From Trichosphaerium sp. ATCC 40318 (lineage: Eukaryota; Protista; Tubulinea), in the NCBI GenBank assembly GCA_038496445.1, contig JALMLS010000537.1, positions 1 to 64,000 of the forward strand: a stretch of DNA of 64,000 bases, in the 5' to 3' direction. The position numbers and the translations under genes were made by a program. Below are positions 1-64,000 of this stretch, one piece after another; positions within the stretch are counted from its first letter, which is position 1, and every line of letters starts with the position of its first letter. Below the pieces are notes generated by a model. The model was not told where the DNA came from. It searched no databases and was given only the letters and a program-made list of their open reading frames with translations.

Positions 1-45
1 GCCAGTTATACAACTAAGACTAGGGTTGATAAAGTTTATTGTTTC

Positions 46-1035
46 TAGTTAACTTCTACATGCACCTGAACAACGCAATTCAGCGATACATGATGTGTCT
101 TTCCCAGACGTATGAGAGTGATTTTATGAGCTCCTTTAAGAGCAGCAATGCCCTCATTTGTAACATTAAGATATCCAAGTGTGATGGTATGCACACAGAT
201 AGAGCAGCTATACCTTTGTCTGTAAGATTTAAGGAAAGAATAAAAATTGTATGAACACCAGCCAAAGCACTTATTCCATCATCTGTTATCTCGTTGCTCC
301 TACACATCGCATACAAATAAATTGAATGAACGCCTGCAAGTGATTTAAGACCCTCATCTGTCACTGAGGTACCTCCAAGGTATATTGTATGAACACCTGA
401 TAGATGTTTCACACCTTTATCTGATTTGAGCACAGATAAAGACTTATTTTGTGTACGCCTGAGAATGATTCAAGATCTTCATCTCTTACCTTCGTATCGT
501 TTAAATTGATAGAATGAACGCCAGAAAGTACTCCAAAGTTTACGTCGTTGAGGGTTTTACATTTATTTAGAGTTATGGTGTGAACTCCTGCCAGTGCTTT
601 GAGACCCTCACGTGTAATTCCAGTACAACGACCAAGGTTTATTTTATGTACTCCAGCAAGCGCTTTTAGTGTAGAGTCATCAACGCAAAGCCACGCAAGA
701 TTTATTGTATGTACGCCAACCAAACTACTCAAACTTTTCTCATCAAGTGGTGTTTCTGAACGAGGAAGAGCTGATAGATCAAGATGCTTAACACCCTTCA
801 GGTTAACTAAATGCTCCTTTTCTCGTAATTTATAAAATATCATTGTATGTCTTAGAACGCCCTTGTATTGAGATATCATTGCAGATTGATACGGCTTTGT
901 TATAGTTGCTTGAAGGTAACCAACGTTTTGATGAATTATATCTGAGAAAAGATGATTTAGTTGTGATAACTTGTATCGAACGTCATCGTGAGAGGTTTGA
1001 GTAATAAGTGTTAATAATTCAATAGGAACGTCCAA
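46..1035 (-). pseudogene. Intronless F-box-like + leucine-rich repeat (xVTDEGLKALAGVHTINL-type) gene, frameshifted
   Basis: N-terminal LDVPIELLTLI (F-box-like) is followed by many GVHTI/GVHSI LRRs. The repeats continue across frame changes near ~425 (ORF 409-1035 to ORF 80-433) and ~198 (…ALS then VHTITLGYLNVTNEGIAALKGAHKITL in another frame). There is no in-frame ATG before the upstream stop at 1081-1083. Confidence 0.8.
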
Positions 1036-1400
1036 TATTCGTGTTGTTTTAGCGCTAAGGCGAAAGTAAGTCTTTGTACGTTAAATGGCTATTTTAACCA
1101 ACATGTTTAATGTGATAGTTGGTTGTCAATAACACCGAACGCACCTCTGTTCCATCAATTATGTTCGTTGTAAAATATGATAGTTATCTATTTGACCACG
1201 TGTTTATTAACCGACGTGTGTATTTAATGAATTTAGAAGCCACTAATTAACTGCGAGTCAACAACGTTCAATGTTTGTAGCAATCTCTCTAGAGTTTAAC
1301 TTTACCAACACATTTCAGCAAACACCTTAAGTCGCATCACACTAAACCCTCTAAACAACGTTTACGATCGTAACCACTTGCTCTACGCTAATAAAAAATC

Positions 1401-2775
1401 ATGGCAGAAGAAGGCGCGAAGCGGGAAATACTGGAATTTAAAAAAAAAGACCTAGATTTCACTGTGACGCTCTGTGACGGCTTAGAAATATTTTGCAAGT
1501 CCATATTTCGCAAATACAGCGTTACAATATCAAATGACGCTCGAGCACGTAAACTTACCAAAGAACGGTGCCCAACCCTCGCACATATCTTCACTATGAT
1601 GAAACTAGCAATTAAAGATGATGTGCGCCAATCGAAGCTAGCAAAGACTTCAACTAAAACCAAATAGACTTCTCGATTTTCCTTAGACGTAAGCACAAGC
1701 GAAGGAGTTGTTTTGGAAGTCTCAGAGATCGACATCCTTGATATCAAACAATCGCTGTTCCATATTTCTCTGTTACAACAACCCGTCGATACTCAAGTCA
1801 TAGCAGAAGTAGTGGTTCGTGAAGGAGAATAAATATCACGTGATGCTAACAACTTTTTTTTCAAGGTTGCCGATCTTAGAAGCCAACTTGCTGCGTTGAA
1901 GGCTAGTCTCTTGGGAGAAAGAACGAAATCTGAAGGGCTTGAAATTATGGTCAATGACCTAAAGACGAGATTGGCTTCAGAAGAGAATAAATCGCGTGAT
2001 TTAGTTGCAGCAGTAAACGAATTAAAACTCAGTTTCGCAGAAGCATCAAAAAAGTCTGAAAAAGACTTTCTAGGTCTTCTCGCAAAGCAAACTGCTCGAG
2101 TGGACTCACTTGAACGAACGCTTTCGAATACAAAGACAGGATTAAGCGCTGTAACACGTTCACAAAAAGCAGCGGATATGAGTATCAAGGCTGTACGAAC
2201 TAAGGCACTAGCGATTGAAAAGAACCTCACAAAAGTCGAAGAAATATCTAAGGCATTATGGAAGTTTAGTTTGCAAGAAGAATCATACCTGTCACTCTCT
2301 GAGCACGACACACGCGTAGAGGGTAACAATTATAAGATAGACTCGGATTGCTGGAGGCACGGTGTGGTATATGTAAATGGTAGTTTTGCTTCAGGAGCCC
2401 ACCATGTTGAAATCAGGTATTCAGTTTATGTTACTTAACAATATTAACTGTATTGTAGTGTGAAAGCTTATACAGGAACTAAATTCTATTTGGGAGTAAA
2501 GGCGACAGGTTTTGGCGAATCCCATAAAAAGACATACACTGCCACGAGTAAAGGTGCTCGCGAGCGAGTTACACGTGAGTTGTTTCTAATTTTGTTTGTT
2601 GACTTCTCCATAGATGTAATATGTGTTACATTGAATATGTACAAACGAACAGTATCAATCTATTCGAAGTAAATCAGAGCCTTTCAAACTTAGTGGTAGT
2701 TCATACAAGTTATATTTGAAAATGAAGGACAGAACAGTTGCACGCTTACTTACTTCTGAATGCTGGTCTGTATGA
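1401..2775 (+). CDS. Multi-exon protein: N-terminal globular head, long coiled coil and C-terminal SPRY/B30.2-like beta domain
   Basis: The GT-AG intron 1623-1667 removes the apparent TAG, and an intron at ~1825-1865 joins to the heptad-rich ORF 1896-2438. The C-terminus WRHGVVYVNGSFASGAHHVEI…KFYLGV…VICVTLNMYKRTV resembles SPRY. Stop is TGA at 2773-2775. Confidence 0.55.
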
Positions 2776-4850
2776 ATCTGTTTTAACAAAATAAATAACC
2801 ACGTGATACTTAATTTCAACTAAACAATGTAATTGCACATGATATGACATAGTACGAGTGCAAAGGGCACCTGTAAGTACTGGACTATAATTGCAAAGTC
2901 TGGTAAAGTACAGATCTATGAAGAACCTTGCAGCCTTACGTGCCTTAAAAAACCGATTAAAATAATCTAGAGTGAGGTTATATTATTTCTCCGCATGCGG
3001 AATTTTGCAGATTACGCCCTTTGACTACCCGCTAGCAACGCCGAGTCTTCATAATTTTGTGGGCGCTGGTGATACGGGTCTATGAAGTGTGCTTTGCCGC
3101 AGATGTATGCTTTGTCGCGCTGGGAAAAAAATTTGTGCCCACGCGCTTTGAGTCCAAACCCTCACCAGATACGTTTATTTCGCCAATGAAGAGCGCTCCT
3201 TCAAGGAAGTATGCGGGATCGGCACTGTGCAACGAGAAAATTTTGCTATTTTCGTGTCGTTGATAACAAGCGTTTAAAGCTTCTTTTACGTAACAAACCA
3301 CATAATAAACGCTTTTCAAGCTGTAATTGCGTGTCAATAAAATAGTGACACAGTAAAAAACAACAAACATTGCAATCGCAATAAATGCGTTGTTTCTACC
3401 ATTTCCGAGCATTCTCGTTCCTGTCATTGCGTTTAAACCTCATCAAAACTGATTAAGTGAGCATTTTGTCAAAATGACAACGAATTCCGCCACTGGCTAA
3501 AATAAATCTAGCCATTAAGAACTGACATGAGCGCTCCTCAAATACTCGACTTTGCGATTCATAGACGAGAACTGCCTATTTCTAGAAAAAACACTGCAAA
3601 GTCATCAAAACACCGTTCAACGCAGCCAATAGAGAAGGGTTCGCGTCTATATCGTATTCTACAACATCCATACGCCTTATGGGTAATACAGCACCACGGG
3701 CCAGATCGCTTTTCGGAGCAGATTGACACACTCCCAAGTACGACAGAGAGCATCATAACCCAAATTGTACGAATTCTCCTTTACATTACTACACTATTTT
3801 TGTGAATACTTCTATTTGAAGCTACTGCGGTCGTTATTACAACCCAAACCACTTTGGCAGCCAACCACTTCTTTTTCGTTTAACAAAAACCTCTTAACTT
3901 ACGAAACCGCTAAAAGACGTTGTTACTTATTGTTTGTAGCATCCCATCCATCATTGCACTCAAAACTTTAAAAATGATGACACTTGACAGCCTAAGTAAA
4001 CCAAAACGAGAATTTACGTACAAGCTCCTTCGATCAACTGCAGAATCCATTGTAGAACGCCCTAACAAACTAGCGGTTTAAACAAAAACCATGTACAAAA
4101 TGTAAAAGAGCACAAGCGCAAGTAATATTGTATTCTAACGCAAAGCCGCCTACTTGTGTAACGCAAACACGGTTTTGCTTTTTTCTACCACAAACACTCA
4201 CTGTGGTTGACATGTACGATATCATTGCGTTATAACCGCATTTTTGCGCGCTAATAGCGCAACTGTGGGTGCAAAGCAGCCAACTAAATGAAAAACAACA
4301 TTTACCGCTTTTTTTGGTTGAGTATTGGAACTATTGCGAAAGCAACTGAATATTGTAGACAAGTCTGTTTTCGTACTTGTACGGGCTTGAGTGACAAGTG
4401 GTTTCACATACAGTCAAATGATTTCATATTTTCCAAGTTACTTACGCCGCATACACCTGCTCCCTCAAGGTAACAGCACAATTATTTTAATAACGAGTTT
4501 GTGGCTTTTTCTTCAATTCGCTTGAGAAATCATTACAAATATCAAAACGCCTTTTCACACCTAACGCCTAGTAATTTTAACTCACAAAACGAGCTTTTTG
4601 TCAACAGGCACTTCAATATTCTCAACATTTGGTTTTTCCTGTATTGCAGTAACTCTTTCACGTCATTTTAAAGCATTTCATAACACTTCAATGACAAGTG
4701 AGGGTTGAAACTTTTCCGCCCTTTATTTTTCTTCTTTTACGCCACAACACCTCAAACATCTTTATTCTTTAATGCTCTTATTCTATTGTTCTTATCAATC
4801 GTTCAAAAGGTTGTTTTATCACTCAGCCCGCTAAAAAACGTTACAGGGTG

Positions 4851-7183
4851 ATGGAATGCGTAAACAAGTCCATACGGCATCCTAACTATACTAAAAAGCG
4901 CCACAAGTTCGTCAAGGGCGAAAATGTTGAATTCCTTCTAACAGGCGCAGAGTCGTACCATTCGTTCGCATGGCTATCGGTACGTTATTATATACGAGCA
5001 ATATAACGAGTTAAATGCGATATTTTTTTTGGGTTTTTGATTAACTTCTTTTGTTCGTATTTAAATGTCAATCTATTACCTTATTCGTATTAATTACCTT
5101 TCGATTAACCTACAGGCATATTCCAGAATTCATAAAACATCATTTTACGCCCAGACTTTTTGTCTGTTTTTTTTTTTTTTTTTCGCGCTAAATTCTATAA
5201 CGACCCGTTTTAACTATCGCATTAAACTATCACCAATAAAATAATACCGTTCGCGGTGTTTTAGCCGTATTCTAAGTCTGAAAAAAAAAACAAAACGAAA
5301 AAAACCGAAAAATTTTCTCGTCTTTGCCCTTTTGTCGCCTTTGAGCGTAAAAAATTTCGTTTTCATTATGTGTATCCAATCACCTTAGTACTTTAAGAAA
5401 AATTATCACATGAATTTTGCACGTGCTAATGTTTCGTTTTTTTTTTTGTAGGCAAGAGTACAAGATCTCGGATGTAAGACTGTTATTGGTATTGTTATTC
5501 CTTACTACGTCATTGAATGGGGAAAAAATCATGTGACTACTGTTGAAGAGTGGCAGTTACGAAAACAAAGGCCTAAGGTCTTAGCAAAGGAGTACGTTGA
5601 TAGATATCAATCAAATAATACTGTGTTAATTAACAAGAACGCAATGAACATCATAAACATTTTTTATTCGCTGTTCTTTTTTTTTCTTTCGTTTTTTCTG
5701 CGTTGCTGGTCTTGTCTGACGTACTTTTTAGAAAGCAACTTCATGCTGGAACATACGTTGAAGTACAGTCTGTTATGGATGGTGTAGAGTATTGGTTTTG
5801 CGCAAGGGTAAGGCTCAGTGAACCATTTTTTGTTTTTTCCAAAAAAAAAAAGAGCTTATTCATTTTGTAGGTGCGAGAAAAATGCCCAGAGAGTATGCAG
5901 ACTGTGCATGTAATATACAGAAATACCTCATGGCAAAACAGCTTTGATAAGGATAAGGAGCATTATAGAAATTATTTACATATGAACAAGGCTCGTGTAT
6001 CGATAGGTAAGGTCTTTGTTTTATTATTTTCTATTTTTATTTTGTTTGCTTTGCATGGTTACTCTTTATTGTGTTACTATTCTTGTTTGCTATCAGCTTA
6101 TTTGATACTTAGTTGCAACGCACGATTTATTGACACAGATGATTTGGAAAGAGAATGGTGAGTTTGAGGATGAAATGTTTTGAAATAAAACTTAAAAACC
6201 GTCAATGTTAGGCCTTAACTTTATCTATAGGTCGCGATATTCCCCGTAGATTAATATCAGATGAAGAGCACAATATTGAACGCATGTGTACGTATTTTTT
6301 ACCAAAATATTCGATAAAATAAAAAGGCTGTCACGTGATGTGCGCTAGCTACACTTAGTTATTTTTAAATCTTTTTTTCGTATGTTTGTTAACGTTTTTG
6401 TGATAGATAAAGAGTTCCAACAGTGGAACAATCAAGTAGGTATTGCTCGAGATAAGGTTCGTTATATTTTTCCGAAATAGTGACAACATGAGTCACACAA
6501 ACTGATTGTTTATTATAGGGTCTCATCGCAGCAGGCTTACCAAGCACGGCAGAAGATTTTGAACCTTTGAGGTACGAGGTCAACTCCTGTGAGTAGTTGT
6601 GATTAATTTCTTTCTTTAGGGACCAAATTGTAGAGTATGCAGACTCCCTCCTAAATGCCAGAGAATATGATAGAGCTATAGAACTTATTGGGTTGATAAA
6701 GATTTTAGAAGAGCTCATAGAAAGGTCACAACGTGCAGAGAAAGGTAACGCTTTAGGAAGATTTCTTTTCAAAAATTTTATTTTTGTTTCTCACTGCACG
6801 TGCTTACAGTGGTTTTTGTAGCGAAATTGATAACGCTTAAAGCAACATTAAATGACCTAATACAACACCAAGATGGCCCATCTCACGTAAAAAGGAAGGC
6901 ACCAGGAGATGATAAGAACCTTTCAATGCGTCTTGATTCTATTTCTCATGAAAGTAAACGTCCTCGTCTTGATACAACTATAATGGCTCAACCACGTGAT
7001 ACAATGGTAAATGGATATCCAAGTATTGGTATGGGTCAATATACAAAGCCTGGAAACGCTTATAACCAAAAGACGAACAGTTTATTCCCAAAGTCAAACC
7101 CTGTTAATTCAGCTCAAACAAACAAAAAGATTTTTGAAGACTTACCTGATCTTGACCCAGGGATTGTTGCAGAGTGCTTTTAA
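4851..7183 (+). CDS. Tandem Agenet/Tudor-like domain protein (multi-exon)
   Basis: Spliced exons read FVKGENVEFLLTGAESYHSFAWLS|ARVQDLG…YVIEWGKNHVTTVEEWQLR and LHAGTYVEVQSVMDGVEYWFCAR|VREK, i.e. two G-x-x-VE…W-x-x-A-R-V Agenet-like units. These are followed by a helical region and the basic low-complexity last exon 6820-7183. Confidence 0.55.
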
Positions 7184-7653
7184 GTTATCCACACTGACCA
7201 AGGAGCATTCAGTATATATGTCATATCTTCTATTTTTTTTCTGAAGTCGTACAGACGTCTGGCAATCAAAAGAAAAGGAGATTGTGATTAAAAAAAAAAC
7301 CACAAAAAAAACACTTGTACAAAAGTTTTATTACATAAAAAAAAATCGAAAGAGTCATCATTATGAACTTTAAAAACAGTAGTAGCCATTGTGTAAACAA
7401 AGGAGTTTATTTATTTGACAGTTACTTGTACGAGTATTGAACACTTATTGGGCACAACAATGTGGATACGACATTCAGTTAAATAGTATGTTTAGAGTAA
7501 CAATGCAGAACTTTGATTTCATTTTTTGTATGTTTACGTTGTGCTCCTACACTTCTACAGATGTTTCCTGCAACGTTTCTGATATGTCAGAGAGTGCCTA
7601 TTGGTTGTGATCTGCTACACTTCGTACAGACGCTCACTGGTAAGAAAAGTATC

Positions 7654-7746
7654 ATGGTTAAGTTCTTGCTTGATGTAGGCGCCTTATGTGATAAAAAGAT
7701 AGATGGGGCAATACACCAAAGGATGACGCTTTACGGCACAAACATT
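7654..7746 (+). pseudogene. Ankyrin-repeat relic
   Basis: MVKFLLDVGALCDKK then, after a frameshift, DRWGNTPKDDALRHKH: a single ankyrin repeat with no intact context. Confidence 0.5.
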
Positions 7747-7792
7747 GTCCTGTAGTATCCGTACTTAACTAATGTATTTAAGAGTTACACAA

Positions 7793-8586
7793 TTATAGTT
7801 TGTTCTTTAAGTACTTTAGTTTTCCATCTTCATACCAGCCTTTAATATCTCCATGTCTTTTACCATCAACCCACATGGACTGGTCTGAAGTTGTCCACTT
7901 TCATACCATCCTATACTTTCGCCAGTTTGTTTACCATTGACCCACATGGATTGGCCTTCAAGTTGTCCATTCTCATACAAATCTCTACGTTTGCCATGTT
8001 GTTTGTCATTGGCCCACATGAATAGATACTGTAATTGGCCATTCTTAAACCATCCTTTACTTTCACCAGTATGTTTACCATCAACCCATGAGGCTTGTCG
8101 CTCAAGTTGTCCATTGTTATGCCACTTTTTAAATTCACCATTTAGTTTACCATTAACCCACATGGCATGGTATAGTAGTTGTCCGTTGTCATACCATGCT
8201 TTATTTTCACCATGCTGTTTATCATTAACCCACATGGATTGGACCTGAAGTTGTCCACTTTCATACCATGACAACCACTCACCTTCTTTTTTACCATTGA
8301 CTTGTATGTACTGCTCCTTGAGTGATCCATTTGGATACCATTCTTTAATCAACCCATTTACTGTGTATTGATGAGACTTCACCTTTCCACTTTTATACCA
8401 TCTTATCCATATCCCTTTTCTTTGTAATACTTCATTAAAATGAGTATTTGTTGCAGCTCTCTTTGATAGAGTGTGGAATTTCGTGAATGTTTCAACGTTG
8501 AAAGTACAAATATAGGTTTGAAGTTCACATGGAATATCCAATAAAGTCAAAGCATGCAATTCATTGCACAATTTTCTTTTACACAA
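7793..8586 (-). pseudogene. F-box-like + MORN-variant (YwqK-type) repeat protein, intronless, 1-nt deletion near the 3' end
   Basis: LLDIPCELQTYI is followed by ~8 repeats of WYxNGQL-x-x-x-MWVNGK-x-GE. The last repeat continues in another frame (QSMWVDGKRHGDIKGWYEDGKLKYL, stop at 7793-7795). There is no in-frame ATG. Confidence 0.8.
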
Positions 8587-9966
8587 GGGACTAGAATACT
8601 ACGAAGAAAAAATGTTAGATAATAGTACAAAAATATTATCTTGTGTCAGTCAAGCTAGGCTGCTGGTTTGTTGGCCTTTACTGTTGTAAGAACTACAAAT
8701 AAGTAGTTTTGTACTGAGTAAAAAACTGGATTGACTGGTTCGCACTAGTTTCAAGAAATTTGGCACGTGACGCGTGATATGTCCTATTTCTAAGAAATCA
8801 CGTGTTTTTGCGCCGTTTTGTTCTTACAGCATAAATCAAATAAAAAAAAAACCCAACGGGTAGTTGTGCTTGTTATTAAAGCATAGCCTCAAAAACAAAG
8901 CTAAGGCGCAGTATGCGCATCGTACGTACCATGTGCATAGTGAATAAATACTACAAATCCTATTACAACGCGATCACTGCTTGCCGTGCCTTGGAGACTT
9001 GTTACGCCTTCCGAGAAATGTATTGCTGGTTGCTTACTAGGAACGACTTTTTTTTTTACCACGTCTGTAGAAAACTGCCAACTAGTGTCTTAGTACAAAG
9101 TGCAAACGTAAGTATCGTGAGTACTATGAAAGGCTACCACATGACGGTAAAGCCACCTAATTGTCACTACTTGCATTACAAATTGACAACAGTTGTTAAT
9201 CCTTAAAGTATCCAGCTGGCAATTCATAACAAATTCATTGTGCTGACTTGTATGTCCTGGAAGAAATGTAATATGTAAGACTTGACTGAATTCTAACACA
9301 TCGTAAAGGGTTTTATTTTGGACTAAAAATGAGAATAATAAACATTAGTGAGACGGAGATGTTAGCAAGAAGATTGAGCTCGCGTTGAAATCCTTTGACA
9401 AGAGCGCAGCTCCCGAGTCGCTAGAAGAATCCGAACATCTATGCAAAGAAAGGAGGCTCTTGACTACTATCGGTTCAATAGGTACTATACAAAGAGTAAT
9501 TGTGCTCATTGAGTACCTATAACATATCTAAACTTGGTCAAGTGAACAATCTGGACAGATACAAATACATTGAGTTGGTAGAGAGAGGGTGAAACGCACA
9601 TTCTGATTACATCACTGAGATCATGACGATGGATGATTACGAAGCATACGTATGAGAAAATCGTTACTACCCAATAGTGTAAAGAAGAGAATTTGAGACA
9701 AGAGCACGAAAGCATTGGACAGTTTTAAACCTATTCCGTATACGTTTAGAACAAATGTTGATAATCTCAGCTTGGGTTCTTGGGTACTACCAAGCATAGC
9801 ACAATTCTTAGAAGCTCCGAAGAGTAAAAGGAATATCGCAAGAGTGTATCAATCCTCCTTAAACAGGTAATACGAGCAAAAAGAAAGGGTTTAAAAAATA
9901 AACTCCATTGTGTACTTTAACTATGTTGTCTTTATTTGATTAAAAGCACAGTAAAGTTGTTAGTGA

Positions 9967-10374
9967 CTAACAGCTTCCACAAGCAGCTTCGCTCCAGCAA
10001 CACCATTTATCACTTCTGATGCGAAAGCATAATGGAGATCCAGGGTAGCAGTATGCAGTTGAACCTAATAAAGGTAAGTACTAAGAAGTTTGCTACCACT
10101 TTTGGATTTTCACGTACATTGACCATTCTTTTCACGACCACGTTTACGCCATCCAGGAGGACACCATCCATTTGTATCACATGTTTCGCCACACAACAAT
10201 GGTCCTTGCTAAATGGGGCGTTAGTTAACATACAATGTAAAGTAGCAATAGACATACCTCAGTTGATCTCTTTTCGTGCATATCTGGCATTTCTTCAGAG
10301 TCTTTAGATTGGGTCGTCAAGGCAATTGGTATCAACGCCAAAGTCACCAATAAGAATAATGTTGTTGTGTTCAT
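9967..10374 (-). CDS. Secreted cysteine-rich peptide precursor, copy A (3 exons)
   Basis: MNTTTLFLLVTLALIPIALT signal, acidic propeptide ending EKR, and two GT-AG introns. Mature sequence STEQGPLLCGETCDTNGWCPPGWRKRGREKNGQCSTAYCYPGSPLCFRIRSDKWCCWSEAACGSC*. Confidence 0.9.
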
Positions 10375-10721
10375 TTGTTGTTTGTTTGAAGAAGAGGTTT
10401 GTTGTTGGTTGTTGTTTTGTATTTTAGTTTGAAATCCAGTTTAAGTTAAGTCTGATTATTCACTGAAATAAAGTATCGTAAGTCGTTTACCTCATTTCTT
10501 TTTCGCTAAATCTTTTATCCATAATCTCTTTGGTATCAATACAGCAAACAAAAATGCTATTATATTTGTTTTAAAACAGTATTAGACAGCATAACAAAGC
10601 TTCAACCCGATAACATATTAATAATTTACCGTAACATTTCACATGAAATGCAGACTTAAATTATATTGATATCTTATTATAAATACAAACCATAACAAGA
10701 ACAACCACACCTCATAGAACA

Positions 10722-11122
10722 ATGAAAACAACTTTTCTTTTCGCTTTTGTACTCATGGCATTAACTGTTGCCTTGGCGACCCAATCTAAAGACTCTGAAG
10801 AAATGCCAGATATGCACAAAAAGAGATCAACTGAGGTATGTCGACCCCTACTTCTACATTGTATGTTAACATGCCATTCTAGCAAGGACCATTGTTGTGT
10901 GGTGAAACATGCGATACAAATGGATGGTGTCCTCCTGGATGGCGTAAACGCGGTCGTGAAAAGAATGGTCAATGTATGTGAAAAATCAAAGAGTAGCAAA
11001 CTTCTTAGTACTTACCTTTATTAGGTTCAACTGCATACTGCTACCCTGGATCTCCATTATGTTTCCGTATTAGAAGTGATAAATGGTGTTGCTGGAGCGA
11101 AGCTGCTTGTGGAAGTTGCTAA
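10722..11122 (+). CDS. Secreted cysteine-rich peptide precursor, copy B (3 exons, 100 aa)
   Basis: Exons 10722-10835, 10883-10973 and 11025-11122, with introns of 47 and 51 nt (GTATGT…AG). Signal peptide, propeptide ending KKR, and the same 65-aa 10-Cys mature peptide as copy A. Confidence 0.9.
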
Positions 11123-11354
11123 GATAGCAAAGTCATACTTGTTATACCAATTAACACGTTGTCTATCATAAACCTGTTTATTAAAAACATCAAACATTTC
11201 TCTCGTTGTTTTTTTGTTCTCCTCCACCTTTTTGAATTAAATCACTTGAATTTTAACCACTAACTAAACCGTTGTACTTTTTCCGTTTAGACCTTGGGAA
11301 ACTGATGTATTTTTAAAAGTCAACAGACTGAGAATACGAACCTAACCTCGTAAA

Positions 11355-12030
11355 TAAGTTCTGTCAGATTTTGTCAGTTTTGATAAATCTTGCAAGAACT
11401 GACAGGTTTGATACCAACTTATGGAACCAGTGCAATGTGAACGCATCACACTCTACAACTCCAATCAAGGTACCGTGCTTGCCGTCCTTATGCACATTAA
11501 GGCAAGATGAAAAAGCACTGTGTCAAAGTCACATCATCTAACAAGACGATCGCAGTATTTTTCTTAGGTGCGCTCATTACTGCTCACCAAGGAGCTATAA
11601 AAACGGGTACAAATTAATAATGCTTTTTTACAAGTTAACTTACTAGCACCAGGCGCGAAAGCTGGCACATTCAGGCGTAAAGAGGAGTATTAACTGCGAG
11701 AAAACGTTAAAACCTCAAATAAAATTACAAGCGCTTCCAAAGTATCTTGCGCTGAGCGTACGGTATTAACATACCGTAATAATCTGTTTTAAAGTATAGG
11801 AGACAACTGTTGGACCTCAGAGGTAATCAGAGATGTTAACAGGACCAAATAAAATAATGGTTAAAAACACGTGGTCGCAATAATATGTATGCGTTTTAGA
11901 CGTAGATTTAGTTTTGTACCAGAACTGACAAGATCCGTCAAATCTTGTAGTTTTTAACAGATCTTGCAAGAACTAACAAGATCTTGTAAGAACTAACAGA
12001 AGTTGCAAGATCTGTCAGATCTGACTAAAC
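11355..12030. repeat. Two patches (~11355-11410 and ~11920-12030) of short repeats built from TCTTGCAAGA / AGAACTGACA / AGATCT
   Basis: For example aatcttgcaagaactgacag (~11386) and agatcttgcaagaactaacaagatcttgtaagaactaacag (~11959). A related patch lies at ~46830-46920. Confidence 0.5.
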
Positions 12031-12083
12031 ACGAAAACCAAAAGTCACAAACAGCGAAAAGTTGCAAAGATTAGCAAACTTGA

Positions 12084-12810
12084 ATGTTACGGACAATAAC
12101 TGACGTAGGTGTTAAAGCTTTGGCTGGTGTTCATACAATTAACCTGTCTCATACTTTCGTTACAGATGACGGTATAAAAGCATTGAAAGGTGTTCATGCT
12201 ATTAATATTAGGTATTGTCTTAATGTTACAGATGATTGTGTTAAATCGCTTATTGAGAACGGTTCAAACATGAATACTTATCTTGGTCCTATGTATGTGT
12301 AATCAATTGGTTTTACAAAAGGTCATTATCAGGTGTTTTATGGACACATAGCTTAAGTACACTACTATAGATGCAGAGATGTTGCCTGTAACTACAAAGC
12401 ACATCCAATTGTAGAATAAACACTTTTTATTTTCAGCTTGCACCTGCCTTGACTATTGTCTTATGAAGTGTACGTACAGTGTATGTCCACCTAACAAAAT
12501 GAAAATTGCGCTACCAAGTCATAGTTCATAAAACAAGGAATTGTACTCCAATCAGCCAAACATGCCACTTGTTGCGATCTATTGTTCATAACCACATTGG
12601 ATACAATCTAAAATATCTAGTGAAGATGACATTAAAATCCTTTCTGCCCATTACTCTCTATTTCTTTAAATTTTACATATGAAGGAATCAAAGCATTAGC
12701 AGGTGTACACACCATCATGCTATCATTTACAAAGGTAACAGACAATGGTATCAAGGCGTACATGAGATTTATCATTTGCAAAGGTGACAGATGAAGGGTA
12801 TCAAGGCACA
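12084..12810 (+). pseudogene. LRR (GVHTINL family) gene fragments
   Basis: ORF 12084-12302 reads TITDVGVKALAGVHTINLSHTFVTDDGIKALKGVHAINI. Further broken repeats lie at ~12672-12810 (FTYEGIKALAGVHTIMLSFTKVTDNGIKA). Confidence 0.75.
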
Positions 12811-12844
12811 TATATTAACTTATTAATAACAGTATTTCCATCAA

Positions 12845-15800
12845 TTATGCAATCAGCATAGTTTTTATTATTGTTTGGATAACAGGATTATGACAACTAA
12901 TATCAAGGCTTTGATCTCGAATCTTATCTGATAAGAGCTTATTCATCTTTTTACGCAACTTGTTCATAAGCACAGCTAAAAAACTAGTTAAAAAAATTGT
13001 GTTTTTTCAAAAAGAAATTTGATTGGCGGGATGTGCACAAAACAATTAACAAAATAAATAGCTCAAGTAGGTTTGTTATATACATGTAAAAAAACTCCAA
13101 GGAACAAAAATTCCTGAGCACAAACATCACGTGATGTTGAATTGTAGGAAACATTTTTTGAACCAAAAAAAAGATTTTTTTGTTTCTGTCTTCGTACCCA
13201 TTTTCCCAGGTAACTGAAAACTCATCCACTTATCAACATATACAGTTGGTTTAGAGTCGTTCCCATTTATTCTCACATCAACATTTTTACCAAAGAGTAA
13301 TAATGGAAATGGAGAAATCATAGTAGTGCCATGAATGAAAACTTTCGATGTTTTTACTTTTTCTGTAAAAACAAACCAAGTTGTTGGGAAGTCCTTCAGG
13401 GAGAAATTGACAGAAGATGGATGAATAAATACACTCTCACGATTAGCTAGTTCATATCTCCATGCTCTCTTAACGTCTATAAAAAGAGAGCAGTTAGAGA
13501 AGAGTAAACCACAAAAAGATGCTTACTGTCCCTATTTCTGACTTTCGCTTGAGCAACATTTGGGTATAACCCAGCAACAAGAATAGCTTTAATGAGTTCA
13601 ATATTGTCACCATTCTCATTATCTCTTTCGTCACCTGATCCAAAACCTGCTTCTCTAACAAGGTTCCTACAATTTGATACGTTAAGAGTTGAGCTTATTG
13701 TTGCTTAGAATAAAATTCGTTTTTGTTGGTTCATAGACCGATGACAAGTGAGTTAACGTACTTGAACTCTCGCTTCAATTTAGTAATAGTGTCAAGTGTT
13801 GTTTTAGATAAGTAGTGATCTCTACAGAACCTTGATCGATCTTTTGCTCTTGTTTCCCTTTTGAACAAATGTCAGCAATCGCAAACAAAACAACACTGAC
13901 GACAATAACGCGGGGAGAATTCAAAAAGTTTAACCACTCACATGTACTCTTCATAGGCATGAAGGTTTGCTATCAAGTCAGAGTTTGATCCACCAGAGAT
14001 GTTTTTCTTCTCAGCGTTGGCTTGATCTCTGTAAAAAAGTTAATTATATTGAGAACCAAAAAAAAAAGAAAAGACACGTGTACCTTTCATCAAAATTACT
14101 AACAAAAGGTGTACGAAGTGTCAACGATGCACATATAGTCAATACAGAGTCTAAACATCCAAATATCGATGCGAATAACATCATCTTTCCCATTTGTGCT
14201 TCAACCTAAACCCGTCTTTAATTTTCAATCCAAACAAAACAAGAAAAAATCATGAATCTGGTTTGATTGTAGTACGGGTAGTTTAGCAAGATGTATGCCA
14301 AGTGGTGATAAATTTTCAGCTTCATCCATAGCGCCTATTCCTATTAAGGAATGTTTTGAATGTTGAATGGCAGAATCAGGAGGTTTTTCAAGTGCTCTCG
14401 ATAAAAAGTTGCTAAAAAAAAGCTGTTAGAGGTATCAACCTTTACCTTTTTATGAAATAACAGACTTTGAATAGTCCAAACAACACAGGCTATTGAATGA
14501 CAACAATAAAGTCGTGTTCAAGTAAAATAACTAAAAGAATAACTTACTCGATTCTTCCAAGTTTAAGCAGACGGATTTGCAAACACAGCTCATCCAATGG
14601 TACACGTTTGATCTCAGGTACTTCATATTCGGCCAAGCGACTCATTTGGATCTCTGTAACAAGATGGAAACAGAAACCAGGCTTGACACGACCTGCACGA
14701 CCACGACTATAAAAAAATAAGAAAAAGAACTCTGTTATGATCTATACCGTTGTCGTGCTGATGCTTGAGAGGCGTAAACCTCTTGAAGAGAAGCCAGTCT
14801 AGACTTTGAATCCCATGTCTTTTGTTTAGCTTTACATGTGTTGATAACAAAGACAACATCATCAATTGTTACAGATGTTTCTGCAATGTTTGTTGAAATG
14901 ACGATTTTTCGTACACCACGTGCTGGGCGCCTAAATATCTTGTTTTGGTCCTCTGAATATTACGCATTAGTATTGTTATAAAGTAAAAAAGAAACATACC
15001 TGTTGATAGCGAAGAATGGAGAGGATAAACATCAACTCTATTGGTTCGAAAGAAACTTTCATCTAAAATATCATGGTAGAGTTTTCTAATCTCCGCCATA
15101 CCAGGCATAAAGATGAGTATCTATAATGCAGTGAGTGAGCACATTAAAATTGTTCAATTTGTAACATACGGCTCCTTCTTCGTATTGAGAGCAGATGTGC
15201 TTCACAAGTTGAACAATGAGGTGGTTGTTAATAATTTTTGGATCAAGAGCCTCCAGAGCTCTTACAACGCTGCTAGAGTATTTCTGCTGATACATTTCTG
15301 CTTCCCTTTATTATAAATCAATTAATAAACAATAAGGATAAAGATGAGAAGAAAAACGTACTCTTGTTTTAGAGTTTTTGGCTTCTTTCGAAGAACAAAC
15401 TTGTTTGTAAGCTGTTTTGTGTTGTATTTTGTTTTAAATAGAATGTCTTCCAGAAAATATTCTTGAACAGGATGAGTAAACCCAGGAATCTCGATTTGTG
15501 GGCATTTGAAGTATGAAGCAAATAAATCAGCATTAACCTAAGAAATACGAAATAAATGAGATAATAAGAAAATATTAAGAAAGATATAAGGAGTTCATAC
15601 AGTGGCTGACATAAGAATAATCTTCAGGTCTTTTCTTTGCTTGATAAGTTCTTTCAATATAATCAACAAAAAATCACTACAGAGAACAATCAGAAGAGGT
15701 TCTGAGGTTTTTCATAGAAGGGTTGTTTTTTTTAGTACCAGTTTAAGTCACGCTCATGAACTTCATCTAGGATTACATGTGATACGCCATGTAGAAATCT

Positions 15801-18494
15801 ATCGTTCTGTAAACGGCGTAACATTACACCAGTTGTACAGAAGAGCACCTGTGTCTTCGCACTTCGCTTTGTTTCCAACCTGCAATAAAAATCAAAATCT
15901 ATTACACTCGATTTCTAATACCTTATACTATAACCCACTTGGTTACCAACCTTTTCTCCTCGTTCAGCGGCCACCCTCTCAGCCACAGCAATTGCAGACA
16001 GTCGCCTTGGTTGTGTACAAATGATATTACACTCAGAACCACGTCCTTCGTTTATGTACTTGTCAAGAATAACTTGACCAACCTGAGTAGTTTTACCGCA
16101 ACCAGTTGACCCTATATAAACGGTAAATAACATTCAAAGGTGTAAATAAATGGACAAAAACGAAATAAAGCGATGAAGCTTACCAGAGAGGAGAACAACT
16201 TGATTATTACTAACAATTTCGATGATTTCATCTTTCATTTTGTAAGTTGGTAGCTTTGTCCTAAGTAGTGACTTAATGCTTCTGTACGCTAAGAAAGTGG
16301 AAGGGTACCTGATACGTTGCATTGATTGATATTTTTTATTATTCTTCTGCTTATCTTGAAGGTCATCTAAAAGCCTTTCTGAATCTTCTTTTTGATGTTC
16401 TAGTTGTCTCTTTGTTTTGACACGTTCATAGTAAATTGGCTTCACTTCAGGTTCTGATACTACTACAGGCTTTGGTTTTGGCGTAACGAAAGCCTTCTAT
16501 GGGTAGTAAGAAATTAAAATAGTTGTGGTTGATTTGTCTTACCTTTTCGTTTTTGGCTTGCTCTTCTTGTAGTCGTGCTTGAGTTCTTTCAATAAAAAAG
16601 TTCTTTGATGCAGCTTTACCACCTCTATTACCAGATCCACGACCTCTATTAGAACCGCGACCTACACCACCTGTATTGTTACCACCACGGCCTCTACCTC
16701 TGTTATTTGATCCTCTTCCTTTTCCGCGTCCGCGTCCACCTCGTCCTCTATTGTTTCTACCTCTTCCTCTACCATTTCTTCTTCCTCTTCCTTTGTTGTT
16801 GTAGTTATCTTCTTGACCTTTAGTCAAGGCATTGGGCTCCAGAGACTTGACTTGATCAGGAACGTTGTCTTGTACCCAACTTATAATTTCAAACAACATT
16901 GGAGAACCAATTAAGTCAGCGGCTTCTTTGGCAATCTTTTTGTTAATAGCTCTGATAGTACTAGGCTCAAGTTCTCTAAGAAATATTAAATAACATAGTA
17001 TTGTTGGGGTATACATACTCGTTCACAAAAGCCATGAATGGGAGAACATTAGGGTAAGCACTTGTAGGTGGAATGTGAATTTCAAAAACACTTTTGTTTG
17101 GAATGTTGTCTAGTTTCATCTAGGGACACTAAGACCTTCATCTTTATGTTTATAAGTACCTCCATAGTTACTAGATTATCAGTACACGTAAGGCCTTCTT
17201 CAAAAATATCATTGAGACTCTCTATTTCCTCTTGTTTGTTCTCTTTCTGCTCCTTATTTTTTCTTTAGTAAATTGTTGCTGTTCTTTTTTTTTCTTACTT
17301 CCTCATCTACGGATCCCTCAATCTCTTCAACATCTGATGGGAAGAATGTTTCCATAACGGCATACATAGCTTTTTGCTTGTCTTTATCACACTCAAGTAG
17401 AATTTTTTCAACTTTAGGCTCTGGTACACCATATTTTGAGCTTAACCTAAAATGAACCAATAAGTTCTCTTTTCTCCTAAACACCATCCACTTACATGCG
17501 AACATAATTATTAAGTTCAAATCCCAAACCACCCTTGCTTTCTGGGAGAATAACTTCTACCTAATAAAAGACCTGATTAGATAATAAGTTGGGCATAAAG
17601 AAAACTTGCCTGCGTGGAAAGATTTGTGGACTTGAATTTCCTGGGTAACTCTGTCTCATCGAGGTTGAGGCATAACCACCCAATAGCTTCATTAACATCG
17701 CCATTATTATTGCTTAATCCAAGTATAGCCTAAATCATTCATAAGAATAAATCACGTGGGGTTAAACGCCGTACCTGTGTCTGAGTAAATCCCATACTTT
17801 TTATTCTGCCAATAGCTCTATTATCTTTTGAAGCATTGTAATTACTGTCGCCTTCTTCGCTAGTTTCATCATCGCTCTAATGTTATCCTATAAATACCGT
17901 TTCCCTTCCGTTAAGGGGTTAACCATACCAAGTTCTTTAACATATCTAAAAGCAAGAAAATGAGACAAGAAGAAAACAAGAAAAGATCAAAAAAAAATTA
18001 TGTAAATTACCCATAATCATATCTTCGTTTTTTGAAGAGAACGTAACATTCTCTGCGTTTGAAGGTCCTTTACGAAAAATATCTCGTCTCGCTGAAGGTT
18101 TTTTAGGTACTCTTGGGCCTTTTCTACCTTTTTGAGTATTGTTAGTTACAAATAAATTAAAAAGGGCTTTTCAGCAGTACCTTCAACGGCTACATCGCCG
18201 TAATCGTCCTAAAACGTATTTATGATAAAATTATAAGTTATTTGTTATTACTTGATGCTGTGAAGGATTCCATGGGCGTTGTTGTGAAGAAGCTTATACG
18301 TTTAGACACTTTAAGAATATTATACAGTACCTGCAGCCAATTTCGCTGCCTTCTTTTTTTCTACGGCTGTAAGCTATATATTTAATATTTCTAAGAGTAC
18401 TCGCGCTTCCTGGTGGATTTGTCTTTTTGTTTTGACGCTTGTTTGAGGCATTCTTCCTAAACTTCGCTTTCATGCGCTTTTTCTTTGGCGGCAT
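12845..18494 (-). CDS. DHX57: DEAH/RHA RNA helicase, DHX57-like (UBA/RWD-like N-terminus, RGG tract, helicase core, HA2, OB-fold)
   Basis: Motifs [70 protein letters not shown] and [10 protein letters not shown] across many exons. The RWD end [14 protein letters not shown] and an RGG-rich exon (16447-17016) are present. ATG at 18494, stop at 12845. Confidence 0.85.
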
Positions 18495-18824
18495 GATGAT
18501 TGTATACAAGACGGTGTTTTTTGAGCTCCCGATGTAGATATGAAACAGTCAAAGTGAGTACAACGAGTTTCAACTAAGATACTTGCAACGTTTACCAATA
18601 GAAAGTCAGACTGAGCAGAAATAAACCGCCACAGACTCAATCGCAAATTTACGCGTATTGGGTGCTTGAAGCACGTGAAATCTCTCAAAATCACTAACAC
18701 TATGCGTTGTACCAAGTTATACAAGCGCACTAGGAATTGGGATAGAATGATAACTGCTACTTCACTTATTACGTGAAATAGACAATTGATTACAATAGAA
18801 ACTTAACAATTTATTGTAACAACG

Positions 18825-19998
18825 CTACTCTTCAGCACGAAACTTAACTGGACTATTGCTGATATGAGTATCACCAATCTTGATATCGACTTCATATCTT
18901 CCTTTCTTTGGAAGCATAACATCAACACGGTATCTACCATTATTGAAATCTATCACGAAAGAAATTAGAAAAAAAAGAAAAAATAGTAATAAATCAAACA
19001 GAAAATAAAACACAGCCATACCGAGCAGTTCAGGTTCGGTAAGTACAGGTCCGGCTACTTCAACATCAAAGTTATCACCTCCAGCAGTGCACTTGTTTCC
19101 AGAAGAGTCTTTAGCCTAATAAACAGGTCAGACTTTCAGGTCTAAACCACGAAAAAAAAAATAGTACATCAATGAGTATTGTAAGTTTCTTTCCAACTTT
19201 AGGATCACCCTTCATGTTTGCTACAGTCGTAGCTGGAGAAGCAACTATTCAACAAGTTATACCAAGTAGAGACGAGGTTTTTTACATACCTCCAGCGACA
19301 GTAATAAGAGTCTCTTCTTTGAGGACGTTTTGTCCTTTGTAAACAATACCAAGTTGGTATTGACCAATTCTACTTCCTTGGTAAGATACTTTGAATTCTC
19401 CCTTAAGATGATGGGTCAGTATACGCCGTATAATAGTTCGTGGTTGTTCAGATACTAACCTTTCCAGATAGAGGTGATAGCTTACAATTAAGATTTGTAG
19501 GACCGTCAAGTGTGACTTGGAGTTCGCCTTGAAACAAAATTAAATTTTTGAAAGAGGTAAAAACGGGGTTGTACCAGCTTGAACGTCCATGGCGTCTAGT
19601 GTTCTCTTATCCTTGACTTTTATGATGAAATATGCACGTGAACCCTCTTTACATACTACAATACGTTCACAAGTGACTTTGACAGGTACAGGTTCTAGCA
19701 AAACGAAAAATAAGCCAAAAAAGATTAATCGAAAAAAAATTACATACTTGGTTCTCCGCCCTGTGGAATGACACGCATAGATTTTTTGAATGTTGATTTA
19801 TTGTTGATAAATACTTCAATTTCGTATTTACCAAGTTGAGTTGGAAAGAAGGAAATCTCGTAACTTCCTAGCATGGCGTAAAAAAATATATCAAAAAAGT
19901 AGCTGTAAAGCGTGATACAAATGTTTTATTTCGTTTCGCTCAAATTAACCTGTAGCGCTTCAGTCTCGAAGGCTGACTTTTGGTTCAGAAAACGTCAT
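18825..19998 (-). CDS. Filamin/ABP120-type Ig-like repeat protein (~2.5 repeats); 5' end irregular
   Basis: GSYEISFFPTQLGKYEIEVFIN, GEFKVSYQGSRIGQYQLGIVYKG and GGDNFDVEVAGP…DFNNGRYRVDVMLPKKGRYEVDIKIGDTHISNSP. The putative first exon has an in-frame TGA; an alternative ATG lies at 19874. Confidence 0.7.
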
Positions 19999-20593
19999 TT
20001 TTTGAAATGAAGTGACAGTCAAAAAAGCGAAAAACTTTTTTCGTTTGCTCTAAGAAAGTTGCCAGTTTTTTGGCGAAATGTCAGTCGTTGTGTACCAAGA
20101 TTAGCGTCATTTATTTTTGTTTGTAATGTAGCTGTGCCTGTCACAGTTGCTTTTAGCATATTTGACCAGTTTGGTAGGTTCTGTGGGTAGTTTTTACCGT
20201 CTGTTGTCTATATATCTTGTTAGTAACGTCTAGATGATTTTAAATTGAGTTGGGAGCGTTTGGGTGTAATTCAAGTTCCGCGTTAGCAAACGACGTTTTG
20301 GCGCCGTTTGTATACTCTTTTACATGTTACGTGCCTGAAGGATGTATTTAACATCTTTGTCAGGATAACTTTCTCCGGGTCCAAGGAACGTATATTTAAA
20401 CGTTGTCATGACCTAAGAACACTTTTAGAAGCCTATTAAAAATAGCTACAGTCGTGGTGACGGTTAAACGAAGAACCTGTCGTTCGACTTACTGTAAATC
20501 AATTTATAAGTAACTAGCGCAGCTAAAGAGTAACTTTAATTCGAGTGGTTAACGCTCGAGAACGGCGTTGAATGGGTTGCTGTCGAACTCAGA

Positions 20594-20695
20594 ATGAATC
20601 AAGCTAGCTCAATTCAACAGTTACCAGCAGAGACGTTGACGCATATTCTTCGCTTTCTGGATAGCGCTGAACGTATTGGTGCATGGCATTTGTGA
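20594..20695 (+). pseudogene. Isolated F-box-like relic related to the 30674 gene
   Basis: MNQASSIQQLPAETLTHILRFLDSAERIGAWHL* resembles LLQELPPETLTEILSYSSKRER in the 30674 ORF. Confidence 0.55.
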
Positions 20696-21059
20696 TAGAC
20701 AGTAGACATTTCATTATTTTCATGCCATGGACTGACGTTGACAATACAGTCAAGAACGCTCTGGGAGGAAAGACGCTCAGTCTTAGGTGGCTCTAGTAGC
20801 CACGCGAGCGGAGTTATTCTACATTTTAGAAACTCGAGTGATATACAATGTTGTTGAAAGAATAAGGAAAAAACAAAAAGAATTGTTACACATAAAGAAA
20901 AGGATTTGGGAGCAAGGGTTTTGATTGTTCTCTACTCACCACTGTTCGAACTATTTTTGTCAGATTTTGTATTGTCAGTCTCGCATAGTCCAACCAAACG
21001 CTTGAAATGTGTGACATCTTCATTCATAGTTTTTCTTTATTATTATTCACATGTACTTA

Positions 21060-24000
21060 TTATTCATCAATCTCTTCAACTTTGACATTCTCTGTTGTCT
21101 TAGTTGGCTCTTCTTTTTTGTCTTCCTTTGTCTTTTCTTTTCCTTCGGCGTCTTCTTCTTCTACTTCTTCAGGAGCGTTCTCTTTTGCAGTAACAAGCTC
21201 TTTGTACTGTTCTACAAGTTTTTTAATTTCGTCGCTTGCATCACCGTCCATTAAAGCCCAATAATCTCCTCCTTTCTTATTCAATGATGAGGTGATACAT
21301 TCCTTGTTGGACGCTAAATAAATTTGTCAGAAAATACAAACACAATCTCAAATTATTCTCAAATAAATTCGAACCTTCTTTGTAAAGGTTTTGTAGTGCT
21401 TTCAGAGCAACCATTCTTGTAGAATCATCCTTATTTGTTAGACCAACTTTAATTAGATTCTGTATTAAATCCTTAGTACCACCAATAACACCCAAAAGCG
21501 CATCTAAAATAAGACAAAGTAAATATACAACCAGTACAACAAAAACAAACTATTAAAAATCTTACCGTGGCCTGATAGTGAGTGTACTGCAATAGATCCT
21601 TCTTTGTTTAGAAGGTCAAACTTAGAAGATAAGAGGTTAACCAGTGGGACACATCCTCCCAATTTTGCAATACGAGCGGCTAAGGAATCTACAAATTATT
21701 GTAAGCCAAACAAGAAAAATCAGGAGTAAATGTACCTGTCTGACATAAAGCGCCTACAATACGTGCAGCATCATACTTAACGTGCTCATATTCTGATTTT
21801 GTAGCTTCTTTGATACAAATACTCAATGCATCCAATTTAACAAATGTGTCAATGACATCTTGTTCTAAAATGAAAGTTAGAAAAAAAAGGCAATCAGAAA
21901 AAGTAAATTCCACGCTTACCCTTTGTGCTTAATAGGCTTTTGAATATGCCAATAACACCCCATATTGTAGGACCATTTTCTGTTGCTTTGAAAATACCCA
22001 TTAAAGCTTGGAAAGCGCCAGCATCGAAAATCTTTCGTTTGTTTACAACTAACGTGAAAAAAAGTTAACATTGTTGTATACATGTCTGGTGTCTGGTCTT
22101 TCGATTTATGTCGTACCTGGTATGCATAGATTTTTTAAGCAACCAATACATAGGTGCTTACAACGTAAGTCAGTATCTTCGTCATTAAGTAGTTTAATTA
22201 ATTTGATGTGAAGCTTTGTATCATCAACAAGTTTAATGCAATTCTCCTCTACAAAAAAGCAACAATTAGGTCTTCATCTCGTTTTGTTGTAGGAAGAGTA
22301 AAACGACGTTTCATCATGAAGTATAATAGTATACTCTTGGTTTAAACGTACCACTTCTTGCTAAGTTACCACAAATCATAGAAGCAGCAACTTGAACTTC
22401 ATTGTTCGAATGTTTAAACAAAACAAGAACATTATCAAGATCGCCATACATACTCTTAGCGATATCATCTAAAGCAGTATAAGTAATGCCCAAAACCCCC
22501 GAGAAAAACATATAGTCTGACAAAACTTATTGGACTTCAAAGCAACAACAGTAGCTCCCTGTGATATCCAACAATTTGGATTTCACGCAAAAAATTCAGA
22601 AAAAAAAAGCATATCACCAAGAAGCGTACCATTCAAAGAGAGATTGCTGTATACTTTACTAGCACTAGTGCTAAGTGCTTTAGTTTCCTCAGAGTCAATA
22701 GCTGTCATTTTATATAAACGTGGGATAAGTCCAAGCTCCATAAACTTGATTCTAAGATCCTCTTCAAGAATAAAAAGTAAGCAACCTCACGTGTTTAATA
22801 ATCTCTCTAGTACCTTCTTCTGAAAAGAATTTAAGTGATTCTCCGGCTGCCAACTACATATTGGTCAATATTATACTCTTACGGATGTACAAGTTTATGA
22901 GTTTAAACAGGTTAAAAAAAGTTTGTTGTTGTTTTGTACCTTTACGGCCATTTCTTCGTGCTTTTCCATCATATCTGATAGAATAACAAGTCCGTTTTGT
23001 TTATTAATAAAATCAAGACACATGGATTCTATTCTTAAATAAGTACATAGTTGAGAAAACTAGAATTGTTGTAGAAGGGTTTTTTTTTCTTATGGAATGT
23101 CAAATTTTTATGCTTTTTTTAAAGATGTTTTGGCGAGTCATTAGTATCTCTACGTACTTGTCTCACACATTGCAGTAATAGCAGACACTACAGTATCTTC
23201 AACATCTTCCATAGTTGGTTTAATTAACATTTGTATCAACTTATCATAACCTCCTTGTTTTTGAATTTCCAAGCGATGCTCATCTACAAAAAAAAGAAAC
23301 TTCAACATATAAAAAACAAAGAAAGAAAACTATAGTTTACTAGATCAACAAGATCAAAAAAAACTTGACGAATTACCCGTGTACAAAATATTTCTGAGTG
23401 CTGTGAGTGCTAGCATTACAACATCATACGTTGTATTATCCAGTAGTCCAAGAATTGGCATGTGTGACTTGTTTTCGAATATTAAATCACATGCCTTCTC
23501 TACGCCAAAGAAGTTAATAAAACACAACAACAAAAAAAAAAGTCAACATTGTGAGTATTTTGCAGAAAACATAAAAATAAATCATCATTTCGCTGAATAA
23601 ACCTTTATGATTTAGCCTAAACGCGTATTCGTGTGTTCAAGCATTTTTTCGCGTAGTGTAGAGTGATATTCACGCGAATGGACTTGCTTTTATGCAGAAA
23701 AAGCGGTTTTCAGCCTTTGTTTTACCATTAACGTACCAGTGTCTGCGCATAGATTTGCTACGCATCCGCAAGCCATACGGAGAATTTGAGGTTCTGTACT
23801 GCTGAAATGAGATAAAACGGGCTCTAAGCCCATTTCCATTAGTTTCTCGCGATTAGCTTCTAATGGAGTCGTTTAGAGATGACTGATATACTTTCTAACG
23901 TACTATTGTCAAAACACATGTTTCCCAACAGGCGAAGTGATAGACGAGGCAAATTCGTGTTCTTGTGTGCGAGAAACGGTAAAAAAATAGTAAAAGGTCC

Positions 24001-24272
24001 TACGGCAGCGGAAATGACGTTTCTGTTTGGTTCTACGTGATATTAATCGCTTGGGTACTAAATAAAGAGGTAGTGTACCTTCGCGAGCTAAATCGCCTAA
24101 TTTTTGTAACAGTTCCACCAAAAGCACCTCATCAGTTGGTTCCTTCAAAAATGGTACAACTGCTTGAACTTCTGGAAATTTTGGTGCGTCTCCGTCTAAA
24201 TTAACGTTTAATAGTGATCACCGGCTCCTAGTACTAACCAAACTTGATAAGATTGGTAACTGCGTCTGTCAT
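21060..24272 (-). CDS. RAP1GDS1: Armadillo-repeat GTP-GDP dissociation stimulator, SmgGDS/RAP1GDS1/darlin-like
   Basis: Spliced ARM repeats: RLLGNMCFDN, VQVAASMICGNLARS|EENCIKLV, KHLCIGCLKNLCIP|VVNKRKIFDAG, EHVKYDAARIV and GGCVPLVNLL. These match the SmgGDS pattern, and there is an acidic tail. Confidence 0.75.
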
Positions 24273-24602
24273 GTTAATCTACGTTTGTGTTGACTGAAAT
24301 AGCCGAAGGAACTTAACATATTTACTACTTAAGGCAAACTCAGTCAAGAATCGAAAGAGCCGGCCAGTCAACGCCAGACACTAAACGAACAAGTCAAGAA
24401 TCAACGCAGAGCAAGGTATCTAGTGGTTAGTAATATGATTCTATGAATATGTATTTTAGTATCGCCTCATTTCAAAGTTTGAAATTTGCCCTTTTTTTAG
24501 CAAGTCAATACCATTTATTGCTTGTGTTGTTTGACTTCTAACAATACGAGTTAAGAGAACTACAGTCTGCTTATTTTAATTAGTGTTTATAGTTTATAAA
24601 TT

Positions 24603-27600
24603 TTACATGTATACTATCACTACAGGAGCTTGTTCTTTTGGTTTGTTGAAGAACTGCATGCTAAAATCTTCTGTTTGTTGTGGAGTTCCATAGTATCGAT
24701 AAACACGAACGAATACTGCTACAGGCTCACGCAGTGGTTGAGTATGGAATAGTTTGAGTTGTACATCATAAGGCCCTGTAGGCGCGTTTCTGATCGTATA
24801 TTCTTGAGGACCATAACCTGTACAAAGGTTACACAACAACGATCTATTAAGTTTTTTTTCTTGTACCTTGCCGATCGTCTGACATAAGTCCGCCTGATCG
24901 TGTGTGGTTGTTAAAACTATAACATCTTTCACCTGAAGGCTCAATAACATGTAACTCTACATTGGCTAATGGATTATTCCACGTGATAACAACTCTTAAG
25001 TAACAATAAGTTAGTTTGATGTTTAATGTTTAAGAGTGTTCTTTTTATGAACATACCTCAAGTCGTATTGAAATGTTCTATTGCATATCGTATATAAAGA
25101 AGAGCTTATAGATTTCAGAAGATTTTCAGCCCTTATAATGCCCTCATGGTCATTACATGATGTCCTGAGTGAATGCATAATTCTGCACAAATCCTTTAAC
25201 GCAAATATCTCAATGTTGCCCTTAAAACGATCATCCCAGGTTGTTGTTAGCACTTTCCCAAGTAATTCTATACTCTCTAATATATCCTTGTCTTCGAAAG
25301 CAAGTGCAGCCTCCCTATAACATAGTAAGAAACCAAAAAAGAATATGGGAAAATAAGAAAAATATAGGAAAAAAAAAACCCTATAACGCTTCACGTACCA
25401 CAAGAGCTGAGGTTGCTCTCCACGAATTTTGATCATCTTTTTTAGTACTTGGCGTATCAAATCTTTAGATGCCGTTGCGTCTATGGTATACAGATACCAA
25501 ACAAAAAGACGATAATACTCAATGTTATCAATATCGTCTTCAATCTTTTTTGATATTAATAGTTTACCCAAACGTTTGTTGTTCTGTCCATAGTAAAATG
25601 CGTGATTGATGATTCTTTCTAAAGACACACCGTCTGCTTCAAACTCACTAATGTGGCATGGACTGTCTAATTTTCTTGTACGTTGAGATGATACTATGCC
25701 TTTCTTCTGCCTAAATTTAATAGAGTAAGAACTCGTTCAAATGCGACCTTGTTATCTTTGTTTTACCTTGAACCAACGCTAACTTGTCTCATCAATTCAT
25801 CTAATATAGAATAATCACATTCCTTGTCTTTTGATACATCATAATCCATGCTGTCCTCATCACTACTTGAAGAAGAAGAACTGCTTTCAGATAATAATTC
25901 GGAATCATCTGATTCATCTTCAGAGCTAGAATGCAGAACATATGATGTGTCTTTATCGTCATCTTCACGCTAAATAACATTAATAAAAGTGTTTACAACG
26001 TTTTAAACAAAAATTATACATAAGCACTCCTCCGTGAACGTCTAATTTCTCGAAGTGCAACAGAACCTGCAGTTGATAAGGAACTCCAATAATACAAAAG
26101 AATTTAATATGTACCAGGTCTAAATCTATGTGGTTTCCGTATTCCAGACTCCGATGTTGTAGTATTCGCGTCATCGCTTAAGATAATTTCACGTTCTGAC
26201 TGAGTGTTTTGTGGCTTGTATGCAGGTGCCTTAGATGTAGTCCATCCAGAAGTTTCTCTTCTAGATGATGGAATTGTCTTCACAGGTCCTTTGATTCCTT
26301 TACCCGCTCTGGGCGTCCACTGTAAATCTTCTTCATCACTTTCGCTTTCACTTTCATCACTTGAATCACTCAATATACGGCGGTGTCTCTTAGCAGGCTG
26401 TTTACCACCCAAACCTTTACCGCCTAAACCTTTTCCGCCTAATCCCTTACCGCCTAAACCTTTACCACCCAAACCTTTACCGCCTAATCCTTTACCGCCT
26501 AATCCTTTACCACCTAATCCTTTTCCTTTTTTTTCTTAGAACATTTTATAGTGTATCCAAATAAAGGTACCTCCAAGGCCACTGAAAGATCCATATTGGC
26601 CGATTTGTTTTTTTCTAGCTTTAGCAGGTTGAATTTCCTCTTCTTTCTGCTCTACAATCACTTTTAATCTGTCTAATGAGTCCAAATTTTTATCCCTTGC
26701 TCGTCGTTTTGCTTTTTTCCCTTTTACATTTTTAAGACGCTCTCTAGCTTCTGTTAACATTTCAGCCTCTTCATCGTCATCATCCATTGCATCCTAAAAA
26801 ATAATTAGAAAAAAACAGCTAGCTGATGAAGCTGTGAGAGTAGGGTCACAAGAAAGTATACTTTGAGGTACAGCTAAGATTTTGGATTTTTAATACCTCA
26901 GACTGTTGCATGTGGTCATTTACCGAGCTTGCTTGGTTTTTGGCGTTCTGAAAAAAAGCTCCTTTGTGGTAGTACTTCTGCAAAAACTTGACGCTACTTT
27001 TTTCTGATAGTTTTCTGACTTGTGCTCTTTCTTCTTGCAAACTTTGGTTCGTTAGGGCTGCTCTCTAAGCGTATTATGATAAGCTTGTTGAATAATAACA
27101 TAGTATTCATAGTAAGTACTTACTGTCATACTCCCTTCTGGATTTTTTACAACTACACAAAGAGCTCAGAATGAATGCACATGAATTTAAAAAAAAAACT
27201 TAAGAGTTTGATTTTTGTTTCTTGTAAGACTGTTTTTAGTCTGACCTCTGGTGGTATATAGTATTCATCGCAAAATGTATTGTTCTTGTTGCTTTGCAAA
27301 TTCAACGTACTTTTAAGTTTCCTTGTATTCTTATGTTGCTCTAGCTCATTGGAATCATCACTAACGCTTGGTGATGAGATTATAGAATCACTATCGTAAC
27401 CGCCCATCACACAAACATCCATAAAGTCGTCATCCGGCAACTCAAGCTTTGATGCTTCCTCTACTAGCTTTTCCATTTTTTCCAGATCATCAGGCATTAT
27501 ACTTATCTCTGGAGGCATTAGTGTACAGTCTGTTATGTCAATATCAATTGGTTCTTTCATATCTGATGAGAGTATTGGTGCAGGCTCATTCACAACACAT

Positions 27601-30600
27601 GTTGAATTATAACTTGTTATACTTTTTGTGCCTTCGCTTACAGCGTGTTTTGCAAGTTCTCCTGGAAGCACTATCCTTGTTGCGTCTTGTATATGTCTAG
27701 CTGATATAACAGATTTGTTGTGGTAGTTTGAAACATTTCTGGCTTCATTTGTGATGCGATTGAAAAGGTCATTAACAAAACCGTTCATCAAGTTTATCGC
27801 TTTGTTTGAAATTTCGCTGCCTGGATGAACTTGATGGAGTACTTTGTATATGCGCTTAGTAAAATCTATATCGCTGGTATTTTGGCCATTCGAAAAGGTA
27901 GTGATAGACATGTCATCAGTATCTGTAGGTTCTGGAAGAAGAAACTGTTCAGAATTTTTTGGAAATGTTGATTTGTTTCGTTTTCTACTTGGATATGTCT
28001 CTTGCGTTCTCTTACGTTTGTAGGATCTTGTATTACTTTGATATTGATTCTGATACATGTAATAAGTGTCGTTATAAGTGTCTTCGAAATCAGCAAACTG
28101 CAAAACCTACAAACTTGTAAGACTTCAAGTTTAGCGACTTATTGTTACAAGCAACTTTCTACTTACTTGTCTATTCTTTGATAAAGAGGACGTCTCATAG
28201 AACTTTAAGTGCATATTATATATATCTTGTATTGATAACCATCTTAAAGCTTTAATTGTCTCTGGAGTATCAGTTCTTTTAGACACAACTTCATAATACG
28301 AGGCTCTAAAAATACCAAGCAGTCAGATATGTAACGGCAATGTTGTCACGTACCTCATTTCAGGCATACTCTCAGGAGGAGGTATGCTGTACTTTAAATA
28401 ACTATCAAGGGATTCAAGAACAATCATTGACGTGTATGGTGTAACAAGAGAGTATCGTTTACCAACATCTTTTATACTTGTCTAAAAAACCGAATCAATC
28501 TAACTGGCACTACAAACAAATGCTACCTGAACATCATCGCCATCTCCTCGCATCTTCAGCTCGTCAATCTTCATCTTTGCCCACGTCTTAGAAAGAAGAT
28601 CACCATTATTACTTTCAACAGCGTCTGATAATCGTATCGTGGTTGTATGCATAATATTTCCTGGAGACCCATAATGAAGAATTATGTTTGAGTCCTTCTT
28701 AACAGAATTCATGTCAATCTTCGCAGCTATGTTGAACTGGCTTGCTGCTAATGGCGTTGCAGTTGAAGGAAGCACTATAAATGTTTAGATTAGATTTTAA
28801 CACGTCATAGAATGCTTTTACAAGTCACGTGCGTTCAGATATAAAGTTATCATCGCATTGAGCATACAAGAACGAAAGTGCTTGTACGGAACCAGTCATA
28901 TCTTTTATAATGTTCTCAATAATGCCAGACTTTTTTCGAATAAATTCAAAATCATGTCGTTTGTCTTTGTCACCTTCTTTTGGCATATCATAGAACTTTC
29001 CTCCACTCTTCTTTGCCCACATTTTTAATAGAGTTGTGTTTCTCTTTATTGAGTTGTTGAATACATAAACAGGCCTGGTGAATCGAGGCGGCAGGTGAAA
29101 ATCATCACCAAGTGTATTCAGCCCGTCAGTAACAAGTATAAATACACTGTATGGTGTATCCACATTAGACAATATAGGATCCAAACACGCTAGATTTGTA
29201 GCACCAATACGATGAAAAGAACCTCGGACGGACTAACAACGTAATTATGCAAACGTCAACAAAAAAAAAAAATTTCTTATTTTTTTCTGGAATATTACTC
29301 CAAGTGTTGGCGCAAAAATGTTGCACTGGTAATGGTAGGTACAAAGAGAAAAAGGAAGAAATATTGTAGCGTACATCAACGAGACTTGCGTGGTATTTGT
29401 AAGTCCGCTTTTCAGCGTCTATATCAAACGTATACAAGTCTAGACTACCTTCATAACCATAATTTGCTAAAACTCCTTCAATGATACCAGTGAACTGTTC
29501 AGTGACTGTAGCGCTTCCTGATACATCCCATAATACGCATACTTTACCTCTTTTCTTCTCTTTGTTCGTTCTATATTGCATAGAAGGTATAATATCTTGA
29601 TAGAATAAATGACATTGACTTGACTTCCTGGATCCACTGTTGATCACTGTGTTGCAACTTTTGTCAGGTTTTGTTTGTACGTATTTACTAGCAGTTACTT
29701 ACTTGATATTTGGCATACAGGAGAAGCACAAGAAAATAATCGAACTGTAATTGAAGAAATCGCATTGCTTTTTTGTTTTGAATAATCACAAACATAAGCA
29801 TCTCCTGTGTTTTGAAATTGAAGTAATCCTCCACCAGATACAGACATTTCAGGAGGTTTAAATATTGCACCGAATACCTTTGTTTTTATAAATACGTCGC
29901 TGGAATTCCCAGAGCGTAATGGTAAATGAAACTCAGCTTGGTTGTAATCTTTATTTTCTATTGCAAAAAAAAAAGGTCAGCAAAACGGGAGCTACAAGAA
30001 ATGAACAAAATGGCTTCCACGTGCCTTTTATAAATCTTAGGATTTGCCCTATGGTTACTCGTATCTTCCTTTGTGTACCACGCTTAAAATTATTCATACT
30101 TGTTTTAAACACGTTGCCAACAACATTTTGAACAATCGAGGCTTGTTTTTTTTGAAAGGATTGAGTTTCTTGCTCGAAAACTTTTCTGGCTTTCTCTTTA
30201 TCAACTACAACTGCTTCTACCATGACGTTGTTTATTTCTATGGCGTATTTGGAAACGAAAGCATCTATACAAAGAAGATTAAGCGCGAGAGTTCGTAGGG
30301 CGTTAAAACAATCTTTTAACGCATGGGAGCATCGTTGCAAAGAGTTTTAAGTCACGATTACGCGTTTTGGAGCATGTAAACTTTAAACCGTCTGTTACGC
30401 ACCTTCACCCAACGGAAACTCAAATTCAGCCTCTGTTACGTCATATTCTTCGTTATTCTCAAATATTATCTCCAGTTTGGTTTCTTAGGACAATTTGAAT
30501 ATTAATTTTGTACAAGCTAAGGCTCACCTGCAAGCGCATCATGTATGTCAATCTGTACATTAAATGAAACAGCAGGGATTGACTTTCTCGTTGCTTTATC

Positions 30601-30624
30601 TATGAGTGCTATTGACGCATCCAT
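24603..30624 (-). CDS. VIT - vWA - [histone/spliceosome mosaic insert] - TPR-like - DUF2135 protein (multi-exon)
   Basis: VIT: VQIDIHDALAETKLEIIFEN…EAEFEFPL…AFVSKYAIEINNVMVEAVVVDKEKARKVFEQE. vWA with MIDAS: VLWDVSGS, GATN, LVTDG. ITI-like C-terminus: WAKMKIDEL…GKRYSLVTPYTSMIVLE. TPR-like: RGEQPQLL…WDDRFKGNIEIFAL. DUF2135: LRVVITWNNPLANVELHVIEPSGERCY…GYGPQEYTIRNAPTGPYDV. Confidence 0.85.
26365..26526 (-). repeat. 15-bp coding tandem repeat (GGKGL)x7, histone H4 tail-like, ending GGKQPAKRHRRILSD
   Basis: GKGL(GGKGL)7GGKQPAKRHRRILSD versus H4 [21 protein letters not shown]. The repeat units differ only at synonymous positions. Confidence 0.9.
27603..27863 (-). other. Histone H2B-fold module embedded in the VIT gene
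   Basis: IYKVLHQVHPGSEISNKAINLMNGFVNDLFNRITNEA…IQDATRIVLPGELAKHAVSEGTK is about 55% identical to canonical H2B by hand alignment to the remembered sequence. It is in frame with the upstream VIT-gene exon (…KNRQ|VLQFAD). Confidence 0.9.
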
Positions 30625-30673
30625 CAAGCGAGTATAGAGACGTGTAGTTTGACCGTTTAACTGCTTTATTATT

Positions 30674-31642
30674 ATGAATGAACGTCAGAACAGCCTTGAC
30701 TTAACGCAACTACTTAAGTCTTCAGTGTCTTGTCGTTTGACAAATATTGACAACGTGATTAGTGCCGTCACTATGGGTAAGACTAATACCAAACTTCAAA
30801 TATCCACTACACAAGTTCAAAACTCACCTTCAGTGATAGCAAATCATTCAAGTAAGGCTAGTTCGAAACTAGCCGAGAATCAAACTTGTCTACTACAAGA
30901 GCTTCCACCAGAGACATTAACAGAAATTCTAAGCTACTCGTCCAAAAGAGAGCGTACTAGACAGTCTACAGTCTCTCACCTATTCAATAACATCATTCGC
31001 CACAATATCGGTTTGGGTCACCTTTACCTGAATAAACGTGGTCGCAATACAAACTTTGAACCAATCAAAGGAAGTCCTTTACTGAAGAACACTAAGATTT
31101 ACTGTAGTGGTTTAAATCTATCTGGAGATGAGTTATCTTGTCTATATGGTGTTCATACTATAGATTTACAATCTGCAACAATAACAGATGGAGGTGTCAT
31201 TGCGTTAGTTCAAGGAGGAAAACATAAAATTCATACTATTAATTTACAAGAAACAGATATTACAGATTTTTCTTTAAGGGCACTGAAGGGAGTACATACA
31301 ATCAATGTCAAGTTTTGCTACTATATTACAGAAGAAGGATTAGAGGCTTTGAGAGACACATATGAAATTTCAATCAGTCATCCTAAAGATAAGTGGCTTA
31401 AACATCTTGCCGATGTACATAGTGTTCATATTTATGATGGTCTTAAAATTACAGATCATGGAATCAAATTATTGGTAAATGTTAAGCGTTTACACCTATC
31501 TGAATGCAACACAATAACCGCCTCAGGATTGAAGGAATTGGTGAATCTAGAATATCTTTACATTGAGCGATGTGATTTAATAACGAAGTCCTGTTTGGAA
31601 GATATGAAATTTCTCAAATGGGTTAAAGTCAAAGGGAGATAG
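30674..31642 (+). CDS. Intronless F-box-like + LRR protein (intact member of the GVHTINL family)
   Basis: 322-aa ORF with LLQELPPETLTEILSY followed by GVHTIDL/IHTINL/GVHTINV repeats. The start may be the ATG at 30773. Confidence 0.8.
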   Translation: MNERQNSLDLTQLLKSSVSCRLTNIDNVISAVTMGKTNTKLQISTTQVQNSPSVIANHSSKASSKLAENQTCLLQELPPETLTEILSYSSKRERTRQSTVSHLFNNIIRHNIGLGHLYLNKRGRNTNFEPIKGSPLLKNTKIYCSGLNLSGDELSCLYGVHTIDLQSATITDGGVIALVQGGKHKIHTINLQETDITDFSLRALKGVHTINVKFCYYITEEGLEALRDTYEISISHPKDKWLKHLADVHSVHIYDGLKITDHGIKLLVNVKRLHLSECNTITASGLKELVNLEYLYIERCDLITKSCLEDMKFLKWVKVKGR

Positions 31643-31783
31643 TAATTACAAAACAATGTGTTGAGGCCTTGGTACAACTTGGGCTATATTTAGTACAGAA
31701 ATTTACAAGCACTATGTTATAGACCATCCCAACACTGAGGTTGGCGAGCAACAAGTACAAGAGTAGTAACATAAAATAACTGT

Positions 31784-33150
31784 TTATTTGTCAGTCTTAA
31801 TGTCAAGCCAAGGCAATATATTCTTTAATGGTTCGCCTGTCTTACTGTGCTTATATGATTCAAAGAATTCTTTAATCATGGAATCCTTGTACCTCAAGCT
31901 GAAGTGTATCAATACAAAAAATGTATCGGGATTTTGTTCTACAGTAGGAGCTAAATCAGTCCAACACATGTGCTTTTTAGAGTCAGCTTTTTCTTTTTTA
32001 TCGTCTTCCAAAAAACTACATTCTACAATAACAACAGGAAACTTTAGTAGCTCTGGATAATCCTAATTGTAAATGATTAAAGGTGTGGAGTATGCATATG
32101 TTTGTGTCGTACAACAAAAACTTGGTGAGTTGTGTCTCCAAGGTATACAAAATTAGGAGTTTTAACAATATGTGATATCTCAACACCTGATTTTCTCAAA
32201 GCGCCTATCTCCTTCCCAGGTAGCCCTTTGTATTCGTCTTTAAGTTTTTTAGTATTCTTATAAAACGCATATCCAACACAAGGTACTGAGTGAGTACACT
32301 TAATGACTTTGCAAGAATATCCTTCTTTCTTGAGTTCAATTTCATCTCCGGCTTCAACCTATTCAAAAAAATGAGCCTTTTCAATGACAATAAACTTCTA
32401 GATTCCTAAAAGCGTCATGTCTTACCGCTACCAAGTCATACTTGCAGTAATGGTCTGAAGTAGGATCCATTGATCTTCCGTCATTTAATTCAGTTGTTGC
32501 AATAATGAACTTATCCAAGAATCCAATAGACTCTTTAGGCATATAGAAAACAACATCCCATCGATGTGTTAACATTTGAGGAGAAAAAAAGCAATGATCT
32601 TGATGACTTAAAACAAAAGCGTAAGCGGGAGTACTGCTGGTAAGAGATGTTTTTGCAAAATAGGCTCATCACCACGTGGTTGGAACAACTGTTCGCAGTC
32701 TACCACTATGTGTAGCCGTAAAATATCTCCTTTAGTTGGAAAGGTGTTTCAAATATTTCTGGAACACGTCTGATCTTTGTTCACACGTATGCAAAACGAT
32801 TCTTTGAAAAAGTAACTTTTTTTCAGAGTTACGAAATAAAAATGAAAAAACAGCTTATTTATCATACCAGTGAGTGATAAATACGCGTTTAGGCTTCTGG
32901 CAATCTAATTCTCCAGCGTCTAGGAACCATTTGACTTCAATAAACAGTAAGTATCTATAGAAGCCCTTATTACCTGATTTACTACGCGAAAACATGCTGT
33001 AGGCCTCATCAACTTGTCTTAAAAGAGAAAACAGTAACATTATGCCGTACGCTCTTTAACGAAGAAAGCAGTACGTTCTGCTGCTTTAGAATGACCATGG
33101 AATGTTAATCCGCACTTATTCAAACGCTGTGTGCGCCACTGCGTTGTCAT
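31784..33150 (-). CDS. Short-form (TM-type) tRNase Z / metallo-beta-lactamase-fold nuclease
   Basis: Spliced: GHSKAAERTAFFVKELKWFLDAG…VFITHCHQDH (HxHxDH split by an intron)…CTHSVPCVGY…KKLKDEYKGLPGKEIGALRKSG…YLGDT…IVECSFL…KHMCW…LIHFSLRY. Confidence 0.85.
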
Positions 33151-33639
33151 TTCGAGTTTTTTTGATTTGGTATTAGAATTGTAATGTCAACATTTTTCGC
33201 ATGTTCATTGAACTTATGGCAACGCCTCAACATCGATATTCAGCTACGTTGTTCAGATGCTGTATTTCGAAGAATGAGCGTAGCATGTCATGTCAAAAAA
33301 TTTTGGTCTTGTACCGCACGTGAAAAAACAAGCAAATGGCGCAAAAAGAAGCAACTTGTTTGTATGGGAACACAATAAAACTTGGCGACTACAAGTAATG
33401 GCATAACCACAGGTAATTGATCTAGCACGGAACTGGTAAAAATAAGAAGAGCTGACAACAGACAATTGAACACTCCAATCAAGTCAATGGTAAACACATC
33501 AAAAGTGAACTCAATAATAATAACAGCTGATACATCCTAGTGAAAAAAAGAAGTAATAACGCATTTTGGGTACTGTCAATTATCAAGTGATTCTTTTCGA
33601 ACTAAAAGTGTATAATATTGTTAAAGGTACAAGGTTGAC

Positions 33640-35110
33640 TTATTGAAAAGTAAGTTCGCAAGCTAAGCCAAAGTGGTCACTAAAGAGAGCTCATTAATAT
33701 TATATTGTACAAATAATAGTAAAACTTACCTAGGGAATACTGGGCTAGTGTCTGAACCTTGCGATGATATAGGGCTATCTCCAAGTAACTTAATCATTGT
33801 AGGTTTCCATTTGGATGACCTGGATAAATGTATAGGTACTTGTCATCAGGTAAGATATGAGTACCTTGTAACAACTCTGTCGTATCTCATATGTTCGTCT
33901 CTGTGATCTTTTAACATTGTATTGGCTGTAGTATCAAACGTCCAGCCTTTGGTGTCATGTAACAAAGGCCAAACATCTTTCCAATCTTTTAATATATCTA
34001 CCATGGTATCGTTCTCTAATGGAGTCTCGTCTATGTTAAAATTCCTCGTCTGTTTGGGAGTGTCAATGTCAACATTTAAATCAAAGGTAGATAAATACAT
34101 ACCGAGTCAAAGTTAAAATCACCGGTTAGTAGCACGTGATCAAATTGTTTTAGGTGAGCTTTAATATTCCTTAGTTGTGCTGAACGGAAATGCGCTGAAG
34201 CAAGACTCTCTAAATGTACTGTACTTACAGCAATCTATGTCAAAGAATAAGCTTAGGACCAACAACTTTGTCGACATATGTTATGCCCGTACTTTAGTGT
34301 TGTTTACTGTCACATCAGCTACAAGTAGATCTCGTTCCATACGTGAAGGCAATACCAAATTCCGTAAATTATACATGGGATGCTTTGAGAGCAATACAAC
34401 GCCATAATGACCAACTGTACTACCATCAATATCTGATACATAATAATCACTTTTGACCCATGCGGCTTTGACCATAAATGGTATAAACCTTCTCGTTACT
34501 ACAGCAAACCTTAGGACAAGTTTGTCGATGACGGCCAGAAGAATGGAAGCCCGGAGTTCAGTGGTTTAAGTACCTTCTTGTAGGCATATAAAATCGGCAT
34601 TTTCCTTCTCTAGTATGTCCAATAATGCTTTAGCACGCTCGTTAAAGCTGTAATTATCAAACCAAACCTATGAGTATATGTTAGGGCGTTGATAGAGATC
34701 GGAAAAGAGCAGTAGTCGCACGTTGTATGTTATTATTTTTAGTTTGGTTTGATTCTTGTTTAGTTGTGCGTTTTGGTTCTCTATATGCACGTTAGAGCAA
34801 AGTATAGGTCGAACTAGTACGTTTTGGTGTAAAAGAAGTCCAAGTATTATCTACGAACTTGTAGGCTGCCAAAGGGCGAACTTTAGATTGGTAGCTAACA
34901 TCTACGAGGTTTTAGCGCCGTTTTTGGTAGTTTGCGTTATTCAGTACCGAAACGATTAGTTGCGTTTACGTTTACACTTGGTTTGTTTCCCATGCCTGTT
35001 ATTGGTGTGTTTGGGTCTATTCTAAATGTACGCTTGCGTACAACCGTTTCTGTTGGTTTGAGCGCTACCTTATTGAATCCTTGAACGCCTGCCAGCAAGT
35101 TGCTCCTCAT
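33640..35110 (-). CDS. Endonuclease/exonuclease/phosphatase (TDP2-like) with an N-terminal WH2/thymosin-like motif
   Basis: ITYN|VWFD, DFICLQE|V, TVHLES, LTGDFNF, GWTFD, RYDRV and SDHFGL. The N-terminus reads MRSNLLAGVQGFNKVALKPTETVVRK. Confidence 0.85.
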
Positions 35111-36018
35111 GTACTTTATGTGAAAAATAACTTCAGCTGATTGTCTGAATAAGACCTCCAGCTTGGAATTTCGCCGAAAAAATACAATGGACTTTTTTCC
35201 GTTTTCAGAAAAAGTTGCACGTAGAGCTTCTTCTGTTTAGCAGGTTAATAAATTGTTTACCTTTATCATGTCATCTGATTCCTAGCTGCTAGCGTTTTGG
35301 GCAGCATGGCTTCTCAGTGTCAAAAATTTTGAATAGAGATTTCGAGAATCTTTCCGCTTACTCTTCTCAGAACCGTTTTTCATTTCTCTTGTTATTGTGC
35401 GACGCACCCATGATGCTATACTTGTAGGTAAAGAAAAATTTGTGATTTGTTGGCACTGTAATGAGGAAAAGGTACTGGCGTCAATGCATTTCTGAAACTG
35501 CCTTAAAAGCTGTGGTGACCCTTATATATAAGTTAGCAATGTAAGTAGATTCACACGGGCTCTTTAGAATAATACAATAGAAATTTGGTGTAGAGCCATC
35601 TTGTTGTAGCGTTTGTAGAACTCTACACCGATTTTTACAAGTCAATTTTGTCAGCATATCTTGAAACGATTTTTACATTTTTAACTCACATTCACGTCAA
35701 ACATCATTTGACGTTCTTTCTCAATGTGCTCTATGAGGACGCATCACAGGGGTGCATACTCCAGCAAAGCGCCACTTGTACCCAAACCATCGCGAAAAAC
35801 TAAAAGCAGTTGTTTTAGGAAACCTATTGAATCTAAGAAATTATACGTTTCAAGTTTTCAAAAAATCACTTTTGACACGGCCAATACGTTGTAATTTTTT
35901 ATTGTTGTACAAGGGTTGTTTTCAAAAGTTGTCGGGTAGTTGGTTTTGAAAACTTGTTTTCTTTTGTTTGTACCAAGAAAACGGATTAGAGCATGACTTT
36001 CTTAAAAATCAAATAACA

Positions 36019-39000
36019 TCAAGATTCTTGATGTATCTTCATGCCACTTTTAAGTAGCTCTTCATAAGGAAAAGGACCCTCAAGATGAAAATCTTGAGAA
36101 CCACCAGGCTCTAAATCTTCAAAAACTAGGACCCACACATCGTCTACTGCAGTATAAGACATGTGTTTTATCCCTCTGGCTTGTTTATCTTATGTTTTGT
36201 TAAGGTGTTAACACATTAAAAAACAACGTAAAAGAAAATACTTCAATGAGGATACACTGTGCACCTATGGTGCCTGCGAGTTGGTCATATGTGCATCTAG
36301 CATATGACTGTACTTTATGGTTTTGTTTTACTTCAGAAAGAACAACCCAAGTTGTTTTTGCTAGCACAATAATATTAGGTTTTGTATATTGGGTTTTTTT
36401 TGTATCTCGTACCAAAAATGAGAGTATTAATATGACGTTCTGCCCTTAACTCATTTTCAATATACTCTTCTGGTATATGTTCAGAAGTATATATACGTTG
36501 CTGATTAGAACACTACCAAGAAACATTAGCACGAAAAGCACAGGGATTTTTTGTTCTTTTTTTTTTGAGCGTGTTCCGAGTTACGTACATCCTGGTCATC
36601 ATAACGTCTTAAACTAACAATGTACCACATATCTTCATGGCAACCCATATAACATATAGAACGACCTAAAAGACAGTAAGTAATGACTAAAAACACAAAT
36701 TTAATACCTTCACTAATTGTACTGTTAACAATCTCTAAACATTGTTCTAGGTCATAAGTAGAGTTGATAAACTGTTGATAAAGTCTCTGTGCTTGTGGTG
36801 GTAGGTAATGGATGATAACCCAAGTATCTCCAAAAATACTAATCTAAACAAGGGAGTAAACAAACGCGACCAAACCAGCAGGGTAAAAGTCCTGACAAGT
36901 TGTCACGTGATGTCACGTGATCAAAATAAGCATTTTGAAAATGATCAGAGTACAATAAAAACACAGCATAAAAAAGGATGGTTGTTGGCACTTCGAAAAA
37001 AAAATTGTACATACTTGTTGTAACATGTAATCTTTTTCCCACATTTGATTAATATAGTCATTAGGTACATCGCCCTTGTTTACATATATCCATTGATCAA
37101 GTACTTTGGTTCTATTATTACGATCAAACATAAGAACCCAGCGGCCCTAAAAGAGGTAAGATAAAACCTTTTCGTGAGTTTTTTTCAAGCATACCCATTC
37201 ATGTTTAAAGTGTGTAATCCATAACTGAGATCCATCTTCAGCAGCACGCATTTGAGAAAAGAAGTTTGTTTCTGGTAAATCCATTAACCATCCACCTTCT
37301 CCAGGCAAATCTTGCATAGGTGTTTCCTTCAAAAGCAGTAAGAGACAAGTTTTTTTCCTTTCTCAAAAAAACCAAACACCAAAAAGTACATTAGCGCTCG
37401 ATGTTGACCGATCTCTTCCATCGCTTGGAGATCTACTTGCCTTCCTTAATACTTCTTTAGAAGAAGCAGGATCATAAGGAGCAGGTACAGCACCAGGTAC
37501 TAGGCATAGAATAAGTCGAAAATAGTTAAAAAATCGCACCAATGGTATCTTCTAAAGCGCTTTCCCAATTATTACTTTCTGGTCTTTGAACAGGTGCTTC
37601 TTTTATAGGAGCACAAACACTTATAGGTTCTCTCATTGGAGAACCTGCTATTGCTTGAGTTAAAGGAGACTTCTCCCTCTGGTCTTCCTGCTGTACACTG
37701 ACTTGTTGTATGTGCACTGGTTCAGTTACATCAAGGTCGTCTGACGGTTTGTCGTTATCATCTCCTTCAGTTTTTGGTGGGAAAGTATCACGCATTGATA
37801 ATATCTCCTCGAACTCACGCTCCATGTCACTCCAATCAATGACTTCATTCTCAGGTACTTTTGGAGCTAATTCAGGTTCTACTGGAGGAGCCTAAAGATA
37901 AAAGTTAAATCAGTAAAATAATTACACACTACTCCAAACTCTTTTTTTTGTTGAGACTCGTACACCAGCCGCTTCTTCAGATACAACAGAAGATGTCCGC
38001 GTATGATGGCTTAATGCCATTAGGGTTGATTCAAGTGGGTTATCATCTTCAAACATATCATGACGTTGTTCGAACTTTGGTGTTTGTAATTCTGTCAATC
38101 CAGATCTTTTACGTTCAAGTTTTGATGTGTCTGGTAAAGCATAGCTTCTGGCAACTACTCCACCAGGAGCTTTCGGAAGGCTTTCTGATCTCGTCGAGTC
38201 TGATTCTGATCGTTTTGAGTTGGGAATCTGAACAGGTGATGACGCTCCTTTGTTGAAAAGTAAGTATGAATTAAAGTAAGAACAAATAAAAAAGAGTTTA
38301 ATACGATATGCTAAAGCACGGGTCTATAATCAGCACCATAGACCATTTGTTTGTATTATTATAATTAGAAAAACACTTGGTGTTTCAGTTTAAATGTGCA
38401 ATGTAGTCCAAAATGATTCGAGCAAAGAAATGGCAATACCTAGTTTTTGTTCTTGTTCTTTACGGAACTTCATACTTTGACTCCAAGATTCTCTGTGGTG
38501 AGCTTTCGATGATAATGGAGAGTTCATTCTCTTATTGTTCTTTACTGGTGCAGGATCAGACGTTAGTCTAATACGTCCACCACTAGGTCGATGATTCATT
38601 GATGATGTAGATGGAGATGAAAGAATCTGTTTAGGTCGTAGTTTACTTCCTGTTTGTTTTTGTTTCATTTTTTCGCGTTCAGCGTGTAACTAGACCAGTG
38701 TGAGATTCAACAAAATAGAAAGGAAACAAGAACAAGCAAACAAGAAGAAAGAAAAAAATCAGAAAAAAATGTTGTGACAAAAAGATGTTGGTGTGGCACG
38801 TGTCACTAATAAAATTAACAATCTTATATACGATTAAATAAAAGCAATCATTATAAAAATAGTACCCTAGCTTCCATGACATCCTGTATCATAGATGTAG
38901 GTTTATGCATAGTCTTTATAAAATTATTAAATCCTTCAATTTTCTTCTTAAACAGAAACTTATACTTTCTGCCACTATGCATGCCCCATTTTTTATGAAG

Positions 39001-39776
39001 CTTGTATGGATTCATAGTACAATCACTTACTAACGAAACCATAAGTAATTGACGCTTATAAAAACACTACCAACCAAAAGAAAAATGTTTCTTTCCAACA
39101 AAGAAAAAAAAAACAGACAAAAACATCATGTATTTCATCGTCTACCAAACCAACGCACGCTTTTTGTTCTTAAATAGAACGTTGATACCATACTCTCCCC
39201 ATGCAGATGTAGGAAGGCCAAGTCGCTTGGCCGTTAATGCAGCTAAAGCCTGAACTGTATGATTCGGCGTCACAAGTATTGTTTTATATGATGCATCAAC
39301 GAGGAATACTTTGATTGCGGCCTAATTACCGTTTAACAATGAAAAAGGCATAACCATCATAAATTAGGTGTTATGCCAAATCTGCACTGACACTATAGCC
39401 AGTGCGTAGGATATCGTTCCAGTATGCTTTTAGAATACGTACCGTGTTTAGACCTTGTAAGTTAGGTTTAAAGTCCTCTGCTTTGCTGTACATTGGTACT
39501 TTGATTACGGAGTACCCTGTAAGATCGGTAAGCGCATTTTCAACTAAAAGCGGCAAAATGTTTTTGTACTACGACGTAACGGTTTGTATTTGAGTATAAA
39601 TGCAATACAAATAGAAGAAAGGCGAACGCGTATTATAGAAATAACAAAAATCTTTATAACGCCAACGATCGCAATTGGGGATTATTTTGCGCTTATTGAC
39701 GCCAAGTAAGACAACAATTTAAAGAATTACGAATACCTGTACTTCTAAACCTCTGATTTTGATAAGGGTCGCTCAT
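36019..39776 (-). CDS. Protein with an N-terminal RA/FERM-N ubiquitin-like domain, long Ser/Pro-rich linker and C-terminal tandem repeat domain
   Basis: IKVFLVDASYKTILVTPNHTVQALAALTAKRLGL…KFLFKKKI. C-terminal repeats: VPNDYINQMWEKDYMLQQISIFGDTWVII, IPEEYIENELRAERHINTLIF…WVVLS and GIKHMSYTAVDDVWVLVFE…FPYEELLK. Stop is TGA at 36019. Confidence 0.6.
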
Positions 39777-39887
39777 AGCGTTCGACACGCAATATTGCGT
39801 TGCTTGCAGCTCTTGTTGTAAAAAGTTGTTTGACTTTAAACTACTTTGCTTATTTAGGGTTCTATTGGCCTTCATTACATAACAAGT

Positions 39888-40540
39888 ATGCTTCTTCGCT
39901 CACTAACAGCGAAACGTGCGTGTTGTAATCGAAACAGCCGTAGCTATGCTACTGAGGCAGTAGTACCAGTGGAACAACACTACCTGCTCCAATATGAGCT
40001 GTACCCTGAGGTTAAACACAAAGCAATGTGCGCTACTATTTAACTTTCGTTAACGCCAGTTCGTGTTGTTAACAGCGACTACGCAGGAAACCAATAATTC
40101 AACAACACATGTCGCATTGTAGAAAATTTCCAGAGCTAAGATACGCTGCAAACAGCTTTGAGGTATGTCGTAATTACAATTGACAAGAGCTACGTGCCAA
40201 ACTGTGCCAGTGTAACGTTTTTGCATGAAAAACTGTTTCAACGCAGTAGAAATGCACCTGTCACTCTAAAAACGTTTTTATGGACGTTTTTACTATATAA
40301 AACATCTATAATCTACAAATAAACGTTCTCACAATCTAATAGGCTGGTGAAAGCCCTTACGCGCATTACATATTCAAAACAACTGATATTTCTCTTGTTG
40401 AGGAGTTTATAAGAGTGGATCCGTTAAAGATCCTTTCTCATCCTACCGTACCGCTAATATCAGACTGGAGTTTACAAGATTACAAAGTAGTACTTGACAC
40501 TGATAAAAAGGACGAAGATGAAAATGAAGACGAAGACTGA
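39888..40540 (+). CDS. YciI/YCII-related protein with a probable mitochondrial presequence (3 exons)
   Basis: MLLRSLTAKR…RSYAT presequence, then HYLLQYELYPE|RLRRKPIIQQHMSH…|AGESPYAHYIFKTTDISLVEEFIRVDPL…LISDWSLQDYKVV and an acidic tail. Not in the ORF track. Confidence 0.65.
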
Positions 40541-41031
40541 GGCTAACTTTATTTATAAATAGCAAAAAACCAAAACTCTTTTTTTTTCACGTGTCAAATA
40601 AAAAAAATCTTAGATCATTCCTTCTAGTATTTAGCTGGACGGTTTTGAAAACATTAGATTACGGCCTCAAACCAGTGGAACAAACGACGGTTAAGGAAGA
40701 AACGCGACAGCAACAAATAAGTATGATTTTACACAGTTGTGATTCTAAGTAAAACCTTAGGTAGCAAAGGTGAAGTTGCAAACATGTGATTTTGCAGTTT
40801 CTGTAACCATCTTCTGAGTGGAAGTAATATCTAGCGCAGGTACTACGCTAAAATTTGTCTGCCAGTTTACTGCTGAATACAGCCTCGTCAACTAGATGTT
40901 CAACCAATGCGCACCTCGTGCAGCGCTTCACAAGTTAGTTGCAATCGCACTAGCACGTTGAGTCACAACTTGATAGTAAAGGAGGTTTCGGTTGCGATGT
41001 ATCCCACGAATTTGCTTTATTTCACATGTAA

Positions 41032-41114
41032 GCATGGATGGCCGAGTGGTTAAGGCGATAGACTCAAGTTCTATTGGATGTATGTCCGCGTGGGTTCAAG
41101 TCCCACTTCATGCA
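41032..41114 (+). tRNA. tRNA-Leu(CAA)
   Basis: Acceptor GCATGGA/TTCATGC, D-arm GGCCGAGTGGTTAAGGC, anticodon stem ATAGA-CTCAAGT-TCTAT, long variable arm and T-loop GGTTCAAGTCC. A TTTT terminator follows. Confidence 0.93.
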
Positions 41115-41179
41115 GTACTTTTGCAATCTTTTGGAATACGCTGTTTTCGTCATTTTACGTACAGACTTGGCCGCCACGT

Positions 41180-44100
41180 TTTATTGTTCATGGTACCTAG
41201 GCGTCCTGGTTTTATTCGTTGACGTTTTGTGGATACTATCAGTTGTTTGTGGTTTTGAAAGAAGAAATCATAGCTTTAGCGTAATGGCGTTTTTGTAGAG
41301 GTGTCATGTCCGTCAGATTGAGAAGCTATACAGCGAGCTTAACAGTTTGAATTTCTACAACCTTGCTCGGAGTATGTTTGTGAATGATTGAAGCCAACAC
41401 ATTTTTATATAGCCGACAGCAGTACAATATCCGTTTTGTTATTGTGCAGTATTCTTTCTTCAGACAACACGACTTGTGTACATGTGAACATTGACATTCT
41501 TATACGGTGTTTCTAAAGATAACAACACGATTAAATCTCAGATGAATTGGTTACAATCGCCACTAGTATACACCCTAGGTACTATGAGAATAAACAGAAC
41601 ATTGCGATCTTTTATTTTTACAAAGTGTGTTCTTTTGCCGACATTCTTCGGAATAGCAGTGTGGCTAATGTACGTACCCAGGGTATTGTATACTCATTAT
41701 CATATATTCAAATCCAACTATGGGGATTCGGAATGGTAATACCATTGTAGTGGGTATGAGCTACCCTCAGAACTCTACAATTGAGCTTTGGGTACAAATA
41801 CTATTTTTCAGCTGTCATTTTTTTCCCAACTAACGGCCATTGTTTGCTTTAGAATATACGTGGACATGCTACATTTAAAGGAGTCGAATTCTGGAAGAAC
41901 AGTGTAAATAAAAACGGAGGCATCAATATTGCTGGTCGGAACTATTCGGTACTGAGCTTCAACCAACCTCGGAGTTTTTTTGTTGCTTGTTTACTCTACA
42001 CCAGGTGGAAGTTGAAGCGCTTGGAGACGATTTTGAAAGCACCACAATTGTAAATAACTATAAAATCCTCTTAGAAAACCCTGAAGTAGATTATCTCCTT
42101 GGTACAACTTGCCGTTTTAAGCACACCTGTGACCGAAAACGTTTTATAAAACGACATCAATAGTTTTTCTAATTTTTCACTTAAACAAGGTCCCCTTGGT
42201 TCTGTACACAGTGTTAAGGTGGCTGAGGAAGTAACTGAACCTGCAAATAGACTGTTGATAGGTATGACTGCATCAACAGATGAGTTTGCGCTTAGCGGTA
42301 AGCATTCTTTTGGCGTTCTTCCAATAAACTCAAGGTGCATACCAACAACTATTTGTAAGCGCATTTTGCTAATTAACAACAAACAGATTGACTCATGTTA
42401 CCATACCTTTTCTACGAACAAACGGATTTAAATCAGCGACCTACCTTATATTGAATCAACACGGAAGTATTGCATGTAATGGTTTTACACGAATAGTACG
42501 AAAAAAGTAAACTTTGTTGCCTTTTTTTACAAAGTGTACAACCATGTTGTTTGCACTAACCAGTAAGTAATAGGGACGCGAGAACGGTATTGAGAACATA
42601 ACGTCGTTCTATGTTAGTGATAAGGATACTCCACTAAATGCACAGAACTGGACAGACACTTTAAAGGTAATGTATAGCTTACTATTTGTTTACTCAATTG
42701 TCTTCATAGGCTATCATAGAAACTGATAGTGATGTACTTTTTAGTTGCGGCGGTTTAAATCAAGCACCTCTTGGATTTATGCTTCCACTCATGAAAGAAG
42801 CTGACTGGACCCCGAAACTACTTGTTGTTATTCCTTTCTTTTTAACATCCTTTGATACAAGTCTACTCAACTACATCACTGGCATAAGAGCAGTAAGACC
42901 GTCAATACAACGTTTCTTACTGGGTATTTAACGTTCTGTGTTAGCTGTATAGCAATTCAAGAAGGCGAGGAGACTTCTATGGAACAACAATGGATTTTTC
43001 AGATGAATTTGATAAACTAGCACCAGAGGTAACAGGTGAAGCTAGAATGATAGCAGGCGCATGTACTTTGTCTGTAACGATGCTACAAAAAGCTCTTGAA
43101 GTATGTCAAAATATCTAGTTACCTTGTTAACTTAGCAATTAAATAGGCATCTTTCAGCACCAATGATACAGATGTTATTACATCACTCAAAACACTAGAT
43201 ATCAACACATTTCTTGGGCGGGTACGCTGACTCTCAGGATGTTTTCTTGAGGAGCAAACACATGCTAATTTAAGCTAGATACGCTTTTCGCCAAATAATG
43301 AACAACTTTCAGATGCTACATGGGGTCAATTGATTCACAATAGCGAAGAAGTTGTTGGTCCTCTGTTGAGTGCATCAAAAGAACTTGTCGTTCCTATGCC
43401 AACATGGAAAGAACGGATATTTTCGCCCAAATTTGGTAACAAACACTTTTATTAGTTACATGTTCTTGTTTCTAATTTGTAATCGTAGGTGATAGTGTAT
43501 ATGAATGGATTGTCCTGGCAGCGGTTCTGTTAGCATGTATGCTAACTTCACTATTTGGAGTTTATATTATTATGTACAAAGATAGATTTCAATGTATGCA
43601 AATCACGTGGCTTTTTCAAATTCTCATTTTTTTCTTCTCGTTCAAAAAGATTGTCGCCATAATGTTTGTTAATTCTTTGATCCAGATTCATCTCCTTTTT
43701 TCATGGTTGGCATAATTCTTGGAGCAAACTTGATATACTTTAGTACACTATTCGGTACACCAAACAGTAGCAGTACAGCGTCTTGTCATGCACAGAACTG
43801 GTTATATTTTTTGGGCATCAACATTATGTTTGGGTACTAATCCGCTAGTTTCTCATGTACGCCTCTAATCCTGTTGTATGAAAAAGATGCCTTTCCGCTA
43901 AATCATGGCGAGTGTATTACATCTTTAAAGCTTCAAAAACGTTACAAAGGATAAAAATTACAGATCTTGAGGTAGTTGTTTATGTCGGGGTATTTTGCTC
44001 TGTTTGTTTGGTATGCTTTTTTCTGTTGTTCTATACTCTAGCTCCCACTAACTTGTTTTATTTTCAATAGATATTATGTATAAGTTATAGCGCACTACTA

Positions 44101-44854
44101 AAGCCATCAGAAATCGTTGTCATAGACCAATACCGAGTATCAAAGAACTTTTATGAGTGCACATTATCTCTTGCTGGAACTGTGATTTTAGCACTACAAC
44201 GAGTTGCTATTGTATGGCCTTGTGCATCTGCTTTTAGAATACTGACTATTTTCCTAGATTGCCGCTATGCTTGTTGGTACTATCACAGCAACACTTATTC
44301 GTAAAGTACCTGCCAATATTTTTAACGAATCAAAGGTACTGAGAAAACAAAAAGTAAAATTGACATTGTTCTTAGGTATTAGGATACTCAATCTATAGTA
44401 TGACACTCTTCACTTTGATTGGAACTATATCATTCTACACTATAACTTCAAATACTGCTGTTGGTCAACGATATGTCATACACTCACTATGTGCAATTCT
44501 GAGTGCAGGTGCGTAGCTCATAAATAAGTTCATAAAAGAGAAGTACTTTGCTTTTTCTGTAAACACAATTAATGTATTTACACGAGTGATGATCAGTAGC
44601 TTGACGTATTTTCATGAGTGTTGTGATAAGTAATCTGTACTAAAACTGTTATAGGTCTTTGTGTTCTTGCAATGTTTGTTCTTTCAAAGAACAGCTCAAA
44701 TAAAAGAAATACACTTTCTGTGAGCAGACCGGACTTGATGGATGAACAACTTTCTGAGTTTGAATTGGACAAAGAAAAGCATATTACTAACCTGACAAAA
44801 GACTTACGAAAACTGCAACAAATGCTGGAGCAAGAAAGAAAAACAGATAAATAA
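41180..44854 (+). CDS. Class C (GABA-B/Grl-like) GPCR: periplasmic-binding-type ectodomain, 7TM and C-terminal coiled coil; 5' exons uncertain
   Basis: GVEFWKNSVNKNGGINIAG…VDYLLGPLGS, LVVPMPTWKERIF, SSPFFMVGIILGANLIY, CHAQNWLYFLGINIMFG…KSWRVYYIF and IRKVPANIFNESK. Some ectodomain junctions (e.g. ~42440-42480) do not splice cleanly. Confidence 0.75.
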
Positions 44855-45420
44855 AACTGCTTTTCTCTTCGAAAACAAATCCAGGTCTTCCAAATTTGCT
44901 CCAAAATGGAAGCTTGATTCATATCAATATCTCTTTGTACCTCTTTAATACCATTACACTCAGTTACAGATATAGTAATGGGATCGGCTATCCCTGCGGC
45001 TGGTGTTGTGAGTACCTGTTGAACAAAAAGAACGATCATAGACTGCTATGCAGCCTAGTCAAGGTTTATATAGAGCTTTTCCCTAACGGCAGAACTCACC
45101 TCTGTATCGGACCTTATAATTTTCTTGGCCCAGACCGAGTTCCTAAGTTAATTACGTGCTACTTACGAGGACATGCTGGCTAATGTAACGATTCAAGCTT
45201 TCACACTACGTCGGATTAAGATGGAACTTTTGACTATTCCACCTCGCAATGCATACACCCACTAAGCTAGACGGAGGACTCCCTTAAATGTTTTCGACCA
45301 AATGGCTAGGAAGCCCCACGCGTGGTGCACACACTGCAACTACTACAATTTAACAACTATTTTCGTTTCATTTTATACCCATAAAAACTACTCACAAATT
45401 AATTGTGGGATACAGAGTGT

Positions 45421-45760
45421 ATTTCACTGAAAATTCTATTGCAATTACTCAAATATGGATAATGCACATTTCAAAACGCTCTTAAAGGCTTGTGATAGAT
45501 ATTTACACGCGTGGAAACCTTAACAGCGAAGTTTTGGTTCAAAAAACGTGCAACTAAACGATAACTTCTGTTTTCTGGTTGTTGAAGCACTTCACTGAAA
45601 TAACTGTTGTAATTACTCAAATACGGATAATGCACATGTACAATAGCCACAAACCCTTGCGCTGGCTATTTGCACCCTTAGATAACCTTAGCGACAATGT
45701 TTTGGTTCGCAAAACGTGCAACTAAACGAGAACTTTTTTCAGTGATTGTTAATAGCTTTT
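45421..45760 (+). repeat. Degenerate tandem duplication (~170-bp unit), probably F-box relics
   Basis: ttcactgaaa…aattactcaaata(t/c)ggataatgcacat and ttttggttc…aaaacgtgcaactaaacga each occur twice. With one frameshift the unit reads TEILLQLLKY. Confidence 0.6.
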
Positions 45761-45899
45761 CCCTGCATAATAAAAAAGACACCACGTGATCAAATCTATC
45801 AATGCGACCTGCTAAATAAGGGCGTGGCATGTTCAATATGCTATAATCATGCATTAGAGTAGCATGAACTGTTTCAAACCTTCCACAGTGAAGGACAAG

Positions 45900-46530
45900 C
45901 GAAAAACGAAGTAAATTGCATGAAGGAATCAAAGCTCTTATGGACCATACACTTGGCGTTAATGTATTTGACGAGCAAAGTATTTTTGGTCTAAAAGGTC
46001 TTTTATGCAGTGCATAACTTCTCGTCATGAACTGCTACAATCACTTCATACTTTGAGTGCTCGCAGTTGATTAATTGATTCTTTACTTTGCATACCATAT
46101 CATTATAAACCGGACTTTTTTGAAGTTGGCATTGTGTAACGACTCCAGCAACTGAAGTCGAGACAGTTTCTTACGTAATTTGGAAGCACGAGATAGATGT
46201 AATATTGGCTGATATCATACACTTGGTACAGATGATGGGGTATCAAGGAACTGAAAGGTGTTTATAAGATAAACTTGTACACCTGTATATTACAGATGAT
46301 GGTGTAAAGGTACTCAGGAGTTCATACTTTTTAACTTTCTGAAAGATCCGTGATAGATGTATCCGACACTTCAAGTGTACTATTTCGCTTGAAAGTACTT
46401 CTGTTACAGACAAAGGCATCATGGCACTTTTAGGCCTTCATATCATTACCCTTAGTCGCACTTCTGTTACACTTATTCTAAGCTGCACTTAAGGGTACGG
46501 GCGAAGGTATAAAATCACTGTCGGGATGCT
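45900..46530 (+). pseudogene. Heavily degenerate LRR (GVHTINL family) relic
   Basis: Fragments HEGIKAL, TDDG…IKELKGVYKINL, ITDDGVKV, VTDKGIMAL and EGIKSLSG in shifting frames. Confidence 0.6.
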
Positions 46531-47199
46531 TGATATTAGTACCGTTTGCGTAATAGATTGAATCTCTCCAATTGCGTAGGCAACTTTGGCCACATATAGG
46601 ACCCAACTAGATTCTGGATGAGTATTTCCAGACATGGACTGGCTTCGCTCTCAAAAAACCCAAGCTGTCGGTTGTTATCCGACTAGATATTGCCACCTTA
46701 TTTGCTTGAATGGAGTCATCTAATTGACATAGTCTATTTCACGTGAGTGATTTCAACTAATTGGCACAACCAACATCATTTGTTCGCAACAAGGATTATA
46801 TTGTCCAATCCTTTGTTAGAACAATCGTTTTTCTGACAAGTTTTTCTTTTAACTAACTGTTGGTTTTCGAGTTCAGTAAGATCGATCTTGCAAGTCTTGT
46901 TCATTCTTACAAGATATGAGAGTTTTTTTCAAAAGTAGGAGATACAACGTGTGAAATGTGATCCACTAGCGATGCTTTTTTTGAAGTGAGAGCCAATTAA
47001 CTACAAGTTTGGAAAAAAAAACGCAAACAGGTATTGCTGGTGTCGCTATTAACGTCAATAAACATGTCACGTGATCTCATTTTAATATTTCTACTTTTTC
47101 AATTATTGGAAGTGTCTAGAGGTACGTAAATCGCTGCATATTAATCATACGTCGCGTGTAGCTTACTTTTGAGAAAAATCTCTCAGGGCAATCTTTCAC

Positions 47200-49080
47200 G
47201 GCACAAGTTTCGGTCGCTTTTGATATAGACACGTGCGAGGACGTACAATTAGAACCGTCTAGTACTTCTAATGAAAGCTTCGCTTTGATAAAGTACACTG
47301 GTTATCATGTTATCTGTACGTTGGTGCTAAAGGCATTTGTGCTCATGTTTCGTCCATTGTAGTTAATATTTTGAATGCTCATGTCTTTTTCACCGCAACG
47401 CTTCGAAACACAGCTGGTTCTATACATGAGATGATAACAGAGTGGTCAGCGGATACAACCTGGACATCGTATCCAAAAAACGGGCCGGGTACTTTTTTTT
47501 TTTCGGGTATTTATGTACTGCCTTTTGGATTAAAGTAAATAGTTGCTGGTGTTGATTATGTCCCTGATGCTATTACAACGTACTCTGCACTTTCTGCTGG
47601 CGAAAGATTAAAAGTAAACGCTACCACGCAAGCAAGGAAATGGAAGGCTACAAGGGCTAATCATGGTTGGCTCATTAAAAGCAGTACGGCATTATTGCAA
47701 GCCAAACACTTTTTTTTTTTAAACATCACGTGTTTAAGGTAGCGGCAATGTCTCCAATCATTTCTTTTGGTGTGATGCATATAAACCATTCAGGCCAACA
47801 GTTACAATTGAGGATCTCTTTCCGTTTGAAGTTGTTGGATACACTTATGAAGATCCACGCACGTGCTTTTGATTAACTTGGTTTACTGACAAGCTTTTTA
47901 GTTGGTAACCAAGAGTATCCTCCTCCGTACATTGCTTACACACGCCTTTGTGCTTTTATTGAAAGCGTAGAGGGCTATGATCAATATGTCGAAGCAGCTG
48001 TGAAGGATGGTTTTATGGTAATGAATGGCCGTCTTGTTGAAACCACACAAGTCCCCGCTATAAACAACACAATACGCAAGTTGATTATTCTTGAGATTAT
48101 CTATCATTTTAACTTTCAGCCGTAGATGGATTTTGTTTGACTGTACCTCCTGGACTAAATACAGAAACAGTGATCCTTGGTCTTCGGTACACCTCAACGT
48201 TTTATTGTGACTGACCAAGAGAGCAGTCAGAATACTTTTAATGTGATGTGGGAACCTCTAGCATACACAACGAAACTTCCAGATGAGATTGGTAAGTATA
48301 CATAAATCCCAGTTTTTCTCACGCGTTTTCAAGGTTGTCAAAAATTCGGTTGTGAGAATAGTACAGTTGTTATAAACGGTACTTTAGAGGGTGAGATATT
48401 CGGATCTTCTACGAGTATAGTGATTATCAATGATGTCATAATTAATGGAAACTTCAATGTACGAGGTAAGTGTAGGATTCATCATTGTGAAACTTAGAAC
48501 AACTATTAGGATCGATCACTATCGAATCAAACGAAACTGTGGTGACAGTTAATGGATGTATAGCAGCTACTGATGGTATAAAAGTAATATTAGATAACAG
48601 AACATACGTAGACGGCGAAGTTGTGACCCAAGTGTTCACACAGTGTAAATTGCAAGTAGGTGATTTCGTTAGTGTCAAAAAGTTAAGTTTGCTCTAGAAT
48701 ACAACTGTTGAGTTTTTTGGTGGAACTACATCTGTACGTACTATCCGTTCCTATACTATCTCTAATACTATGATAATAGAAAGCATGCGAGAGAATAGAA
48801 GCTGTAGAGACTTCTAATGCGAGAGGTTTTGCATTGGCAATATCCATCAATACAAATGATTGCAGAACTAAGACAGACGGAGTTAACTTGAATGTTGTAA
48901 TACTCTCTGTTGTAGGAGGTGTTATTTTAGTGTCTTTGATAATTGCAGTAGTTCTATACGGTCATAGGTACATGATAAGGTCTTCTTTACATTGTATTAA
49001 ACAGTAATTAGGCTATATTACCTAAAAGGATACTCAATTTCTAAGATTATTGCCAGAAGTGATTCCACAAGCAGTGACTG
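47200..49080 (+). CDS. Single-pass membrane protein with a DNRLRE-like extracellular domain; possibly truncated or frameshifted
   Basis: IHEMITEWSADTTW…VNATTQARKWKATRANHGWLIK…RPTVTI, beta-rich repeats, TM segment VVILSVVGGVILVSLIIAVVLY, and stop TGA at 49078-49080. There is a frame break near 48180 and no clear signal peptide. Confidence 0.45.
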
Positions 49081-49808
49081 AGTGGTAGGAACCCCTTGAA
49101 ATTGTAGTCAAGATAGCCTACATCAATAAAGACACGTGGGTCCCAACTTATATCTTCTTTTGATTCAACTGACCAACGTATTTTATTGTGATTTTTTACA
49201 ATGACACAGAAGCACAAGTTTTAGCCGTTAACACAGTATTCGCGATCTCATTATCGGATTAATGTCAGTACAATACCGTATAAAACAGTGTGAACGTATC
49301 AAAAGACTGCTGTAAACAGACCAACAACATTTCTTGGGGTTTTTTACTACTTTAGTTCAGACTTTATGTTGGTACTAAAATACTCTCAAGGAGCTAATTT
49401 TATTGGTTCCCGTAGAGTACATAATTTAAACGTAAGTGTTAACACTATGTAGCACTATTGAAGGTCCTGTCCAAGAAGCACTTGTACATTATCAAATACC
49501 GTTCACAGATTGGCAACCGTGAATACTGATACAAGCCACATCATTGGAGAAGAATGCATTATAAAAGTAAAAGCACGTGATCTGGATCTAGTACCAACAA
49601 GTTGTATACATTAAGTACGTCTATTGGCGACAAAAGGGTTCGAGGCTAAAGAGGTTCACTCCACAGAGTAACTGTCTTTCTATCACGTGCGGATATAGTT
49701 AAGTTCTTTACAAAGCAAGTATTGCTGTGTAACACAAACTTAACACATGATTGGCACAATCGTGCATTACTTTTGTAAAAGAGCCACAACACGCATTGAA
49801 GTAGAAAA

Positions 49809-52800
49809 ATGTCGCAACCGATAAACCGGACAGATATGCTATTGCTGAGCGCAGGTACGAGCTTTTTTCCCTAGATTCCGATTAATATTCATCCTCACGG
49901 TACTGTAGCGCGTACCGGGGATATAACAAGTATCAACGCGCTTGTTAAACGTGGTGCAAGAGTAAATGCTCAGAATAAACTCGGATGGACTGCACTGAAC
50001 GCTGCAGGTACGAAAACAAACCGGTATTACTCTTTCCAACTAACGCTTCACGTGATTAGCCGACTACGGAAAGAAAGGCGCGATAAACGCTTTGATTTCT
50101 TCAGGAGCTAATGTACATATTGGTGATAACCAAGGGTGGACACCGCTTCACCGTGCAGGTAATAACGTCAATTTTCTGAACATCTATAAAAGATCTTTTG
50201 ATTGATGTTTTAAAAACGTTTCTCCACGTTTTTTTGTGTATTTTTTTTTTAGGATTCTTAGCCGTTCTTAGACCTAACAACATCTGTAGCGTTAAAAGGA
50301 CACGATAAAGCTGTTAAATCACTTATTGAAGCAGGTGCTTGGCCTAATTGTGTTGAAGAAAACGGCAAATCAGCTGTGCATTTAGCAGGTCAGTTGTTTA
50401 TTATTTAAAGTTGGAAGAATTTTAACTTTTTTTTACAGCTGCTGGAGGTTACACTGACATTCTATCACAATTACTTAGTGCTGGCGGTAATCCAGATATT
50501 AGAGATAAATGCCATAGGTCACCAGCTCATCTAGCAGGTACTAGTCGGCCATTATTTTAAATCATTCAAAAAAATACATACATTTTAAACAATAATAGCA
50601 AAGTTTGGCAATGCTTCGTCACTTGAGTTGCTTTATCGGCATAATTCCCCTATGGATATTTTAGATAAATTAGGGAACACACCTTTACACATGGCAGGTA
50701 CGTCTAAGAAAAAAGAAATCACGTGCAGAAATTATACGTGAACCAACAAAAAACATTATTTTCTGTACTATTTTTTTGTTTTTTATTTCATTTCTTACGT
50801 TCTCCTTATTAGCTGAGGAAGGAAACTTAAATGTTGTGAAAGTACTTATAAAATGTGATGTTAATCTTAATATACAAAACAAACTAAAGTGCACACCATT
50901 GCACCTAGCAGGTAACCTCAACCAACCCGGCGATAGCTCAGTTTTTTTATTATTTTGGTATTTTTACAAAATCCGTTGATGTTCATTTATATTAGTGAGA
51001 AATGGTTATTTACGGATTGTACAGGCATTAATTGCTTCTGGTGCGAAAGTAGAAATAAAAAATAAGTTGAAGAGAACACCACTTGATCAAGTCGGTACGT
51101 GAAACCCTGTTTTTCTACAACTACACGCCTTTTTCTTATTTTCTGTGAATTAGCTTCCTCTGTACAATGCACGGACGTCATGGTATCTATGGCTAGACTC
51201 CTTTATATTGGAGGAGCCTCATGGAAAGTTCCTGTAAACGATCAAGATCAGCTACTATGGTGGCAACACCTCAAGTCATTTGTACGTCTTTTTCTTTGAT
51301 GATTTTTGTCTTGCTTACTCCTACTACAAGACATATAAACAAATGCGTGTATTTTTATCAGCTGGCGGTATTTCTATATTCAAGTGGCCTCTTATAAAAC
51401 GACGTGTAGCAACAAAGGGAATGGTAAGAAAAACCATCTTTTTCTTTCTTTTTTTTTTTTTTTTCATGTCTCACGTGCTTTATTAACAGATTGGCCTTCC
51501 ATTTCATAAACACCTTGTACGCCGAAAAAACTCTCTGCCTAAGAATTCTTTTTTCAGTATCCTAATACACTTGTCTATTGTAGATTAGTGTTATGCATGA
51601 TGCTGAAATAAACCCTTATAATGACTGGGACTTTAAACGATTTTATGAAGTACCTTGGAATCTATGTCTTCGTGCACATGCACTTGAATGGGCTTGGAGC
51701 TCTTTTAAACTTATTAAACACCCTACGAATTTCAAGTACGTTAATTGATAAACAAATAAATAAACACGTGACCACGTGTTTCACACGCACAATTTATTTT
51801 TAACCCCAACAATGAGATTGACTTTTTTTTTTCTTTTAGAACTTACAACTTGATGCAGTGTAAGCAAGCAGCTTCTAAGAACCTCAGTAGTATGACAAGT
51901 CTTTTTCATAAATTGAAAGGCGCAGATAAATATAATATAAAGAATGCAACATGGGTTCATAATCATCACATGAGCAAGAGTTTCCAGAGGTTCAAGATTG
52001 GTTTCGAAGCAAGAATTTCGTAAGTTCTTATGTTCTTAGTTCAAATCTCTTTCGCTTTTTCCTATCCATTGACACTCTATCTCTACACATGCTTTATGTG
52101 TTGGTGCTCGTACAAGCTTTAAACTCGTATTCCTGAAAACCATTCGACGGGCACTCTTTTTGTTTATCCATACACACTTAACTCAAACATTCCTTAAGCG
52201 CTGCACCTGAGCATTTTGCAAAGAATGAATGGAAGAATTCGCTAAAAGTATCAGAGAAAGATAAAGTTATGGATTACTACAAAAAGTATGTAAACAAATT
52301 TGCTTGGAATGATACAACCGATGAAGAATCAGTAAGTTTTGAGTTTTTTGAGTAAAAAAATTTGTTAATTTCTTTTAGCTTCCGGTTATTTTGATGGCAC
52401 GTGGAACAACACGAGAAAATGTACCTAAAATATTATCAACAGGTATTTTTTTGTAATCCAGTGTGTTGTATTAAGCTCTATATTAAGGGTTTGGTTCAGT
52501 TGCTGATGATGAGAACTTTAATTTTACTGTTCGTGTTATTGTTTTTTGTCAAATCTTGACTTGTTGTTGACGGCTAGTTTAGACTCACGTGGAATACGCA
52601 TGTAAAAATATCAAAGAAGGTGTTCCCGTTATCATAATATGTGCAGTTATTCCAGGCAATGTGTACCCAGTAAGTGCTTGGAAGGATAAAGAAACTAAAT
52701 AGTTAGTCAAAGATTTATTTGTACTAGGTCCTCAAAGACTCTGATGAGAGTAATACTGTTGCATGTGCTGTACAGCAACAAGAAATACTAAGACTTGGAT

Positions 52801-53060
52801 CAGCGATACCTAGAGGATATCAATCACAATACACTTACGGTATGTGACTTAGCGAGAGCCAGACATTTAAATGACTAAATTTTAAAAAAAATAGCTGAGA
52901 AACGTGTTAATGTTGACGATCATGACAAGCACGCACATTCTTCTTATGATACAATGTCTCTCCTTCAAGGTACATTAAATATTATTTGCTACAATTTAAT
53001 TGTATCCTAGATGATCAAGCGCTTCCTTTGTGGGTTCTTGAAGTTACCAAAAAAAAATAA
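49809..53060 (+). CDS. Ankyrin-repeat protein (~8 repeats) with a C-terminal degenerate PARP-like ADP-ribosyltransferase domain
   Basis: One repeat per exon (GWTPLHRA|A, GNTPLHMA|A etc.). The C-terminus reads LPVILMARGTTRENVPKILSTGFGSVA…THVEYA…IIICAVIPGNVYPV…GYQSQY…YDTMSLLQDDQALPLWVLE. Confidence 0.75.
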
Positions 53061-53233
53061 TCAGAACAAAAAATCTATAAAATACAATCGTCATTATGGC
53101 TAAGATAGCCACTTTACTCCGGTGGCATTCGATAATAAATACCGCGTTGCATCTAGCTCTAAACTTATTCAATTTGCTTTTTGAAAGGATTTAACTTGAA
53201 GCGCATGATGAGTCCAACTTCACATTATTTGTA

Positions 53234-54062
53234 TCAAAAAACAACTGTGTTCATTTCAACATCATACTCATCTACAGGTACTTTGTCTACTATCTGCTCT
53301 TTAAAACATATTCCCATAAGCTTTGGCTTTGGCCAGTTATTTTTTGAAGCAACATCGAAGTACTTAGACAGCCATCTATACGAGTTAATTGATGTGAATG
53401 AAAAAAGAATTTTGATTAAAAAAGTACCTATCATAGTAACCTTTGCCTCGTCCCAAACGTCTATTACCACTATCAAAAGCCAACCCAGGCACTATTATAA
53501 GATCTACTGGGTGTTTATAATCCAATGCATTATCTCTAGGGACTCCTGGAGAGACTTCTGGCTTAGGTTCGCTAAAACATGTCAAAACAAAATTTTACGG
53601 GTTTTTTCAGAAGTTTGTACGGAATGCCCCAACGGTTGATCTCAAATGACTTGTAATCAGCTACACTATTAATACGATAGAAATTAAGATCAGTTGGACT
53701 CTCTATAAGTGGAACAAAGACTGTTTTGCCGGATTCTACAGGAAATCGTTTAATCGCTTATAATATGATTTAAAAACCAGCGCAGACTTATTCACTACGC
53801 ATGGAACGGCCATTAAAGCACTTTTGGCTGAATACAAGAAAATTGATAACTAACCTGACGCTAATATTTCTTCGAGTATTCTGTTCGTAGGTACTTCAAC
53901 AGGCATAGAGACGTAACAAACGATAACTTTACTGTCTTTAAACTCTTTTGAACTGAGTATTTTAGTTTGAAGCTCATTGCCTTGTTTTTCAATATCCGAT
54001 GGTGTCAATCCCTTCAAACGCTTCCTTACTTGCTTGCGAAGCGCTCTCTTTGCCACACGCAT
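53234..54062 (-). CDS. MTHFS: 5-formyltetrahydrofolate cyclo-ligase
   Basis: [37 protein letters not shown]|[28 protein letters not shown] and [13 protein letters not shown]. Confidence 0.92.
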
Positions 54063-54450
54063 GATTTCAACGTTTGATGCGAAAAATACTGTTGTGGAAA
54101 TGAGCTGACTCGGAAAGCAGTGACCGCCAGCCCGCAAATCCATATAATCAAAGTCTACCAAAATCTGTGCGACCACTGTCCCAGATGCTGTTGCACGCTC
54201 TGTCGCCCACACGCACAATTGGTTACAAATATTGACAAACTGGACAAACTGCCTGTATCTCATTTTTTTCCGGTGAAGTTTATAGCTTCCAGTTTTACCA
54301 GCAGCCAACATACCCTGTAAAATACTTTGTATTGCTACAGTTTACATAAATATTTGCTTACAGTACACATTGGCCTTGGGTGCTTGTAACAAACAAAAAA
54401 AAAAAGAAAAAAATTCGGAGAAGTCAATATTTCTCAATACTCGCATTCAA

Positions 54451-57301
54451 TCATACAACCCTCTTTTTATTTTTTTTTTTCTTTGTACTCTTTTTCTTCT
54501 TTTTTGGAGGAAGTAATGGAGGTTCTGGTGGATTATAAGGTTTGTTTGGATCAAAAAAGTATACAGAATTCCACAAATCATCAAGCTCATCTACAACCAT
54601 ACCAACAGTCAAGTTTTTAGCTACAAACTCGAATAACAAGTAACAATCACTGTACATAACAGACATTATCTTACCACTTGCATCTTTACCTTGCCATTCA
54701 AGTAATTGACCTTTTCTTCCTCCATCAAATAAAACTGTTTGGGTTTTTATATTCTCTGAAGAAACACCTGTTGATGTTTGTTCTAGTTGCTTTCTTACAA
54801 GCTCTACAAGATTAGGAGCTACACCTGATCTCATAGGATCATCTGATATTGTTGTTAATGCACTTTCTTGAGCAGTCAAAGGTTGAAAACAAATCTTTCC
54901 ATCCATGTCTCCTGCAAGTCTAAAATAGCTTGGATTGAATGTTACACCCCAACCGTTTTGTATTGATTCTATTTTATGATAAGGCACTCTATCAATCCTA
55001 AATAAAACAGAATACGTCAGTAACACATAAAAAAAAAACTGAAAAAGACAAAAAATGAAATTCTCGTTTTTTTCTCAAAACTCCGAGCAAAAAAAGAAAT
55101 CCTTGTTCAGTGAGCACAAAAATTATTCTTGTTGCAGAAGAGCTATCAAGCTCGATGCTCGTAATTTCAAGAATAACGAATGTCTTGTTTTGGTGATAAA
55201 AACTGATAACCACGTCCCGAAATAAAACATAAAAAAAACAAGAAAAAAATTACGTACTCTTTTAGTGTTTTAGCATCTCCAATAACTAATGATGCAAGAA
55301 ATCTATCAAAAACCTATATACATACGTAAGAGATATGTATAATAAAAAGTAACAATATCTCATACCGCCAAGTATCTCTCTGCAAACAGTATCCGCCTAT
55401 CATATGAGAAAACAAAGCTATAACATTTACTTTTCCTGACAACAACATAACGATCAAAACCAACATCTCCACGATGTCCACGTGCGCGTGCGTGACTTAT
55501 ACCACGTAGTAAAAAACTGCCCTTATTGTTGCCAACGCCTCTAAGTACATCACCTGGTAAACATCTATTGTGAACATCTTCCTACAAAGAAAAAAGGTTT
55601 AACTAATCTGGAAAACATTGTTTAAACTCCAAAAACTCCTACGCCGAATGGTTTTTGTTTGACGTTTCTACTTTGTAGGGATAAGATGATACACAAAGCG
55701 AGTACACTATTTAGGCAAAACGGAGTAGGAAGAAGAATTTCTAGCGCACGTGCAAAAACTTTCTTGAAAGTGGGTTTTTAGTTGGTTTTCTTTTTTGATT
55801 TTGTTGTTATGTATCTTTGTTTTATCAATACGTACTGGTGTATAAGCCTTCCATCCTTTTTCTACAGCTACAGATATTTGTAGTGCAAGTTTCCTTCCTT
55901 TAACCACGTCATTGAAAGTAAAACGTGTTTGATTAACATCTAATAACTCAATTAGATTTAAATGTATTAGCGGTTACATCACTCATTAATATTACGCTCT
56001 CATACGTGAAAAGCATTGGTAACAAAATTAGGAAAATACTCTGAGTGTAAGAGAGATTTTTTCGATGGAGGTAGAAACCAAAACAAAAAAATTCGGAAGA
56101 AGAGCTTCGATTTTTTACCACTGTCTTTTGATGGTCGCCAAGATACTGGTAGCCACATGGCAAGTTGATGAGTTTGTATGTCATATGGTGTGTAATATTG
56201 CATATTTAGTTTTCTTCTTCCTAGAGCCACAGTGTAAGAGTTTCATCCAAAAAAAATAAAAAGATATCAAATTATGTACCTGGCTTGAATGTGCTAACCA
56301 TTTGATCCACAATTGCTTTATACTGGCTTTGCATATCTAAAGGATAAACACACTCTAATTTATATCCAATTGCATTATCTAACACATCATTAAATCACTC
56401 ACGCATTCATGAAAAAATCAGAACTTCTACTCAAAAAAATAAAAAAATACCTACCTTGAACTGTAAGCATTTGAAGTTTACTAAGCTTTATAGGTCCTCC
56501 TTTACTACCTTCATCTTGATGACTAATCTACAGTGTACATATTAAGCATACTTATAACAACTGAAAGCAATACATATGTTAAATAAACCACACGAACGTC
56601 CACATTAAATTCCAAAAAAAAAATACAAAAAAAAATCATACCGTATTTAATAGCCTCTTTGCAGGCAAGTCTTGTAATTTTACTGTCTTCCACGTTGGCC
56701 TTGTGCCTGTATTTTCCTCCCATAAATCAGAGTGAATATTGGCGTAAGCGTCGAGTGATACTGGACTGTCATCTTCACAAAATTCTTCGAGCTGTAAATT
56801 GAATATTGGCGTGGAAGGAGTGAATATCTGATCTTTCACTTCGGAATAGAGTTAGAATCAACGAACAACGAGAAAAGTGCGATGAGACGCGTAGTAAACT
56901 AAGGTTCTGTAGCGTGGGAGTAATAGGAAGGCTTGTAGTCAAATTCAGGTTTTACAGTTTTAAAACTGCGTAAAAGCGGTGATGTATTTGCGTAAAATAC
57001 TATTGTTATCACTGTATGCATAGTTCCAGCGTACATAACGCAATTGGGCGGGTTTTGTTCATAAAGCTTAACACGTACTTGCAACGCTTTTCACTTCATT
57101 AATAGGCGCAATAGTGAGGCTTTTAGCGTTTTTGGCAAATAAAGTCCATTCTAAAGGATACTTTATCGTGTAACCCCACTCGCTCTCTTTGTAGGTCTTC
57201 CAAGTCTCATCAATGAATAGAGGCGTTCCTGGCTGCTTTAGAAACAATATAAGATATGAACCTATCCGTACGCGTGTGAAACGATCGTTTGGGCCTTTCA
57301 T
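54451..57301 (-). CDS. Multi-exon protein with repeated PsbP/Mog1-like domains and a Pro/Lys-rich tail
   Basis: WKTYKESEWGYTIKYPLEW, YDIQTHQLAMWLPVSW and NGWGVTFNPSYF begin three similar units that end …VDQMVSTFK / …LDDLWNSVYF. The family call is tentative. Confidence 0.45.
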
Positions 57302-57451
57302 ACGCTATGCGACTTGGGCGGGATGTTTTTACACATTGACAACTGAGTTCACGCCAAACTTTCATTATAAACCCATATTATGTACTATACATCCCTTACG
57401 GCGTTTTATTTGGCTGTGGAACAACGCAAGAAAAATTAAAAATGTTGACTT

Positions 57452-59595
57452 TTAGATTTTGCTCTCCGCGGTTTTGATGGCACCGTCTTCCTCTTCTAGT
57501 GAATCGTCCTTCAATAGTTCGTCTACATCTAGCTTCGCATCTTCTGGTAGAAGAATAATATCGTCGTCTTCGTTGTAATCACCTTCTGATGAAGCAGACG
57601 CGGTACTAGCATCTTTCAATGCGTCTACGTCGTTTTCAGCTTCAATTGTGGCTTCTGCTACAAAAATGCATTAGTTCCTAGTTTCGTACTTTCCTCACGT
57701 TTTTTGGTAGTAATAGCCTCAGGAATTTCTTCGTTGGAGAGTAAGAGCGCTACAAAATCCCTTGCAAATTTCCACGCTAAATTACGTTAATTCTCGCGTC
57801 AAGGGGCATTAATACGTGCCATCCCCTGCCCATCTAGCACTAAGATAGTTGCGGTGTAGGTGCGTGAACGATGAGTCTACAGAGCAAGATGTACCTACAG
57901 AAAATTAGTTAAACTCCAACGTAACAATTTCTTGATAAAAAAAAATTACCACGTGAAACAGCAAGCGCAAATGGTCCTGGTTTGAACTGATCAGGATTCT
58001 TAAGTGCATTGGTTACAACATCTTGAACATGTTCGTCGTATGTACGATAGTGTTGGCCATTACTCCACTTTGTAACTAAGTGTAAAGTCGTTTCCATTTT
58101 CTGCAAACAATTTAGAAAAAAAAAATTCAGTTAACATTTATGCTCACTTGAGGAAACGCAGTTGTTTCTCTATCGTATAGAATTGACTTCTCTGATCCGT
58201 CAACTATCGTATTCGCTAGCAATACCACTCCTAGTGACGTATTAGATCAGCATGGATAAGTTTAAGTACCTCTAGAAATTGCGCCAACTTTCTTATTACT
58301 TTCAAAAAACTCCGCCACTTTCCGTTGTAGTAACGAACTATCCAACATTTGTTTCATACCAGGACCATGTCCACCTGGTATTATAACACCTAGCATATAA
58401 TTTAATACATGCCATTTTTTTCCAAATCACGTGATGGTACCATCAAACTCGTCTGGTTTAATACTGTCCCAAGTGGTAGGATGACTGTACTCATCTGATT
58501 TTGTCATTTCTGAAAATTGTTTTAACAATGCCTATTAATCAGCGCACTTACCATAGTAGTATAGTTTAGCGTCTCCTGTAGAACCTATATATGTAATGAA
58601 TGGTACGAACATACTTTTAATTATAGTCATACCGATAGGGCCAATGGGTATTGATTTTTTAGAAGTCAACAAAGGATCTCCAACTAGAAATAGTACTCTT
58701 AGTTTATACTCATCCAACCTTACAAAAAAAAGTGTAACGCACGTGCTATGTTGCCAATATCCGTAGAAAAACTAACTTCAAAGCCGTACATCTTTAATAG
58801 TTTCCAAGGAATAGCCACTAAGGTGTCATTAACCCGATAAAGAGTATCTGAAATGGTTCAATTTACCTTCACATGGGTCGAAATCAATGTCGGGTAATAC
58901 AATCAGTACCCTTTTTTTAGGGATATCATCGATCTAAAAAGGGAGATATGACTTACAGGGCTACAAGTGAGCGTAATTTCATACATATTGGAAGACTTCA
59001 AGAAATGTTTTAATCTGTATTTTATCGCGCATAAACTCGTGTGACCACAGATCTTTAAGGAACGCTTCAAAAGCAGAAGTTCTCGCGTTTGCTTCTTTTC
59101 TTAAAGGTAATGTTGTAAAGGGGTTCCTCCTAGAAGTTGTATAAGAACACTCTCAGCATTGTGTCAGAGGTGTTGCGATAGTTCTTACCTCGGGAACACT
59201 TTAATAGATTGTAGGCTAGGATAATCGCGTTTTAACTAATGAATGGCATTTAGTAGTGATAACAAGGCTGCCGCAGGCGAAAGAGGTATTTTACCCATTT
59301 AAACAGCTCCTTGAATTGAGAGAATCTCCTTTTAACTGTCCAGCTGTATTAAAACAGTGTAAATATACAAGATTTGTTTGTTGGGTATTTATCACACGTG
59401 CCTCGATACGCCGTATGACAATTTTATTATATAAAGCTGTAGAATGTTTAGAGAGGAATAAACAAGTTTGCTACTTAAAACGTTGCGTACAGCCACTGGT
59501 TTTGTGCTTATTTCTTTTGTAATTTCTACTTCATCTTCGATAGATATCTGAAGATCATGGACAGAAATAGGTCCGTCGCTCTCTTGCATCGCCAT
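57452..59595 (-). CDS. PX domain - DJ-1/PfpI (class I glutamine amidotransferase-like) fusion with acidic tail
   Basis: PX: LYIIKLSYG…WTVKRRFSQFKELFKWLKRDYP…FPRR…RTSAFEAFLKDL…IKTFLE. PfpI: VLIVLPDIDFDPCEVAIPW, FDGVIIPGGHGPGMKQMLDS, KVGAISRG and NYLSARWAGDA. Confidence 0.8.
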
Positions 59596-60241
59596 ATTTG
59601 TGACGTTACTTGCTATTAATAATTCGGGAAGGAAAATCACGTGTTGACACAACTTTGACTGTTGGTTTTTGTAGCTTTACAGCGTTCGCAGTTAGGAGCA
59701 AACACCATAAACCGCTCATAGTCGAGCTAGTAAGTATTCTCTGTAAGTGGGTTTGAGATTAATCAACTTGCTGAAAGCAATTCAGGCAACTGTTTACGGA
59801 CGTTGTTCATTAGTTATAAATGATCAAATTTTGGAACTAACTGGTTATTTGATGGTAAGAAATAACGTTAAAACTCTCGTACAGGTACTTGTAACATACG
59901 TTGTTAATATTTTACGGCCGTGACGCGGGTGAACAAAGCGCTAATGTGAAGAAGATGTTTATGAAATCCGCAAAACGACTATAAATACTCTATATCTCCT
60001 TTACTACGCTCAAATAGTCACTTTTAGCTGATACCGACTTGTCATTATCTTCGACATGACAGTTATAGTCAAGGACCAGACAACAGTACTCCTGAAGATG
60101 CACAAGAAGAGGGAGAAGAATACCGACATGAGGAAGGGCCGTTGAATGTTGCAAACAAGTTTAAATCGAACTCAAAAGTGTCAGCGTTGATTTTTTTCTG
60201 ACTTTGAACAACACGTAAAAAACTCGTTAAATTTCACAACA

Positions 60242-63200
60242 ATGGCAACGAAACACGGTTGTATTTATGTACTATTGTGCTTGGCAATATTCGCACAGAC
60301 CTCTGTGGGCTTTAGAAACATAACTATCGGTAACTAGTCCTTTTTTTCTCAAAGAACTTTTGCATTTTTTTTTCTCGCTAGAGACATGCTTTTTACTGAC
60401 GTTGTGTTCGTTTATAGCTGCTGCAATTAACTGGAGAAACGCACACAAAGCAGTGTACGCTTTTAGAATATCATATAAAGCTAATAGCGTAGCGATTCTT
60501 GAACTGGAAAAGGCCAAAAGCGCCTTTTTTTTTCATTTCGCTTTCGCTTTTTTTGCGTTTTTAGTTTTCGTTTTCGTTTTGTTTTACGTTTTTGGGTGTT
60601 GTTGTACCCTTTTTTGGTTATCACCTACTACAACATACGTATGTAAACACATCATATAATTGCGTATCGCATGTTTTTGTACGTATTTACGAAAACTCTA
60701 GAGCAATTTTTGAATACTTTGAGCGTTGGATGGTAGATAACGATAAATTAATAGATATAAACGGAGAAAAGGTTGGCTTTCATTTTGAGTACGTAGTCAC
60801 GCATTTTTACGTGTCGTTGCCTTTTTTGGAAAGTTTCCGGTTTTGTCGCAAAAACTGGTTATCTTGGGACAAATGCTCCTTTTACGTAACCTCTATCGAG
60901 GGGATGTATTTTGAGCGCTGAAGTAGAAAGTTATGCATTTGGCGCACTTCGCCTTAAAAATCTGCTTCCTGTTAGGCTGTGTTACATTGTATCTATTATC
61001 GTATTCAAATTCGGGTCTACCTTTTCCCAAGAACCGCGTAAAAAGTTTTTTTTGTTTGTTTTTCGTTTTTCGTTTCTACAAGCGTTCGAACTCAACCTTT
61101 GCTTGAATTAACACGAACTCAACCTAAAAATGGATTTTGGAAACTTTCGGGTTCATAAGTTTCATGCTACTACACAGTAGCAACCTTTTCTTAAAAAGCG
61201 ATAACTAGTATCCACTAGTACTAGTATTTAAGCTCCATTCTTGATATGGAATTACATCCTTCCTTTTCGAGACCTCAAAACATGGCCTGTTTACCATTTT
61301 AAATATTTCGCCTTTTTCCAGGACTTTGCTTTTCTAGCCTAATTTCTCTTTTCAGCGTTACCATCGGGCACAATCAGACCTTTACAAATGAACTGTATCG
61401 AGGATACATGGCTGATCCGTCAGTATCATTATTAATGGGCCCACAGTCCGATCAAACTGCAGGGGTATTAGAGATGACAGAGAGGGAGGGTAGATTATTA
61501 GTAAGCATCGGAAACGCTGCAAATGCAGCTGTAGCTGGTAGCAACCTTGCATTATCTGTTGGTAGTGCTGCTGAGTACTCTTTTTTTACATCTCTGGCTT
61601 CACTACGTGTTGCTGGTATTAAGACTATTTCGATATTCACAGGAGGTGATCAAGTTGATATCTTGGCAGACAGGTAAGTAATCTTTTTTTTTTTTTGGAA
61701 AGTCTGAAACTAATTTCTTTTCTACAGGTGTAGATCTGAGGCTCTGAGAAGCGAATTACTGATTCAAGGATTTGAAATCAAAGGAGACTATACACTTGGA
61801 ATCTGTACGGCTTTTTTTTGACAATCTTTCACGCCAAGACTTGTTGCTCGGTCGTTTTTTTTGTTTTTGACAAAGCTATTTATTTTCTTGGACTATGAAA
61901 ATGTTAACTTGTTGTTTTAGTGCCTATCTCACCGTATTTATATGTCTCAACACTATACACGGAAATGCCAGAAGAATTTGTAGCTAATGCTACAGCAACA
62001 GCACATCTCGCAATGGAGGCTGATTCTGATGCTTGGTACCTCCAATTTTTTTCAAATGAGCCCTTTTAACTTCTTAACACTTTCTGCTAGGCTTGTTTGT
62101 AGTGCTGCTATTGATGTTGTTGGTGCTTTAATGAGCGCAGCACGTGAAGTAGATTACACACCAAGATATGTAGCGATACCTGAGTACCACGCAGGAGTGC
62201 CTGCTTATGATCAGAAGTTATGGCATTACGTATCAGGAAACTCTCAGTATCATCCTGGTATGGCTTTTCCTACTACCAGAGAGCTTGGTACATGGACAGA
62301 GTTCTTAGATGCTATGACTGAGTTGTTTAATGGCGAAGATATCAGTTTCCAGAGTTCTTACAATGCTGCTCTGTTTGTTATGTATAAACAAGCAATTGAG
62401 TCGGCAATAGCTAAGTATGGATCTGCAGTAGTGGTTCGTGATTGCTCATTTTCGTCAGTTTTTTTTTTTGGTTTTTCTTCTTGCTCACGTGTTTGTTTTT
62501 GTTTTAGCTTGATGACAATTCGAAGCTTCAACTAGTTGGGGTTAATTCTACTTCCGGTAGTTGCGGTAGCAAGACTGTACGACGCCAGGGTTTTTTTACA
62601 AAGCGAGATTCTAACCGCAACGTGTAGATTGACGAAGTACTTTACTCGTACATATACAAGGAAAAGTTTTCCACCATCTCTGGTCAGTACTCTTGGAGTT
62701 CAAACTCTGTACAACAACATGATTGGTTGCATGTTCAAATTCAAAATGAGGGAGAAGCAACACTTATTGGCACGTTTCTTTTCTCTGTTGTTTTATTTTC
62801 TTTCTCATTTTCTTTTTCTAGGTCCACAACAAACTAAAACATCTGATTTGATATACCCAATGCCTAAATGGCATGAACGTATATTCAAAGTTGAGTACGG
62901 TACGCTGCATTGTCATTGTTAAATTGATTTAATAAATCTAATCTTATTTTTTTCTCAAACAGGCCATTGGTCAGAAATATTGGTTACAGTTGTTGCCATT
63001 ATCTTTTTTATAATCAATATTGGATGGGCAATATTTTTACCATTGAATATGACAAACAAAAGAGTCAAGGCACGTGTTAATACAAAGTTATTTTAAAATA
63101 CTTGCGAATGAAATATCTCGTTTTTCTTATTTACTTTTATAGGCTTCTTCTCCTTTATTTATGGGTCTCATGCTTGTTGGTAGTTCTCTATTGTATGCTT

Positions 63201-64000
63201 CAGTATTCACAATAATGCCTAATCTCATATCAAAAACAACTTGCACCGTTATGCCGTGGGTTATTGACCTTGGATTCATCCTTCTTTTCGGGTACATAGT
63301 CTTTTTTTTCTTCTTTTTCTTTTTTGTTTTGTGCTAATCTCTACCCAGACCTTTGCTTTCAAAGACTTTGCGTATCGAAAGATTATTCAGTAATAAGACA
63401 ACTGAAATATTCAGAATCAGCGATAAAGTTGTATTATTTTGGGTAGCATTACTTGTTCTTGCCCAAGTCATTCTATTGTCTGTTCTGGTACGCCTTTACT
63501 AAGCCCCTCTTACTCTTCTAATTTTTTTATTTGTTAGACTGCTGTTGGTAGACCTGAAACGGTTATGGTTGTCCTTGATGCTATACGAGTAAATGAGAAT
63601 TACTGGAGCTGTTCAGCAAATAATGGATATACAATAATTCTTTATGTAATTTGTGGTTCAAATGTACGTTTCTTCACTTTGTGGTTTTGACCCTTTACCA
63701 CGTGATTTTTTCCAACGTTTTTGTTTTGTTTACAAACTTAGCTTTTTGTAGGGCGTATTATTACTTGTTTGTAGTATTGTAGCTTTTAGGATAAGAATGA
63801 TTCCTATCAACGTATTCAACGAGTCAAAGATTATTTTCTTCACAGTTTACAATGTCACTTTCTTTGCGCTTCTTAGCTTTGCTCTTGCAGTAGCTAATAT
63901 TAACAGGTTCACACGGTTTGTACTTGTTTCCATGTTTCTGTTGGTTGGTTCAGGCACGTGAAATTATCACATGTTTTTTGTTCGTGACTGTTTTCTGACT
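60242..64000 (+). CDS. Second class C (Grl-like) GPCR, runs off the window end
   Basis: Signal peptide MATKHGCIYVLLCLAIFAQTSVG, VSLLMGPQS, LIYPMPKWHERIF, RVK|ASSPLFMGLMLVG, CTVMPWVIDLGFILLFG…KTLRIERLF and IRMIPINVFNESK. Confidence 0.8.

Follow-up and report, generated by a model that had tools for sequence, protein, structure and literature searches.

What do the two small genes at 9967-11122 of this DNA make, and why are there two of them? The window, by which we mean the whole stretch of 64,000 nucleotides from Trichosphaerium sp. that was analyzed, is eukaryotic DNA with a G+C content of about 36%. We read 9700-11400, translated the candidate exons, and obtained two divergent three-exon genes, gene A (9967-10374, minus strand) and gene B (10722-11122, plus strand), with 347 bp between their start codons. 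This is the layout that had been proposed from the letters alone, which placed the two ATGs about 350 bp apart. The features of the pair are listed below.

10374-10258, minus strand: gene A exon 1, encoding an N-type signal peptide and a propeptide ending in HEKR, then STE
10209-10257, minus strand: gene A intron 1, 49 nt, GTATGT...TAG
10208-10118, minus strand: gene A exon 2, 91 nt, encoding QGPLLC...NGQ and the first base of a split Cys codon
10065-10117, minus strand: gene A intron 2, 53 nt, GTACGT...TAG
10064-9967, minus strand: gene A exon 3, completing the split Cys codon with two bases and adding 31 residues in a C-C-CC-C-C framework
9967-9969, minus strand: gene A stop codon, TAG
10375-10721, no strand: shared intergenic region, 347 bp, candidate bidirectional promoter
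10722-10835, plus strand: gene B exon 1, a hybrid of a Q-type signal peptide and a D-type propeptide ending in HKKR, then STE
10836-10882, plus strand: gene B intron 1, 47 nt, GTATGT...TAG
10883-10973, plus strand: gene B exon 2, 91 nt
10974-11024, plus strand: gene B intron 2, 51 nt, GTATGT...TAG, containing in-frame stops
11025-11122, plus strand: gene B exon 3, ending in a TAA stop

All four introns have GTATGT or GTACGT at the 5' end and TAG at the 3' end, and the second intron of both genes splits a Cys codon 1+2. The products, 101 aa for gene A and 100 aa for gene B, read in the order signal peptide, short propeptide ending in (E/K)KR, and mature peptide. The mature peptide is identical from the two genes; its 65 residues include ten Cys in the spacing C-3-C-5-C-14-C-4-C-6-C-8-CC-5-C-2-C, four Trp, two Tyr and one Phe, and an RKRGREK loop. 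Its computed mass is 7.2 kDa and its pI 8.05, and with 8 K/R the net charge is only about +1.4. The Cys pattern, the four Trp, the RKRGR loop and the (E/K)KR site of the original prediction were all found in the translated models.

The two genes were then compared with each other. Over the 65 mature codons we counted nine synonymous and no non-synonymous differences, exactly as had been stated, and such a result (9 of 9 changes synonymous, with 40 synonymous and 155 non-synonymous sites) has a P of about 6e-7 under neutrality. The genes also have different stops (TAG in A, TAA in B), and the residue next to the KR is E in one and K in the other; their introns agree to about 85-90%. The similarity between A and B begins at a sharp edge halfway through the signal peptide and reaches no further than the stop codon, in agreement with the claim that the signal peptides have diverged. 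Two antisense open frames, 10032-10307 (plus strand, 91 aa) and 10712-10999 (minus strand, 95 aa), overlie the peptide genes; neither is itself a gene, and their likeness to each other follows from the inverted repeat. At 7816-8586 on the minus strand there is also a 256-aa open frame with repeats of the form 'W(Y/V)xNGQL...G', which resemble MORN repeats.

We searched the window's own 70.3-Mb assembly (642 contigs) in six frames. About 48 matches to exon 2 and about 50 to exon 3 were obtained, most of them 100% identical as protein, and an exact DNA motif for WCCWxEAxC occurred at 46 sites in the assembly, whereas a control pattern gave 0. The peptide family comprises about 46 genes. The original prediction had called the two genes a duplicated pair; the two copies are real, but they are not private and form one unit of this family. 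All 45 matches to exon 1 in the assembly lay at family loci, and the idea that the leader exon is common to other peptide families was rejected on this ground. We examined 44 copies in detail, a set that leaves out the copies on contigs C3, C131, C32, C185, C584 and C601, and 37 of the 44 gave clean three-exon models. Both window genes show the features that define the family, namely three exons, conserved intron positions, the QGPLLC...WCCW scaffold and the ten-Cys spacing, and precursor length across the family is 96-104 residues.

The window's form of the mature peptide, with no difference, was the commonest (16/37 models). It was followed by a form with one change, S1A (8/37), and one with two changes, S1A and N31R (5/37), and single-residue variants with one further change each accounted for 3/37. 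A second subfamily (5/37) has a mature form of 66 residues that ends in CGQTC and shows six to eight changes. The leaders fall into distinct types. N-type leaders have a signal with LALIPIAL and an acidic propeptide with EEMPDM; Q-type leaders have a signal with LFAFVLMAL and a net-basic propeptide, QSNELSERAKR; K-type leaders occur chiefly in singleton genes. The acidic propeptide that had been noticed in the window is thus one of two propeptide types and does not describe the other, which is net basic. At least 11 head-to-head pairs were found, with 307-359 bp between start codons, and nearly all of them join an N-type to a Q-type gene; an exception is a subfamily-2 pair on C55, with 863 bp between start codons.

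The window-type hybrid of a Q-type signal with an acidic propeptide recurs on C287 and C465. Over more than 3 kb of flank these two contigs are 93-95% identical to the window, including the 7816-8586 flank and the peptide pair, so that C287 and C465 are either haplotigs of the window or the result of a young segmental duplication. Several pairs stand in arrays, in which the tail-to-tail spacers are 76-87% conserved. The conserved array spacers and the long flanks of the window indicate that the family grew by block duplication and not by transposition, and carriage by a transposon was rejected for the same reasons. Block duplication also bears on the suspicion that the pair is non-functional repeat DNA or the cargo of a mobile element, merely gene-like, which the many repetitions and the two arms, forming an inverted repeat of about 400 bp, might raise. 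The shared array spacers and the more than 3 kb of shared flank count against this explanation, as do the transcripts, the pattern of substitution and the fate of broken copies described below.

Expression data came from two small public runs, X1 and X2, which consist of contigs only and are labelled 'RNA?'; these were compared with 9900-11200. One X1 contig joins exon 2 of gene A to exon 3, with its joint from 10062 to 10116, and skips exactly 10065-10117 (53 nt). The ends at this joint are CT..AC on the plus strand, which is GT..AG on the minus strand. Contigs of both X1 and X2 have exon 2-exon 3 joints at 10116-10118 and 11025-11027, exactly on the exon edges, and contigs that reach 10210 go straight on with the sequence of 10260-10275, crossing the junction of exons 1 and 2. 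No intron-free copy of the family exists in the genome, so the intron-free contigs came from spliced RNA. The loose ends of the X1 contigs are identical letter for letter to paralogues in the assembly, namely the 3' UTR of the gene on C152 and the 5' UTR of N-type genes on C99, C287 and C518; therefore, X1 and the assembly come from one organism, and transcription extends at least to both subfamilies. An N-type paralogue transcript in X1 reaches at least 98 nt upstream of the ATG. The X2 contigs show the same joints in a slightly different sequence, in which the propeptide ends in ...ERAKR and is followed by ATE. The peptide genes are spliced and expressed, at the level of the family, the contigs being short and common to several paralogues. 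The original prediction would have been refuted by RNA without splicing or expression, which is not the case for the family, and exactly spliced transcripts are not what gene-like repeat DNA would give.

Purifying selection had been proposed from the two genes of the window, and the family makes the case for it far more strongly. The 32 main-type genes have 31 distinct mature coding sequences, with 33 purely synonymous variable sites. In pairwise comparisons among them mean pS was 0.25 (maximum 0.53) and pN was 0.011, which gives a pN/pS of 0.043. Divergence was 15% at third codon positions, 1.7% at first and second positions, and about 30% in introns, and the 3' flanks of the family genes could barely be aligned. 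The high pS, the intron divergence and the low pN/pS together show that the copies are old and that the constraint is on the protein and not on the DNA or RNA. The mature coding distance is 0.032 within a pair versus 0.058-0.062 between pairs, that is, about half, and N-type and Q-type genes are intermixed in a tree of the mature coding sequences. Thus, gene conversion evens out the mature region, and the leaders keep their separate types.

Once selection is lifted a copy decays, as is seen on C25, C36 and C152. In the C25 copy at about 341005 (C25:339505-342531) an A-rich insertion cuts off exon 2, and exon 3 has suffered a deletion along with five replacements; the long A-rich tract follows another open frame and looks like the tail of an inserted retroelement. 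In the C36 copy (gene at 255045, minus strand) exon 2 ends 6 nt short, so that GQ is lost and the splice phase is broken. The C152 copy (at 15037, plus strand) has exon 2 but not exon 3. Weaker or stop-containing single-exon matches at C3:769035-769115, C131:123566-123646, C32:407184-407273, C185:18403-18647 and C601:4903-5140 are probably further pseudogenes or divergent members. A repeat that is merely gene-like would hardly confine its variation to third codon positions, with a pN/pS of 0.043, or decay once it is broken, and we regard the explanation by repeat DNA or mobile-element cargo as scarcely credible.

The intergenic regions of 10 pairs align over their full length, with the strongest blocks next to each ATG and in the center. 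Conservation over at least 10 pairs is what a shared promoter would be expected to leave, and together with the paired layout it points to a bidirectional promoter, as the original prediction had it. Its reading of the pair in terms of dosage also fits, given about 46 copies of one product. The silkmoth chorion A/B genes and the histone H2A-H2B and H3-H4 pairs are likewise arranged head-to-head over a shared promoter of about 300 bp in multicopy arrays. In those systems, too, concerted evolution goes together with purifying selection and dosage, a likeness of layout and not of homology. The Trichosphaerium pairs differ from them in that the partners give the same mature product, a small secreted peptide, and are distinguished only by the leader that is discarded.

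These data suggest the following scheme. The two window genes are a unit of a family of about 46 genes, probably amplified for dosage, that encodes one invariant and presumably secreted peptide. Most of the genes stand in N-type/Q-type head-to-head pairs around a conserved promoter of about 350 bp, and the partners are probably switched on together. Each mRNA loses two short introns, and the precursor would enter the ER co-translationally by means of a cleavable signal peptide. A kexin/furin-type convertase would then cut after the conserved KR, releasing a mildly basic peptide of 65 residues and 7.2 kDa that is presumably locked by five disulfides. Purifying selection is strong and, aided by gene conversion between the partners, keeps the mature part fixed while leaders, introns and flanks drift.

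Several findings bear on the processing steps of this scheme. An N-terminal signal peptide could be read directly in 37/37 complete models, with a basic n-region, a hydrophobic core and small residues at -3/-1; in one example M-K-T-T is followed by a 15-residue hydrophobic core and A-L-A. The KR is followed by (S/A)TE in 37/37 models, across two unrelated propeptide types. The P_proprotein domain (PF01483) gave three matches in the genome well above the cut-off and a fourth just above it, and as judged from these matches the genome holds at least three P-domain convertase genes. By the exon layout the N-terminal half of the peptide, with four Cys, is set apart from the C-terminal half, which has six in a C-C-CC-C-C framework. 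The sole loop in the family models that tolerates replacements (K24R, N31R) sits at the exon 2/exon 3 border. Internal dibasic sites are present in the RKRGREK loop (10130-10150, minus strand, and 10940-10962, plus strand), as RKR and, in the N31R paralogue variants, as EKR. A second cut at these sites, which would yield two disulfide-linked chains, is possible.

A second cut of this kind is part of one alternative for the function of the peptide, namely that it is a signalling molecule, such as a pheromone or an autocrine or hormone-like factor, which acts on a specific receptor and may be cut again at RKR/EKR into two chains. Recognition by a receptor would agree with the extreme constancy of the sequence, and the prepro layout with its dibasic site, as well as the extra dibasic sites in the one loop that tolerates change, would suit such a molecule. 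Trichosphaerium has a fibrous test and a complex, possibly sexual, life cycle (PMC10521059), the latter being in keeping with a signal. However, signals seldom need about 46 gene copies, and no receptor candidate is known. We consider a signalling role improbable.

Homology searches were made exon by exon, with single exons or open frames as queries. No match to any exon was found in Pfam at E values up to 10, and phmmer with both exons against all PDB chains, also at E up to 10, returned chance matches (AVR-Pik, MBD6; E of at least 0.67) or none. In a word-indexed library of 5.8 billion proteins nothing was found with the exon-1 open frame, with a paralogue open frame spanning exons 1 and 3, or with the 61-residue exon-3 open frame among candidates of 34-107 residues. 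An exhaustive HMMER search of exon 3 against 1.84 billion representatives gave three matches, which were rejected as tandem-repeat proteins in which weak stretches add up. Degenerate-pattern scans of metagenome, viral and prokaryote-genome contigs revealed no relative; one metagenome match (L062) was a chance 'SCDTNGWC' inside a membrane protein and was rejected. Look-alikes from the ESM Atlas (gallidermin, spider toxins and cyclotides) were also rejected, their scores of 0.76-0.85 (below 0.9) being at chance level. A full-text literature search with the peptide motifs found no paper, and the published draft genome paper for Trichosphaerium sp. (PMC10521059) makes no mention of such a peptide. 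Gene prediction seldom recovers a peptide of this size when its coding sequence is split over three very short exons, and therefore absence from the protein libraries is weak evidence of absence in nature.

With exon-wise queries, then, Pfam, PDB, the protein libraries and the contig collections gave no relative, and the original prediction that the peptide belongs to no known family has stood. As far as sequence comparison can tell, the family is without detectable relatives, although its class, a secreted disulfide-rich prepropeptide encoded by a multigene family, is a familiar one. Its way of evolving is unusual, for about 46 old genes yield a single product, the head-to-head pairs are heterotypic, and an invariant payload goes with a variable leader. 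The families that the original prediction had set aside on account of their Cys spacing, defensins, macins and acanthaporin, were not found here either. The defensin/macin signature is absent, for the peptide has CXXXC but no CXC, and CC instead, and there is no Pfam match; similarity to acanthaporin or saposin-like proteins is likewise absent at the sequence level, with PDB chance matches or none and no Pfam match.

Among known systems, some of the closest are peptides of other amoebae. Amoebic pore-forming peptides act against microbes or prey, and acanthaporin, from Acanthamoeba, is a five-disulfide peptide with ten cysteines. The amoebapores and naegleriapores, which have a saposin-like fold, and acanthaporin are, like the peptide described here, small disulfide-rich amoeba peptides made from precursors with signal peptides and encoded by several paralogues. 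Compared with these pore formers, the Trichosphaerium peptide has another Cys spacing, a far higher copy number and an invariant product. A second comparison is with the knottin and conotoxin superfamilies, multigene families that share the layout of signal, propeptide and dibasic site. The knottin C-C-CC-C-C framework is present in the exon-3 half, as C-6-C-8-CC-5-C-2-C, but this is a pattern match only, and the Trichosphaerium peptide differs from knottins in having a last loop of only 2 residues and four more Cys upstream.

AlphaFold prediction of exon 3 alone (pLDDT 62) placed a hairpin between Cys II and III/IV, with CFRIR against KWCC, whereas the knottin hairpin is at V-VI, where the peptide has its loop of 2 residues. 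In this low-confidence model hydrophobic and basic side chains alternate along the CFRIR/KWCC hairpin. Two-chain co-folding of the exon-2 and exon-3 halves gave a score of 0.04, which counts neither for nor against a contact between them.

Small, rigid, secreted peptides with several disulfides are also found among enzyme inhibitors, and the peptide, with five predicted disulfides, could be a tight-binding inhibitor of a protease or other enzyme that guards the cell, or the test around it, against foreign hydrolases and those of the amoeba itself. In size and number of Cys the peptide resembles TIL or antistasin-type domains. But the Cys spacing does not fit the usual patterns of TIL, antistasin or Kazal domains, there is no Pfam match, and the reactive loops of inhibitor families usually vary, as the mature part of this family does not. 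We think such a role quite improbable.

The reading that we prefer, though tentatively and at rather less than an even chance, is that of an effector, made in abundance, that attaches to membranes or cell envelopes in defense or feeding, and we put it forward only as a working hypothesis. It would be released into the medium or into food vacuoles, where it would serve in defense or in killing prey. Four features led us to this: a basic loop flanked by Trp, the hairpin, the many gene copies, and an organism that lives by grazing. The activity would reside in two parts of the surface rich in Trp and Arg and held by a rigid scaffold, namely the GWCPPGW-RKRGREK loop and the amphipathic CFRIR/KWCC hairpin. 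Tachyplesin-type beta-hairpins and the Trp-rich domain of the ten-Cys puroindolines are Trp/Arg-rich antimicrobial elements. The alternating CFRIR...KWCC hairpin and the Trp-flanked basic loop on a disulfide scaffold are reminiscent of them, a likeness of short motifs only; the net charge is much lower than that of tachyplesins, and no homology is detectable.

Several considerations stand against the effector. The net charge of the peptide, about +1.4, is low. An invariant surface fits a specific partner or self-assembly better than a general attack on membranes. Moreover, toxin and antimicrobial families usually conserve the signal and diversify the mature peptide, and knottin and conotoxin families, which keep the signal and vary the toxin, are of this kind; in the Trichosphaerium family the mature part is frozen while signal and propeptide vary. 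This combination of a variable leader with an invariant payload reverses the usual pattern of cysteine-rich effector families, and it weakens the antimicrobial or toxin label of the original prediction and, with it, the effector reading.

The same invariance would be readily accounted for if the peptide were a structural or lectin-like unit, made in bulk, that self-assembles or cross-links the polysaccharide fibers of the test or cell coat. Nearly every residue is invariant over about 30 old paralogues, as if the whole surface made contacts, and the high copy number would suit a bulk material, as with the silkmoth chorion or histone gene pairs, whose loci the divergent, gene-converted pairs resemble. 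The peptide is rich in aromatic residues, like small carbohydrate-binding modules, and Trichosphaerium does have a fibrous test to build (PMC10521059). However, no carbohydrate-binding or matrix family was matched in Pfam, and the peptide is small, with no repeats and no low-complexity sequence. On these grounds we judge a structural role unlikely.

A bolder version joins parts of the structural and signalling alternatives. The peptide may have a new fold whose whole surface is engaged, either as a self-assembling or polysaccharide-cross-linking unit of the test or as a two-chain, convertase-cut ligand of a receptor, and would then not be a generic antimicrobial. This is doubtful, though possible; if true, it would explain why about 46 old paralogues keep 65 residues fixed while their surroundings drift.

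Whatever its role, the peptide family is among the most amplified single-product protein-coding families that we can point to in an amoeba, and such amplification suggests that the peptide is probably one of the major secreted products of the cell. It offers a clean case for how selection and gene conversion jointly freeze a peptide. As a 7-kDa, five-disulfide, Trp-rich peptide from a marine grazer, it is cheap to synthesize and can be tested as an antimicrobial, as a lectin or as a new scaffold.

The family is missed by gene finders that cannot handle very short exons. The copy on C12 (gene at 655887; L041:5694-6122, plus strand) is one in which everything from exon 1 to exon 3, introns included, forms a single open frame of 143 codons that reads exon 2 out of frame, and from this copy a gene caller blind to introns would report a false 143-aa protein.

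Follow-up and report, generated by a model that had tools for sequence, protein, structure and literature searches.

Architecture of a Resident, Intron-Rich Gene of the VIT-vWA-TPR-DUF2135 Scaffold Type

The window (the whole stretch of 64,000 nucleotides that was analyzed) carries on its minus strand a mosaic gene that runs from an ATG at 30624 to a stop codon at 24603. Its GT-AG model comprises 20 exons and 19 introns (36–158 nt) and gives a single ORF of 1481 codons, along which the phases of all 19 introns are consistent. The N-terminal backbone (28167..30624, minus strand; nine exons, placed by Pfam, the gene model, and an RNA contig across intron 30484-30527) includes a VIT domain, a putative vWA domain with the MIDAS motif DVSGS, and a post-vWA region. 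Exon 30098-30346 matches VIT profile PF08487 (E=1.3e-8, 35.4 bits, cutoff 26.5). The putative vWA domain is split over exons, one of which matches VWA_CoxE at E=0.071, and the DxSxS motif (DVSGS), a later T, and LVTDG are readable in the gene model. The C-terminal backbone (24603..25710, minus strand; placed by Pfam, alignments, and RNA contigs across introns 24995-25056 and 24818-24866) consists of a TPR-like region, a DUF2135/YfaP_C domain (PF09906, E=2.4e-5, 24.8 bits, cutoff 22), and the stop codon. The model also contains an acidic, serine-rich linker exon (25767..25969, minus strand), which is required to restore phase at the TPR exon.

Several lines of comparison place this backbone among bacterial-type proteins. 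The TPR-DUF2135 end of the mosaic protein can be aligned with three relatives (P0121, P0123, and P0124); identity to P0121 reaches 62% over exon 24868-24993, and P0124, the sole relative of P0121, lies on a bacterial-looking contig. The acidic linker exon has a counterpart in relatives, where the linker is likewise of low complexity (P0123). Atlas neighbors are bacterial VIT/TPR/DUF2135 clusters of about 970–1015 aa. Because the bacterial family has this length, some 500–700 aa of the mosaic protein are extra, and the backbone portion of the 1481 aa amounts to ~900 aa. NCBIfam profiles gave no match to the backbone. With the TPR exon as query, exhaustive searching by HMMER returned three weak matches, the best of them an MMETSP transcript at 32% identity; since this search missed the window's own protein, the source genome must be absent from the protein collections. 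The databases searched yielded no orthologue of the mosaic gene, a metagenome scan with the DUF2135 exon gave no match, and a literature search on DUF2135, integrated decoys in Amoebozoa, and VIT-vWA conflict systems returned nothing relevant.

The surroundings are those of a cellular gene. An F-box/LRR gene lies head to head with the mosaic gene at 30674, the other neighbors (MORN, RWD, and 5-formyltetrahydrofolate cyclo-ligase genes) are equally ordinary, and base composition is uniform along the window. The mosaic gene is cellular and resident, rich in introns, and of the VIT-vWA-TPR-DUF2135 scaffold type.

A Six-Exon Block Separates the Two Halves of the Scaffold

The vWA half and the TPR-DUF2135 half are separated by a six-exon block that totals 552 codons (1656 nt) and has phase-0 borders on both sides. 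In order, its pieces resemble the H2B fold, DHX8/Prp22 residues 464-492, the MFAP1 core, CDC5L residues 140-201, an amplified H4 tail, and H3 residues 11-57. All six share one orientation and one frame, and each keeps the most conserved motifs of its source. Taken together, profile and alignment matches show that the resident gene contains homologous copies from six or more conserved nuclear proteins that are unrelated to one another, and that these copies are diverged and in frame.

Short Segments of DHX8/Prp22, MFAP1, and CDC5L

The MFAP1-like piece is encoded by exon 26924-27064 (minus strand; predicted product RAALTNQSLQEERAQVRKLSEKSSVKFLQKYYHKGAFFQNAKNQASS), where a copy of the MFAP1 core, EKSSVKFLQKYYHKGAFFQNAK, occupies 26939..27004 and corresponds to human residues 331-352 by Pfam and PDB comparison. 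The piece (core KFLQKYYHRGAFF) matches PF06991 at E=2.9e-10 and 40.8 bits (curated cutoff 26.8), the 22 residues of EKSSVKFLQKYYHKGAFFQNAK supplying 35.5 of those bits, and it matches human MFAP1 in the PDB (5o9z_K, residues 328-354, E=0.003). Only positions 135-178 of the 215-position profile, which takes in a long acidic helix and the entire C-terminal region, are matched, with a core at 147-170; by this measure the MFAP1-like piece is a fragment and not a member of the MFAP1/Spp381 family.

A phase-0 GT-AG intron of 130 nt (26794..26923, minus strand) separates this exon from the CDC5L-like exon (26571..26793, minus strand; placed by phmmer and the gene model), whose product begins DAMDDDDEEAEMLTEARERLKNVKGKKAKRRARDKNLDSLDRL. 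The first 62 codons of the latter (26608-26793) encode a copy of CDC5L residues 140-201, DAMDDDDEEAEMLTEARERLKNVKGKKAKRRARDKNLD..., identical to the human protein at 28/62 positions. Against the PDB, phmmer retrieved CDC5L/Cdc5/Cef1 from six species (E=1.1e-7 to 4.7e-5). CDC5L/Cef1 proteins have two N-terminal Myb repeats and a C-terminal Myb_Cef region; Pfam found no Myb domain in any of the gene's exons, and only residues 140-201 were copied, a segment which we take to lie directly after the Myb repeats.

The DHX8-like piece is divided by an intron. Its first half, (I)VKNPEGSMT, comes from a predicted micro-exon of 29 nt (27124..27152, minus strand; BLOSUM62 scoring, PDB search, and gene model) and its second half, RAALTNQSLQEERAQVRKL, from 27008..27064 (minus strand; profile and score tests), and the alignment continues ungapped across the phase-0 GT-AG intron of 59 nt between them (27065..27123, minus strand). 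Searched against the PDB up to E=10, the joined peptide retrieved only three DHX8 sequences, all at residues 464-492 (E=0.08). Its ungapped BLOSUM62 score is 70 (12/29 identical), which was reached by 0/5000 shuffles of the DHX8 segment at any place in the protein (maximum 41). The first ten residues, those of the micro-exon, score 41 against DHX8, compared with 24 for the runner-up in the six-frame translation of the 64-kb window. For the 19 residues encoded by the following exon the score is 29, whereas chance matches elsewhere in the window reach 32. As scored here, the DHX8/Prp22 match is significant only as a whole, and we make the Prp22 call on the whole piece because of the micro-exon together with the exact ungapped continuity across the 59-nt intron. 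The second half, weak by itself, extends into the MFAP1 match, whose upstream edge is weak as well: QEERAQVRK is compatible with DHX8 (KERRELK) and, weakly, with the MFAP1 profile, to whose score it contributes ~5 bits. Because this stretch fits both, the DHX8/MFAP1 junction falls within a few residues common to the two proteins. Neither an S1 domain nor a DEAH helicase core gave a Pfam match in the mosaic gene, and only DHX8 464-492 was copied. Presumably this segment follows the S1 domain and precedes the helicase core, within a portion that yeast Prp22 would need for spliceosome binding.

The pieces are 41–48% identical to the human segments and thus diverged. As an internal control, other parts of the insert (the acidic exon and both the N- and the C-terminal flank of the H2B exon) were compared with the PDB and gave no credible match. 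On these comparisons, the three pieces are true homologous copies of short segments from three different spliceosomal proteins, not of whole domains. They lie on the minus strand where a preliminary description of this DNA had put them; MFAP1 and CDC5L are significant by HMMER, Prp22 only as a whole. The interval given there began at 26665 and needs extending, since the CDC5L-like exon reaches 26571. The intron at 27065-27123 that it had called phase-0 is real, and its view that only short conserved stretches had been taken agrees with the domain searches for MFAP1, CDC5L, and DHX8. It had further argued that simple exon shuffling does not explain the arrangement and that fragments had been captured. 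We concur on both points: the DHX8-like and MFAP1-like parts share one exon (26924-27064), and the pieces are homologous copies of short segments.

In the human B complex, the C-terminal region of MFAP1 and UBL5 form the 5′ exon channel (PMC10943123), with K340 contacting the exon backbone and Y335 stacking on a base of the 5′ exon (PMC10943123). The copy keeps K340 and the KFLQKYYH-GAFF core, has Val at the position of Y335, and is missing the remainder of the C-terminal region. None of the pieces covers more than a small portion of a larger interface, and recognition by the original partners is therefore uncertain.

Histone Pieces Flank the Spliceosomal Ones

The H2B exon (27311..28106, minus strand; Pfam Histone and protein search) encodes a complete H2B histone fold between flanks of unique sequence. 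The fold matches Pfam Histone at E=1.4e-9 and is 52–64% identical to canonical H2B; a search with the exon returned plain H2B proteins only, the flanks being without homology. On the other side of the spliceosomal pieces, exon 26115..26534 (minus strand; sequence comparison and repeat analysis) encodes eight GKGLG units and GKQPAKRHRRILSD (H4 tail; AKRHRRILSD), followed by a copy of the H3 tail, approximately residues 11-44. The small exon SVALREIRRSRRSAY (26020..26066, minus strand; read directly from the sequence) continues the H3 copy through residues 45-57 (SVALREIRR). The H4-like part corresponds to H4 1-25. The H3 and DHX8 copies are thus each split by an intron, and the DHX8/MFAP1 junction is internal to an exon. 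Because copies of H2B, the H4 tail, and the H3 tail adjoin the spliceosomal pieces in one block, the set of copied proteins is not spliceosome-specific.

Splicing, Reading Frames, and Signatures of Selection

Three tiny RNA-contig sets, all from one sample, cover the gene ends and one unspliced stretch (28272-28920) and leave 25240-28240 uncovered. They contain GT-AG joints at 30484-30527, 24995-25056, and 24818-24866 (three introns, at both gene ends) and match the DNA exactly except for one synonymous difference. Both ends of the mosaic gene are transcribed and spliced. The exons of the insert are probably included in the mRNA as well, to go by the gene model. Confirmed introns measure 44–62 nt and one predicted intron measures 36 nt; were the latter retained, the frame would stop at 26536.

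The path from the H2B exon to the micro-exon would use a putative intron of 158 nt (27153..27310, minus strand) with donor GTACGT and acceptor TAG. The micro-exon requires a phase-1 donor, and A|GTACGT at 27311 fits, the same hexamer serving as donor in two other introns of the mosaic gene. The donor A at 27311 and the TT of the micro-exon would together form an Ile codon, giving IVKNPEGSMT as aligned to DHX8. An alternative donor, GAG|GTCAGA at 27246, would join 27064 in frame and skip the micro-exon. Hence the micro-exon proposed earlier at 27124-27152 does have an in-frame path, through the donor at 27311, and we infer rather than observe its inclusion.

Indirect evidence that the block is translated is good. 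Open frames of 317, 143, and 85 codons in the insert have chance probabilities of P=3e-11, 2e-5, and 1.5e-3, respectively, in this AT-rich DNA, in which a random codon is a stop ~7% of the time. When trained on backbone and neighboring genes, a codon-usage score prefers the annotated frame for all of the large insert exons; in introns it stays near zero or negative. The CDC5L exon scores +23 (other frames, -24 and -33), and the 47-codon DHX8/MFAP1 exon is weakly positive (+2.6). In the eight-unit GKGLG array, 5/5 variable nucleotide columns are third codon positions and the differences are all synonymous, a placement expected by chance 1 in 3003 times. Host codon usage and the synonymous-only variation of the H4 array indicate translation under selection.

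These observations bear on the possibility that the block accreted neutrally: an insertion-tolerant linker may have taken up filler DNA or cDNA fragments in one intron, which became (optional) exons with no specific function or are absent from the main mRNA. Such a history would suit the divergence of the pieces (41–48% identity to the human segments), the low-complexity flanking linker found also in P0123, the lack of RNA contigs over the block, and the fact that the entire block can be removed, or skipped in splicing, with the reading frame preserved. It does not readily account for long open frames that are improbable in AT-rich DNA, for host-like codon usage in the correct frame, for eight H4-tail units that vary only synonymously, or for six pieces that share orientation and frame and keep the most conserved motifs of their sources, and we consider it unlikely. 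An artifact, either unrelated DNA joined in assembly or chance similarity, appears exceedingly improbable. Positions 25240-28240 are without DNA or RNA read support, which would permit a misjoin, but against it stand the statistical strength of the matches, frames and splice phases that agree at every junction, and a composition and codon usage like those of the rest of the gene.

Origin of the Block

Most simply, the block would have been inserted into one intron of the backbone gene, a phase-0 intron that precedes the acidic linker exon. We found no meaningful inverted or direct repeats of the kind left by mobile elements around 25766-28106, the sole repeat in the region being the 15-nt H4-tail array, and no viral or transposon marks around the insert. 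In tblastn searches with all exons, no second copy of any exon was found in the window, and the host's own DHX8, MFAP1, and CDC5L genes lie elsewhere in the genome.

From the spliceosomal pieces, the preliminary description had proposed an antagonist directed against the spliceosome; on that view this gene would belong to a selfish element, be it a virus, a transposon, or another, which gathers host fragments for such an attack. Capture of fragments is indeed typical of Pack-type transposons and Helitrons. However, neither terminal repeats nor element genes surround the block, and ordinary cellular genes flank the locus. The backbone is seen spliced in RNA to either side of the block, base composition stays even throughout the window, and the block includes histone pieces as well. 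Residence in a cellular gene, host codon preferences, ordinary neighbors, and the absence of viral or transposon marks around the insert all speak against an antagonist of this kind, and we regard it as highly improbable.

Possible Functions of the Mosaic Protein

Our leading reading, which we hold tentatively and rate a little below an even chance, is that the insert forms a string of mimic or bait peptides displayed on a VIT-vWA-TPR-DUF2135 scaffold. Under this model, once the block had entered one phase-0 intron of the backbone gene, its pieces would have been retained since some binding partner still takes them for the originals. The mimic peptides would compete for, or capture, factors that recognize histone tails and segments of the spliceosome, whether these factors belong to the cell itself or to an invader, and the VIT-vWA and TPR-DUF2135 ends would supply the output.

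The copies might instead serve the protein's own work in the nucleus as a docking or regulatory scaffold. The H2B fold would then pair with H2A, and the tails and spliceosome helices would tether the protein body to chromatin or spliceosomes, or act in a dominant-negative manner. Consistent with such a role, the H2B fold is complete and 52–64% identical to canonical H2B, the gene model contains basic NLS-like clusters (KRKR...RKRNK and KGKKAKRRAR), and the H4-tail array shows selection. Against this, the spliceosomal pieces make up just a fraction of their respective native interfaces, as the MFAP1 structure illustrates (PMC10943123), and we judge a docking role unlikely. Such a scaffold is the nearest form of the antagonist idea, recast as an endogenous regulator.

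A more specific version of the displayed-bait reading is possible, although we think it somewhat unlikely. The gene could belong to an expanded VIT-vWA-TPR-DUF2135 family whose members each display different conserved host targets, in this one histones and the spliceosome. Such a family would amount to non-NLR integrated-decoy surveillance in an amoeba-like protist, where it would intercept toxins or pathogen effectors aimed at these targets.

If the pieces do act as mimics, they would exemplify a route to decoy or bait proteins that departs from the plant NLR paradigm and uses a bacterial-type scaffold, and would provide a first functional handle on the VIT-vWA-TPR-DUF2135 scaffold family. 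In addition, with a DHX8/MFAP1 junction internal to an exon and with copies of DHX8 and H3 that introns divide, the gene is a clean case for studying fragment capture and exonization in an intron-rich protist. The literature searched describes no cellular protein in which six or more short segments, homologous to deeply conserved nuclear proteins that are unrelated to one another, form a chain that is in frame and apparently under selection, and we know of no other such case.

Comparison with Known Systems

The gene shares with bacterial-type VIT-vWA-TPR-DUF2135 (YfaP_C) proteins its VIT and DUF2135 Pfam matches, a putative vWA MIDAS motif (DVSGS), and an alignable TPR-DUF2135 end. Whereas the bacterial proteins measure ~1000 aa, here an intron-rich eukaryotic gene encodes 1481 aa, with a host-derived nuclear block of 552 codons between the two halves.

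Chimeric genes assembled from fragments of several host genes arise by Pack-MULE and Helitron capture and as template-switch retrocopies, which likewise place unrelated host fragments side by side in one transcription unit. A further point of resemblance to these chimeric genes is the DHX8/MFAP1 junction, which falls within an exon, at a short motif (EER) common to the two. Unlike such genes, however, the block has no terminal repeats or element genes, and its pieces lie in frame and in one orientation, under apparent selection, within a resident gene.

Alpha-2-macroglobulin-type traps draw an attacking enzyme with an exposed, variable bait region, and by analogy the mosaic protein may share the idea of an exposed, variable stretch as an attractant. 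Unlike those traps, it contains no thioester or macroglobulin domain, and the link between the two would be an operon association: DUF2135 is the C-terminal domain of YfaP, and E. coli yfaP is, we presume, located in the yfaS operon.

In plant NLR integrated decoys (RRS1-WRKY and the HMA domains of RGA5/Pik-1), the receptor incorporates, as bait, a copied host target. The underlying idea of host-target copies within a larger protein is the same, but a plant NLR decoy is one folded domain, whereas the mosaic gene joins many short, peptide-sized pieces and belongs to a protist host. The NB-ARC/NACHT module of STAND NTPases gave no Pfam match in any exon of the gene.

Histone mimicry is familiar from the ARSK tail of influenza NS1 and the ARKT self-mimic of G9a. 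Here too, readers or writers could be engaged by histone-tail-like sequence carried on a protein that is not a histone. The motifs of NS1 and G9a are short and convergent, whereas the mosaic gene holds long homologous copies (H4 1-25, H3 11-57, and the whole H2B fold) joined to copies from the spliceosome.

Predicted Introns and RNA Evidence

Two predicted introns in the minus-strand scaffold gene, which encodes the VIT-vWA-TPR-DUF2135 protein, differ in what their retention would do to the product. The 36-nt intron at 26535–26570 (minus strand), between the CDC5L-like and H4-tail exons of the insert, is shorter than the RNA-confirmed introns (44–62 nt); its retention brings a stop into frame at 26536–26538, and the protein would then terminate just past the CDC5L piece. 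The predicted 84-nt intron at 25315–25398 (minus strand), in the TPR region, contains no in-frame stop, and its retention would therefore add 28 residues and leave the protein unbroken.

Three further predicted introns are left unspliced in an RNA-run contig spanning 28272–28920, whose 28272 end bears a template-switch oligo (TATCAACGCAGAGTACGGGG) on the plus strand. This contig may derive from an antisense transcript, from pre-mRNA, or from genomic carry-over. At position 24774, the DNA has C and the RNA contig has T, which reads as a G-to-A change in the coding sense. The site is the third base of a Gly codon, so the difference is synonymous; it probably reflects an allele or strain difference rather than editing.

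Neighboring Gene

An F-box/LRR gene (30674–31642, plus strand) lies head to head with the scaffold gene, starting 49 bp from its ATG, and the two may therefore share a promoter. The F-box/LRR protein has no histone-like tail.

Residue Changes in the Histone Copies

In the histone copies (26020–26400 and 27630–27680), several well-known modifiable residues are changed within preserved surroundings. The changes are K20R in the H4 copy; K36R, Y41F, T45S, and K56R in the H3 copy; and K120S in the H2B copy. H4 K16 and H3 K14 are unchanged. The replacements could represent a pseudo-substrate pattern or merely conservative drift. Separately, inspection by eye found Ser/Asp/Glu runs following hydrophobic cores at 26340–26400, 26170–26200, and 25900–25950 (RILSDSSDESESE, EIILSDD, and YVLHSSSEDESDD), which on this visual reading resemble SUMO-interaction motifs.

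Follow-up and report, generated by a model that had tools for sequence, protein, structure and literature searches.

The closest described systems to the locus studied here are of several kinds. Intracellular proteins with VIT and vWFA domains are widespread among protists (PMC10539598). Dictyostelium Vwa1 and human VWA5A, which belong to this group, resemble the predicted product of our locus in having an N-terminal VIT domain, no signal peptide, and a heterogeneous C-terminal half (PMC10539598). An F-box protein is a known partner in this group (PMC10539598), and an F-box/LRR gene is the immediate neighbor of our locus. None of the proteins described in that work (PMC10539598) has histone- or spliceosome-like inserts, whereas such inserts are present in our locus, where the C-terminal domain is DUF2135.

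Histone mimics are non-histone proteins that copy a segment of a histone tail, a feature that the predicted protein shares. The viral mimics and nucleosome acidic-patch binders (PMC6972770, PMC9040877) are likewise short linear peptides that copy tails or, as the H4 basic patch does, engage chromatin factors. They are encoded by viruses, whereas our locus is cellular and we found no viral relative of it. The likeness to EZHIP (PMC12713659) is broader, as this cellular, lineage-restricted, and mostly disordered protein contains tandem repeats and a putative nuclear localization signal in addition to a short histone-tail copy. However, EZHIP copies one H3 site with an inhibitory residue. In contrast, our locus would bring together material from three histones and two spliceosomal fragments in a predicted VIT/vWA-type protein.

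Histone H2B variants with long extensions also have a complete H2B fold followed by alpha-C, and in our locus the stretch that forms the acidic patch is kept within the invariant columns. The locus differs from these variants in that it is not a small free-standing histone, has an insert of ~45 residues before alpha1, is changed at 20 of 58 near-invariant columns, and carries extensions that are common to no H2B in the databases. Finally, gene-fragment-capture chimeras, e.g., those of Helitron or Pack-MULE elements in plants, are made of exon-sized pieces of unrelated genes. As in our locus, the pieces come from several genes, lie in one orientation, and are joined by introns into one frame. 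Unlike these chimeras, the locus is flanked by neither element termini nor inverted repeats or target duplications, and the introns on both sides are of the usual short kind. If pieces were captured, the event would be old and fully domesticated.

Genomic context and carrier gene

The window, i.e., the whole stretch of 64,000 nucleotides that was analyzed, is intron-rich cellular eukaryotic DNA, with short-intron genes throughout and few long ORFs. The domains identified in it include VIT, DUF2135, F-box/LRR, MORN, RWD, a helicase OB-fold, filamin, armadillo, and 5-FTHF cyclo-ligase, and it also encodes a tRNA. The locus is ordinary eukaryotic nuclear DNA and a cellular gene, not a virus. The first-pass annotation wrote of a host, infected cells, and isolates, which assumes a virus; this assumption had to be abandoned in view of the cellular domains, the tRNA, the introns, and the lack of a relative among viral contigs. 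The associated explanation, a viral sponge or decoy for host acetyltransferases, deacetylases, bromodomains, or tail-clipping proteases with the methylation sites removed, starts from features that are real, namely the tail-like peptides and the change of Lys to Arg at the positions of H4K20 and H3K36 (see below), and from the fact that histone mimicry is a known viral strategy (PMC6972770, PMC9040877). Yet nothing in the window is viral, and the exon that carries the array lacks its own start codon and lies in frame between exons of cellular type. We regard this explanation as very improbable.

The start ATG of the carrier gene (30622-30624) leads directly into VIT-like sequence, and the VIT domain (PF08487, E 4.5e-11 in Pfam) is at the extreme N-terminus, without a signal peptide. 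The vWA region is presumed: DxSxS-like and TDG-like motifs were recognized by eye only in the pieces 29168-29698 and 28828-29232, and scans of the split exons, taken singly, gave no Pfam or NCBIfam match to a vWA domain. The NCBIfam and PADLOC scans returned only VIT. At the other end of the gene, the conserved part of the DUF2135 half starts ahead of its first Met. A locus scan with the DUF2135 exon in metagenome contigs found nothing, and our literature search on this domain found no paper. The F-box/LRR gene lies head-to-head with the carrier gene at a distance of ~50 nt. Its best match is an MMETSP transcript with 50% identity, no more than a hint at a marine protist, and an exact look-up of its ORF returned no record. 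Start codons of neighboring genes can be ~50 nt apart in the window, where short intergenic spacers are normal.

A six-exon mosaic between the VIT and DUF2135 halves

Between the two halves of the carrier gene we identified a mosaic of six consecutive exons (25767-28106, minus strand, about 640 codons), which were searched one by one. They hold a complete H2B fold, an MFAP1 motif, a CDC5L segment, an H4 tail, and an H3 tail with alpha-N (Table 1). Acidic tracts rich in Ser are interspersed with the basic copied pieces. The tail pieces are not a free-standing mimic: they are part of a six-exon mosaic, in frame within a VIT...DUF2135 gene, a context that the first-pass annotation had missed.

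Table 1. Coordinates of the features of the carrier gene and of its mosaic block, in the order of translation.
Feature	Position	Strand	Content
Upstream carrier exons	28167..30624	-	VIT domain and presumed vWA region
H2B-domain exon	27246..28106	-	Divergent yet complete H2B domain
MFAP1-motif exon	26897..27064	-	Copies Pfam profile positions 135-178/215 of PF06991
CDC5L/Cef1-segment exon	26571..26793	-	Chain residues about 141-192, directly past the Myb repeats
36-nt intron	26535-26570	-	Follows the CDC5L-like exon
Internal exon (GGKGL exon), 420 nt	26115..26534	-	H4-like tail, then acidic Ser/Glu tract, basic linker, and H3-like segment part 1; lacks an in-frame ATG
Tandem array of 15-nt units	26395..26529	-	7 full GGKGL units (26410-26514) and a partial unit at each end
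H4-like stretch	26362..26454	-	Aligns to histone H4 residues 1-30
H3-like segment, part 1	26115..26148	-	~H3 residues 33-44
48-nt GT-AG intron	26067..26114	-	Phase 1, frame kept; divides the H3-like segment
Short exon	26020..26066	-	H3 alpha-N-like, 9/10 identical to reference H3 (P0058), then Arg/Ser
Acidic Ser-rich exon	25767..25969	-	Spliced in frame to the downstream carrier exons
Downstream carrier exons	24603..25710	-	Helical region, DUF2135 domain, stop codon 24603-24605

The H2B exon encodes, in this order, an acidic start, a basic motif of the type that precedes alpha1 in H2B, the insert, the histone fold with alpha-C (27597-27866), and an acidic extension for which a single short helix is predicted. 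The fold matches PF00125 in Pfam (E 1.4e-9) and the H2B chains of PDB (E about 1e-28, best single chain 6e-30). The AF2 model has a pLDDT of about 80-95 over most of the fold and lower values in alpha-C, with helices at 82-93, 101-128, 136-146, and 149-171, and Foldseek aligned it to H2B chains with a TM of 0.9 and an rmsd of 1.2-1.3 A. The near-invariant columns of H2B are kept in 38 of 58 cases, and the alpha-C Lys, replaced by Ser, is among the 20 changed ones, which may indicate relaxed constraint. A word search with this exon returned ordinary H2B folds only, none of which has the extensions, and a PDB search with the C-terminal extension gave no credible donor. By its sequence, the domain is derived from H2B and is not a canonical H2B.

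The two spliceosomal pieces are shorter. The MFAP1 motif was found with PF06991 in Pfam (E 2.9e-10) and with residues 328-354 of 5o9z_K in PDB (E 0.003), and the CDC5L/Cef1 segment matches PDB chains from human, yeast, and others (E 1.1e-7). The full MFAP1 domain and the Myb repeats of CDC5L are absent, and the adjoining exons come from other proteins. As judged from these matches, the pieces are fragments and not the MFAP1 and CDC5L genes of the organism itself. The last exon of the mosaic is strongly acidic (33% Asp+Glu, 31% Ser+Thr, net charge -17), and searches of Pfam and PDB gave neither a match nor a credible donor for it.

Histone tail segments and the GGKGL array

The GGKGL exon is predicted to be disordered, and it must be internal because it lacks an ATG. 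When compared with the PDB sequence set, its residues 28-58 align to histone H4 residues 1-30 (E 0.009-0.05) and its residues 104-142 to H3 residues 6-45 (E 0.013-0.03), each match being borderline when taken alone (E about 0.01). A basic patch (26365-26394) is the equivalent of H4 residues 15-24 and has Arg at the position of K20. The H3-like segment has Arg at the position of H3K36, and Phe in place of the H3 Tyr found five residues further on, which we take to be Y41 in the standard numbering. Relative to the reference H3 (P0058), the end of the GGKGL exon covers positions 161-171 and the next exon covers positions 171-180. The match is collinear across the 48-nt intron, with 16 of 20 residues identical, and neither score was reached in any of 2000 shuffles. 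Both the division of the H3 segment by this GT-AG phase-1 intron and the Arg at the positions equivalent to H4K20 and H3K36 had been pointed out in the first-pass annotation, and the alignments agree with it. A PDB search with the alpha-N piece alone, a very short query, gave no match.

We found no histone fold behind either tail. The H4-like tail is followed by an acidic tract and a linker without predicted secondary structure, with no histone match in Pfam and no match in PDB past residue 58, and a PDB search with the middle part of the exon gave no credible donor. Judged by these searches, the GGKGL exon is not an H4. Downstream of alpha-N, where an H3 fold would be expected, the next exon is the acidic Ser-rich one, without Pfam or PDB match. 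By these searches the segment is not an H3 either. A CenH3, which would have a long tail and an H3 alpha-N, was also considered and was rejected because the histone fold is absent downstream.

Minus-strand translation of 26025-26538 yields the peptide given in the first-pass annotation. TRF reports a period of 15 nt, 8.2 copies, and 87% matches. The seven full units vary at five columns, all of them third codon positions, while none of the 10 first and second positions varies. Among the 315 possible single-base changes 84 are synonymous, and for at least five events to be all synonymous p is <= 0.0013. All units encode the same peptide in minus frame 0 only, and stops or mixed peptides result from the five remaining frames. 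This frame is open for 143 codons, whereas the others are full of stops. An antisense proline-rich ORF (26204-26539) was rejected, since the differences between units are non-synonymous there. The (GGKGL)x7 array is a selectively maintained amplification in a predicted translated frame. Two earlier claims stand: a GGKGL unit of the H4 tail was amplified seven times, as seven perfect units plus two partial ones, and its units differ by synonymous changes only. We found no literature describing an amplified H4-tail motif or a fusion of histone and vWA.

Frame, splicing, and alternative gene models

Between the VIT side and the stop codon of the DUF2135 half, ten successive GT-AG introns (36-181 nt) can be placed, none of which disrupts the frame. 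The splice sites were chosen by eye, and J2, with 181 nt and a weak donor, is the least certain. At about 28485, an intron of 36 nt fits, and one of 23 nt was discarded since it breaks the frame. By phase arithmetic, each of the seven junctions of the mosaic, both inside it and at its edges, preserves the frame, and the flanking introns have 56-60 nt. Removing the mosaic as one 2456-nt intron would shift the frame. Two frames stay open for 317 and 143 codons at a G+C content of 36%. A codon-usage test favored the proposed frame in every mosaic exon that was long enough, and its controls were negative. Our preferred reading, which we hold tentatively and with a probability of about 0.45, is that the mosaic exons belong in frame to a cellular chimera that includes a mostly disordered module, multivalent and resembling histone tails.

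The relatives of the GGKGL exon were searched in several collections. A word search gave no match, and HMMER found no relative among 1.84 billion representative proteins, collections from which the source genome is absent. The 49 HMMER matches were rejected as unrelated low-complexity proteins, since they are confined to the Gly/Lys repeat. Locus scans of metagenome contigs and of viral contigs found nothing. This lack of relatives would fit an unexpressed relic, in which fragments were captured by the VIT...DUF2135 locus within a spacer or a long intron and the open frames and splice-like sites are residual or accidental. Such a relic would also fit the partial copies of five unrelated genes, as in transposon- or repair-mediated fragment capture, and the loss of near-invariant residues in the H2B domain. 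We nevertheless consider it unlikely, given that the array varies at synonymous positions only, that the long open frames persist at this G+C content with frame-specific codon usage, and that the seven junctions are in frame while skipping the block breaks the carrier frame. Furthermore, we found no inverted or direct terminal repeats, other element ends, or target duplications around the block, and the flanking introns are short. A recent transposon insertion was rejected for the lack of flanking inverted or direct terminal repeats.

Some observations speak against a single gene. There are in-frame ATGs in the H2B exon (at residue 16 of its open stretch), in the CDC5L-like exon (ORF 26536-26787), and in the acidic exon, which, together with spacers of ~50 nt like those between neighboring start codons, might indicate split genes. 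In addition, translation past the J1 donor runs into a stop after 11 codons. All or part of the mosaic might then form a separate transcription unit, with a VIT(-vWA) gene on one side and a DUF2135 gene on the other, and encode either a variant of H2B whose C-terminal tail is long and chimeric or a shorter product that starts at the ATG of the CDC5L-like exon. The histone mimicry would stand in this case, but without the VIT/vWA carrier. We think that separate genes are improbable: J1 and J7 are in frame with good GT-AG sites, conserved sequence of the DUF2135 half precedes its first Met, and DUF2135 would usually be expected with VIT/vWA in the same protein. As for the upstream half, a published search for VIT-like sequences found none without a vWFA region (PMC10539598).

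Possible origin and role of the mosaic

We infer from the sequence that the chimeric protein may be expressed and that its mosaic block may have arisen through exon shuffling or the capture of gene fragments, with five or more conserved nuclear proteins as donors. These would be H2B (basic tail motif, full fold, alpha-C), MFAP1, CDC5L, H4 (from the N-tail to the end of the basic patch), and H3 (residues ~33-53). In an intracellular protein of the VIT/vWA type, the block would link the VIT(-vWA) half to the DUF2135 half by in-frame splicing. The H2B fold may be able to pair with H2A. The Lys-8-type repeats of H4, its basic patch, and the H3 segment would present many copies of the surfaces used by histone-tail binders, i.e., import receptors, chaperones, acetylation enzymes and readers, and the nucleosome acidic patch. 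Such a module could carry or tether the VIT/vWA protein to the histone-handling machinery or to chromatin, and could compete there with real histone tails. A multivalent substrate or sponge for tail-binding enzymes is possible, and a targeting or tethering role would fit the same data equally well.

One may also think of the mosaic as an array of baits, where copies of conserved nuclear targets report or absorb the attack of enzymes of parasites or viruses on chromatin or the spliceosome. Plant immune receptors have integrated decoy domains, and by analogy the same logic would have arisen independently in a unicellular eukaryote. The pieces do come from five unrelated and extremely conserved nuclear proteins, the F-box/LRR gene is head-to-head at close range, and a Dictyostelium VIT/vWFA protein has an F-box protein as partner (PMC10539598). 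However, PADLOC gave no match to known defense families, VIT/vWA proteins are not known to act as sensors, and the choice of donors may reflect a detection bias, as only conserved pieces are recognizable against distant comparators. Hence, we see this as a long shot.

If the chimeric protein is expressed as modeled, one polypeptide would carry recognition surfaces of three histones: the H2B fold, eight or nine Lys-8-type units of H4 with the basic patch, and the H3 segment around K36. In each of them the best-known modifiable Lys is replaced, by Arg at the H4K20 and H3K36 positions and by Ser at the alpha-C Lys of H2B. Expression would make the protein a natural probe of the tail features that matter to readers, writers, and import factors, as well as a clear case of exon shuffling producing a histone mimic in a cellular genome. 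It would also broaden the range of possible connections of intracellular VIT/vWA proteins, whose functions are poorly known. If the block is not expressed, it would be a neat record of the capture of fragments from multiple genes.

Selection on an amplified H4-tail unit

The GGKGL array lies in an open stretch of 143 codons (26107-26535, minus strand; translation of 26025-26538) and runs from a partial unit through seven perfect units and a second partial unit to an H4-like basic patch. Tandem Repeats Finder gave the period as 15 nt, with 8.2 copies and 87% matches. The seven units described in the first-pass annotation were thus recovered, and its statement that they differ only synonymously held: the units vary in five columns, every one a third codon position, and none of the ten first and second codon positions of the unit is variable. 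Of the 315 single-base changes that the units could undergo, just 84 would be synonymous, so at least five independent changes, all synonymous, give p <= 0.0013. Hence, the repeat peptide is under selection, as had been proposed. An identical peptide across all units is obtained in one of the six reading frames, the proposed minus-strand one. The antisense of the array contains an open, proline-rich frame of 111 codons with PPKPL-like units. These differ non-synonymously, and we therefore ruled it out as a gene and regard it as a by-product of the repeat.

Histone-like and spliceosomal pieces of the mosaic

The exon carrying the array (26115-26534, the GGKGL exon) was compared with the PDB sequence set. 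Its residues 28-58 matched residues 1-30 of histone H4 (E 0.009-0.05) and its residues 104-142 matched residues 6-45 of H3 (E 0.013-0.03), matches that are borderline when each is taken alone. The end of the exon corresponds to positions 161-171 of a reference H3 sequence (P0058) and the next short exon to positions 171-180; the H3 match is therefore collinear across the intervening intron (identity at 16 of 20 residues), and none of 2000 shuffles reached the score of either piece. The claim that an intron splits the H3-like segment is thus confirmed. The PDB alignments also agree with the annotation in placing Arg at the H4K20 and H3K36 equivalents, and have Phe in place of the H3 Tyr five residues past the latter (we take these names, and that of the H2B alpha-C lysine, to follow standard histone numbering). 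No histone fold was found after either tail by Pfam searches, PDB searches, or secondary-structure prediction, so these are tail copies, not histone genes. The GGKGL exon is predicted to lack secondary structure.

This exon belongs to a mosaic of six consecutive exons (25767-28106), in which CDC5L/Cef1-like, MFAP1-like, and H2B exons all lie upstream of it on the same strand (see table). Along the block, basic copied pieces alternate with acidic tracts. The AF2 model of the H2B domain (helices 82-171) is highly confident (pLDDT about 80-95) in the greater part of the fold, less so in alpha-C, and aligns to H2B chains in Foldseek with TM 0.9 and rmsd 1.2-1.3 A. This copy retains the basic motif found before alpha1 in ordinary H2Bs, separated from alpha1 by an insert of about 45 residues, and 20 of 58 near-invariant H2B columns are altered. 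Among these is the alpha-C lysine, conserved family-wide, which is Ser. Across the three histone copies, three well-known modifiable lysines are replaced, while the H4 Lys-8-type lysine is multiplied. Past the H2B fold, the otherwise disordered acidic extension has one short AF2 helix (exon residues 205-219; 10-residue blocks average pLDDT about 81-90), which matched none of the known families.

Features of the mosaic and its surroundings
Feature	Position	Strand	Basis
Seven perfect GGKGL units	26410-26514	-	Translation
48-nt intron splitting the H3-like segment	26067-26114	-	GT and AG ends, phase 1
CDC5L/Cef1-like exon	26571-26793	-	Chain residues about 141-192; E 1.1e-7 against CDC5L/Cef1 of human, yeast, and others
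MFAP1-like exon	26897-27064	-	Pfam E 2.9e-10; PDB 5o9z_K residues 328-354
Large exon with complete H2B domain	27246-28106	-	Pfam; PDB E about 1e-28
H2B-like domain	27597-27866	-	
Short helix in acidic extension	27468-27512	-	AF2
Acidic Ser-rich exon	25767-25969	-	Downstream of the H3 piece
Proline-rich antisense frame	26204-26539	+	
Carrier gene	24603-30624	-	
F-box/LRR gene	30674-31642	+	F-box E 1e-4; LRR_6 E 2e-7
MORN_2 repeats	7819-8598	-	Pfam E 9e-28
Second leucine-rich-repeat gene	83-1080	-	
DEAH-type helicase-like exons	13130-17022	-	
tRNA-Leu (anticodon CAA)	41032-41114	+	

A single frame through the carrier gene

Exons were searched individually, splice sites of the carrier gene (VIT and DUF2135 halves flanking the mosaic) were chosen by hand, and splice compatibility was assessed by phase arithmetic on coordinates. 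The exon that ends at 28167, the six mosaic exons, and the DUF2135 exons after them share one frame down to the stop at 24603-24605, across ten successive GT-AG introns (36-181 nt each). The VIT-bearing exons upstream trace back to an ATG at 30622-30624, and there is no signal peptide. A 36-nt intron, equal in size to the one preceding the GGKGL exon, also fits the VIT part with its putative vWA region. Were the entire mosaic spliced out as one intron of 2456 nt, the DUF2135 half would be out of frame. The mosaic might instead consist of separate genes: three of its exons have in-frame ATGs and spacers in this genome can be very short (the start codons of two divergent genes are about 50 nt apart), which leaves room for separate transcription units. 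The donor at J2, the junction with the 181-nt intron, is poor. Another alternative is an unexpressed relic. In a codon-usage test trained on the Pfam-supported exons of the window, all mosaic exons long enough to be scored favoured the proposed frame, and antisense, intron, and intergenic controls scored negatively. Reading frame, identity of the copied pieces, and splice compatibility are established by these analyses. Very short introns in the carrier gene (36-103 nt, apart from one of 181 nt) and tiny intergenic spacers together point to a compact protist genome.

Relatives and interpretation

A word search returned no relatives of the GGKGL exon, and an exhaustive search of 1.84 billion representatives gave just unrelated low-complexity proteins whose matches are confined to the repeat. 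The metagenome and viral contigs scanned had no relative either. The H2B exon matched only ordinary H2B folds by word search, at identities of at most about 63%, and none of these share its extensions. The proteins encoded by the window are absent from the searched collections; the neighbouring F-box/LRR protein has 50% identity to its best match, an MMETSP transcript, which is the only taxonomic hint and points towards a marine protist. Lack of relatives is weak evidence either way when the region is disordered and the lineage unsampled.

The best explanation of the mosaic is that exon shuffling or fragment capture placed copied pieces of nuclear proteins, in a block of about 640 codons, within an intracellular VIT/vWA-type gene, and that this product is old and domesticated. 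No terminal repeats were found flanking it. If expressed, the block would act as a multivalent histone-like module: its H2B fold could pair with H2A, and its H4 units, basic patch, and H3 segment might engage import receptors, chaperones, acetylation enzymes or readers, or the acidic patch. Its role may be to target or to tether the carrier protein, with competition against genuine histone tails as a possible effect. The sponge suggested initially would be one version of it. Histone mimicry is known from short tail-like motifs of viral proteins (PMC6972770, PMC9040877) and from cellular proteins such as EZHIP, which, like the GGKGL exon, has tandem repeats (PMC12713659). In the literature, we found neither an amplified H4-tail unit nor a single polypeptide combining H2B, H4, and H3 pieces, and no VIT/vWA protein described with histone-like inserts.

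Genomic surroundings

The viral framing of the annotation was not supported. The window is cellular eukaryotic DNA, with 36% G+C and few long ORFs, whose exons encode VIT, DUF2135, F-box/LRR, MORN, RWD, helicase OB-fold, filamin, armadillo, and 5-FTHF cyclo-ligase domains; its sole RNA family match is a tRNA-Leu. The F-box/LRR and VIT genes are head to head, with starts about 50 nt apart. This pairing may be functional, because in Dictyostelium the intracellular VIT/vWFA protein Vwa1 partners with the F-box protein FbxwD (PMC10539598). An integrated bait array is suggested only by the head-to-head F-box/LRR gene, which recalls that partnership, and by the choice of ultra-conserved targets; we assign this reading a low probability. 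A second leucine-rich-repeat gene shares its type of repeat with the F-box/LRR gene, which suggests a lineage-specific family. One open stretch, 260 codons in length, consists of MORN_2 repeats. In the helicase-like gene, an RWD domain is followed by an extended tract rich in Arg and Gly (16450-17022) and by an OB fold of the helicase-associated kind (13130-13522).

What the first reader, a model, noticed from the sequence alone, without database searches (positions are those of the whole stretch)
27603..27863. Complete but diverged H2B fold fused inside a non-histone protein
Seen: about 55% identity to canonical H2B, far lower than expected for a real H2B, while LPGELAKHAVSEGTK is perfectly kept. 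The ubiquitination lysine (K120, canonical VTKY) is replaced (ITSY). An H2B-like basic patch (YKRKRTQETY) lies about 45 aa upstream. Inference: it may dimerise with H2A or histone chaperones, or display the alpha-C surface as bait.
Basis: partly seen in the sequence, partly recalled or inferred. Interest (0 to 1): 0.7.

Follow-up and report, generated by a model that had tools for sequence, protein, structure and literature searches.

The report
Histone H2B copy inside amoeba scaffold protein
An amoeba gene for a large bacterial-type scaffold protein carries, in the middle of its reading frame, a complete but fast-evolved copy of the DNA-packaging protein H2B next to pieces of other nuclear proteins; this is a real and unusual chimera whose job (probably to display these pieces as binding surfaces) is untested.

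Summary
On the minus strand, 27600-27863 encodes a full H2B histone fold (Pfam Histone 1.4e-9; solved H2Bs E about 1e-28; the predicted fold lies 1.7 A from nucleosomal H2B). It is 52-60% identical to cellular H2Bs, which share a median 85% with each other. Its tree branch is about 30 times the median. LPGELAKHAVSEGTK is kept intact (run of 15, p=0.005) and the ubiquitination lysine is Ser.

The fold sits in a 951-nt open frame with 229 further stop-free codons (chance 9e-8). It lies between VIT exons (4.5e-11) and a DUF2135 exon (2.4e-5) on the same strand. GT-AG introns (one junction needs GC-AG) give a phase-consistent 20-exon model of about 1537 aa. Later exons carry MFAP1, CDC5L, H4-tail and H3-like pieces.

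No protein among 1.84 billion representatives shares the flanks. No RNA run was listed, so splicing is inferred.

Best reading: an H2B-derived module that no longer acts as a nucleosomal histone and is displayed in a variable linker as a binding surface or bait. Neutral exon capture and a separate H2B gene are not excluded. The scan had already noted this gene and similar genes on other DNA of this genome.

The parts
27600..27863 (-). H2B histone fold, alpha1 to alphaC (residues 82-169 of the exon frame that starts at 28106)
   Evidence: Pfam Histone 1.4e-9. Solved H2B chains E about 1e-28. AlphaFold helices at 82-93, 101-128, 136-146 and 149-169 with pLDDT 86-98. Foldseek to nucleosomal H2B: rmsd 1.7 A, target TM 0.83-0.87.
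27624..27668 (-). Invariant run LPGELAKHAVSEGTK (end of alpha3 into alphaC). From general knowledge of the nucleosome, it holds the two H2B glutamates of the acidic patch.
   Evidence: 15 of 15 residues identical to the consensus of 116 H2Bs. Run-length shuffle test p=0.005.
27609..27620 (-). ITSY in place of the consensus VTKY: the mono-ubiquitination lysine is Ser
   Evidence: Alignments (column 102, K to S, in a column at least 95% conserved).
27993..28022 (-). H2B-tail-like basic patch YKRKRTQETY, followed by a second basic cluster SRKRNK (27972-27989)
   Evidence: Coordinates. Resembles the consensus ...KKxRKETYS that directly precedes alpha1 in H2B. HMMER alignments to two H2Bs extend back to exon residues 15-20.
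27866..27988 (-). 123-nt in-frame, stop-free spacer between the basic patch and alpha1, bounded by GTAGAA...ATATAG: an insertion or a retained intron (phase 1)
   Evidence: Predicted disordered, pLDDT below 50.
27311..28106 (-). Exon 10 of the model, the H2B exon. The acceptor is at 28106 or 28097, both phase 0. The favoured donor is AAAA|GTACGT at 27310 (phase 1). Alternative ends are 27246 and 27231, or read-through to the stop at 27153-27155.
   Evidence: Stop-free frame 27156-28106. Splice motifs and phases. P(no stop in the 229 flank codons) = 9e-8.
27417..27524 (-). Acidic helical segment of the C flank with a weak, ungapped resemblance to the last 36 residues of Ran/Gsp1
   Evidence: phmmer E 0.74-1.7, not significant. 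AlphaFold helix at exon residues 205-219, pLDDT about 77-90. The region word search found nothing.
29954..30346 (-). Open frame that holds the VIT domain exon of the scaffold
   Evidence: Pfam VIT 4.5e-11, 43.3 bits against a cut-off of 26.5.
28831..29646 (-). Two exons read as a vWA domain (DVSGS, GATNL and LVTDG motifs in the places of a MIDAS)
   Evidence: The motifs are seen in the translations. There is no Pfam or PDB sequence hit. The nearest Atlas clusters are vWA at score 0.88, a lead only.
26924..27064 (-). Exon with the MFAP1 signature fragment
   Evidence: Pfam MFAP1 2.9e-10.
26571..26793 (-). Exon with a CDC5L/Cef1 fragment (matches residues about 141-192 of CDC5L)
   Evidence: phmmer against solved spliceosome chains, E 8e-8.
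26115..26534 (-). Exon with eight GGKGL repeats plus AKRHRRIL (H4-tail-like). Its end, continued in the mini-exon 26020-26066, resembles H3 residues about 36-55.
   Evidence: H4 chains E 0.009-0.04. The H3 resemblance is read from the translation only.
24606..24956 (-). Open frame over the C-terminal exon (24606-24817) with DUF2135; stop codon at 24603-24605
   Evidence: Pfam DUF2135 2.4e-5, 24.8 bits against a cut-off of 22.
24603..30624 (-). Whole gene model: 20 exons, 4611 coding nt (about 1537 aa), with the H2B fold at about residues 692-779
   Evidence: Boundary motifs and phase arithmetic. No transcript evidence.

Best explanation
The stretch is an H2B-derived module inside a long exon of one multi-exon amoeba gene. 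The module is a tail-like basic patch, a 43-residue spacer and the complete alpha1-alphaC fold. The gene encodes a protein of about 1537 aa with VIT and vWA-like domains at the N-terminus, DUF2135 at the C-terminus and a linker of about 620 aa between them.

The linker is a chain of pieces resembling conserved nuclear proteins: H2B, MFAP1, CDC5L, an eightfold H4-tail repeat and an H3-like stretch.

The H2B copy came from a cellular-type H2B, not a giant-virus one. It has since evolved about 30 times faster than real H2Bs.

- Changed or lost: the ubiquitination lysine and 24 of 70 nearly invariant positions.
- Kept: a foldable hydrophobic core and an untouched alpha3/alphaC face.

Shown:
- The fold and its divergence.
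- The open frame around it.
- The flanking domains.
- Splice sites that join them in phase.

Inferred: it no longer serves as a nucleosomal histone. Instead it is displayed on a flexible linker as a binding surface, a mimic or bait, for proteins that recognise H2B. Candidates are H2A, histone chaperones or importins, acidic-patch binders, or histone-targeting factors of pathogens. The VIT-vWA...DUF2135 scaffold would act as the hub.
For: - Fold.
- Divergence and placement: end branch 1.51 against a median of 0.048, and the copy does not join the viral H2B clades.
- Constraint pattern, invariant columns: 46 of 70 columns that are at least 95% conserved are kept.
- Constraint pattern, hydrophobic core: of 13 changes at hydrophobic consensus positions, 8 stay hydrophobic and 4 are A/V to S/T. 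Mean BLOSUM62 of these changes is +1.31, against 0.0 at polar positions.
- No indel or stop across 88 codons despite the long branch. The alphaC run of 15 has p=0.005.
- Embedding: a 317-codon open frame, with P=9e-8 for the flanks by chance.
- Flanking domains on the same strand: VIT 4.5e-11 upstream and DUF2135 downstream.
- The intron before the exon runs from GTAAGT to an acceptor in phase 0. A GTACGT donor after it matches other donors of the gene, and all later junctions close in phase.
- Neighbouring exons hold MFAP1 (2.9e-10), CDC5L (8e-8) and H4-tail (0.009) pieces.
- The flanks are predicted disordered.
- A related class of cytoplasmic VIT/vWFA proteins in Dictyostelium is described as a binding hub tied to an SCF F-box ligase (PMC10539598). 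An F-box-like/LRR gene starts 49 bp from this gene's ATG on the other strand.
Against: - No RNA run was listed, so neither expression nor any splice junction is observed.
- The vWA domain has no significant sequence hit.
- The exon 3/4 junction needs a GC-AG intron or another choice.
- The 3' end of the H2B exon is ambiguous, and read-through would stop the protein at 27153-27155.
- No orthologue or paralogue sharing the flanks was found in 1.84 billion representatives, so selection cannot be measured by comparison.
- The 24 changes at invariant positions would also fit decay.
- Only pieces of highly conserved proteins can be recognised at all. The apparent choice of 'hot-spot' pieces may therefore be an ascertainment effect.
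- No signalling or enzymatic domain is seen that would turn binding into an output.
Confidence: 0.5

Rival explanations
1. Neutral exon capture. The linker of this scaffold family tolerates insertions. A piece of an H2B gene, like the other pieces, was captured by exon shuffling or retro-copying and is drifting without a function of its own. It is kept in frame only because a stop would truncate the C-terminal DUF2135 part.
For: - 24 of 70 nearly invariant H2B positions are changed.
- The end branch is 1.51.
- The ubiquitination lysine is lost.
- A 43-residue spacer splits the tail from the fold.
- No relative shares the flanks.
- There is no evidence of expression.
Against: - Substitutions at core positions are conservative (mean BLOSUM62 +1.31), and there is no indel over 88 residues.
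- A run of 15 invariant residues is kept (p=0.005).
- The model folds with pLDDT 86-98.
- Selection against stops alone would not preserve the hydrophobic pattern.
Confidence: 0.25
2. A working histone module. The fold pairs with H2A and is built into nucleosomes, or held by H2A-H2B chaperones, and so tethers the large scaffold to chromatin. The basic patch serves as the nuclear import signal.
For: - The fold is complete.
- It keeps a basic pI (9.9, against 9.65 for the consensus).
- alphaC and the acidic-patch glutamates are kept, and basic clusters lie upstream.
Against: - Loop L1 and L2 positions conserved in all H2Bs are changed: G to E, K to N, T to V.
- Identity lies far outside the range of cellular H2Bs.
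- About 690 residues before and about 760 after the fold would have to be accommodated at the nucleosome. This is inference.
- Pairing could not be modelled with these tools.
Confidence: 0.13
3. A separate gene or isoform. The 27153-28103 frame is a stand-alone long H2B variant of about 300 aa, starting from an internal ATG and nested between two other genes. Alternatively, the transcript ends at the stop at 27153-27155 and yields VIT-vWA-H2B without the C-terminal half.
For: - In-frame Met codons exist at exon residues 16 and 65.
- The frame runs 51 codons past the favoured donor to a stop.
- There are no RNA data.
Against: - VIT without DUF2135, and DUF2135 without an N-terminal half, would each be orphan fragments.
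- Nine downstream junctions close in phase.
- The acceptor in front of the exon is in phase with the upstream exon.
- No histone 3' stem-loop or other Rfam element lies in 24000-31000.
Confidence: 0.1

Closest known systems
Canonical core histone H2B (Pfam PF00125)
   Same: The same fold with alphaC, superposed at 1.7 A. The motif LPGELAKHAVSEGTK is identical, the pI is basic, and a tail-like KRKR..ETY patch is present.
   Different: - 52-60% identity, against at least 67% among the cellular H2Bs sampled.
- Lys to Ser at the ubiquitination site.
- A 43-residue spacer lies between the tail patch and alpha1.
- It is embedded at about residues 692-779 of a protein of about 1537 aa rather than being a protein of about 125 aa.
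Histone-fold domains in non-histone or extended proteins (macroH2A, SOS histone domain, TAFs, CENP-T; named from general knowledge)
   Same: A histone fold joined to unrelated domains in one chain.
   Different: Those are N-terminal histone variants or ancient, highly diverged folds with known partners. Here a recognisably canonical-type H2B sits in the middle of a VIT-vWA...DUF2135 scaffold, next to pieces of other nuclear proteins. Neither the word search (174-553 aa) nor the 150 best hits of the search of 1.84 billion representatives matched beyond the fold, and the six odd hits scanned with Pfam lacked VIT and vWA.
Integrated decoy domains of plant NLR immune receptors (general knowledge)
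   Same: A copy of a host protein or domain embedded in a larger scaffold, diverged from its source but still foldable.
   Different: No NB-ARC, TIR or other signalling domain was detected. There is no known effector, and a whole chain of different pieces is present rather than one decoy. This is an analogy only.
Cytoplasmic VIT/vWFA proteins of Dictyostelium (Vwa1, PMC10539598) and the bacterial VIT-vWA-DUF2135 architecture
   Same: An N-terminal VIT followed by a vWA-like region and a heterogeneous C-terminal part. Vwa1 is proposed as a binding hub linked to an SCF F-box protein, and an F-box-like/LRR gene lies head to head here.
   Different: The search of the Vwa1 paper found no mention of DUF domains, and the passages read describe no histone insert. 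Relatedness of this gene to Vwa1 was not tested.
Giant-virus H2B (contigs of 1.8-2.5 Mb in IMG/VR)
   Same: H2B folds outside the canonical setting, 49-54% identical to this one.
   Different: The viral copies form their own clades or sit with particular cellular H2Bs, and this copy does not join them.

Membership tests
Core histone H2B | Histone fold alpha1-L1-alpha2-L2-alpha3 plus the H2B-specific alphaC helix | tested here: met
Core histone H2B | Sequence within the narrow range of cellular H2Bs | tested here: not met
   52-60% identity against 67-100% among 36 cellular H2Bs. End branch 1.51 against a median of 0.048. 24 of 70 nearly invariant columns are changed.
Core histone H2B | C-terminal lysine that is mono-ubiquitinated (K120 human, K123 yeast) | tested here: not met
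   Ser at that column.
Core histone H2B | Small stand-alone protein with a basic N-terminal tail abutting alpha1 | tested here: not met
   The open frame extends 81 codons before and 148 after the fold, and the basic patch is 43 residues away. Whether a separate transcript exists could not be tested.
Core histone H2B | Forms a dimer with H2A and enters nucleosomes | not testable with these tools
   No multimer prediction or experiment is available.
VIT-vWA-DUF2135 scaffold proteins | N-terminal VIT domain | tested here: met
   Pfam VIT 4.5e-11.
VIT-vWA-DUF2135 scaffold proteins | vWA domain with a MIDAS | tested here: inconclusive
   DVSGS, GATNL and LVTDG motifs are visible. No Pfam or PDB hit was found on the separate exons. 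Atlas neighbours are vWA at 0.88. The joined exons were not searched.
VIT-vWA-DUF2135 scaffold proteins | C-terminal DUF2135 | tested here: met
   24.8 bits against a cut-off of 22.
VIT-vWA-DUF2135 scaffold proteins | All parts on one transcript | not testable with these tools
   No RNA run was listed. The splice phases are consistent.
Integrated-decoy immune receptors | Signalling or nucleotide-binding module joined to the decoy | tested here: not met
   Pfam scans of all exon frames found only VIT, Histone, MFAP1 and DUF2135.
Integrated-decoy immune receptors | The decoy is bound or modified by a pathogen effector | not testable with these tools
   Needs experiments.
Giant-virus histones | Groups with viral H2B in a tree | tested here: not met
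   The placement of a branch this long is unsure.

The most novel reading that the evidence does not exclude
The gene belongs to an undescribed amoebal system. A VIT-vWA...DUF2135 hub, possibly working with the adjacent F-box/LRR ubiquitin-ligase adaptor, displays a string of mimics of conserved nuclear proteins. The folded H2B module with an intact acidic-patch face is one of them. The mimics would capture, sense or destroy factors that target chromatin and the spliceosome, for example effectors of intracellular bacteria or giant viruses. This would be an integrated-decoy array outside the NLR world.
Probability: 0.25. Interest if true: 0.9.

Novelty: new variant of a known kind. Interest (0 to 1): 0.68.

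Why it matters
Histone folds are among the most constrained proteins known. Here a canonical-type H2B was moved into the middle of an unrelated scaffold and then evolved about 30 times faster, while keeping its core and one face. That is a natural experiment on which parts of H2B matter outside the nucleosome.

Together with the neighbouring MFAP1, CDC5L, H4-tail and H3-like exons, it points to a way of building proteins from pieces of essential nuclear proteins. If these pieces act as baits, amoebae, the natural hosts of Legionella-like bacteria and giant viruses, would have a decoy-based surveillance device of a new architecture. It could be tested directly by pull-downs with the module.

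Tried and rejected
- RNA evidence: the look-up of sequencing runs listed no run for 24650-30649, so read laying could not be used.
- Independent gene model: an exact look-up of the neighbouring F-box/LRR ORF found no record. This genome's proteins seem absent from the collections, and the 1.84-billion search gave no self hit.
- Relatives sharing the flanks: none in the word search (174-553 aa). None of the 150 best hits listed from the representative search matched beyond the fold.
- Odd long hits: P0123 (a Neomeris transcript), P0128 (Persea) and P0167 (Danionella) contain H2B but no VIT or vWA, and look unrelated or like merged gene models.
- Donor lineage: E-values are flat (1.6e-27 to 5.6e-26) across H2Bs, with early fungi on top. 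No closer source was found and the tree gives no supported sister group.
- A viral origin is rejected as unsupported.
- Family of the C flank and N flank: no Pfam hit up to E 10.
- The Ran/Gsp1 C-terminal resemblance stays at E 0.74-1.7, and the region word search was empty.
- vWA by sequence: no hit on single exons.
- Repeats or target-site duplications around the exon: only short chance matches.
- Rfam: nothing, and no histone stem-loop.
- Paralogues within the window: none.
- Literature: no paper holds 'DUF2135', and none describes an H2B fold in a VIT/vWA protein.
- The spliced (joined) protein model was not built or searched.

Full report
**What is there**

The minus strand carries a 951-nt stop-free frame at 27156-28106.
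- Residues 82-169 of that frame (27600-27863) are an H2B histone fold. Pfam Histone scores 1.4e-9.
- phmmer against all solved structures returns only H2B chains, at E 6e-30 to 5e-28. They align from alpha1 to the end of alphaC.
- An AlphaFold model was built with 55 H2Bs as the alignment. It gives helices at 82-93, 101-128, 136-146 and 149-169 with pLDDT 86-98.
- Foldseek superposes the model on nucleosomal H2B at rmsd 1.7 A over 87 residues, with target TM 0.83-0.87.
LPGELAKHAVSEGTK is identical to the consensus. VTKY has become ITSY. YKRKRTQETY lies 43 residues before alpha1.

**How diverged it is**

- Over the fold it is 52-60% (median 55%) identical to 36 cellular H2Bs. Those share a median 85% (minimum 67%) with each other.
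- In a maximum-likelihood tree its end branch is 1.51 changes per site, against a median of 0.048. It sits unresolved among cellular H2Bs and does not join the H2Bs of giant-virus contigs (49-54% identity).
- The fold-only word search (candidates of 59-189 aa) gives a flat list (E 1.6e-27 to 5.6e-26, 51-64% identity) with no closer source.
- Of 70 columns that are at least 95% conserved in 116 H2Bs, 46 are kept and 24 changed.
- The changes are not random in kind. There are 13 changes at hydrophobic consensus positions. Eight stay hydrophobic, four are A/V to S/T, and only one (Tyr to Arg) is radical. Their mean BLOSUM62 is +1.31, against 0.0 at polar positions.
- There is no indel or stop across the 88 residues. 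The 15-residue identical run at alpha3/alphaC has p=0.005 by shuffling.
- I read this as a fold kept under selection while many histone-specific surface constraints were released. These include loop L1/L2 positions and the ubiquitination lysine.

**Is it inside a larger protein?**

- The open frame continues 81 codons before and 148 codons after the fold. At this base composition, 229 flank codons without a stop have P=9e-8.
- Pfam finds VIT (4.5e-11) 2.1 kb upstream on the same strand and DUF2135 (24.8 bits, cut-off 22) 2.7 kb downstream.
- Between the H2B exon and DUF2135 lie three recognisable pieces: an MFAP1 fragment (2.9e-10), a CDC5L fragment (E 8e-8 to spliceosome structures), and an eightfold GGKGL repeat ending in AKRHRRIL that matches the H4 tail (E 0.009).
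- An H3-like KPHRFRPG/SVALREIRR stretch, read from the translation only, follows and is split by an intron.
- I located the splice motifs and did the phase arithmetic without joining the sequence.
- The exon before the H2B exon ends ...CAA|GTAAGT at 28167 in phase 0. Two acceptors, giving exon starts at 28106 or 28097, are both in phase 0.
- A GTACGT donor at 27310 (phase 1) is of the GTA type shown by 15 of the 19 donors in the model. It connects to a mini-exon ending at 27124. All later junctions then close in phase down to the stop at 24603-24605.
- The result is a 20-exon model of 4611 coding nt (about 1537 aa), with the fold at about residues 692-779.

Weak points of the model:
- The exon 3/4 junction needs a GC-AG intron or another choice.
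- The exon 6/7 junction closes only with a GTGACT donor and a 'gcaag' acceptor.
- The 3' end of the H2B exon could also be 27246 or 27231, or the frame could read through to the stop at 27153-27155.
- No RNA run was listed for this stretch, so no junction is observed.

Every search was made exon by exon by reference.

**Relatives**

- The word search with the whole exon frame (candidates of 174-553 aa) found 1230 H2B-containing proteins. Each covers only 24-43% of the query.
- The search of 1.84 billion representatives found 4625 hits. In the 150 best that were listed, the best-scoring matched stretch lies within exon residues 15-199, around the fold; none extends into the remaining flanks. 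There is no self hit, so this genome's proteome is not in the library.
- Long hits with H2B (a Neomeris transcript, and Persea and Danionella models) carry no VIT or vWA.
- No paper in the library holds 'DUF2135' or describes an H2B fold in a VIT/vWA protein.
- The nearest studied relatives of the scaffold type are the cytoplasmic VIT/vWFA proteins of Dictyostelium. Vwa1 is proposed there as a binding hub working with the SCF F-box protein FbxwD (PMC10539598).
- Here an F-box-like plus LRR gene (F-box-like 22 bits, just under the cut-off; LRR_6 1.8e-7) starts 49 bp from the gene's ATG on the opposite strand.

**Earlier notes of this scan**

These were used as leads only.
- The same gene was already noted for its spliceosome and histone-tail pieces (s1-383658, s1-383637, s1-383691, s1-404482).
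- Genes of the same architecture on other pieces of this genome are reported to hold an H4 fold (s1-383655) or a SNARE cassette (s1-406581) in the linker.
- I confirmed the MFAP1, CDC5L and H4 pieces of this gene myself. I could not read the other loci.
- So the scan has found this kind of thing before on other DNA of this genome.

**Mechanism**

- Shown: a foldable, fast-evolved, cellular-type H2B module, in frame with disordered flanks, within a chain of nuclear-protein pieces between VIT and DUF2135.
- Inferred: it is displayed as a binding surface. What is best kept is the core needed to fold (and perhaps to pair with H2A) and the alpha3/alphaC face. From general knowledge of the nucleosome, that face holds the H2B glutamates of the acidic patch.
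- The lost lysine and the altered DNA-loop residues argue against ordinary nucleosomal service.
- I put 0.5 on the display/bait reading, 0.25 on neutral capture, 0.13 on true chromatin incorporation and 0.1 on a separate gene or truncated isoform.
- Caveat: only pieces of very conserved proteins can be recognised at all, so the impression that 'hot spots' were chosen may be an ascertainment effect.

**Other limits**

- Read laying was not used because no run was available.

**Verdict**

The function is open. It is a new variant of known kinds (histone-fold fusion, integrated mimic) on an undescribed scaffold. Interest 0.68.

Noticed in passing
window 27417-27524 (-): The acidic segment after the H2B fold aligns without gaps over 36 residues with the very C-terminus of yeast Ran/Gsp1 (PPE... 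to ...LPD-acidic tail). E is only 0.74-1.7. AlphaFold gives a confident helix here. It may be one more borrowed nuclear-protein piece, or chance.
   Followed up: partly
window 27866-27988 (-): A 123-nt in-frame, stop-free spacer bounded by GTAGAA...ATATAG (phase 1) separates the H2B-tail-like basic patch from alpha1. It could be a retained or optional intron.
   Followed up: partly
window 30674-31642 (+): An F-box-like plus LRR gene lies head to head with the VIT gene, with only 49 bp between the two ATGs. Similar LRR ORFs lie at 80-1035 (-). In Dictyostelium a VIT/vWFA protein works with an SCF F-box protein (PMC10539598).
   Followed up: partly
window 26020-26534 (-): Eight GGKGL units plus AKRHRRIL (H4 tail, E 0.009) are followed by an H3-like KPHRFRPG|SVALREIRR stretch split by a 48-nt intron. 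The H3 part was read from the translation only.
   Followed up: partly
L001-L004, L007 (IMG/VR contigs of 1.8-2.5 Mb): Giant-virus contigs encode H2B folds that nest inside the cellular H2Bs in the tree, next to one cellular representative (P0138). L005, L008 and L009 form a separate long-branched viral clade.
   Followed up: no
protein P0123 (EukProt, Neomeris dumetosa transcript, 1007 aa): A green-alga transcript model with two histone-fold hits, ending in an H2B fold at residues 900-1000. This is another long H2B-containing protein, without VIT or vWA.
   Followed up: no
window 7816-8586 (-), 16447-17016 (-), 53850-54311 (-): A MORN-repeat ORF (7.7e-28), an RWD-domain ORF with a long RG-rich tail, and a 5-formyltetrahydrofolate cyclo-ligase fragment. 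These are ordinary neighbours.
   Followed up: no
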